Virus record (IMG/VR): IMGVR_UViG_3300032216_000254
Span: 1 to 35,896 of that record
DNA length: 35,896 bases
Reading direction: 5' to 3' (one strand)
Source of the DNA: a virus
Lineage: Duplodnaviria > Caudoviricetes
Shown here in pieces: positions 1 through 35,896 of the stretch; the first letter of the stretch is position 1, and the number at the start of each line of letters is the position of its first letter. The position numbers and the translations under genes were made by a program. The notes under the pieces are model-generated. The model ran no database searches and was not told the DNA's origin. It worked only from the letters and a program-made list of their open reading frames with translations.

Positions 1-1
1 A

Positions 2-373
2 AACGGTGGTTCACCAACATTGTTATTAGTAACACCAGCTCAAAAAGTTGTGGCTTCTACATTCTCTGGTATTGCAACTCGTTACAGAGATGTACCAGCT
101 AACCAACAAGCTCAAATCATCAACGCAGCAGATGTTTACGTTTCTGACTTTGGTATTATCCAAATTGTTCCAGACCGTTTCATTCCTAATGCTGACTATG
201 ATGACACAGCTTTCTTATTAGATACAGAAATGGCTGCAGTAGCTTACCTACGCCCATTCCAAACTAATGAGCTTGCTCAAGTTGGTGACGCTGAACTTAC
301 TCAACTTTTAGTAGAATACACACTAGAAGTTAAGAACGAAGCAGCACACGGCATTATCTCTGATTTAACTTAA
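2..373 (+). CDS. Major capsid protein, C-terminal part (DUF5309-like), truncated by the window start
   Basis: Frame is open from base 2. Motifs DVYVSDFG..IVPDRF, YLRPFQT.ELA..GD and LLVEYTLEVKNEAAHG are typical of this capsid family. A terminator follows. Confidence 0.85.
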   Translation, partial: NGGSPTLLLVTPAQKVVASTFSGIATRYRDVPANQQAQIINAADVYVSDFGIIQIVPDRFIPNADYDDTAFLLDTEMAAVAYLRPFQTNELAQVGDAELTQLLVEYTLEVKNEAAHGIISDLT

Positions 374-385
374 TCAGTATGAGTT

Positions 386-411
386 AGCCCTAGCAATAGG
401 GCTTTCTCTTT
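386..411 (+). terminator. Rho-independent terminator after the capsid gene
   Basis: AGCCCTA-GCAA-TAGGGCT stem with GNRA loop, followed by TTCTCTTT. Confidence 0.8.
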
Positions 412-450
412 ATAGCTTTTAATAAGAGTTATAAACAGAAAAGGATAAAT

Positions 451-771
451 ATGACAGATAAAGTAATTGATAATGGTATTTCACAAACATCTTTCCATGA
501 TGATGGTGATAATTTAGTTATTGCACATTCGCAAAATGTTACTGGCATTATTGAAGCCAATAAATCTGAATATGCACAAAATGATGAACGTAAAAGATGG
601 AGTGATGATTCATTTGGCAATAAAGTAGCGTCTATTCCTTTGGTAGTATTCCAAGAATTAGAAAAACAAGGTATTACTCGTGGTTTTACTGTCATAGATA
701 TGCCACGATTCAAAGCATGGTTAAATAATCCAGATAACAGAGCATTTAGAACAAGGACAGGTCGCATATAA
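451..771 (+). CDS. Conserved phage hypothetical protein (head/neck region)
   Basis: 106 aa with AAGGA RBS. VASIP...WLNNPDNRAFRT pattern is typical of genes directly after such capsid genes. Confidence 0.7.
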   Translation: MTDKVIDNGISQTSFHDDGDNLVIAHSQNVTGIIEANKSEYAQNDERKRWSDDSFGNKVASIPLVVFQELEKQGITRGFTVIDMPRFKAWLNNPDNRAFRTRTGRI

Positions 772-1397
772 TGGCTATAACTAACTATACAGATTTGCAG
801 TCAACGATTGCCGACTACTTGGCTCGTACAGATTTGACAACACAAATCCCACTTTTTATACAATTAGCAGAAAATAGATTAAGACGTGATTTACGCATTA
901 GACCTATGCTAAAAGTAGTTACAACAAGCATGACTGCTAATGACCCAACAGTAGCATTACCTAGTGACTTTTTAGAAATGCGTGATATTCATATTGAATC
1001 AAGTCCAATTCAAACACTTATTTACCAAAACCCAAGTAATTTCTACAGAAATACTAAAGCTGCAACATTAGATGTTGGTGCACCTAAAAACTATACTGTT
1101 ATGGGTTCAGAATTTCAATTTGCTCCAATTCCAGACTCTGCATACACACTTAAAATGGTTTATTACGCAGCACCTACATATTTAAGTTCAACAAACTCAT
1201 CTAATGTATTCTTGGCTAACTGCCCAGACTTATTACTATACGCATCTTTAGGTGAAGCAGAACCATATCTTATGAATGATGCAAGAGTTCAAACATGGGC
1301 AACACTATATGACAGAGGTGTCAATTCATTAACAGTATCAGATAGTGCTAGTGAGAATCCATCAGCACCAATGGTCATTTCATTAGCTACACGATAA
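771..1397 (+). CDS. Head-tail adaptor / tail tubular protein A-like
   Basis: 208 aa. NYTDLQ..IADYL.R.DL, LPSDFLEMR and PDLLLYASL.EA motifs, plus gene position. Confidence 0.7.
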   Translation: MAITNYTDLQSTIADYLARTDLTTQIPLFIQLAENRLRRDLRIRPMLKVVTTSMTANDPTVALPSDFLEMRDIHIESSPIQTLIYQNPSNFYRNTKAATLDVGAPKNYTVMGSEFQFAPIPDSAYTLKMVYYAAPTYLSSTNSSNVFLANCPDLLLYASLGEAEPYLMNDARVQTWATLYDRGVNSLTVSDSASENPSAPMVISLATR

Positions 1398-1406
1398 GGA
1401 TAAATT

Positions 1407-1793
1407 ATGTCAGAAATGTCAAACTACCTTGAAAATGCACTTATTAATGTGACATTAAGAGGAACATCATTCACAGCAGTATCAGCACCATACGTTGCAT
1501 TGTTTACATCTGACCCAACAGATGCAGGTAGTGGCACAGAAGTATCAGGTGGCTCATACACTAGAACAGCAGTTACTTTTGGTGCACCTTCTAACGGTGT
1601 ATCTACAAATAGTGCTGCAGTAGAGTTTCCACAAGCTACAGGTTCATGGGGAACAGTAGGTTGGATTGGAATTTATGACGCATCTTCATCAGGTAATCTT
1701 TTATACCATACACCACTAGACGTATCTAAAGACATTGCTACTGGCGACATCTTTAAAATTGCAACTGGTTCACTTTCAGTAACTTTAGCATAA
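1407..1793 (+). CDS. Virion structural protein (short tail-fibre-associated family)
   Basis: 128 aa. MSNYLENAL, YVALFTSDP, EVSGGSY.R and IYDASSSGNLL motifs. Confidence 0.65.
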   Translation: MSEMSNYLENALINVTLRGTSFTAVSAPYVALFTSDPTDAGSGTEVSGGSYTRTAVTFGAPSNGVSTNSAAVEFPQATGSWGTVGWIGIYDASSSGNLLYHTPLDVSKDIATGDIFKIATGSLSVTLA

Positions 1794-1801
1794 GGTAAAA
1801 C

Positions 1802-4315
1802 ATGGCTTTAGTCTTAAAGGATAGGGTCAAAGAAACAAGCACGACCACAGGCACAGGTTCGCTTACGCTTTTAGGTGCTTCTACTGGATACCAAACATTC
1901 TCTAGTGCTATCGGTAACACTAATACTACTTATTACACTATCCAAAATGCAGGCGAATGGGAAGTAGGTATTGGAACTGTTAGTGCAGGTTCGTTATCTC
2001 GTGATACCGTATTAGCATCATCTACAGGTGCTAAAGTAGCATTAAGTGCAGGTACTAAAGATGTATTTTGTACCTATCCTGCAGGTAAATCTGTATACAC
2101 AGATGCATCAGGTAACGTCAATTTATCAGGCACACTAACATCTACAGGTGAAATAACACCATCAGTCACAGCATCATCTACAGACTTAACATTAAGTGCT
2201 ATTAGCACAGGTAATGTTAATTTAAATACGCTAAATGGAACTTCATTAAAAGCAACAGATGTTGGAAGTTCAATGGTAAATTATGTTGAAGTTCAAGGCG
2301 GTGGTTCATCTGCTAGAGCATTAATTAGTTCAGGTGGTAGTGATGGAAGTATTCCACTTGTTATTAGAACAAAAGGAACATCAGCAATTAACTTTGCTAC
2401 AAATACTAGTTCTACAAATATACAAGCCGTAGTTGCCCACACAGCTTCTGCCGTAAACTATGTTCAAGTAACAGGTAGTGCTACAGGTGGATTACCAACA
2501 ATATCTGCACAAGGGTCTGATGCGGCTGTTGCTTTAGCTATACAATCTAAAGGCACATCACCTATTGTATTGCAAAATGGTTCAGCACAAAGAATATTAC
2601 GAGCAGATGGAACAGGCACAGGAGTAAACTATTTTAATATAGTTAGTTCTGCCGCATCACAAGCACCAATATTTAGTATTGCCGCCGCAAGTTCTGATGG
2701 TAATGTAAGTATGGCTTTCCAACCTAAAGGCACAGGTGCTATAGACCTAGCCGCAGGTAGTAATGGTGTAAATATAAGTAATGGTGGAACTGTAACAGCA
2801 GTTACAAGGACAAATGCAGGAACAGGATATACAACACAACCTACATGGACTGCATCTGCACCTACAACTGCAGGCGGAACAACAGCATCAGGAACAGCAA
2901 ATCTTGTTTTAGCGGCTGTAAGTAGTATTGGTAGCGGTGGCACAGGATATACTGCAGGTGATGTTCTTACGATTTCAGGTGGAACAGTAGCTTCACAAAC
3001 AGCACAAGTAACAGTATCAACAGTTTCAAGTGGTGTAATTACAGCGGTTACAGTTACAAGAGGCGGTGATTATACAGCTTCGCCTACAAACCCTGCATCA
3101 GTTACAGGTGGCACAGGAAGTAGTGCTACATTCAATCTTACATTTGGTATTCTTAATCCTGTAGTTTCAGTAGCAGGTTCAGGCTACATAGAACAACCTA
3201 CAATCACCTTTAGTGGTGGTGGTGGTAGTAGTGCGGCGGCTTATGCTACTGTGGGTAGTGGAACAGTTATTCGCAGTCTTGGTAATACAATGGATTTATA
3301 TGCACCAAGTGGCATAGGTTTTCGTATTGGTGATGGTGGTGCTACAACAACAGGATATTGGACTGCCTATCCAAATACAGCTTCACCTTCATTAAGAGCC
3401 ATTGGTTCATCTAGTGGTCAAATTGCTACAGGTTCAGCAGTTCCTATTCAGTTTTTAACTAATGCTACATCATCATCTGTAGAACAACTACGAGTATCCC
3501 ACACAGCATCAGCAGTTAATTATGTGCAGGTGACGGGTGCGGCAACAAGTGGACAACCTACTATATCTCCACAGGGTAGTGACGCCAATATAACTCTTGC
3601 TTTATCGCCAAAAGGCACAGGATTAATAAATATAACATCTGCCGCAAACATTGCTAGAAATTCTTATAACTTTATTCAAATTGCTGGAGGTGCGGCTACA
3701 GGAAATGCACCTAGCATAAATGCTTTAGGAACAGACCCTAACATAGACCTAACACTAACACCTAAAGGAACAGGTAGCGTAGCAATTAATAGTGCTATTA
3801 AGTTAGGTGCTAGTTTAGACGCTGGAACATCTGGTTATGTAATGACATCTGCAGGTACAGGTGCATCACCTACATGGACTGCTTCCACTGCAGGTGGTAT
3901 GACATTGCTAGGTACAATAACAACCACATCAGGAACTTCTGTATCTTTAAGTAGTTTAGTTTTAACCTCTTACAAACAAGTATTATTTATAATTAATGGT
4001 GTAAGTAATACTGGTACATTTGGTAACTTTACCATGACAGACCCTAATGCTACTACATTTAATTTAGCTGGATTTGGAGGAACTTCCACTTTTACTATTA
4101 CAGGTTATCTAACTATAGATTTATCTTCTGGAGTATTATTTGGAGTAGTAAGAAATAATACAACTACTACATTTCCAGATGTAAATTCTGGTGGTGGAGC
4201 TAATATACTCGTAATTGGTAAAACAACATTTAGCACATCCACAACAACATTTACATTTGGTGCATCTGCAAATGCATTTGATGCAGGTTCTATTTTAGTA
4301 TACGGTATTAAATAA
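1802..4315 (+). CDS. Long tail fibre / receptor-binding protein
   Basis: 837 aa, G/S/T/A-rich. N-terminal LKDRVKETSTTTGTG...WEVGIGT anchor and internal repeated modules. Confidence 0.8.
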   Translation: MALVLKDRVKETSTTTGTGSLTLLGASTGYQTFSSAIGNTNTTYYTIQNAGEWEVGIGTVSAGSLSRDTVLASSTGAKVALSAGTKDVFCTYPAGKSVYTDASGNVNLSGTLTSTGEITPSVTASSTDLTLSAISTGNVNLNTLNGTSLKATDVGSSMVNYVEVQGGGSSARALISSGGSDGSIPLVIRTKGTSAINFATNTSSTNIQAVVAHTASAVNYVQVTGSATGGLPTISAQGSDAAVALAIQSKGTSPIVLQNGSAQRILRADGTGTGVNYFNIVSSAASQAPIFSIAAASSDGNVSMAFQPKGTGAIDLAAGSNGVNISNGGTVTAVTRTNAGTGYTTQPTWTASAPTTAGGTTASGTANLVLAAVSSIGSGGTGYTAGDVLTISGGTVASQTAQVTVSTVSSGVITAVTVTRGGDYTASPTNPASVTGGTGSSATFNLTFGILNPVVSVAGSGYIEQPTITFSGGGGSSAAAYATVGSGTVIRSLGNTMDLYAPSGIGFRIGDGGATTTGYWTAYPNTASPSLRAIGSSSGQIATGSAVPIQFLTNATSSSVEQLRVSHTASAVNYVQVTGAATSGQPTISPQGSDANITLALSPKGTGLINITSAANIARNSYNFIQIAGGAATGNAPSINALGTDPNIDLTLTPKGTGSVAINSAIKLGASLDAGTSGYVMTSAGTGASPTWTASTAGGMTLLGTITTTSGTSVSLSSLVLTSYKQVLFIINGVSNTGTFGNFTMTDPNATTFNLAGFGGTSTFTITGYLTIDLSSGVLFGVVRNNTTTTFPDVNSGGGANILVIGKTTFSTSTTTFTFGASANAFDAGSILVYGIK

Positions 4316-4334
4316 CTTTTAAAAGGAAAAACAA

Positions 4335-4604
4335 ATGGCATTAATTAAATCAATACCTACAGACTTTGGCATTAACGCTGAATACTGGAATATCGGTGCA
4401 GTTCAAGAGGACTTTAAAGGCAAAGGCACAGAAGTAACATTCTATGGCTACGCTAATAAAGAAGCTCGTGAAGAAGGAAAACAACCATTATCAGCAGGCA
4501 AAGTTCAAATCGCAGGTGATGAATATGTAGCAGGTGCAGACCGTTCTGCTCTATACGCTATTATCAAGCTCAAACCTGAATTTGAAGGTGCAGTAGACGC
4601 TTAA
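4335..4604 (+). CDS. Small tail-fibre-associated protein (possible assembly chaperone)
   Basis: 89 aa directly after the fibre gene. MALIKSI.T.FG...Y..IK..PEFEGAVD pattern. Confidence 0.55.
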   Translation: MALIKSIPTDFGINAEYWNIGAVQEDFKGKGTEVTFYGYANKEAREEGKQPLSAGKVQIAGDEYVAGADRSALYAIIKLKPEFEGAVDA

Positions 4605-5137
4605 TGTTTGGATTTGCTGCACTATCGCAAATACCGTTTAGCTCACTTGCCACAAGTGAAATATATGCTAATGCATCTATAAACGCTTATGCTGATGTAA
4701 CAACTAATGCTTATAGAATAAGAAACACTAGTGGTGCTATAAATAGCAATGCAACAATAACTTGTAATGGAATTAAGGTAAGAACTGCTGTAGCAGATAT
4801 ATATGCAAATGCTACTGTAACAGCTTTAGGTGGTGTTGTTTATGACGGTCATGCTAGTGTAAATGCTACTGCTTTATTAAATTGTAATCCTAATGCAATA
4901 TGGTATGGACTAGGTGCAGTATCATGCCTAGCTAACATATTTGCAAATGGTCGCATTGTAGGTGATGAGTGGAATACACAAGCTGGTGGTAATGAACAAT
5001 GGAGTGCTATATCTACTGGCACAGAAACATGGACACAAATAAGTGGTGGTTCAGAAACATGGACTGAAACAGAAACTGGTGATAATACTTGGACAGATAC
5101 TGTGACAGGAAACGAAACGTGGTTAAGACAAGGGTAA
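4604..5137 (+). CDS. Virion structural protein with C-terminal Trp repeats
   Basis: 177 aa. MFGF..LS..PFS start and six Trp at 10-aa spacing at the C-terminus. Confidence 0.6.
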   Translation: MFGFAALSQIPFSSLATSEIYANASINAYADVTTNAYRIRNTSGAINSNATITCNGIKVRTAVADIYANATVTALGGVVYDGHASVNATALLNCNPNAIWYGLGAVSCLANIFANGRIVGDEWNTQAGGNEQWSAISTGTETWTQISGGSETWTETETGDNTWTDTVTGNETWLRQG

Positions 5138-5140
5138 AAA

Positions 5141-6496
5141 ATGGCAAAGACAAAAATTAGTGAATATTCATCTACAAGTGCAGGTGCTGACTTAAATACA
5201 GATATAGCATCTATTAACATTGATGAAAACTGTTCACCAGCTAATATCAACAACGCTATTCGTGCATTAATGGCACAAGTAAAAGACTTACAATCAGGTG
5301 TTAGTGGTGACACTATTCCTGTAGCTGCAGGTGGTACAGGTTCTGCAAATGCATCTACTGCTAGAACTGCATTAAGTGCTGCTGTATCAGGTGCTAATTC
5401 TGATATTACATCTTTATCAGGTCTTACTACACCATTATCTATTGCTCAAGGTGGTACAGGATATACTACAAATGCAACTATTTCTACAGTAGGTAGATTA
5501 TCTAATGTAGTTACAATTACTACAACATCTGCACATGGTTTTGTTACAGGCGATACAGTTACAGTTACTGCTGGCACAAATACATCTATTAATGGTGCAT
5601 ATACTATTACAGGTACACCAACATCTACATCCTTTACATACGCATTATCAGGAACTAATATATCTACAGTTTCAGATACAGGAACTGCAGTTACATCTAG
5701 TCAAAGATATGTAAACTTAACATCTAATGTTACAGGTACACTTCCATTATCTAAAGGTGGTTTAGGTGTAACTTCACTTACAAAAAATACTCTTATTGTA
5801 GGAAATGGTACAAGTGCATTTAATTCATTAAAGCCAAGCACAAATGGTAAAGTAGTTACATCTAAAGCTGGTTCTACAGTTAATGCTGCAGATTTAGTTG
5901 AAGGTGTTGAATACACAATTTTAACTGTAGGTTCTACATTAACTAATTGGACTTCTATTGGTGCATCATTAGGAACAGTTGGTGAAGTATTTACTAAAAA
6001 TAGCACAGCTGCTACAGGAAATGGTACTGCAACAGAAAACACATTTAGCATGGAGTCAATTCCATTGCAAGTAGTAGGCAGTTCTGCCAATACAACTACA
6101 GCAGGTTCATTTGTAACAAATGTTTACTACACAATTCTTACTGTAGGAACTACAGATTTTACTCTTATTGGTGCTTCATCTAATACAGTAGGTGTTATAT
6201 TTAAAGCAACAGGTGCTGGTTCAGGCACAGGAACTGCTACATCATTTCAAAATGGTTCACTTACATTAGGTGGATTTAAAGTTATTTGGGGTTTTGCAAC
6301 TATTACATCTGACAATGATGAAACTATTACATTTCATACAGCATTTAGTGTAGCTCCATTATTTGTTACTACTGACTTTAGAAATGATTTAGGTAGTGGT
6401 AATGATATTGGTCTTACAAAAACAGGATTTACATTTAACAGAAACGACAGTTTAAGTGGAACTACATTAGTTAGATATTTAGCTATAGGATACTAA
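5141..6496 (+). CDS. Second tail fibre / tailspike-like protein
   Basis: 451 aa. INNAIRALMAQ anchor, repeated L.IA.GGTG motifs, an AHG beta-domain and a duplicated YTILTVG module. Confidence 0.75.
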   Translation: MAKTKISEYSSTSAGADLNTDIASINIDENCSPANINNAIRALMAQVKDLQSGVSGDTIPVAAGGTGSANASTARTALSAAVSGANSDITSLSGLTTPLSIAQGGTGYTTNATISTVGRLSNVVTITTTSAHGFVTGDTVTVTAGTNTSINGAYTITGTPTSTSFTYALSGTNISTVSDTGTAVTSSQRYVNLTSNVTGTLPLSKGGLGVTSLTKNTLIVGNGTSAFNSLKPSTNGKVVTSKAGSTVNAADLVEGVEYTILTVGSTLTNWTSIGASLGTVGEVFTKNSTAATGNGTATENTFSMESIPLQVVGSSANTTTAGSFVTNVYYTILTVGTTDFTLIGASSNTVGVIFKATGAGSGTGTATSFQNGSLTLGGFKVIWGFATITSDNDETITFHTAFSVAPLFVTTDFRNDLGSGNDIGLTKTGFTFNRNDSLSGTTLVRYLAIGY

Positions 6497-8161
6497 ATGC
6501 CAACTCAAAGATACCCATTTACAGAATGGTTACCTGACCAACCATCTGTAGTAAACACATTGCAAGATGTCAGTAATGTCATTCCATCTACAGTAGGGTA
6601 TTTGCCATTTCCAATGGCTGTAGGATATTCTAATTCTGCTGCAGAAAATCTTAATAATGTCTTTGCATTAAAAATTAGCGGAACAGATAATATTTTTGCA
6701 GGTAGTGCAAGTAAACTATACAAATTAAATAGCACAAGTTTAGACCTTGATGATAAATCAAGAACTGGTGGCTATAGTAGCACATATCGTTGGCAATTTG
6801 TTCAATATGGAAGCACAGTTTTAGCTACTAATAATAATTCAAGAATACAATCATGGAATGGTTCTACATTTCAAGATTTAGGTGCATACATTTCAGCTAC
6901 TTATACTAGAGCAGGTACAACTGTTACAGTTACTACATCATCAGCACATGGATATACTACAGGAAATTCATTCTTGTTTTACTTTAAATCTGGTGGTGCA
7001 TTAGACGGAACTTATACTATTACTGTTACAGGAACTACTACATTTACTTTAACTACTGTGGCAAGTGGAACTATTTCTACAAGTAATGTGGACATTTACT
7101 CATCTGTAGCACCTGTAGCACAATATATTACAGTTGTTCGTGATTTTGTTGTAGCTGCAAGTGTTGGTGGTGTAACAAATAAACTACAATGGGCAGATTT
7201 AAATGACGAAACTAAATGGACTGCTGGTGCTGCATCACAATCAGATTATCAAATCATTGCTGATGGTGGTGATATTCGTGGAATTACAGGTGGTGAATTT
7301 GGTATAGTATTTTTAGCTAAATCTATAGTTCGTATGTCATATATTGGCTCACCATATTTTTTCCAATTTGATGTTATATCTCGTGGATTAGGCTGTATAG
7401 AAGGCAATTCTATTGCTCAATATGCAGGTATTTCATATTTCTTATCTGATGACGGTTTTTATGCTTGTGATGGTCGTGAAATAATACCTATTGGATTAGA
7501 TAAAGTAGATAATACATTCTATAAGGATGCAGACTTAAATAAACTTGATACTATGAGCACAGCAATAGACCCAGTTCGTAAGATTGTAGTATGGAACTAT
7601 CAGAATAATGCTGGTAAAAAGTCAATGCTTATTTATAATTGGCTTATTAAAAAATGGTCTAAAATAGAAAATATTTATAAGGTTAATACTACAACATATT
7701 CAGGTGTAGATTATATTGCACCTGTAGCCACAACAGGAAAGACTTTAGAAGGTATTGCTGCAATATATCCAAATTTAGATACATTACCTACATCATTAGA
7801 TGATAGACAATGGTCTGGTGGTAAGTTCTTATTTGCAGGAACTTTAGGTGCAAAAATTATTACATTTACAGGTAGTAATGCTATTGCCAATATTACTATT
7901 GGTGACATAGAGCAAGGATACAACTCTGTAATGACTCTTGTAAGAGCACAAGTTCAAGATGGTTCTGTAAATGTTGCAGTTGCATCTCGTAGACAATTAA
8001 CAGATAACATAGCATTTAAAACTACTGTATCAGCAAGTAATGAAGGTAGATGCTCTGTAAGAAGTGCTGGTCGTTACCATAGAGTAAGTATTACTCCTAC
8101 AGGTTCATGGTCTAATATGATTAGTGCTGATGTAGACTTTACAACACAAGGCGATAGATAA
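6497..8161 (+). CDS. Tail nozzle / DNA stabilisation protein (P22 gp10-like)
   Basis: 554 aa, beta-propeller-like. EWLPDQP start, RGLGC....SI and YFLSDDGFY motifs, located before the ejection genes. Confidence 0.7.
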   Translation: MPTQRYPFTEWLPDQPSVVNTLQDVSNVIPSTVGYLPFPMAVGYSNSAAENLNNVFALKISGTDNIFAGSASKLYKLNSTSLDLDDKSRTGGYSSTYRWQFVQYGSTVLATNNNSRIQSWNGSTFQDLGAYISATYTRAGTTVTVTTSSAHGYTTGNSFLFYFKSGGALDGTYTITVTGTTTFTLTTVASGTISTSNVDIYSSVAPVAQYITVVRDFVVAASVGGVTNKLQWADLNDETKWTAGAASQSDYQIIADGGDIRGITGGEFGIVFLAKSIVRMSYIGSPYFFQFDVISRGLGCIEGNSIAQYAGISYFLSDDGFYACDGREIIPIGLDKVDNTFYKDADLNKLDTMSTAIDPVRKIVVWNYQNNAGKKSMLIYNWLIKKWSKIENIYKVNTTTYSGVDYIAPVATTGKTLEGIAAIYPNLDTLPTSLDDRQWSGGKFLFAGTLGAKIITFTGSNAIANITIGDIEQGYNSVMTLVRAQVQDGSVNVAVASRRQLTDNIAFKTTVSASNEGRCSVRSAGRYHRVSITPTGSWSNMISADVDFTTQGDR

Positions 8162-8481
8162 TGGCTCGTGATATGTACCGTAAACTCAACCCTAGTGGTG
8201 GAGAACCTCGTGAAATTTCAGAGATAGTAAATAATTTAGTTGAAGGTAAAACTAACAATACAGGTGATATTACTTTAAATGCTGGTAGTGCTACTACAAC
8301 AACCATTTCTAATGAACGTATAGGATATAATAGTATTATACTTCTTATGCCCACAACAGCTAATGCGGTTGCATCTTTAACCAATGTATATGTAAGTGCA
8401 AGAACAAAAGGAAGTGCAACATTAACTCATTCAGCAAATACAAATACGGATAAAACATACGGTTATATTATAGTAGGATGA
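8161..8481 (+). CDS. Virion structural protein
   Basis: 106 aa, translationally coupled within the tail module. Confidence 0.55.
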   Translation: MARDMYRKLNPSGGEPREISEIVNNLVEGKTNNTGDITLNAGSATTTTISNERIGYNSIILLMPTTANAVASLTNVYVSARTKGSATLTHSANTNTDKTYGYIIVG

Positions 8482-8876
8482 TTTTACATTATATACTTAA
8501 AGACCAATTACGTCAACATTGGGACTATGTTAAACATGGTCTTGAGTTAGTTCGTGCAAAAGGTCATAACGAATGGATAGTAGAAGATGTTTATTGTGAC
8601 TGTTATGAAAATCGTTCTATGTTATTTATTGGAATTATAGAGAATAAACCAGTTGGTTTTGTAGTATTACAACCTATAGGAAATGCACTTCATGTATGGG
8701 CTACATGGTCTACATTAAACGACAAAACATTATTTCAACAAGCATGGCAAGAAATACAATTAATAGCAAAACAAGGCGGTAAGTCTAAAGTTACATTTAC
8801 ATCTGTAAGAAAAGGATGGGAACGTAATGCTAGGGAATTAGGTTTTAAACCATCAACATGGGAATTTATACTTTAA
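8478..8876 (+). CDS. GNAT-fold-like protein preceding the ejection genes
   Basis: 132 aa. PVGFVVL...LHVW...S.RKGW.R pattern, in the position usual for podovirus GNAT-like genes. Confidence 0.5.
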   Translation: MILHYILKDQLRQHWDYVKHGLELVRAKGHNEWIVEDVYCDCYENRSMLFIGIIENKPVGFVVLQPIGNALHVWATWSTLNDKTLFQQAWQEIQLIAKQGGKSKVTFTSVRKGWERNARELGFKPSTWEFIL

Positions 8877-8885
8877 GGAAGAATT

Positions 8886-9443
8886 ATGGGTGCACAGTTA
8901 CAAAATTTATATAATCAAGGTTCAATGCAACAAGGCAATGATTATAATACAACGTTAGGTAATTATTTTAACCAAACAACTCCTACGTCACCGTATTGGG
9001 GTTCATATACACAACCTTTAAATATTAATCCAACCAATACAACACCAGCAAAACAAACTACATCAACAAGTTCACCTATGGGTACTCATGGTGGAGGAAG
9101 TGGTGAAGTATTTTATGATGCAAATAAAGGTCAGTATTATACTTTAGGTCCTAGAGCATTAGGTATTGATGGCGGTTCTGGTGCAAAACAATATATTGGC
9201 ACATCATTAAATGATTCTAGTAATAATAGTGATTCTAGTAATAGTGGTGGTGGTTCTTTTAAAAATCCAAGTCCATTGCCAAATTATTCTATGTATACTC
9301 CTCCAGAACAAATGCCAGATATTAATGCTTATTTATATAGTCCTAATTCATTATTAGGTGCAATGCAAAATTCTGGCATTCCTATTGCAGGTGCTGGAAG
9401 ATTTGCTAATCTATTATCAACAAATACTTCTAAAGGCAAATAA
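8886..9443 (+). CDS. Hypothetical protein, possibly internal virion
   Basis: 185 aa, low complexity, AAGGA RBS. Confidence 0.55.
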   Translation: MGAQLQNLYNQGSMQQGNDYNTTLGNYFNQTTPTSPYWGSYTQPLNINPTNTTPAKQTTSTSSPMGTHGGGSGEVFYDANKGQYYTLGPRALGIDGGSGAKQYIGTSLNDSSNNSDSSNSGGGSFKNPSPLPNYSMYTPPEQMPDINAYLYSPNSLLGAMQNSGIPIAGAGRFANLLSTNTSKGK

Positions 9444-9444
9444 T

Positions 9445-10557
9445 ATGTTTAAATTACATAATTGGGTAACAAATTTAATTGAATCATTTACATTTTATGG
9501 TGGTGGTAGTGGTAGTGGAGGAGGAGGTTCATCAACTACTTCTACACAACTTGACCCAACTGTAAAACCTTTTGTTAAATATGGATTAGAACAAGCATTA
9601 GGTTTATATAAAGGCAGTACACCACAATATTATTCTGGTCAAACTTATGTTGGACCATCAGGTCAAACTCAAGCAGCATTACAAGCACAACAAGCTAGAG
9701 CATTAGCAGGAAATCCATTATTACCACAAGCTCAACAACAACAATCAGATGTTATTAGTGGTGCTTATTTACAAAACAATCCATACTTTAACCAAGCTAT
9801 GCAAGGTGCAGCACAAGGTGCTCAACAAAACTACTATGATGCTATTAAACAAGCTCAAGGTGGTGCATCTATGGCTGGTCGTTATGGTTCAGGTGTTTCT
9901 GCTGATATTCAGAATCGTGCTGCTACAACAATGTCTAATACATTAGCTAATAAGTATGGTGAATTGGCTTATGGTAATTATGCTGCAGAACGTGCTAGAC
10001 AAGAAGCTGCTGCTGCTGGTGCTCCAGCTATGGCTGCTGCTGATTATACAGATATTAACCAATTAGCTGCTGCTGGTAAAACTGCAGAAGATTATCAAAA
10101 AACTGCATTACAAGCTGATATTGATAGATTTAATTTCCAACAAAATCTTCCATATCAAAAACTATCTGCATTTCTTGGTGCTGCTTATGGCTCACCTCAA
10201 GGTCAAGTATCTACCACACAACAATCACGTGGTGGTAAGATTGTTTGCACAGCAATGAATAAGGCTTATGGCTTTGGTTCATTCCGTCAAGCCATTTGGT
10301 TAGCACAATCTAAAGATTTAGACCCTGCATACGAAAAAGGTTACCATAAACTATTCCAACCATTAGTAAACTATGCTTATAAGAGTGGTGAAAAGAACCC
10401 TCTACAACGCATTTTAAAGGCTATTTTAGAGCATATCGCAAGACACCGTACTGCTGACATCTGGAAACAAAAAAGAGGTAAAAATAGAGATACTTATGGC
10501 ATGATTTATCGTGCTATTCTTGAACCAATTTGCTTTGTAGTAGGAAAGGTAGCCTAA
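9445..10557 (+). CDS. DNA ejection / internal virion protein with C-terminal GGKIVCT domain
   Basis: A/Q/G-rich with a poly-Gly/Ser N-terminal segment. Start moved to the ATG at 9445, just after the upstream stop. Confidence 0.65.
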   Translation: MFKLHNWVTNLIESFTFYGGGSGSGGGGSSTTSTQLDPTVKPFVKYGLEQALGLYKGSTPQYYSGQTYVGPSGQTQAALQAQQARALAGNPLLPQAQQQQSDVISGAYLQNNPYFNQAMQGAAQGAQQNYYDAIKQAQGGASMAGRYGSGVSADIQNRAATTMSNTLANKYGELAYGNYAAERARQEAAAAGAPAMAAADYTDINQLAAAGKTAEDYQKTALQADIDRFNFQQNLPYQKLSAFLGAAYGSPQGQVSTTQQSRGGKIVCTAMNKAYGFGSFRQAIWLAQSKDLDPAYEKGYHKLFQPLVNYAYKSGEKNPLQRILKAILEHIARHRTADIWKQKRGKNRDTYGMIYRAILEPICFVVGKVA

Positions 10558-10559
10558 CT

Positions 10560-11285
10560 ATGGGTATGCCATTATTAATTGGTGCAGGTATCGGTGCTTT
10601 AGGCTCTGCTGCAATGGGTAAAAGCCCATTTACAGGTGCATTACTAGGTGGTGCTACTGGTGGCATGTTAGGCGGTGCAGGTGGTTTATTTGGTGCTGCT
10701 GGTGGTGCTAGTGCTGCTGCACCTGTTGCAGGTGCTGTAGGAACTACAGGTGAAATTGGTGGTGGTTTATTAACTACTGCTGGTGGTTTAGGTGGAGGTT
10801 CTGTTGCATTGCCTGCTGCTACATCTGGTGCATTATCTAGTCCAAGTATTCTAGCAGGTCAAGGTAGCAATCTTACAGGTGCAGGTATGCTTAATGCAGG
10901 TCAAGTTACACCTAGCCTATTAAATTCTGTAGGTGCTGGTGGTGCTATGACTAATGCTGGTGCTATACCATTAACAACAATGGATAGAGTAGGAAATTAT
11001 ATTTCAAATCTTCCAAGTAATGCTATGGATTGGGTTGAAAAGAATCCTTTATCAGCAGGTAAAATGGCTTTAGATGTAGCAACACCTGCTCCACAACAAC
11101 AAATTCAACCATCACAAGGTCAAATATCAAGACCTAATTTTGACCCATCATCTACATTAGTAAATGTATCTCCAAATGTTTCACCTACTTCAGGAAGTAA
11201 AAGAGGTGTAATAGATATGATGGCTCATATTCCAATGACAGATGAAGAACGATTAAGATTACAACAATTAGGTTATCAAGGATAA
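10560..11285 (+). CDS. Gly/Ala-rich ejection protein
   Basis: Hydrophobic glycine-zipper N-terminus (LLIGAGIGALG..GALLGGATGG). Start taken at ATG 10560. Confidence 0.6.
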   Translation: MGMPLLIGAGIGALGSAAMGKSPFTGALLGGATGGMLGGAGGLFGAAGGASAAAPVAGAVGTTGEIGGGLLTTAGGLGGGSVALPAATSGALSSPSILAGQGSNLTGAGMLNAGQVTPSLLNSVGAGGAMTNAGAIPLTTMDRVGNYISNLPSNAMDWVEKNPLSAGKMALDVATPAPQQQIQPSQGQISRPNFDPSSTLVNVSPNVSPTSGSKRGVIDMMAHIPMTDEERLRLQQLGYQG

Positions 11286-11289
11286 TATT

Positions 11290-11985
11290 ATGGCATGGTA
11301 TGATGATATATTAGGAAGCGGTTCAAATATATTTGGTGCTAGAGCACCAGATTATCTTATGGGAAATAATGGTTTATTAGACCAAGCTGCCCAACAAAAA
11401 TTAACACAACGAGCATTAACTTCTGGTCTATTAGGAACTGCATTAACATATTTAGCAATGCCTAAAAATCAAAATTATAAATCAGCACTACCTTATTTAG
11501 GAAAAGCATTTTTAGGTGGTATGCAACAATCTCAAGGTGTATATGACCAAGCTACTCAAGATTATGTAAATGCTGCAAAATTAAAAGATATTCAAACTAC
11601 TACTACAAATAAAGCTACTATTGATAAAGCTATTGCAGATTTAAACGCACAAAAAGCTGCTGGTACTTTACCTAAAAACTTTGACATGGCTAATTGGTAT
11701 CAAACTAATATTGCTCCATATGCTGATAAACCAGAAGACGCATATAAACCTAAATTTCAACTTGTTCATACAGGTGGTCAAATTCAAAGAGTTGATATTA
11801 ATAATCCTCCAGCAACACTTCAAGTTACTCCAACTCCAGTTCAAGCAGATAAAATGGCTAATGCTGGTCTTGGTCCAAATGAAAAACGAATTAATGAGTT
11901 TAGAAAGAAAAATTCATATATTCAAGGTGATGCTGTATGGAATCAAGAATACCCAGACTTTAGTGGTTTTACAATAAGAAATTAA
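11290..11985 (+). CDS. Putative ejection / internal virion protein
   Basis: 231 aa with GLL motifs, within the ejection module. Confidence 0.55.
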   Translation: MAWYDDILGSGSNIFGARAPDYLMGNNGLLDQAAQQKLTQRALTSGLLGTALTYLAMPKNQNYKSALPYLGKAFLGGMQQSQGVYDQATQDYVNAAKLKDIQTTTTNKATIDKAIADLNAQKAAGTLPKNFDMANWYQTNIAPYADKPEDAYKPKFQLVHTGGQIQRVDINNPPATLQVTPTPVQADKMANAGLGPNEKRINEFRKKNSYIQGDAVWNQEYPDFSGFTIRN

Positions 11986-11994
11986 AGGAAAAAT

Positions 11995-12975
11995 ATGCCA
12001 GTCTTTCAGATATTAGGTACTGATGGTAAGATGCACGATGTAGAAGCTCCAGAAGGTGCAACTTACGCACAAGCACAAGATTTTTATAATAAATCTACCA
12101 CAGGTCAATTACAAAATAAACAAGTTGGAAAACCAGTATCTAAAGGTCAACCTGCTATTGATTACAACACATTAACTGGTGAAGAATTTTTAAACTCTAT
12201 TCCACAAGATTTACGTTCTAAAGTTAAAATGATTTCAGAAGGTAAATATCCTATTGGGCAAAGATTTGCTAACTCACCAGCAGGCTCTGAATTATTAACA
12301 TTAGCTTCTCAATATGACCCATCTTTTGATGCAACTGATTTTAATAAGAGAAATAGAACTGCAACAAACTTTGCTTCTGGTGTAGAAGGTCGTGGAGTTA
12401 GAGCAGTTAATCAAACTTTATATCATATGAATAGATTAAATGATTCTATTGACAAATTAAATAATTTTAATAGTTTTGGTAGAATGGCAAATCCTACTGT
12501 AAATTGGTTAGAAGAAAATGTAGCTGGTGATACAAGACAAGGTAAATTTAGACAAGACGTTCATGCTGTAGCATCTGAATTAAGACGTGTATTTGCTTCA
12601 ACTGGTGGTGGTGGTTTAACAGAACTTGAAAAATGGGAACAAGATTTTCCATTAAATGCTACCAAAGAACAACAAAAAGCATACCTTAAAGAAGCAACAG
12701 GTTTATTAGGTGGTGCAATGCAAGCACTTAATGACCAATATACTGCTGGAATGGGTAAAGCACCTACTACTCTTTATAATGAAAAATCTATAAATACATT
12801 ATCTAAAATTAGTCCAGAAGTTGCTCAAGAATTAGGCATTTATAATCCAGATGTAAATAAACAAATTAAAGATAATCAGCAATATAATCTTAATGCTAAT
12901 GCACCTCAAACAACAAGCAAAAGAGTACAAGTTGGAACTTTACCAGATGGCACTCCAATCTATAAAATTCAATAA
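11995..12975 (+). CDS. Putative ejection / internal virion protein
   Basis: 326 aa, helical, AAGGA RBS. Confidence 0.55.
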   Translation: MPVFQILGTDGKMHDVEAPEGATYAQAQDFYNKSTTGQLQNKQVGKPVSKGQPAIDYNTLTGEEFLNSIPQDLRSKVKMISEGKYPIGQRFANSPAGSELLTLASQYDPSFDATDFNKRNRTATNFASGVEGRGVRAVNQTLYHMNRLNDSIDKLNNFNSFGRMANPTVNWLEENVAGDTRQGKFRQDVHAVASELRRVFASTGGGGLTELEKWEQDFPLNATKEQQKAYLKEATGLLGGAMQALNDQYTAGMGKAPTTLYNEKSINTLSKISPEVAQELGIYNPDVNKQIKDNQQYNLNANAPQTTSKRVQVGTLPDGTPIYKIQ

Positions 12976-12986
12976 TAGGAATTAAC

Positions 12987-14636
12987 ATGGCAATTTATGA
13001 AGTAGGTGGCTCTCAATATGAATTACCAGATAGTTTGCAAGGTAAAGCATTATCTGATGCTTTGCAACATATAACTAATCTGCCTAAAGAACAAGCAAAT
13101 GCTAATGCAAAACAATTTGGTGCTGATTATGGATACAATAATGTAACTACATATAATCCACAAGAAGAGTTTGCTAAATCATCTATATTAAATAAATATT
13201 TAATTGGTGGTGGTAAAGCATTAGTTGATACTGGTCGTGGTATTGGAAATCTTGCTAGAGAAGCTATTGGTGTTGTATCACCATCTGCTGCGGAAGCAAC
13301 TGGATTACCTACAAGAAAAGATATTGCTGCATCTAGAGCAAATGATGCTTATATTAATAAATCAACTGCTGCAAATGTTGGCAATGTATTAGCTAATATT
13401 GGTCTTTATGGTGCTGGTGCTGAATTACTTCCTGCGGCAAATACACTTGTTGGTTCTACTGCTTTAGGTGCTGGTTTTGGTGCTATTCAACCAGTAACAG
13501 AAGAAGAAAGTAGACTTAAAAATGCTGCTGTAGGTGGTGCATTAAATGCTGCATTAACTACTGGTGCTCAAGGTATTGGAAACTTTATTAAAAATAAACA
13601 AGCAGCAAATGCTTTTGCACAAGACATTGGAAAAACAAAAGATGAAAGTCTTAAGCGTGCTGTAGATGCAGGATATGTTGTTCCTCCAACTATGGCTCGT
13701 GGTGGAACTTTATCAAAAATGGGTGAATCTCTTTCTGGTGGTTATAAAACTATAGAAGCTGCACAAATTAAAAACCAAGCTAATACAAATAGATTAATTA
13801 ATAATTATTTAAATTTACCAGAAAATACAGCATTAGGTGAAGATGTTTTAGATGCACTTAAAACACAACATGGTCAAGCATATGCTGATATTGCAGCACT
13901 TCCATCAGTTGAAACAAGAGTTCCTAGCGGTTTTAGCCATAATCTTTTAGAAACAACTTATGAAACAAAAACAATTCCAAATGGTGCTACTTTGTTAGAA
14001 AAATTAAAAGCTGCCAGAGCAGATGCAAAAGATTATTGGCAAGCATATAATAGGTCTGCACACCCAACAGATAAAGTAACAGCAAAAGCGTTAGATTTAA
14101 AAGCAAGCAAACTTGAAAATGAACTTGAACAACTTGCTATTGCACATAATCAACCACAATTAGTTGCTAATTTAAGACAGGCTAGACAAGATTTAGCTAA
14201 AGTATATACAGTTGAAAAAGCTATGAATGGTGAAACTGGTGATGTTAGTGCTATTGCTTTAAAACGTTTATATAAAAATAATGTTCCATTAACAGGTGAG
14301 GCTGAACAAATTGCTAAATTTGCTAAAGGATTTGAAGATGCAGCTAAAGTTCCAAAACGAGGAACAGCTACAAATTGGAGTCCATACGATATTGGAGTAT
14401 CAAGTATTGTTAAAGGTAAATTAGCTGGACTTAATTTAGTTGGTAGACCATTAGCTAGAAAAACAATTCTATCTCAACCTGCACAACAAATGATGGCAAA
14501 TAAAAATTATGCTTTAAATCCATTAGAAAGTGCTATTGGCAATTTAATTAATAACCCATCTATTGCAAACAAACTTATATCTAAAACATCTCTTCCTGTT
14601 ATTCAAGGAAGTTTATTAGGAAATAGTAATGAGTAA
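12987..14636 (+). CDS. Large ejection (DNA transfer) protein
   Basis: 549 aa, Ala/Gly-rich with a hydrophobic hairpin-like segment. Last gene of the virion module. Confidence 0.6.
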   Translation: MAIYEVGGSQYELPDSLQGKALSDALQHITNLPKEQANANAKQFGADYGYNNVTTYNPQEEFAKSSILNKYLIGGGKALVDTGRGIGNLAREAIGVVSPSAAEATGLPTRKDIAASRANDAYINKSTAANVGNVLANIGLYGAGAELLPAANTLVGSTALGAGFGAIQPVTEEESRLKNAAVGGALNAALTTGAQGIGNFIKNKQAANAFAQDIGKTKDESLKRAVDAGYVVPPTMARGGTLSKMGESLSGGYKTIEAAQIKNQANTNRLINNYLNLPENTALGEDVLDALKTQHGQAYADIAALPSVETRVPSGFSHNLLETTYETKTIPNGATLLEKLKAARADAKDYWQAYNRSAHPTDKVTAKALDLKASKLENELEQLAIAHNQPQLVANLRQARQDLAKVYTVEKAMNGETGDVSAIALKRLYKNNVPLTGEAEQIAKFAKGFEDAAKVPKRGTATNWSPYDIGVSSIVKGKLAGLNLVGRPLARKTILSQPAQQMMANKNYALNPLESAIGNLINNPSIANKLISKTSLPVIQGSLLGNSNE

Positions 14637-14838
14637 CGAAATTGACCCAATACAATATGGCAAACTCATTGCCCAAGTACAAAACCTTCAAGACAAAGTA
14701 GAAAATTTAGAAACAGATATTAAAACACTTTTAGAGCTTGCTAATAAATCAAAAGGTGGATTCTGGGCTGGAATGGCTATTGCTTCTGCTATAGGTGGAT
14801 TTGTAACATTTATTGCTAATCATTGGATTATAAAATGA
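14629..14838 (+). CDS. Coiled-coil plus C-terminal TM protein (holin/XhlA-like)
   Basis: 69 aa with heptad repeats followed by GGFWAGMAIASAIGGFVTFI. Confidence 0.55.
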   Translation: MSNEIDPIQYGKLIAQVQNLQDKVENLETDIKTLLELANKSKGGFWAGMAIASAIGGFVTFIANHWIIK

Positions 14839-15194
14839 CATTCATTACAGAAAACAATATCGCCAATCTTTATTCGGCTTTGATAGAGTTTCCTGTATTT
14901 GATGAGTATAAATTCCCTCCTGCATCTAAAGTAGATTTTGTAGTAAATAATGACCCAGAAATTTATGGTGAATATGCTCCACCAGAAAGTGGTGAACCAC
15001 ATACCATTACCATCAGCACAGCTAAATGTGGTCATTTAGATACAGTCATAAAAACTCTTATGCACGAACTTATCCACATGGCAATCTATATACAATATCC
15101 CAATACAGAACGCTATGTAAAACACGCAGGTTTATTCAAAAAACTTCAAAAACGAGTAGCCACAAAATATGGCTATGACCCAAAGGAGCTTTAA
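14835..15194 (+). CDS. SprT-like zinc metallopeptidase
   Basis: TLMHELIH (HExxH) and downstream H...F motif. ATG overlaps the upstream stop (ATGA). Confidence 0.65.
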   Translation: MTFITENNIANLYSALIEFPVFDEYKFPPASKVDFVVNNDPEIYGEYAPPESGEPHTITISTAKCGHLDTVIKTLMHELIHMAIYIQYPNTERYVKHAGLFKKLQKRVATKYGYDPKEL

Positions 15195-15580
15195 TGTTCA
15201 GTTCAATCTTATCTTTAATATTACCAGCTTTAGTTCCAGCATTTGCTGATGGTGCTAGAGGTATCATCGCTAAATTTACAGGTGGTGCTGGTGGACAACC
15301 ACAAAATCTTCAAGAACGTATTCAGCTTATGCAAGCTGAAACAGAGAAACTTAAAGCATTGGCAGCATTAGATTCACCAACAGGCGAACCAAGCAAATGG
15401 ATTATTGATTTAAGAGCTTGTTATCGTTATGTCATTATTACATTTATTCTTATTGCTACAATATTTGTAGTTTATTCACCTAATATTTCAACATCTATTG
15501 TTTCAGTATTTTTAGATATGACTGGAGCATGTATGTCGTTTATAATTGGTGAAAGAATGTATTTAGCAATCAAAAAATAA
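15194..15580 (+). CDS. Putative holin (3TM-like)
   Basis: 128 aa with three hydrophobic segments and a C-terminal F..GER motif, next to the endolysin candidate. Confidence 0.6.
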   Translation: MFSSILSLILPALVPAFADGARGIIAKFTGGAGGQPQNLQERIQLMQAETEKLKALAALDSPTGEPSKWIIDLRACYRYVIITFILIATIFVVYSPNISTSIVSVFLDMTGACMSFIIGERMYLAIKK

Positions 15581-15587
15581 GGATAAT

Positions 15588-15746
15588 ATGATAGTTCTTC
15601 ACTTTATGAATTTTATTGGCTTGTCATTTCTTAAATTAATTATTGTTGCTTTATTATTTATTGCTATGGGATTCTCTTTAGCATTTATGATGGCTATGGA
15701 ATCATTAACATACGCATTGGAATACATTAATTCATATGTTGATTGA
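15588..15746 (+). CDS. Small membrane protein in the lysis module (not in ORF track)
   Basis: 52 aa MIVLHFMNFIGLSFLKLIIVALLFIAMGFSLAFMM..., AAGGA RBS, fills the gap between neighbours. Confidence 0.55.
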   Translation: MIVLHFMNFIGLSFLKLIIVALLFIAMGFSLAFMMAMESLTYALEYINSYVD

Positions 15747-16125
15747 AGTAAAACGATTTGATTTTAAAGACAATTATACTGCTGGTCGCATGTATATAGA
15801 TAATTTATATTTTTGCTATACTCTAGAAGATGTTGTTAGAGAAGGAGTTAAAATAGATGGACAAACAGCTATTCCTGCTGGAACTTATGATGTTATTATT
15901 GATGATTCTACTCGTTTTGGTAGACCAATGCCACATATTCTTAATGTACCTAACTTTAAAGGCGTAAGAATCCATTCTGGCAATACTTCTAAAGATACAG
16001 AAGGATGTATATTACTTGGTGCTAGTTATGCTGGTAAAGACTTCATAGGCAACTCTAAAAACTCTTTTGATATATTCTTTGAAAAACTTAAGGCAGCTAA
16101 AACTGCAACTATCAAAATATGGTAG
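15736..16125 (+). CDS. DUF5675-family putative endolysin (L,D-transpeptidase-like fold)
   Basis: CYTLED, TAIPAGTY and IHSGNT..DTEGCIL motifs, beside holin candidates. Confidence 0.75.
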   Translation: MLIEVKRFDFKDNYTAGRMYIDNLYFCYTLEDVVREGVKIDGQTAIPAGTYDVIIDDSTRFGRPMPHILNVPNFKGVRIHSGNTSKDTEGCILLGASYAGKDFIGNSKNSFDIFFEKLKAAKTATIKIW

Positions 16126-16226
16126 AGTATTTAATCTGTGACATACTTTGTGCAATTGAACATTTCAAGTATATATTACTGTTTTTAATAGTATTTCTAG
16201 TATATAATAAAGCATCTAACTACTAG
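16119..16226 (+). CDS. Possible small membrane peptide (not in ORF track)
   Basis: 35 aa with hydrophobic YILLFLIVFLVY, fills the intergenic gap. No clear RBS. Confidence 0.3.
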   Translation: MVEYLICDILCAIEHFKYILLFLIVFLVYNKASNY

Positions 16227-16234
16227 AGACCACT

Positions 16235-16972
16235 ATGAAAATTTTGATGATTGATATAGAAGTATCCCCTAATACGGCACATGTATGGGGCATCTATGAC
16301 CAAAACATTTCTATCAACCAGTTATTAGAATCATCCTATACGTTATGCTATGCAGCTAAATGGTATGGTGAATCTAAAATTATGTTTGACTCCATTCAAA
16401 AATCTGGTAAGAAAAAGATGCTTGAATCAGTTCACAAATTATTAGATGAAGCTGATGCCATAGTCCATTATAATGGCTCTAGATTTGATATACCAATACT
16501 ACAGAAAGAGTTTTTACTTTCTGGTATGCCACCACCAGCACCATCTAAACAAATAGATTTATTACAAGTTGCAAGAAGACAATTTAGGTTTGTTTCTAAT
16601 AAACTAGACTATGTATCACAAGCTCTTGGGTTAGGTAGTAAGACAGAGCATGAAGGACATACTTTATGGGTCAAGTGTATGAATGATGACCGTAAAGCAT
16701 GGAAGACTATGGAAGAGTACAATAAAAACGATGTTGTATTGTTAGAGAAAGTATACGATAAATTTAAGGCATGGATTAAATCACATCCTAACCATAATGC
16801 GTATTCCGCAAATTCTTGTTGTCCAAATTGCGGTTCTAGCAAATTACATAAGCGTGGTACTGCTATTACTACAACTAGACATTATCAGAGGTTTCAATGC
16901 CAGCAATGTGGGACATGGAGTCGAGCAGCGAAGGCGGAACAACGATACAAAGAGTCCGTTATCAGCATATAA
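16235..16972 (+). CDS. RNase H-like (DEDD) 3'-5' exonuclease with C-terminal zinc ribbon
   Basis: DIE, HYNG..FD, NKLD and YN..DV motifs. CPNC...CQQC at the C-terminus. Confidence 0.8.
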   Translation: MKILMIDIEVSPNTAHVWGIYDQNISINQLLESSYTLCYAAKWYGESKIMFDSIQKSGKKKMLESVHKLLDEADAIVHYNGSRFDIPILQKEFLLSGMPPPAPSKQIDLLQVARRQFRFVSNKLDYVSQALGLGSKTEHEGHTLWVKCMNDDRKAWKTMEEYNKNDVVLLEKVYDKFKAWIKSHPNHNAYSANSCCPNCGSSKLHKRGTAITTTRHYQRFQCQQCGTWSRAAKAEQRYKESVISI

Positions 16973-16980
16973 GGAAAATT

Positions 16981-17148
16981 ATGAATATTGAGAAGTTATG
17001 TGAGCACATTGTAGGAAAAATGATAGTAGAAGCAGATTCCTACTATGGTGAAGATGTGCTTATTTTAGTATTAGATGACGGAAGCCACATCGAAATTAGT
17101 GGTGATGGGCTTTCCGTTTATTCAGAAGTACCAGAACTAGACGATTAA
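16981..17148 (+). CDS. Small acidic hypothetical protein
   Basis: 55 aa starting MNIEKLCEHIVGK, with AAGGA RBS before ATG 16981. Confidence 0.55.
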   Translation: MNIEKLCEHIVGKMIVEADSYYGEDVLILVLDDGSHIEISGDGLSVYSEVPELDD

Positions 17149-17502
17149 TTTATACCATTCATTAATATAGTTTTTTAATCCATCTATTCCGTTACCCACT
17201 ATAATTAATTTATCTTGGGTAACTTCATAAAAGTTATTTATTTCAATTCCAGTATGGTCACTATATCCATTAATAACTAATACAGTTATTTTTTGTATAT
17301 TAGCAAATGCTTTTAATAATATCTTTTGACCTAATGAAATCTCTTCATCCTCTCGTTTCCATTCTCCAATAAGAAAATTTCCACGTCTTTCAAAAACCAT
17401 GTCAATATTAGATGGCATGGCTTTAGGATTGTCTTGTATAACATTTCTTAAAAATCCAAAATCAGTATGACTAGCAAACGGATTCCTCATACCATTAGAC
17501 AC
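17137..17502 (-). CDS. PD-(D/E)xK-like nuclease-fold protein
   Basis: NID...FLIGEWK...S.GQ pattern matches the D..ExK catalytic layout. Confidence 0.5.
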   Translation of the reverse strand: MSNGMRNPFASHTDFGFLRNVIQDNPKAMPSNIDMVFERRGNFLIGEWKREDEEISLGQKILLKAFANIQKITVLVINGYSDHTGIEINNFYEVTQDKLIIVGNGIDGLKNYINEWYKLIV

Positions 17503-17647
17503 AAATAATCATGCCTTGTCCTGTAGTGCATACAGTAACAGTTCCATTAGGTGAAAATATAGTTGTCGTTTCTGCTAACACTTTTTCTGTAGCAAAAATA
17601 GCTAATGCAGCAATAACTACAATAAACAATAAATGAATTTTAGTCAT
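17495..17647 (-). CDS. Secreted mini-protein with signal peptide and two Cys (not in ORF track)
   Basis: 50 aa MTKIHLLFIVVIAALAIFATEKVLA|ETTTIFSPNGTVTVCTTGQGMIICV, overlapping both neighbours by 8 nt. Confidence 0.65.
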   Translation of the reverse strand: MTKIHLLFIVVIAALAIFATEKVLAETTTIFSPNGTVTVCTTGQGMIICV

Positions 17648-17918
17648 CTGTCATTTCCAATCTTTGTAGTTGTGCAGTAACTTCTGGAGGATTAATAGCC
17701 TCTTCATCACGCATAGTTTCTACAAGTTTATTTTTATACCATTCAGATTTAGCTAAATCTTCCTCTGGTCTGCCTTTAAATGGGTATCTTAAATCATACT
17801 TCAATTTAGAACCTTTTAGATAACCAATAAACTCTTCTTTTGTTAAACGACTAGCAATAATATCTATTGCCTCTAATCCACCTACCAAATAGTGCTTTGG
17901 ATGATTTACATTATCCAT
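17640..17918 (-). CDS. DUF3310 (SaV-like / T7 gp1.7-related) protein
   Basis: DNVNHPKHY..GGLEAIDII, KY..R...KG..EDL.K..WY motifs. Confidence 0.85.
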   Translation of the reverse strand: MDNVNHPKHYLVGGLEAIDIIASRLTKEEFIGYLKGSKLKYDLRYPFKGRPEEDLAKSEWYKNKLVETMRDEEAINPPEVTAQLQRLEMTDD

Positions 17919-18186
17919 GTACTGCCTCCTTTATTAAAGATTTTTTAATGCGATTTGCTGTGTTTCCCATTCTTGCTACCATAGTCTTACTTAATGTTGG
18001 TTTTAATCTTAATAAACCTTTATCTTGCAATTCTTTCAACTTAATACCATTCATCTTAAAATGTCTTCTAACATCTGTATTTGTTCTGCATAATGGAGAA
18101 TTTATAAACGTTTGTATTTCATCTATTAATTGTCTATTATAACTTCTTGGTGCACCCATATTACACTCCATATTGATTATTGTCAA
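17911..18186 (-). CDS. Hypothetical basic protein (HTH-like)
   Basis: ORF tiles the operon. Start codon uncertain. Confidence 0.5.
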   Translation of the reverse strand: MTIINMECNMGAPRSYNRQLIDEIQTFINSPLCRTNTDVRRHFKMNGIKLKELQDKGLLRLKPTLSKTMVARMGNTANRIKKSLIKEAVHG

Positions 18187-18191
18187 TTAAC

Positions 18192-18923
18192 TTATACTAA
18201 TCTTCCACTATATTGATAAGTTCCTGTATGGACTAATTGTGCCCATGCAGCACCCCAAACTTTAATTCCATTGTCTCTAGCTAATTTACAGAAATGATAG
18301 TCTTCAGATAATAACTTCTTATCTTCATCAATGCTAGTAGCAAAGTACTCAACAATTTCATCACCTAAATCAGAATTATTAACAGTATCATTCATATTAT
18401 GAATATATTTAGGACACTTGTCTTTTAGTTTATTAAACACTTCACGCTTAATAACCATGAATCCTGTGCCACCATGTTTAATCTCAAAAGGTTTATCTAA
18501 TGGTACTAATTGTTCTTTAATATCACCAACCATATTTACCACATATTCACCTGTAAAATATTTAAGTTGATTTTCTGGAACATTTTTTTTAATAGCAAAT
18601 GCTAGTGAACCAAAGTTAATTTCTTTTTTAGGGTAAAGACCACAGATAATATCTACATTTGAATCAATCATTTTAAATAAATGTTCTGGATTAAAATTAA
18701 TATCAGCATCAATAAATATCATATGAGTGCAATCAGATTTTAAAAAATCATTAACTAATGTATTTCTACCACGAGTGATAAGGCTTTCATTATATAGAAA
18801 TGAAAAATAAGCATCTATATCTTTAGCAATAAGATGTGCTTGTAGGCTTAATATAGACTCCATATAGGTTCCATAACATAAACCTCCATACATAGGAGTT
18901 GCTATAAATAAATTAGGTTTCAT
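18192..18923 (-). CDS. GT-A fold glycosyltransferase-like protein
   Basis: IATPMY, ESLITRGRN, FIDADI (DxD), GTGFMVIKR.VF and SEDY.FC motifs. Confidence 0.75.
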   Translation of the reverse strand: MKPNLFIATPMYGGLCYGTYMESILSLQAHLIAKDIDAYFSFLYNESLITRGRNTLVNDFLKSDCTHMIFIDADINFNPEHLFKMIDSNVDIICGLYPKKEINFGSLAFAIKKNVPENQLKYFTGEYVVNMVGDIKEQLVPLDKPFEIKHGGTGFMVIKREVFNKLKDKCPKYIHNMNDTVNNSDLGDEIVEYFATSIDEDKKLLSEDYHFCKLARDNGIKVWGAAWAQLVHTGTYQYSGRLV

Positions 18924-19059
18924 ACTTTACTCCATGTAATTGTTCTATAATTCTTGCAAATCTAATCATTCTATCTATTGTCATTGGCTCATATCTAGTT
19001 GGAAAAACCATATTATAAGCATCAATTATTTGTTCTTGTGTAAGTGGTTTATAGTCCAC
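18913..19059 (-). CDS. Small hypothetical protein (not in ORF track)
   Basis: 48 aa, GTG start with GGAGG RBS. KPLTQEQI...FARIIEQLHG pattern recurs in small phage proteins. Confidence 0.6.
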   Translation of the reverse strand: MDYKPLTQEQIIDAYNMVFPTRYEPMTIDRMIRFARIIEQLHGVKYET

Positions 19060-19279
19060 TATTTGCCTCCGTTAATCTTTTGCTATCATATTTTTTAGTG
19101 TTAATTACTTTAATAATTCCTTTAACATCTGGAATCAATGGTGTTATCGTAACATTGTGAAGTTTAGATTTTAGGTCTTTAAACCATGAAAGTTCTGTAG
19201 GTTCAGATGTCATAAGACCAGACCATACAAGTTTACCTGTTCCATCAAATTCTTCTACAAGCCACGCTAACGGTTTCAT
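19049..19279 (-). CDS. Hypothetical protein
   Basis: 76 aa starting MKPLAW, coupled to neighbours. Confidence 0.55.
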   Translation of the reverse strand: MKPLAWLVEEFDGTGKLVWSGLMTSEPTELSWFKDLKSKLHNVTITPLIPDVKGIIKVINTKKYDSKRLTEANSGL

Positions 19280-19662
19280 TAATAAAATACCATCCTTCCT
19301 ATTTTAACCATTTTCTTTTTACCAAACCATTGAGTTTTTGTTGGCATACTATCGTCATGGAAGTAAAGAGCTTGCCCAACTGGATTTGCATATTTATGAA
19401 AAACAATTGTATCAAGTACCAATAGTTTAGTTTCCAAATACGCCTTTTCATCAACTTTCCTATGACTTTCATCTGTAACCCCAATAAACTGACCATTAGC
19501 ATAAACGACAGAGCATACAGAATCACCCCAGCGACCACTATGCAACCTATTACGAATAACATTAATTACTCCTATCTTGGCTTCTATTGATTGTGTATTA
19601 GCCTCGTGATATACAGCACTAGCATAACACACAATTTCCATTTCTAAATGACTAATGTCCAT
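19279..19662 (-). CDS. SleB-like cell wall hydrolase (Hydrolase_2)
   Basis: C.A.AVYHEA, V.NVIRNR, SVCSVVY...QF, ALYFH and IG.MVFY motifs. Start taken at the second Met; 19680 is the alternative. Confidence 0.8.
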   Translation of the reverse strand: MDISHLEMEIVCYASAVYHEANTQSIEAKIGVINVIRNRLHSGRWGDSVCSVVYANGQFIGVTDESHRKVDEKAYLETKLLVLDTIVFHKYANPVGQALYFHDDSMPTKTQWFGKKKMVKIGRMVFY

Positions 19663-20014
19663 TTGGCTGATAAAATCCACTAACTAAAGGCATAATCACA
19701 TCTGCACCAATTTTTTCAATAATCATTTCTCTAATATTATGTTTACTCATTCCTGCTAACTCACAACATAAATCATAAATATCATTATCATCAAATAACC
19801 ATTGTATAGCATCTACCTTGTCTCGTAAAGCTAATTTGTTTTTAGACTTTAAAGTTGTGATAGACCTTTCTGTTGCATCTCTTTTTTGTTTTTTAGGAAC
19901 ATACATAGCATCATCTATTGTTTGGTATAACATTGCCAATAATAACTTTGCCTCTGGAAGTTCAGCTAAATTACTTTTATCATCATAATCTACTATATCG
20001 TCATCAAAATCCAT
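19652..20014 (-). CDS. Hypothetical protein
   Basis: 120 aa with GGAG RBS. PE..L..A.L.Q...DA..W...CEL.G pattern. Confidence 0.6.
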   Translation of the reverse strand: MDFDDDIVDYDDKSNLAELPEAKLLLAMLYQTIDDAMYVPKKQKRDATERSITTLKSKNKLALRDKVDAIQWLFDDNDIYDLCCELAGMSKHNIREMIIEKIGADVIMPLVSGFYQPNGH

Positions 20015-20130
20015 AATGTCTCCGTATTTTCATTAGGGTAAAATAAATGTTTATTACTTGCTTTTATATGTATAATTAGCCACAATAATATACACAAGCT
20101 AATTTGCTTGGATTTTATTAAGGACAAATC

Positions 20131-20202
20131 ATGTGGACAAAACCATCAGCAACTGAAATGCGTTTCGGCTTTGAAGTAACAATGTATGTAATGAACAAGT
20201 AA
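20131..20202 (+). CDS. pqqA: PQQ precursor peptide PqqA (not in ORF track)
   Basis: Direct translation MWTKPSATEMRFGFEVTMYVMNK*. Has the PqqA W-x-x-P leader, the R-x-G-F-E-V-T-x-Y core and the E-x-x-x-Y pair. AAGGA RBS 6 nt upstream. Confidence 0.95.
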   Translation: MWTKPSATEMRFGFEVTMYVMNK

Positions 20203-20209
20203 TTCTAGA

Positions 20210-20237
20210 GAGGGTGTTCCTAAAAAGGAACATCCTC
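20210..20237. terminator. Hairpin between convergent pqqA and SSB genes
   Basis: GAGGGTGTTCCT-AAAA-AGGAACATCCTC, a 12-bp stem with one G-U pair on the + transcript. It overlaps the SSB stop codon and has no clear U-tract. Confidence 0.55.
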
Positions 20238-20456
20238 GTCTACTGTTGCTTGTTTAGGTTTAACATCACCGTCTTTTAATTGAACAGTTCCGCTAATAAA
20301 CTTACCATTCTTTCCTTCACGAATCCAACCAGCGATTCTAAACTCAATACCATCTACGTTTGCAAGTCCTGTATAGTTTGGTTTCTTTGGATTATCACCT
20401 TGTTCATTTTTAAATAATGTAAATGTGTTTGTATTATCATATTTTTGTTCTGCCAT
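20220..20456 (-). CDS. Small single-stranded DNA-binding protein
   Basis: 78 aa. LFKN...PNYTG....DG......W pattern and acidic DEDVPF tail, in the recombination module. Confidence 0.7.
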   Translation of the reverse strand: MAEQKYDNTNTFTLFKNEQGDNPKKPNYTGLANVDGIEFRIAGWIREGKNGKFISGTVQLKDGDVKPKQATVDEDVPF

Positions 20457-20471
20457 GCTTTTCTCCTTAAG

Positions 20472-20684
20472 TTATCTAACTGCGTTCTTACGTCTAGTAT
20501 AATGCCTTTTTACTACTGAACCTCTAAATGCGTCTGGGTTAGTTTCTACTAACTCATCTATAACAGCATGTAGTTTTTCCATATAAGGTGCTTGACCATC
20601 TTCACCTAAATCCCAAAACTTTCTAGCTGGCATACCACTACTTGCCATCATAAGTTTTAATCTTTGTTCCTCTGTTAGTCTCAT
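20472..20684 (-). CDS. Hypothetical protein
   Basis: 70 aa with AAGGAG RBS. Confidence 0.6.
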   Translation of the reverse strand: MRLTEEQRLKLMMASSGMPARKFWDLGEDGQAPYMEKLHAVIDELVETNPDAFRGSVVKRHYTRRKNAVR

Positions 20685-21283
20685 TTAATCTCCTTAAGTT
20701 TTTTAATTATTTCATCTACTTCCCCTAAAAACTGCTTAACTTCTGACTCCAATTCTTTTTGATATACAGAGTCTGCTTCAACACGCTTTACAAATAATTG
20801 TAAATGCTCTGGAAACATTGGGTTATAGCTAACAAAATCACACCACTTACGACCTGTAACCAAAAGTTGAAATTGCACTTGAGGTATATACTTACTTGGA
20901 ATATCTTGAGTCATCAATGTTTCTGTATGCGTACTTCCCATAGGACATTTAATTTCAAGAATACCGTCTGTACCTACCATACCATCTGGACTAGCACCAG
21001 CTTCCAAAGTAGGATGCTGAATAAATCCTACTTCTTCCACTTCACCATGTTGTTGCACATATTTTTCCCTAGCATAGAACTCCCTGTCAATTCCATCTTG
21101 CATCGCTTGGTTCACATATGTTTCTTGCCTTTCACCTGTAAGCCTTTCGCTTACTAGCTGAATCTTGTAGTTACGTCTAGACGCAGATTCACCAGACTTA
21201 ATCTTTGCTAGCACATCAGCCACACGACTAGCTGTAACTTTGCCTAGTCGTGCTTGAAACCACTCTTCGCTACGCTGTTCCAT
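20681..21283 (-). CDS. YqaJ / lambda-type exonuclease
   Basis: QRSEEWFQARLGKVTAS, ASPDG, LEIKCP, Y..QVQ.Q and WCDFVSY motifs. Confidence 0.9.
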   Translation of the reverse strand: MEQRSEEWFQARLGKVTASRVADVLAKIKSGESASRRNYKIQLVSERLTGERQETYVNQAMQDGIDREFYAREKYVQQHGEVEEVGFIQHPTLEAGASPDGMVGTDGILEIKCPMGSTHTETLMTQDIPSKYIPQVQFQLLVTGRKWCDFVSYNPMFPEHLQLFVKRVEADSVYQKELESEVKQFLGEVDEIIKKLKEIK

Positions 21284-21783
21284 TAGATAAAGTCCTCTGC
21301 TTTAGTATCTTTCATTTTAATAACTGCACCAGCACTAGCATCTACCACGTCATGCTCAACAATCTCAAGTGCTGAAACCCATAAGTATCTACGAATATAA
21401 GTTTGAACTGCACCTAGATTCTGAACTTCATGGCAACCTTTAAGAGCAGCAGTTGACATAGGGCTTGTAATATTAACACTAGAACCATCTGCCATATCTG
21501 TAATAGTAAGTGTTGCAATTTCTTTACCAAAAGATACAATACCACATAATTCTAATTCTGAAAATATTTTTTGAATAGCTGGTAAAAAATCACCTAGTTC
21601 AAAGTATTTATAACCAGCAAATTTATTATGTCCAGACTTTGTTAAGTTTGTTTCTTGTAACTTTAATCTAGCTTGCATTAACTTCTTATAAACTCCCATC
21701 TTGCTTCCCTCCGTTATGTATTTGTTCACTTCTTCTATTTCCTGTTGCATCATCACTTGGTCGTAAAACATTTGACTGTCCAT
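21283..21783 (-). CDS. ERF-family ssDNA annealing protein
   Basis: KSGHNKFAGYKYFEL.D and Q.LGA..TY.RRY motifs. Start is 21783 or 21699; both have an RBS. Confidence 0.8.
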   Translation of the reverse strand: MDSQMFYDQVMMQQEIEEVNKYITEGSKMGVYKKLMQARLKLQETNLTKSGHNKFAGYKYFELGDFLPAIQKIFSELELCGIVSFGKEIATLTITDMADGSSVNITSPMSTAALKGCHEVQNLGAVQTYIRRYLWVSALEIVEHDVVDASAGAVIKMKDTKAEDFI

Positions 21784-21871
21784 ATCGTTTCTCCCATTCA
21801 TCATTTGATTTCTTAAAGTCTTCTACCATATCATGCAGTATTTCTGATACACGTCTTAAATCAGATGCCAT
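21686..21871 (-). CDS. Hypothetical protein
   Basis: 61 aa starting MASDLRRV with a GGGG RBS. Overlaps the ERF 5' region in another frame. Confidence 0.4.
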   Translation of the reverse strand: MASDLRRVSEILHDMVEDFKKSNDEWEKRYGQSNVLRPSDDATGNRRSEQIHNGGKQDGSL

Positions 21872-21987
21872 ATAATATACCCCCAAAATATTATTAAATA
21901 CCACTTTACCACATAATAGAACTTTTGTGTAAACTTTTTTTGCAATCGTTCATTAGTGATAATACGCATAAATCTATCTATGTTCAT
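21856..21987 (-). CDS. Small membrane protein, first gene of the leftward early operon (not in ORF track)
   Basis: 43 aa, GGAGGAG RBS, aromatic TM segment YYVVKWYLIIFWGYIIWHLI. Confidence 0.65.
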   Translation of the reverse strand: MNIDRFMRIITNERLQKKFTQKFYYVVKWYLIIFWGYIIWHLI

Positions 21988-22010
21988 ATCTCCTCCAAAC
22001 TTGAAAAGCC

Positions 22011-22039
22011 ACTATACTCTTACTTTTAAACATTGTCAA
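22011..22039 (-). promoter_or_regulatory. Leftward sigma70 promoter (pL-like)
   Basis: TTGACA-N17-TATAGT on the minus strand. Confidence 0.85.
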
Positions 22040-22060
22040 CAACTATTTTAAAATAATTAT

Positions 22061-22089
22061 TTGACAAGATTTTAAATAGGTGCTATAGT
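22061..22089 (+). promoter_or_regulatory. Rightward sigma70 promoter (pR-like)
   Basis: TTGACA-N17-TATAGT with an extended -10 TG. Confidence 0.85.
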
Positions 22090-22117
22090 CATGTTTCATT
22101 TCAATAAGGAGATTTAA

Positions 22118-22312
22118 ATGAACTTTACAGAGGCAGTAGCACACTTTAATAACTCAAGACGTAAGATGGCATATGCTTTAGATATTTCCATTCAAGCTAT
22201 TCAATATTGGGCTAAAGAACCAACTAAAGATATTCCAAAGAAACGTGCAGAACAAATTGAAGAGATTTTAATTAAGAGAAGACAAGCAGAAACTATTCCA
22301 CAGGGAGAATAA
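22118..22312 (+). CDS. Cro-like HTH regulator
   Basis: 64 aa. AV.HF...RKMA.AL.IS.QAI.YW....IP..RA.QIE pattern, first gene after the promoter. Confidence 0.75.
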   Translation: MNFTEAVAHFNNSRRKMAYALDISIQAIQYWAKEPTKDIPKKRAEQIEEILIKRRQAETIPQGE

Positions 22313-22313
22313 T

Positions 22314-22922
22314 GTGAGAATAAAAAATTGGGACAAATTTAATTATTATAATACATCTAATCCAAAATATCGTAAAGAGATGACTTGGTTTAAGATTTAT
22401 GGTCGTGATGTTTTAAACAATTTAGATTGGTTTAAACTAACTTCTGACCAAAAAGCAACACTTTTTGAGTTGTGGTGTTTAGCTAGTCAAAATGAGGGTA
22501 ATTTACCTAGTGTTGATATTATTGCATTTAGACTTCGTAAAGAAGAATCTTATATAATCAATATGTTAGAAGTTTTATCAGATTGGTTATGCACTAATTC
22601 CGCCAAAAGTGCAGACGATGGGCAGACATCATCCGCCACAGATAAGATAAGAGTAAATAAGATAATATCTATTGTGCGATTTGAAGATTTTTGGAAAGAG
22701 TTTCCAGTCAATAGAAAAGTAGGTAAAAAACCATGTATGGAAAAATGGGGTAGCAAGGGATTAGATGAAATTGCAGATAAGATTATTAATCATGTTAAAA
22801 CCATGAAGCAATCTAAACAATGGAAAGAAGGATTTAACCCTGCACCATTGACTTACATTAACCAAGAAAGATGGGATGATGACAATGCACCTAAACGAAA
22901 CGTATGGGATAACGCACTATGA
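22314..22922 (+). CDS. Replication initiator (lambda O-like layout)
   Basis: RIKNW.KF..Y and WFK N-domain, FEDFWK.FP..RKVGK and P.TYINQERWDD C-domain. Directly precedes the helicase. Confidence 0.7.
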   Translation: MRIKNWDKFNYYNTSNPKYRKEMTWFKIYGRDVLNNLDWFKLTSDQKATLFELWCLASQNEGNLPSVDIIAFRLRKEESYIINMLEVLSDWLCTNSAKSADDGQTSSATDKIRVNKIISIVRFEDFWKEFPVNRKVGKKPCMEKWGSKGLDEIADKIINHVKTMKQSKQWKEGFNPAPLTYINQERWDDDNAPKRNVWDNAL

Positions 22923-23839
22923 ATATAGGTGAAGCTATGGAGTCATTAACGGTTAGTCAGTCCGTAATTACTGATTATTATCAAAAGGAAGAATATGCTC
23001 ATGCAGAATTTAAAGTTAAGGATACGTCTGTATTTACTGACGATGTCTTGCGATATTTTAATACTGAAATACATAGTGGGAAAACGCTTGGTTTTATTAA
23101 AACGGAAGATGCATTTAGGGTAAGACCTAGTGAGTTGACAGTATTGACAGGAGTGTCTGGTCATGGTAAGTCTATGTGGCTTTCACAAGTTATTTTAAGT
23201 CTTATGTCTCAAGGAACAAAGTGTTTAGTTAGTTCTTTAGAGATGAGACCTGTGCTTACATTGGCTCGTATGATTACACAGACTTTAGGTTCACCAGAAC
23301 CAACAGATGATTTTATAACTAAATTTTGTGAACGTGCAAAAGATAAATTATATATCTATGACCAATTAGGTTCAACATCTAGTGAAGATATGATTGCTAC
23401 AATGTATTGGGGTAAACATATTTTAGGCGTAGAAGTTTTTGTGATTGACTCGCTTATGAAAATGTCAGACATTTCAGAAGATAATTATGAGAAGCAAAAA
23501 TTGTTTATTGATAGACTTGCAGTAACATGTAGAGACTTACAAGTTCATGTGTTTTTAGTTGCACATACTCGTAAGATGTCAGATGAATCAGAAATACCAG
23601 ATGCTACTCACATATTAGGCTCAAGCCATATTCGTAACTTATGTGATAACATAATTTGTGTCTGGAGAAATAGAAACAAAGAACGAGAAGTTGAAAACAA
23701 CGAAAAGACGGAAGATGAATTAAAGAAAATTCCAGATGCTATGGTATTTGTGCAGAAGCAACGTAACTATCAGTTTGAGGGTAAGTTTAGTTTTTGGTTT
23801 GACCCTAAAGGTTTAAAATACAAGGAGAGTCCACGATGA
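22919..23839 (+). CDS. DnaB / T7 gp4-type (SF4) replicative helicase
   Basis: Walker A GVSGHGKS, SLEM, VIDSL, LVAH.RK and KQRN motifs. Confidence 0.9.
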   Translation: MNIGEAMESLTVSQSVITDYYQKEEYAHAEFKVKDTSVFTDDVLRYFNTEIHSGKTLGFIKTEDAFRVRPSELTVLTGVSGHGKSMWLSQVILSLMSQGTKCLVSSLEMRPVLTLARMITQTLGSPEPTDDFITKFCERAKDKLYIYDQLGSTSSEDMIATMYWGKHILGVEVFVIDSLMKMSDISEDNYEKQKLFIDRLAVTCRDLQVHVFLVAHTRKMSDESEIPDATHILGSSHIRNLCDNIICVWRNRNKEREVENNEKTEDELKKIPDAMVFVQKQRNYQFEGKFSFWFDPKGLKYKESPR

Positions 23840-24006
23840 CTATAAATGATTTTATAAAGAGTTGCAAAGAATTATTTGGTGATGATATAATATACAAAGC
23901 GACATCTAAAGACGGTGTAACTTTTAAATCTAAAGGGTGGAGTGATAAATATGATTCGGTTCGTTTTAACCAAATACAATTACGAGAATTTGCTGGAAAA
24001 GATTAA
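23836..24006 (+). CDS. Small hypothetical protein (not in ORF track)
   Basis: 56 aa, ATGA coupling with the helicase stop, AGGAG upstream. Confidence 0.5.
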   Translation: MTINDFIKSCKELFGDDIIYKATSKDGVTFKSKGWSDKYDSVRFNQIQLREFAGKD

Positions 24007-24307
24007 AGCATTAGATTTATCTAAAAGATGGCGTGTAAATATTACAGAGGAAAAAGTTGTGCGTAGTTTAGAGCAAAATGAAAGATTGTGGTCTCTATAT
24101 GGGTCAATAGCTAACTACATTGGTGAAGACCCTAGCACAGTTCACGAATTGTTAGGATATAAATTCTTGCGTTATCAAACTGAAATTGCTGGAAATCCTG
24201 TTGAGTTAGTTAAATCAACAACAAAGTTAAATACAAAAGAGATGACAGAATATCAAGAAAATTGTGAACGATGGGCTTCTAGTTTAGGTTGGAGTTGGGA
24301 ATTATAA
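23951..24307 (+). CDS. NinB/Orf-like recombination protein
   Basis: RSLEQN.RLW and STTKL..KEM.EY.E motifs. Confidence 0.75.
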   Translation: MIRFVLTKYNYENLLEKIKALDLSKRWRVNITEEKVVRSLEQNERLWSLYGSIANYIGEDPSTVHELLGYKFLRYQTEIAGNPVELVKSTTKLNTKEMTEYQENCERWASSLGWSWEL

Positions 24308-24414
24308 TGCAATCTGTCATTGACGGAATTGTAGTATTCTGTATAATGTGGTTTATTGGTGGAACATTTAAATTTATTTGGAGTGTATATGAATTTTACT
24401 CATGCAGTTGTTGA
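24307..24414 (+). CDS. Possible small membrane peptide (not in ORF track)
   Basis: 35 aa hydrophobic ORF with TAATG coupling to the upstream stop. Confidence 0.4.
   Translation: MQSVIDGIVVFCIMWFIGGTFKFIWSVYEFYSCSC
24320..24347 (+). promoter_or_regulatory. Possible internal sigma70 promoter
   Basis: TTGACG-N16-TATAAT. Confidence 0.35.
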
Positions 24415-24562
24415 TGATGGTGAAATCATTCGTAAACATCGTTGGTCTAAACGTGAAGCTAAATGGTATAAAGATACTCACCCAAACGTGCAAGTTATAG
24501 AATTACCTAAAGAACCTGTTAAACCCTTTAACACTAATGATTACGAGGAAGCACCTTACTAA
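24389..24562 (+). CDS. Small hypothetical protein
   Basis: 57 aa from ATG 24389 with GGAG RBS, ending EEAPY. Confidence 0.55.
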   Translation: MNFTHAVVDDGEIIRKHRWSKREAKWYKDTHPNVQVIELPKEPVKPFNTNDYEEAPY

Positions 24563-24852
24563 TGAAATATAGAAACGAAAAATTGTTAAAAGCAGTTAGA
24601 GAATTTCCTTGTGCTATGTGTGGAAGAGAAGATGGAACAGTTTGTGCGTCTCATTCTAATCAGCAACGTGACGGAAAAGGAACAGGAGTTAAGGCACATG
24701 ATTATCGAATCGCTAGCCTTTGCTATAAATGCCATGATATGATAGACAATCATAAAGAGTTAGATAAACATGAAAAAGTTGAAGCATGGGAATCTGCTCA
24801 TCGTAAAACTATTGGTTGGTTATTTGAGAAGGGAGTAATTAAAATTGGGTAA
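24562..24852 (+). CDS. DUF1364/YbcO-like zinc-binding HNH-type nuclease
   Basis: C..C, H.N...GKG.G.K..D and LC..CH motifs. Confidence 0.7.
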   Translation: MKYRNEKLLKAVREFPCAMCGREDGTVCASHSNQQRDGKGTGVKAHDYRIASLCYKCHDMIDNHKELDKHEKVEAWESAHRKTIGWLFEKGVIKIG

Positions 24853-25138
24853 AGGTTCAACACCAAGACCGTTTACAGACAGAGCAGTCTTTGAAGATAA
24901 TTGGGATAAAATATTTGGTAAACAAAAAACAGTAGACCCATTACCAAAAAAAACTCCACACAAAATATTAAAACAATCTCGTATAGATACTGTTGGTCAA
25001 AATGGTAATGATGGTTTACATTATGAATACGAATTAAATAAATCCACAGGTGAAGTTGAAAAACGTTTTCTTGATGGAGTATCTAAACCTAACGAAAGTC
25101 AATTTGATGGCAACAAGTCCAACGCAGTTGAGCCTTAA
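24845..25138 (+). CDS. Hypothetical protein
   Basis: GKGSTPRP.....F..NWD.IF motif common in small phage proteins. Confidence 0.55.
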   Translation: MGKGSTPRPFTDRAVFEDNWDKIFGKQKTVDPLPKKTPHKILKQSRIDTVGQNGNDGLHYEYELNKSTGEVEKRFLDGVSKPNESQFDGNKSNAVEP

Positions 25139-25424
25139 GAAGTTAAAAGAAGATGGTTATTTAGTAGCAATTACAGAGCATTGGAATCCATTCGCTAGAG
25201 TTCGTCAAGACTTATTTGGTTTTATAGATTTACTAGCAATCAAAGACGGAAAAGTTTTAGCAATACAAACAACAAGTAAAACAAATATGAGTGCAAGAGT
25301 TAAAAAGATTTCTGATTTAGAAAACATTAGCATTATAAGAAAATGTAATTGGCAAATAGAAGTTTGGGGTTGGAGTAAAAATAAAAGCAATCGTTGGGAA
25401 TTGAAAGTAATTGATGTATCATGA
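25107..25424 (+). CDS. PD-(D/E)xK nuclease, possible Holliday junction resolvase
   Basis: DLFGFIDLLAI...LAIQ.T motif. Start taken at ATG 25107. Confidence 0.65.
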   Translation: MATSPTQLSLKKLKEDGYLVAITEHWNPFARVRQDLFGFIDLLAIKDGKVLAIQTTSKTNMSARVKKISDLENISIIRKCNWQIEVWGWSKNKSNRWELKVIDVS

Positions 25425-25738
25425 AACCGCATGAAAGACAATATGAAGTTCATGGTAAATCAGTTAATCTAGAAAAGTTTAGAATACATATTTTAGAAGT
25501 AATTGAAAATGATTCATTAACTATTCCACAAATAGCTGACGCATTAAAGACAGACTCTAGGAGGCTTATGGGTGTTTTGTATAATATGCACGCAGTAGGT
25601 TTAGTAAACATTAATAAATGTGGAAGATTTCTTGCATTTTCAAAAGTTAAAGTTCCAATGCTACAAGACATATATCACCCTATGCCAGACTTTAGTAATA
25701 GGATTAAAAGTATTTACATTCATTCAAGCGAGGAATAA
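25421..25738 (+). CDS. Winged-HTH DNA-binding protein
   Basis: IL......LTI.QIADAL.......L..M...GLV pattern. Confidence 0.55.
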   Translation: MKPHERQYEVHGKSVNLEKFRIHILEVIENDSLTIPQIADALKTDSRRLMGVLYNMHAVGLVNINKCGRFLAFSKVKVPMLQDIYHPMPDFSNRIKSIYIHSSEE

Positions 25739-26065
25739 ATGCACATAGATAGACTTAAACAGATTTTAGATGATTGGGCTTTGTATATGCACACACCAAG
25801 CAATCGTTTAGGCTATCCTAGCAAGTCAATAGGCATGATTAACGGAGGCGAATCTACTAGCGAAGCATTTGAAGACATGGTCTCTGAAATGGATATGAAT
25901 AACGTCAGAACCATTGACGCAATTATTAGTAGTCTTCCTAACCCTCAAAAAGATGCAGTTTATACACGATACCTAAAAGCTAGAAAGCGTGTAGATTATG
26001 AGCATCAATTAAGACTTGCCTTTGATAATATGCTTACTATGGCTTCCAAGCGTATTGTCGCTTGA
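25739..26065 (+). CDS. Q-like late antiterminator / sigma region 4-like regulator
   Basis: L..WA......LGYP...ID..I.SLP..Q..AV..RY pattern. Last gene of the operon, followed by a promoter and terminator. Confidence 0.6.
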   Translation: MHIDRLKQILDDWALYMHTPSNRLGYPSKSIGMINGGESTSEAFEDMVSEMDMNNVRTIDAIISSLPNPQKDAVYTRYLKARKRVDYEHQLRLAFDNMLTMASKRIVA

Positions 26066-26091
26066 CATTATTAGTTAATTTATGCTATAAT
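26062..26091 (+). promoter_or_regulatory. pR'-like promoter
   Basis: TTGACA-N18-TATAAT with an extended -10 TG, overlapping the Q-like stop codon. Confidence 0.8.
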
Positions 26092-26135
26092 TCGGTTGTT
26101 GGGATAGTCTCGCCCATCATCTCCGTAGTCTCTTT

Positions 26136-26166
26136 AAGCCCTTGTAAATAAAGGGCTTTTTTTATT
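26136..26166 (+). terminator. Rho-independent terminator (tR'-like)
   Basis: AAGCCCTT-GTAAATA-AAGGGCTT followed by a T-run. Confidence 0.85.
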
Positions 26167-26175
26167 GGATAAAAC

Positions 26176-26337
26176 ATGAAAAAACCTAGTAAAGCACAAG
26201 CTAAAGTTAAAAAAGTTATGGGTGAATGGAAAGAAGGAAAACTTCACACAGGTTCAAAGACAGGTAAAGTCGTTAAAAGCCAAAAACAAGCTATTGCTAT
26301 CGCTTTAAGCGAAGCTGGTAAATCTAAAAAGAAATAA
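26176..26337 (+). CDS. DUF6496-like small basic protein (not in ORF track)
   Basis: 53 aa. KVKKVM.EWK.GKLH.GS.G..VKS.KQAIAIALSEA motif. Confidence 0.75.
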   Translation: MKKPSKAQAKVKKVMGEWKEGKLHTGSKTGKVVKSQKQAIAIALSEAGKSKKK

Positions 26338-26478
26338 TTAACTTCGCTTTTTGTATTTCTTATAGAAGTAAGCAAATAAACGACCTAGTATCTCTAAAGC
26401 AATAAACATAATAACCCAAAATATAATAGCTTCTGCAAGGCTTCCTTGATTAAGGTTATGGCGTTCTTCTCTATCCAT
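26338..26478 (-). CDS. Small membrane protein (not in ORF track)
   Basis: 46 aa with a single TM and basic tail. Its stop abuts the convergent DUF6496 stop. Confidence 0.5.
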   Translation of the reverse strand: MDREERHNLNQGSLAEAIIFWVIMFIALEILGRLFAYFYKKYKKRS

Positions 26479-26650
26479 GATTAACTTTTAATTGCTTTTC
26501 AATAAGTAATTTAGCTTCTTTTTTAGTATTCATAAAATAATAGTTTTTAATGGTTGATTGATTGTAAAGAATTACATCATTAAGAAATTCAGATAACTTC
26601 TTATTGTTAAAGTTAGCAATAGTTCTGTTTTTAAAGTCTATAACATACAT
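26471..26650 (-). CDS. Small hypothetical protein (not in ORF track)
   Basis: 59 aa starting MYVIDFKN, AAGGAG RBS. Confidence 0.55.
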   Translation of the reverse strand: MYVIDFKNRTIANFNNKKLSEFLNDVILYNQSTIKNYYFMNTKKEAKLLIEKQLKVNHG

Positions 26651-26859
26651 TTTAACGTCTCCTTATTGGTATTTACATAATTTTGAATAAGTTCGTCTAG
26701 GTCTTCCGTATTTTCTGTTATGTTAAGTTCTCCCATAACATGCAATCCTAGATTTAAAATGCCTTGAATATAATCACCTCTAGATATATTGCTATTGGTG
26801 TCTTGATAATGTTTAGCAAGTTCTAAACATACTTGTGAATAAGTAAATGGATTTATCAT
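26638..26859 (-). CDS. Small hypothetical early protein
   Basis: 73 aa, AAGGAG RBS. Confidence 0.6.
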   Translation of the reverse strand: MINPFTYSQVCLELAKHYQDTNSNISRGDYIQGILNLGLHVMGELNITENTEDLDELIQNYVNTNKETLKCML

Positions 26860-26868
26860 TGATTCTCC

Positions 26869-27072
26869 TTATAAGTAATTCATAAAGTTATTAGGTCTGA
26901 ATGAAGTAGTATTATCTAGCCATTCATTATATAAATCTTCCGCTAGATTATCGGCTTCCTTATCGGTCATAGGGTCGCAATCATCAAACGAATAGACAAG
27001 TTCATGATTGACATAGAATTTAAACTTATTTGTAGTATCATCGTAAGAATAGCTAAAATCACTCATCGTCAT
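26869..27072 (-). CDS. Small acidic hypothetical early protein
   Basis: Start taken at MTMSDF, which has an AAGG RBS. Confidence 0.55.
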   Translation of the reverse strand: MTMSDFSYSYDDTTNKFKFYVNHELVYSFDDCDPMTDKEADNLAEDLYNEWLDNTTSFRPNNFMNYL

Positions 27073-27286
27073 TAACCTTTCTGTCATATTTTGATTCAAG
27101 ATAGTTAAGTTTATATTCATCTAGCAAAGAGTTAGCTAGTTCACTTGCTTCACTTGCAAAGGTTGAGGCGTATTGATTAAGAAATCCTTGCCAATCCTCA
27201 TTTGATAACTCATTTTGAGGGTCGATGTCTTCTTTATCAATATATTGGTATAGTGTATCCGATAGTAAATCATCTATTGTTTGCAT
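27059..27286 (-). CDS. Small acidic hypothetical early protein
   Basis: 75 aa, AGGAG RBS. Confidence 0.6.
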   Translation of the reverse strand: MQTIDDLLSDTLYQYIDKEDIDPQNELSNEDWQGFLNQYASTFASEASELANSLLDEYKLNYLESKYDRKVNDDE

Positions 27287-27288
27287 AA

Positions 27289-27471
27289 TTAACTCCTAGT
27301 TCTTAAAAGGTTGATTTCATCTGTGATTTCACCTAATTGACACTTCATGTCATCTAAATAAGCGTTTATAGTAAGATAACCGCTTGGTGTATCACCTTTA
27401 TAGACAACATCTTCTAAAGTGATGTCAATAGCGTGTAGCTTTTCTGTTATATAGTCTAAATCTACTTGCAT
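27289..27471 (-). CDS. Small hypothetical early protein
   Basis: 60 aa, GGAGGG RBS. Confidence 0.6.
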   Translation of the reverse strand: MQVDLDYITEKLHAIDITLEDVVYKGDTPSGYLTINAYLDDMKCQLGEITDEINLLRTRS

Positions 27472-27475
27472 GTTA

Positions 27476-27658
27476 TTACCCTCCTTTATTAAGGTTGTTA
27501 ATCATAGTTTTAAAATAATTTGTAGCGTTATAGTAATCTACATTATAAGATTTTGCCTCTTCTATATCCCAATAACTAGGAATATAGAATAAGCCATATT
27601 TATTTTGCTTAACATAATCATTACTTAACTCTTTTATATAGTCAAGTTCTGTTTGCAT
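27476..27658 (-). CDS. Small hypothetical early protein
   Basis: 60 aa, AAGGAGACTACACC leader. Confidence 0.6.
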   Translation of the reverse strand: MQTELDYIKELSNDYVKQNKYGLFYIPSYWDIEEAKSYNVDYYNATNYFKTMINNLNKGG

Positions 27659-27670
27659 GGTGTAGTCTCC

Positions 27671-27913
27671 TTATAGTGTTAATTGATGTATAGGATTGCC
27701 ATTTTTATCGAATTGATAATTATTCATATTACACATATCAATAATTATATGTTCGTCTTCTTTGGATAAGTCGCAATAATAAGAATAACCGAAAGTTCCA
27801 TCTTCTTTTTCGTATTCTTGAGGGTCATTGTCAAGCCAATAGATAACTTTTTGCTTTGCTTCATCGCTTAAGTCTTTATATTGATAAGCATTAATTGATA
27901 CAGATAGAATCAT
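27671..27913 (-). CDS. Small acidic hypothetical early protein
   Basis: 80 aa, AAGGAGACTACA leader. Y.Y.DLSDEAKQK and N.Y.FD.NG motifs. Confidence 0.65.
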   Translation of the reverse strand: MILSVSINAYQYKDLSDEAKQKVIYWLDNDPQEYEKEDGTFGYSYYCDLSKEDEHIIIDMCNMNNYQFDKNGNPIHQLTL

Positions 27914-27925
27914 TTTGTAGTCTCC

Positions 27926-28123
27926 TTAAATATAATTATGGTCAATGTTTATAGTCCATGAAATACAATCGTATTCATAAGCCGATTCGATAGCATTACA
28001 GACTTTGTCAATTTTATCTGTATCCGCAAATAACAGGGTAAACTCTGTAATAGGCGTTAAGTTTTCTTTGTTGGTGTTATTTGGTGTTGATTCATACGCC
28101 TTAAACGTGATATTAGCTAACAT
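27926..28123 (-). CDS. Small hypothetical early protein
   Basis: 65 aa, AAGGAGACCACA leader. Confidence 0.6.
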   Translation of the reverse strand: MLANITFKAYESTPNNTNKENLTPITEFTLLFADTDKIDKVCNAIESAYEYDCISWTINIDHNYI

Positions 28124-28140
28124 TTGTGGTCTCCTTGTAG

Positions 28141-28371
28141 TTATTGTAAAATTTCAATAGGTGTAAAACTTTTACCATTGTTTAAATCATGGGCTAGGTC
28201 TTTAAAAAGGCTTCTATAGTCCCTAGCGTTTAATATGCCATGATTATTGATTAAATCATCTGTTATCATATCGGCTACATAATCGCAAGTTATGGAGTTA
28301 TCGTAATTCCATTCCTCGCAATCGTCAATATAAGATAAAACATTTTCTTTAACTATTGGTAAGTATTTCAT
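28141..28371 (-). CDS. Small hypothetical early protein
   Basis: 76 aa starting MKYLPIV, AGGAGG RBS. Confidence 0.6.
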   Translation of the reverse strand: MKYLPIVKENVLSYIDDCEEWNYDNSITCDYVADMITDDLINNHGILNARDYRSLFKDLAHDLNNGKSFTPIEILQ

Positions 28372-28382
28372 TGTCAAGCCTC

Positions 28383-28469
28383 CTAGTAAGATAAGATTAA
28401 TAGTAAAAACATATAGAAATTGACAAAGCATAAGACAAATATTAAAAAGTTCTTTAATAGGTCATTCAT
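28383..28469 (-). CDS. 28-aa hydrophobic peptide (not in ORF track)
   Basis: MNDLLKNFLIFVLCFVNFYMFLLLILSY, AAGGAG RBS. Confidence 0.55.
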   Translation of the reverse strand: MNDLLKNFLIFVLCFVNFYMFLLLILSY

Positions 28470-28642
28470 TGTAATGTCTCCTTATTGATAGATTTAAAAC
28501 CTTGTAAAAGGGTTAATTCTAAAAGTTCTTTGTATTTATCGTTTAATAGTTCTTTATAGTCTTTATATGCTAAAGAATTACAGATTGTAAGCATATATTC
28601 TATGTTGTCAATCTCTTTGTTAAGCGTCTCTATTGTTTGCAT
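28466..28642 (-). CDS. Small hypothetical early protein (not in ORF track)
   Basis: 58 aa starting MQTIETLN, AAGGAG RBS, ATGA coupling to the next gene. Confidence 0.6.
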   Translation of the reverse strand: MQTIETLNKEIDNIEYMLTICNSLAYKDYKELLNDKYKELLELTLLQGFKSINKETLQ

Positions 28643-28779
28643 GGTTTAATCTCCTTAATATAGTTGTCAAGTTGTTTACAGATTGCTAAATACTCTTTAA
28701 CGTTTGTATAAGGGAATGAAACGCTAAACCCTTTGTCAAGTTGTAATTTTATCTCTTTAAGTTCTGTTATAGATAACAT
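28630..28779 (-). CDS. Small hypothetical early protein (not in ORF track)
   Basis: 49 aa starting MLSITELK, AGGAG RBS. Confidence 0.55.
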   Translation of the reverse strand: MLSITELKEIKLQLDKGFSVSFPYTNVKEYLAICKQLDNYIKEIKPCKQ

Positions 28780-28821
28780 GGTTAAGTCTCCTAGTTATTG
28801 GTTAAGTAATAATATATAAGT

Positions 28822-28959
28822 TTATAATGTTGTCAAGTATTCTTTAAACATTTGTTTAGCTTCTTTTATAGTGTATCCATAATAAGTTCTATTGATTAAT
28901 TGATTATGAATAATATCTGATAGTGTTATAGAGCCGTTATAGTTCTTTGTAATAGACAT
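28822..28959 (-). CDS. Small hypothetical early protein (not in ORF track)
   Basis: 45 aa, AGGAG RBS, YYGYT.KEAK..F motif. Confidence 0.6.
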   Translation of the reverse strand: MSITKNYNGSITLSDIIHNQLINRTYYGYTIKEAKQMFKEYLTTL

Positions 28960-29001
28960 GGTATTATCTCCTGTTATATTGTCAAGTTTAATTAAAACGT
29001 A

Positions 29002-29038
29002 GTTATAAAAGGGAATCAGTTAAAATTCCCCCTATAAC
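29002..29038 (-). terminator. Hairpin after the first early gene (terminator or processing stem)
   Basis: GTTATAGGGGGAAT...ATTCCCTTTTATAAC on the minus strand, about 14 bp with G-U pairs. Confidence 0.55.
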
Positions 29039-29047
29039 ATATATATA

Positions 29048-29323
29048 CTAGTTTAAGTTAGCTAGTATGTAAACACCTTGTTTAATCTTCTTTTCTGTCT
29101 CTTTGGTAGATTCATTAAGAAATGTGCTTCTATGTTTAGATGTAGTTCTAGAATAGTTCCAATAAACAGGGTCTAGATATACTTTATCAGGTAAAGAACC
29201 GTTATCTTCTATCTTTACGATAATAGACTTATAAGATTGAAAGTAAGTAGCGTTATCAGTTTCAATTATGAATTGGTTAGCTACTATATTATTTCTGTTA
29301 TTAGTTATGTTAGAGACTTTCAT
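29048..29323 (-). CDS. Conserved phage early protein, first gene of the array
   Basis: 91 aa from ATG 29323 with AAGGAG RBS. VANQFII, FQSY.S.I and W.YS.TT.KHR..FL motifs. Confidence 0.7.
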   Translation of the reverse strand: MKVSNITNNRNNIVANQFIIETDNATYFQSYKSIIVKIEDNGSLPDKVYLDPVYWNYSRTTSKHRSTFLNESTKETEKKIKQGVYILANLN

Positions 29324-29363
29324 GGTATGACTCCTTAAGTTATTTGTCAAGATTGACAATGTA

Positions 29364-29391
29364 ATCATATACCCATTAAATAACTTGTCAA
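29364..29391 (-). promoter_or_regulatory. sigma70 promoter for the small-gene array
   Basis: TTGACA-N16-TATGAT on the minus strand, about 40 nt upstream of ATG 29323. Confidence 0.55.
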
Positions 29392-29480
29392 GTATTATTA
29401 TTATAAAAGATTGTAATTAATTGTATCAAATTGTAAACAGGATAATAACGCCTGTTATATATATAAGGAATAAGTATTAA

Positions 29481-29942
29481 ATGAATAACGAACCGAATAA
29501 CCCTGTTGACAATGTGGTCACTAATATGGTAGAGGATAGCAAAGCCTTAACTCCTGTTGACTCTTTACCTATTGACACGATAGAGACAGAGGAAGACAAA
29601 ACAGGAAGAGGGAGACCCCCACACCTTCCAAATGCGGACACCCGAAATAAGGTTTACACTTTATCTACAGTAGGCACACGCCATGAAGATATTGCATCCG
29701 TATTAAACATATCACATGATACACTTGTCAAGTATTACAAAGAAGAACTAGATAAGGGTCGTATTGAGGCTAACGCATCTGTAGCTGAAACCTTATTTAA
29801 GCAAGCTAAAGAAGGCAATACAACAGCTATGATATTCTGGCTTAAGTCTCGTGCTAAATGGAAAGAGTCAACACAACATGAAATTAGTGGTAATCCAGAT
29901 GGTACTCCTGTTGAAGTAAAAATTGTAACTGGAATAGAATAA
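29481..29942 (+). CDS. terS: Terminase small subunit
   Basis: GRPP, HTH (EDIA..L.IS..TL.KYY.EEL..G), LF..A..GN.TA.IFWLK.R..W.E and G.DG.PV motifs. Confidence 0.8.
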   Translation: MNNEPNNPVDNVVTNMVEDSKALTPVDSLPIDTIETEEDKTGRGRPPHLPNADTRNKVYTLSTVGTRHEDIASVLNISHDTLVKYYKEELDKGRIEANASVAETLFKQAKEGNTTAMIFWLKSRAKWKESTQHEISGNPDGTPVEVKIVTGIE

Positions 29943-30017
29943 GACCCCCCCACCCCTTTTTTTAAAAATTTTAAAACCTTTCTCCGAATGAAACGCCAGT
30001 AGGGAAAAATTTATATT

Positions 30018-30542
30018 ATGGACATGAACGAATTTTTGCAACAACTTGCTGCGGCAGAACAGAAGAGACAAGTAATCTCTGTAGGTGACCAGAACTTAAA
30101 TGTGAACGCCTACACAAAACCTACACTAGGTGTTAACGCAAATGCTTACCAGCCCACGCCAGCAGGATTGCTAGGTGCTACTATCAGTAAAGAAGTAGGT
30201 ATGCCTGTAGCTAAAGACTTATCACTATCTAATAGTGGTTTTAAAGGTGGTATTGTAAATCAAGGTAGTAATACTGCACCTTATGGTCAATATACAGATA
30301 ACGGTGTGTTAGCAAAGATTATAGGTGGTAGTAATCCTAACGCACTTGTAAACTATATGACTCCTATAGAGCATGGTAGCGTAAGTGCTGGTGCTAATTA
30401 TAGCAAAGATGGATTAGGTGTCAATGCTCAATATCAAAAACTATTACAAGACGCAGCACTTAAAGATTGGATGCTACGCATGGGTATTAATGCAAACCCT
30501 ATAGAACAACAAATTGGTGCTACATTAAGTAAATCATTTTAG
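30018..30542 (+). CDS. Beta-rich hypothetical protein
   Basis: 174 aa with Gly-rich alternating strands, ending IGATLSKSF. Confidence 0.55.
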   Translation: MDMNEFLQQLAAAEQKRQVISVGDQNLNVNAYTKPTLGVNANAYQPTPAGLLGATISKEVGMPVAKDLSLSNSGFKGGIVNQGSNTAPYGQYTDNGVLAKIIGGSNPNALVNYMTPIEHGSVSAGANYSKDGLGVNAQYQKLLQDAALKDWMLRMGINANPIEQQIGATLSKSF

Positions 30543-30550
30543 GAATAAAT

Positions 30551-30940
30551 ATGGAACAATTTAAAAATAATACATCTCCAGATAAAGTTATAAGCATATT
30601 TGCACTCATGTGCCTTCATGCTGTAACAAATGGTCATATCAATCATTGGCGTGCTAAAACATTTTCTATACACGCAGCATTAGGTGACTTTTATACAGGT
30701 CTACAAGAGGGTATAGATTCAGTTGTAGAAGCATATATGGGTAAGTATGGTGTATTAGAAGATTATCCAGAGTTCTATAGTTTACCTAGCAAAGACCCTA
30801 TTGAAGAATTAGTGCAACTATCCAACGCTGTGAAGGAAGTTCGTGCTAAACTACCACAAGATTCAGAATTACAAAACTTGATAGATGAGATTGCTGATTT
30901 AATTGATTCTACACTTTACAAGGTAAGATTCTTAAAATGA
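30551..30940 (+). CDS. DUF5856-like ferritin/Dps-fold protein
   Basis: H..HW....F..H.ALG.FY, D..VE.Y.GKYG and LQN..DEI......TLYK.RFL motifs. Confidence 0.75.
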   Translation: MEQFKNNTSPDKVISIFALMCLHAVTNGHINHWRAKTFSIHAALGDFYTGLQEGIDSVVEAYMGKYGVLEDYPEFYSLPSKDPIEELVQLSNAVKEVRAKLPQDSELQNLIDEIADLIDSTLYKVRFLK

Positions 30941-31083
30941 AAAACGGATTATACGCAAACATCCACGCTAAACAAAAAAGGATAGCTGCTGGTTCTGGTG
31001 AGAAAATGCGTAAGGTAGGAAGTAAAGGTGCACCTACTGCTAAAGCATTTAAACAATCAGCAAAGACAGCTAAAAAGAAATGA
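30937..31083 (+). CDS. Small basic protein (not in ORF track)
   Basis: 48 aa MKNGLYANIHAKQKRIAAGSGEKMRKVGSKGAPTAKAFKQSAKTAKKK, ATGA-coupled at both ends. Confidence 0.75.
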   Translation: MKNGLYANIHAKQKRIAAGSGEKMRKVGSKGAPTAKAFKQSAKTAKKK

Positions 31084-31376
31084 GTGGAGCTTGGCAAAAG
31101 AAAGAGGGCAAAAACCCTAAAGGTGGACTTAATGCCAAAGGTCGTGCATCTTATAACAAACAAACTGGTGGTCATTTAAAAGCACCTGTAAAGTCTGGTG
31201 ATAATCCTAGACGTGCATCTTTTTTAGCACGCATGGGCAACATGAAAGGTACAGAACATAAACCTAATGGTGAACCTACAAGACTATTATTATCTCTAAA
31301 GGCTTGGGGTGCATCATCTAAAGCAGATGCTAAATCTAAAGCAAAAGCTATTTCAGCAAGGAATAAAAAGAAATGA
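31080..31376 (+). CDS. DUF6321-like basic protein
   Basis: AWQ.KEGKNPKGGLN.KGR, RR.SF.ARM and SL.AWG motifs. Confidence 0.7.
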   Translation: MSGAWQKKEGKNPKGGLNAKGRASYNKQTGGHLKAPVKSGDNPRRASFLARMGNMKGTEHKPNGEPTRLLLSLKAWGASSKADAKSKAKAISARNKKK

Positions 31377-31843
31377 AATGTCCATTAGCCACACAAGATA
31401 TTCAACTTAATCTTAAGCATAGAGATTGGGCTTTTAAGAACGTAGGATATGGTCCAGTAAATCCAGATATTGAAGACAAAGTATTTTGGGCTAAACGTGC
31501 AGATGAATGGGCAACAACTCCAGAGATTGCTAAACAATCACGTTGTGGTAATTGCTCTGCATTTATACAGACACCAGAGATGATGAATTGCATCCTTCAT
31601 GGTGTTGCAGGTGATGAACCTATTAATGAATCTTATGCACCAGAAGTGATTGCTTCTGCTGAACTAGGATATTGCGAATTATTTGATTTCAAATGTGCTG
31701 CTGACAGAACTTGTTCTGCGTGGTTAGTAGGTGGTCCAATTAAAAAGCCACTTACTTCAGCACAAAAGAAAATGCTTATGATGGCTAAATTTGAAAACGG
31801 TAATAAAGAAAACGACACTAACGAATATAATACAGGGGAATAG
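31373..31843 (+). CDS. Cys-rich hypothetical protein
   Basis: CP.AT, CGNC, GYC....FKC....TC.AW motifs. Confidence 0.65.
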   Translation: MKCPLATQDIQLNLKHRDWAFKNVGYGPVNPDIEDKVFWAKRADEWATTPEIAKQSRCGNCSAFIQTPEMMNCILHGVAGDEPINESYAPEVIASAELGYCELFDFKCAADRTCSAWLVGGPIKKPLTSAQKKMLMMAKFENGNKENDTNEYNTGE

Positions 31844-31845
31844 TA

Positions 31846-32163
31846 ATGAGCATTATTAGATTTGATGACAATAGAAATCCAATAGAAGTATACTCACCAA
31901 GTACATCACAAGTATTTTCAGTAGGTAATACGACAGCAGCATCAACAGCATTTGGTACAGGAACAACTTTAGTAAGAGTTTCTTGTTCACTTGGTCATTG
32001 CCATGTTTCATTTGGTTCAACACCAACAGCATCAATTACAACAAGCATGATGATTCCTACAAACTCTGTAGGTATATTTAAAGTTAATGCAGGTGATAAG
32101 ATTGCTTACATTAAAGATGCAACTGTAGCAGCTTCAACACTATGTGTAACGGAACTAGCATAA
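31846..32163 (+). CDS. Small beta-rich protein (possible virion decoration)
   Basis: 105 aa, S/T-rich, ending VTELA. Confidence 0.5.
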   Translation: MSIIRFDDNRNPIEVYSPSTSQVFSVGNTTAASTAFGTGTTLVRVSCSLGHCHVSFGSTPTASITTSMMIPTNSVGIFKVNAGDKIAYIKDATVAASTLCVTELA

Positions 32164-32192
32164 AAAAATAAACTAGGAGGCGATGACCCTAT

Positions 32193-33464
32193 ATGGAGTC
32201 GCAAACAAAAACATTAGATACAGGTTATAGACCACGAGTCCCTCAAAAACTAATACACCAAGCGGTAAAAGATAATCGCTTTGTAGTAGTGGTAGCACAC
32301 AGACGTATGGGAAAAACTGTATCAGCCATTAATCAACTTATACATAGTGCTTTAACGTGCACAAAGAAAGAACCACGTTACGCATATGTAGCACCAACCT
32401 ACAATCAGTCCAAGAGAATTGCGTGGGATTACTTGGTGAACTATACCAGACCTCTTGGAGCAAAGGTAAACATTGCTGAACTTCGCGTTGATTTTATGGG
32501 TAGACGTATCTCACTATACGGTGCAGATAACCCAGACTCACTTCGTGGTATTTACCTCGATGGTGCAGTAATTGATGAAGTAGGAAACATAAATCCTTCT
32601 GTTTTTAGTGACATTATTCGTCCTGCATTGACAGACCGACTAGGTTTTTGTGTTGCAATGGGCACTCCAAAGGGAAATAATCATTTTAGAGGACTACGAG
32701 ACCGTGCTTCAGAGGGTCAAGGATGGAAATTATTAGAATTTAAGTCTTCTGATACAAAACTTTTGAATGAAGAAGAGTTAAGAGCAGCAAAATTAGAGAT
32801 GGGTGATGACAAATTCATGCAAGAATTTGAATGTTCATTCAATTCTCCTGTAGAAGGCTCATATTATTCTAAATTAATCAACGAAATTGAAGAAAAAGCA
32901 CATATGTGCGAGATTCCACGAGATGATTTGTGTAGAAGTTACACAGCATGGGACTTGGGTATGTCTGATTCTACTGCAATTTGGGTAGCACAGCTTACTG
33001 GTAAGGAAATTCGTCTTATTGACTACATGGAAAATCATGGTCAAGGTCTTGAATACTACGTTCAATGGTTAAAAGACAATGATTATATGCACTTTGAGCA
33101 TATTTTACCGCATGACGTAGAAGTTCGTGAGTTGGGTACTGGAAAATCTCGTAAGGAGACTTTGCAAGATGCTGGACTTCATATTATTACTGCTCCTCGT
33201 TTTAATGTTGCTGATGGCATACAAGCTGTTAGACGAATAATTCCGAGATGCTGGTTTGACCCAAAAACAAAACAAGGATTAGATGCTCTACGAAACTATC
33301 GTAGGCACTATGACGAGAAAAGAGCAGTCTTCCATGATAGACCATTACATGATTGGTCATCACACGCTAGTGACGCTTTTAGATACCTTGCAACAGGTTT
33401 AGATGACGCACCTGCAGAAGAATGGAACAGACCTATTAACGTAAACACAAATTGGATAGTATAA
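32193..33464 (+). CDS. terL: Terminase large subunit
   Basis: Walker A HRRMGKT, YVAPT, LRG...D...IDE, GTPKG.N, QEFEC.F, WDLG..D and H.SDAFRY motifs. Confidence 0.95.
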   Translation: MESQTKTLDTGYRPRVPQKLIHQAVKDNRFVVVVAHRRMGKTVSAINQLIHSALTCTKKEPRYAYVAPTYNQSKRIAWDYLVNYTRPLGAKVNIAELRVDFMGRRISLYGADNPDSLRGIYLDGAVIDEVGNINPSVFSDIIRPALTDRLGFCVAMGTPKGNNHFRGLRDRASEGQGWKLLEFKSSDTKLLNEEELRAAKLEMGDDKFMQEFECSFNSPVEGSYYSKLINEIEEKAHMCEIPRDDLCRSYTAWDLGMSDSTAIWVAQLTGKEIRLIDYMENHGQGLEYYVQWLKDNDYMHFEHILPHDVEVRELGTGKSRKETLQDAGLHIITAPRFNVADGIQAVRRIIPRCWFDPKTKQGLDALRNYRRHYDEKRAVFHDRPLHDWSSHASDAFRYLATGLDDAPAEEWNRPINVNTNWIV

Positions 33465-33466
33465 CA

Positions 33467-35542
33467 ATGGCAAATGTAAAAAAATCTGGCTACATAATGG
33501 ATACAAGTAAGCTAAAGGCTATTCTAGATTCTGAAATCTGGAGTGCATTAGGCTTTATCCAATCTGAAACCACAGCAGAAAGACAACAAGCACTAGAATA
33601 TTACCTACGCAGACCATATGGTAACGAAGTAGAAGGTAAATCTCAAGTAGTAACTGGTGAAGTTGCAGAAGCTGTTGATGGTGCATTGCCACAACTTATT
33701 CGTATCTTTACATCTTCTGAAAATATTGTTCAATTTGAACCTGTTAAAGAAGGTGATGAAGCATTAGCTGACCAAGCAACTACATATGTTAATCATGTAT
33801 TCTATAAAGACAATGATGGCTTTAGTGTATTGCATAATTGGTTTAAAGACGCACTTTTAGAAAAAGTTGGCGTTGTAAAAGTATATTGGGATGATGAAAC
33901 AAACATCACTAAAGAAACTTATAAAGGTTTAACAGATGATGAGCTTGCACTTATCATGCAAGACCCAGAAGTAGAAATTATTAGTGTTGATACTAAAGAT
34001 AACATTGATGAAAATTTAAATCCTAATAGTAATATCCCTACACATGATGTTAAATTAAGAAAAACTATTAGAAATGGTACAGTTCGTGTAGAAAACGTAC
34101 CACCAGAAGAATTTATTATTTCTAAACGTGCTAGAAACATTCAAGAATCTAGTTTCTGTGCACATCGTAAAATGATGACTCGTTCAGAATTAATTGCTAT
34201 GGGTTTTGACCCTAAAGTTGTAGAAGGTTTAGCTACTGGAAATGCTTTAGAGTTCTCTCCAGAACGTATTGCACGTTATACTCGTGGTGAACAACCTACA
34301 GATATGATGTCACAAGACCACTCTATGCAACTTTGTGAAGTATATGAGTGCTATATTAAAGTAGATTACAATAATGATGGTGTTGCTGAACTTCGTAAGA
34401 TTGTTTACGCATCTAGTGAAATTTTATCAGATGAAGACTGTGATTATATTCCATTCCATTCAATCTGCCCATTACCAATACCACATAAATTCTTTGGTAA
34501 CTCATTAGCAGACAGAACTATGGACTTGCAACTTATTAAGTCTACAATTACACGTCAAATGTTAGACAATTTATACCTAACAAACAATTACAGAGTAGGT
34601 GCAGTTGAAGGTCAAGTTAATCTTGATGACTTATTGACATCTACAGCAGGTGGTGTAGTGCGTATTAAGAACCCAACAGCACTTGTACCATTAACTGTTC
34701 AATCTAATGCTGCTCAATCATTCCCAATGCTTGAGTATTTAGATAATGTTCAAGCTAAACGTACAGGTGTATCTGATACACAACAAGGTCTTGACCCAAA
34801 TGCTTTACAAAACACTACAGCAACAGCAGTATCAACAATGTCATCTGCTGCTAATGGTAAATTAGAACTTATTGCTCGTATCTTTGCAGAAACAGGTGTT
34901 AAGTCACTATTCCAATCTATATTTAGATTGCTTTGCAAATACCAAAAACAAGAAAGAACTATCCGTATCACTGGCAAATACATTCCATTTAATCCTCGTG
35001 AATGGTCAGAAGAATATGGTATTTCTATCAATGTAGGTTTGGGTAATGGTTCAAGAACAGACCAACTTGCTACACTACAAATGATTCTTGGCAAACAAGA
35101 GCAAATATTACAAGGTTATGGACCATCTAATCCACTTGTAAATATTAAACAATATCGTGATACACTAGCTCGTATGATTCATATGGCTGGATTTAAGGAT
35201 GCTTCTAGTTTCTTAAATGAAATTTCACCAGAACAAGCTCAACAATTAGCTCAACCACAACCACCACAACCAGATTCTAATGTACAAGCTACACAAATCT
35301 TGGCACAAGTTGAACGTGAGAAGGCTCAATTAAGAGCACAAACTGAACAAGCTAAACTTGATTTAGAACGTCAACAAATGGAATTAGATAATACTCGTAA
35401 ACAACTTGAATTGCAAATGCAAGAAATGAAAATTCAAGCAGATGCACAAGCACAAGCTGAAAAATCTAGAAGTGATTCTATGAAATCAGTAATGGCATCT
35501 CTTAAAGACATTAAAGATTTACAATCACCTTACGGTAGTTAA
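33467..35542 (+). CDS. Portal protein (P22-like, long C-terminal coiled coil)
   Basis: About 690 aa after terL. DALL.KVGVVKV.W, P.PHKFFG.S.AD...DLQ and R...DN.Y..N motifs, Q-rich helical tail. Confidence 0.9.
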   Translation: MANVKKSGYIMDTSKLKAILDSEIWSALGFIQSETTAERQQALEYYLRRPYGNEVEGKSQVVTGEVAEAVDGALPQLIRIFTSSENIVQFEPVKEGDEALADQATTYVNHVFYKDNDGFSVLHNWFKDALLEKVGVVKVYWDDETNITKETYKGLTDDELALIMQDPEVEIISVDTKDNIDENLNPNSNIPTHDVKLRKTIRNGTVRVENVPPEEFIISKRARNIQESSFCAHRKMMTRSELIAMGFDPKVVEGLATGNALEFSPERIARYTRGEQPTDMMSQDHSMQLCEVYECYIKVDYNNDGVAELRKIVYASSEILSDEDCDYIPFHSICPLPIPHKFFGNSLADRTMDLQLIKSTITRQMLDNLYLTNNYRVGAVEGQVNLDDLLTSTAGGVVRIKNPTALVPLTVQSNAAQSFPMLEYLDNVQAKRTGVSDTQQGLDPNALQNTTATAVSTMSSAANGKLELIARIFAETGVKSLFQSIFRLLCKYQKQERTIRITGKYIPFNPREWSEEYGISINVGLGNGSRTDQLATLQMILGKQEQILQGYGPSNPLVNIKQYRDTLARMIHMAGFKDASSFLNEISPEQAQQLAQPQPPQPDSNVQATQILAQVEREKAQLRAQTEQAKLDLERQQMELDNTRKQLELQMQEMKIQADAQAQAEKSRSDSMKSVMASLKDIKDLQSPYGS

Positions 35543-35769
35543 TGAATATACAAAACATTCAGAACATAATTAATGATGACGATTTTAAGTCAGTATTGCA
35601 ATCAATCATTGATGTTCATATGGAAACAATTATAAACTCTAATCATTCTGACGTAGAAATTAGAGAAAATGCCTATCATAAGATAGCAGCAGTAAAAGAA
35701 TTAATCGGCAGTCTTGAAGCTATTGCAGCAGGTAAAGCAATAGCAGAGAACCGATTTAAGATATTGTAG
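35542..35769 (+). CDS. Small protein between portal and scaffold
   Basis: 75 aa, TAATG coupling, RE.AY pattern. Confidence 0.6.
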   Translation: MNIQNIQNIINDDDFKSVLQSIIDVHMETIINSNHSDVEIRENAYHKIAAVKELIGSLEAIAAGKAIAENRFKIL

Positions 35770-35818
35770 ATATTTCTACATTTGGTACGCCTCCCATAGA
35801 GGTAATATAGGAAAATAA

Positions 35819-35896
35819 ATGAGTGAAAACACCATGACTCCAGAAGATTCTGGAAGTGGCACGCTTACTGTAAGTCAAGCAGCCAATGCGTTTGAA
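35819..35896 (+). CDS. Probable scaffolding protein N-terminus (truncated by the window end)
   Basis: MSENTMTPEDSGSGTLTVSQAANAFE, AGGA RBS. Assigned from position between portal and capsid. Confidence 0.5.
   Translation, partial: MSENTMTPEDSGSGTLTVSQAANAFE

Follow-up and report, generated by a model that had tools for sequence, protein, structure and literature searches.

The DNA analyzed here (the window; 35,896 nt, 34.5% G+C) is the complete record of a virus that carries a genuine gene for PqqA, the peptide precursor of PQQ, as a unit of about 180 nt set antisense into a recombination operon. Related phages keep the gene at the same place and preserve its protein, and unrelated cultured phages of a single host family, the Methylophilaceae, carry it as well. 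From the gene and its distribution we consider it about 70% probable that the phage supplies PqqA as a substrate to the PqqBCDE enzymes of its host, which would sustain PQQ-dependent (XoxF-type) methanol oxidation.

The gene and its neighborhood

What identifies so short a reading frame as pqqA? The preliminary description had picked it out by its 23 codons, its AAGGA ribosome-binding site, and an orientation opposite to that of its neighbors, and the coordinates, the translation, and the minus-strand flanking ORFs all agree with this (Table 1). The peptide, of about 23 aa, has the two marks of the PqqA family, namely, an N-terminal W-x-x-P and a Glu-x-x-x-Tyr (ExxxY) motif, here formed by Glu15 and Tyr19. 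It also passes the proposed check with PqqA HMMs. TIGR02107 gives 40 bits (cut-off, 20; E, 2.3e-10) and PF08042 gives 43.3 (cut-off, 21.1), both curated models being exceeded about twofold, which confirms the identity suggested at the outset. No PHROG family matched the window pqqA. The peptide lies 1 or 2 residues from the commonest host variants, bearing out its supposed resemblance to PqqA of the Methylophilaceae.

In addition to a minus-strand recombination block of ERF, YqaJ, and ssb, the window encodes a major head protein, an SU10-type portal, terminases, a DnaB-like helicase, and Cro. pqqA lies on the plus strand inside the ssb/YqaJ/ERF operon, in a gap between minus-strand genes, and the YqaJ/ERF operon (20681-21804) is the insertion place of the cassette. 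As a host-type metabolic gene with viral genes on both flanks, pqqA is a candidate auxiliary metabolic gene, and it is the only C1-related gene recognized in this phage. No integrase family matched among the 36 and 45 window ORFs scanned, and the tRNA/tmRNA and Rfam scans of the window were empty. Among GenBank records, the TerL of the window phage is 92% identical to that of the metagenomic MW202481, 72% to that of OM43 phage Venkman, and at most 48% to those of pelagiphages. Venkman is thus the closest cultured phage by TerL and has several neighbor genes in common with the window virus, which appears to be a Venkman-like podophage of 36 kb.

Two other parts of the window deserve mention. 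At 26638-29368 (minus strand), about nine small ORFs, mostly without family matches, have no counterpart in a complete relative (G026, described below) and are likely variable early host-interaction genes. A 243-aa ORF at 18192-18923 (minus strand; PHROG 1574) has an Anp1 glycosyltransferase-like match below the cut-off and is 97.5% identical in G026.

Table 1. Features at and around pqqA (window coordinates)
Feature	Position	Strand	Details
Cell-wall hydrolase	19279-19680	-	PF07486; left neighbor
120-aa ORF	19652-20014	-	Left neighbor of pqqA; no family given
Predicted sigma-70 promoter	20058-20086	+	-35 TTGCTT (20058-20063), 17-nt spacer, -10 CACAAT (20081-20086)
5' leader hairpin	20095-20110	+	5 bp; z -1.57, weak alone
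Shine-Dalgarno sequence	20120-20124	+	AAGGA; 6 nt 5' of the pqqA ATG
pqqA	20131-20202	+	ATG start; 23 aa, then TAA
3' hairpin	20210-20237	+	12 bp; -22.9 kcal/mol and z -6.5 on the plus strand, -19.3 on the minus strand; overlaps the ssb stop codon; no U-tract
ssb, single-strand DNA-binding protein	20220-20456	-	PHROG 18154 and 7364; convergent right neighbor of pqqA
YqaJ exonuclease	20681-21283	-	PF09588
ERF recombinase	21283-21804	-	PF04404

How might a gene that runs against its operon be transcribed? The candidate promoter upstream matches the sigma-70 consensus at 7 of 12 positions. When 50 distinct upstream regions from relatives are compared, 45 have a promoter-like site (TTG..-17 nt-..A...T, at least 7/12), where shuffles expect 21.1, and in 38 of the 50 the -35 box lies 71 to 75 nt before the pqqA ATG; these relatives have common descent. 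A generic promoter scan did not list the plus-strand site and returned two minus-strand sites, against 2.6 by chance. Given the 7/12 match, the miss by the generic scan, and the common descent of the relatives, the promoter is a prediction. The single sequencing run that covers the gene, probably DNA and assembled into contigs, does so only through pqqA pieces of other organisms or phages, and it speaks neither for nor against expression. The leader hairpin, whose motif recurs in relatives (19 of 44 distinct leaders), possibly marks the transcript start. Its derivation from a Methylopumilus copy was considered and found weak, the motif occurring in 2 of 17 streamlined-host leaders and in 1 of 120 other host leaders (this one being the same locus as one of the 2).

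Downstream, the 3' hairpin is likely the 3' end or a protective structure of the pqqA mRNA, as judged from its predicted fold. Among the matches listed, a strong 3' hairpin (z below -2) follows 90% of 116 host copies versus 56% of 118 viral copies.

Conservation and an empty site in relatives

Is the position of the gene an accident of one genome? The preliminary description had asked for a survey of related phages for synteny and selection, and the survey bears out a gene that is kept in place and under constraint. Relatives were chosen by YqaJ alone (the best 80 of 322 found), and pqqA is present in 77 of these 80 contigs, 340 to 690 nt behind YqaJ and in the same antisense orientation; the three loci without it stop 0, 28, and 258 nt past YqaJ. 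Glu and Tyr are kept in all 77 copies, which were not selected on these residues. Many of the copies are near-identical. Over the 41 distinct coding sequences, including that of the window, pS is 0.395 and pN 0.046, for a pN/pS of about 0.12 (uncorrected pairwise values, not phylogenetically independent). This pattern of substitutions shows pqqA to be under purifying selection in the relatives, and with its ATG, Shine-Dalgarno sequence, stop codon, and low pN/pS, the window pqqA is an intact, translatable ORF under selection.

A second set of relatives was selected by portal, and of the 80 loci so found, 17 are on contigs of more than 21 kb. pqqA is present in 16 of these 17. The exception, G026, is complete (it has terminal repeats), is 97.6% identical in a capsid fragment, and has no pqqA anywhere; its ssb directly adjoins the cell-wall hydrolase. 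Such a clean empty site in a complete relative makes pqqA accessory, so that, from these comparisons, the gene is conserved but accessory. The homologous hairpin of G026 folds best on the minus strand (-18.9 versus -9.5) and covers the AGGAG before the hydrolase start. On the minus strand at L443:5600-5630, also from G026, the end of ssb base-pairs in this hairpin with the ribosome-binding site of the next gene, and the hairpin is likely a translational-coupling structure. We infer that the hairpin is older than the cassette, an element of the ssb operon that pqqA may later have recruited for its 3' end.

The gene is likewise dispensable elsewhere. Among 12 relatives of the gene next to pqqA in MEP401, 3 have pqqA at that site and 9 do not, and the MEP401-like MW202697 has none at all; together with G026, these absences mean that pqqA is not essential. 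A whole-record search of nine MEP401-type fragments, run without a positive control, also found no pqqA.

Two kinds of variant were seen among the viral loci. One 7-kb contig (L313) has two pqqA copies in opposite orientation, which may be an assembly artifact. Five loci (L021, L037, L073, L092, and L321) hold a second viral PqqA type, with the core IRLGMEITAY, at the same kind of site, which suggests that the allele was replaced, with another host or another copy in the host as the source.

Distribution among phages and the host copies

How far does the gene extend beyond these relatives? Run by tblastn against 50,697 GenBank phage records, the window peptide gave 12 hits. Nine are isolate records of Methylophilaceae phages from several unrelated groups, with peptides of the same type that are 77 to 100% identical: Venkman (100%), P19250A and MEP301 (91% each), MEP401 and MEP402 (87% each), and four Melnitz records (77%). 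The remaining hits are MW202481 and two contigs of "Acinetobacter phage MD-2021a." One of the latter (L446; CAKLQF020000010.1) was rejected as a phage pqqA, being a chromosomal ppk-pqqABCDE region, that is, a host contig in a phage collection. The Venkman ORF, which encodes the identical peptide, occupies the corresponding position next to the YqaJ operon. None of the nine isolate records annotates the ORF as pqqA, and in MW202481 and the Melnitz record examined, a hypothetical ORF is called over it on the opposite strand. Since pqqA has no PHROG family and goes unnamed in the nine isolate records, it is missed by ordinary gene calling, and auxiliary-gene surveys therefore undercount it.

The genomic setting of pqqA varies between phage groups, which include lambdoid podo- and siphoviruses, the Zobellviridae MEP401 and MEP402, the Kyanoviridae Melnitz, and T4-like loci with a clamp loader and Hsp20. 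A degenerate-pattern scan of IMG/VR gave at least 120 loci from 3 of its 64 parts, and the total is estimated at about 3,000 matching stored stretches (stretches, not genomes). All 119 N-free copies listed have an ATG within three codons, a Shine-Dalgarno-like site (a 4-mer, loosely defined), and a correctly placed stop, none of which was part of the search pattern; the 120th has Ns and is the same gene. Of the long viral loci, 40 (4 GenBank records among them) cluster with the window in a single large group, and the rest fall into many further groups, T4-like loci among them. Several named isolates fell outside the GenBank hits, and pqqA may not be present in every cultured methylophage. These are MEP431-434, HIM624-A/phiMB624-A, Venkman EXVC038S, MG-MTP1, and RSA-MFP1 (NCBI taxonomy), which may lie outside the searched collection; HIM624-A was absent from the MEP401 TerL search results as well.

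A Rahnella (enterobacterial) PqqA query returned the same 12 records plus one Microviridae match at E 10, and neither it nor the Methylophilaceae query matched a Pseudomonas or Klebsiella phage among the 50,697 records. Phages of other PQQ producers seem, by these searches, to be without pqqA, and the lack of a match agrees with an advantage confined to hosts whose energy metabolism is entered through PQQ.

That a viral pqqA might already have been published was suspected from the start, and both the gene and a proposed role are indeed in print. As given in the available part of their paper, Coutinho et al. (2020) found PqqA in one T4-like Lake Baikal virus, population VP_266, which has a predicted Methylophilaceae host and also encodes methanol dehydrogenase, and proposed that it boosts methanol oxidation (PMC7678222). 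The two cases have in common a phage-encoded PqqA, the predicted host family, and the proposed role; VP_266 is T4-like and has a methanol dehydrogenase, whereas the window virus is a 36-kb podophage with pqqA as its sole recognized C1-related gene. In that same available part, the report concerns one representative sequence, not a lineage-spanning gene, and its tables may list further copies. A reservoir study from 2026, in the portion available, counts pqqA among virus-encoded phosphorus-cycling genes, without detail (PMC13188868). The term pqq is absent from the Venkman, MEP301, and MEP401 papers (main text) and from the Autographiviridae and MG-MTP1 papers, and in the Melnitz paper PQQ appears only as a medium ingredient, the published medium for OM43 H5P1 having 1 nM of it. 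The literature covered, with subscription journals (including the P19250A paper) outside it, held no description of pqqA as widespread in methylophages or present in isolates. Nothing in this literature reports that unrelated cultured phages share the gene or that it is confined to one host family, the Methylophilaceae. Because the peptide is identical in cultured Venkman, the metagenomic proposal of 2020 is directly testable.

And the hosts? A narrow-pattern scan of GTDB for this peptide type gave at least 122 host loci. Of the 122 listed, 105 are titled Methylophilaceae, Methylophilales, or OM43, 15 carry a higher rank only, and a single MAG titled Acidovorax accounts for the other 2. These titles and the Venkman TerL support the family named in the preliminary description, and the host of the window phage is predicted to be one of the Methylophilaceae. 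For the genus, 72 nt are too little; assignment by DNA identity failed, with a best host match of 67/72 nt and no exact one. Ser6, found in the window and many relatives, occurs in only 2 of the 122 listed host loci. More generally, the N-terminal residues are more variable in viral than in host PqqA, and the core is identical to that of the host.

The phage copy stands alone, as had been claimed. A tblastn search with Methylophilaceae PqqB, PqqC, PqqD, and PqqE found no pqqB-E in the window, and the same queries match 14 to 18 of the 122 listed host loci. Nor is there a pqqB-E gene in any of the 206 listed viral loci (40 of them shorter than 700 nt), so that the canonical operon, with pqqB-E adjacent, occurs in neither. 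Standing alone is not a viral invention, however, since Methylophilaceae chromosomes keep several orphan copies; in the available part of Beck et al., 3 to 12 pqqA copies are set against one set of the other pqq genes, pqqB-G (PMC4109929). The window copy is like these orphans in its 23-aa type, its isolation, its Shine-Dalgarno sequence and 3' hairpin, and its presumed action in trans on one pqqBCDE set, and differs from them in being phage-borne, antisense in a recombination operon, and marked by the host-rare Ser6. In our own scan, pqqC-E lie beside pqqA in only 14 of the 122 listed host loci (42 loci are short). In the genus of "Ca. Methylopumilus universalis," 19 of 19 genomes (0.8 to 1.4 Mb) have 1 to 3 pqqA matches. 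M. universalis itself has three intact pqqA ORFs far from pqqBCDE, and the 5 kb holding pqqBCDE contain none; its PqqA is therefore already supplied in trans. Judging from these arrangements, hosts appear to treat pqqA as a dosage gene. Five small candidate host genomes have the machinery to use it, with PqqE above the cut-off in all five and a full PQQ alcohol dehydrogenase in four.

Proposed role and alternatives

Why would a phage encode the substrate of a pathway and none of its enzymes? The radical-SAM enzyme PqqE receives PqqA from PqqD and cross-links its Glu and Tyr, and proteases, PqqB, and PqqC then complete one PQQ per peptide. PqqA is consumed and the enzymes are reused, so that the substrate would be expected to run out first. 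We propose that infection cuts host transcription, that the short-lived substrate would then be exhausted before the enzymes, and that the phage gene, transcribed from its own predicted host-type promoter, would act as one more trans-acting source of pqqA beside the host orphans. From the phage peptide, host enzymes could make additional PQQ during infection, for use by methanol dehydrogenase. A 72-nt gene may be the cheapest way to maintain holo-XoxF through the latent period and, with it, the energy and formaldehyde supply of the host, from which the phage would gain in fitness.

A point in favor of this role is that pqqA is accompanied on some putative viral contigs by C1 genes, for a PQQ alcohol dehydrogenase or Fae. 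xoxF is the most transcribed gene of OM43 strain NB0046 (PMC5120137), and transcript values for R. palustris, from the available part of the source, are 2524 TPM for pqqA, 160 for pqqB, and 21 for pqqE (PMC10531626), an excess in line with a consumed substrate. Several points count against the role. PQQ is reusable, hosts have 1 to 3 or more copies, and limitation by PqqA within one infection is something we infer. The gene is missing from some relatives (G026 and those of the MEP401 neighbor gene). PqqB/PqqC may be limiting instead; in the part of PMC9851590 available, overexpression of pqqABCDE in Methylovorus MP688 brought a limited rise in PQQ, and PqqB/PqqC were suggested to be rate-limiting in Hyphomicrobium.

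Could the peptide serve some other end? It might be made into PQQ as proposed and yet be of benefit in redox scavenging, or through another quinoprotein, during phage DNA replication, rather than through methanol dehydrogenase. All the gene evidence fits this equally well, PQQ has an antioxidant role, and the candidate hosts have a further gene that resembles those for PQQ enzymes and scores below the cut-off for methanol/ethanol dehydrogenase. We nevertheless think it unlikely: many other hosts make PQQ, yet among GenBank phage records the gene is restricted to Methylophilaceae phages, and a PQQ alcohol dehydrogenase or Fae co-occurs with it on some viral contigs. The more variable viral N terminus and Ser6, rare in hosts (2 of 122 listed), would suit a decoy or buffer that occupies PqqD/PqqE or the Pqq proteases after host shut-off. 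An inhibitor would be expected to lose its reactive residues, yet all 77 copies retain Glu and Tyr and the core is the same as in hosts, which makes a decoy very improbable. There is similarly little to recommend the idea that leaked PQQ occupies a TonB-dependent PQQ importer that is also the phage receptor, thereby excluding competing phages. Receptor blocking has been demonstrated for E. coli PqqU phages, according to the available part of PMC12124388, but here unrelated podo-, sipho-, and myoviruses would have to share or compete for one receptor.

Might it be the DNA, rather than the peptide, that is kept? Host pqqA DNA repeatedly picked up as a homology patch would be a neutral passenger or a handle for recombination or integration. 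The cassette is modular, as the empty site illustrates, recombination genes are adjacent, and hosts offer many scattered copies. However, the changes in pqqA are mostly synonymous, and it is therefore the protein that is preserved, not the DNA. The flanks diverge and the start, Shine-Dalgarno sequence, and stop are kept, the window ORFs scanned include no integrase match, and even the best host DNA match is inexact, all of which leaves a passenger only a slim chance. An assembly chimera or host contamination has virtually none. Such cases exist, the chromosomal region in "Acinetobacter phage MD-2021a" being an example, but here phage genes lie on both flanks, and separate assemblies agree on the site, 77 contigs in all, as do the genomes of cultured phages. 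Recurrence at one place in 77 of 80 YqaJ-selected contigs, along with the identical Venkman ORF, is neither chance nor chimera, and the host-derived chimeric assembly named beforehand as a possible refutation is ruled out.

What would substrate supply by the phage mean more broadly? A PQQ enzyme is the point of energy entry for OM43 and Methylopumilus, methylotrophs that abound in coastal waters and lakes. Were their phages to replenish the PQQ precursor as a rule, methanol oxidation would continue in infected cells, with consequences for C1 turnover. For viral contigs, the gene further serves as a specific and inexpensive marker of the host. More tentatively, and at somewhat less than even odds, pqqA may be to methylophages what psbA is to cyanophages. 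It would then be the auxiliary gene most often carried by phages of streamlined Methylophilaceae, though overlooked until now; unrelated podo-, sipho-, and myoviruses would have it as a portable cassette of some 180 nt, and full burst size would depend on it because the precursor runs out first after host shut-off. Like psbA, it would be a fast-turnover part of a host energy-entry machine, common to unrelated phage families of one host group. Unlike psbA, PqqA is a consumed RiPP substrate and not a subunit, and its role is a proposal from sequence, whereas that of cyanophage psbA has experimental support. Were the analogy to hold, viruses would be driving a host RiPP pathway by substrate alone, and thousands of unassigned viral contigs would gain a 72-nt host marker.

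Several pqqA-bearing contigs carry further metabolic genes. On a 72-kb IMG/VR fragment, a full PQQ-dependent alcohol dehydrogenase (G053:C1:34049-35731) lies about 6 kb before pqqA, and a SoxY/SoxZ-domain protein (L053:4181-4900) comes right after it; the fragment resembles the Baikal case and could be host DNA. A putative viral contig encodes the formaldehyde-activating enzyme Fae (L038:227-826, minus strand; PF08714, 222 bits) 3.2 kb downstream of pqqA, a possible further C1 auxiliary gene. In another locus, pqqA stands between a cytochrome c gene and a gene of the D-2-hydroxyacid dehydrogenase family (L020:2723-3913 and 4171-4737, minus strand), the latter possibly an NAD-dependent formate dehydrogenase. 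A check for T4 capsid on three C1-gene contigs was blank and is uninformative on their viral nature. Finally, on a viral contig of 148 kb, pqqA is followed at 0.9 kb by an S-adenosylhomocysteine hydrolase (L064:4905-6191, plus strand), reminiscent of the SAM-cycle genes of the Baikal viruses.
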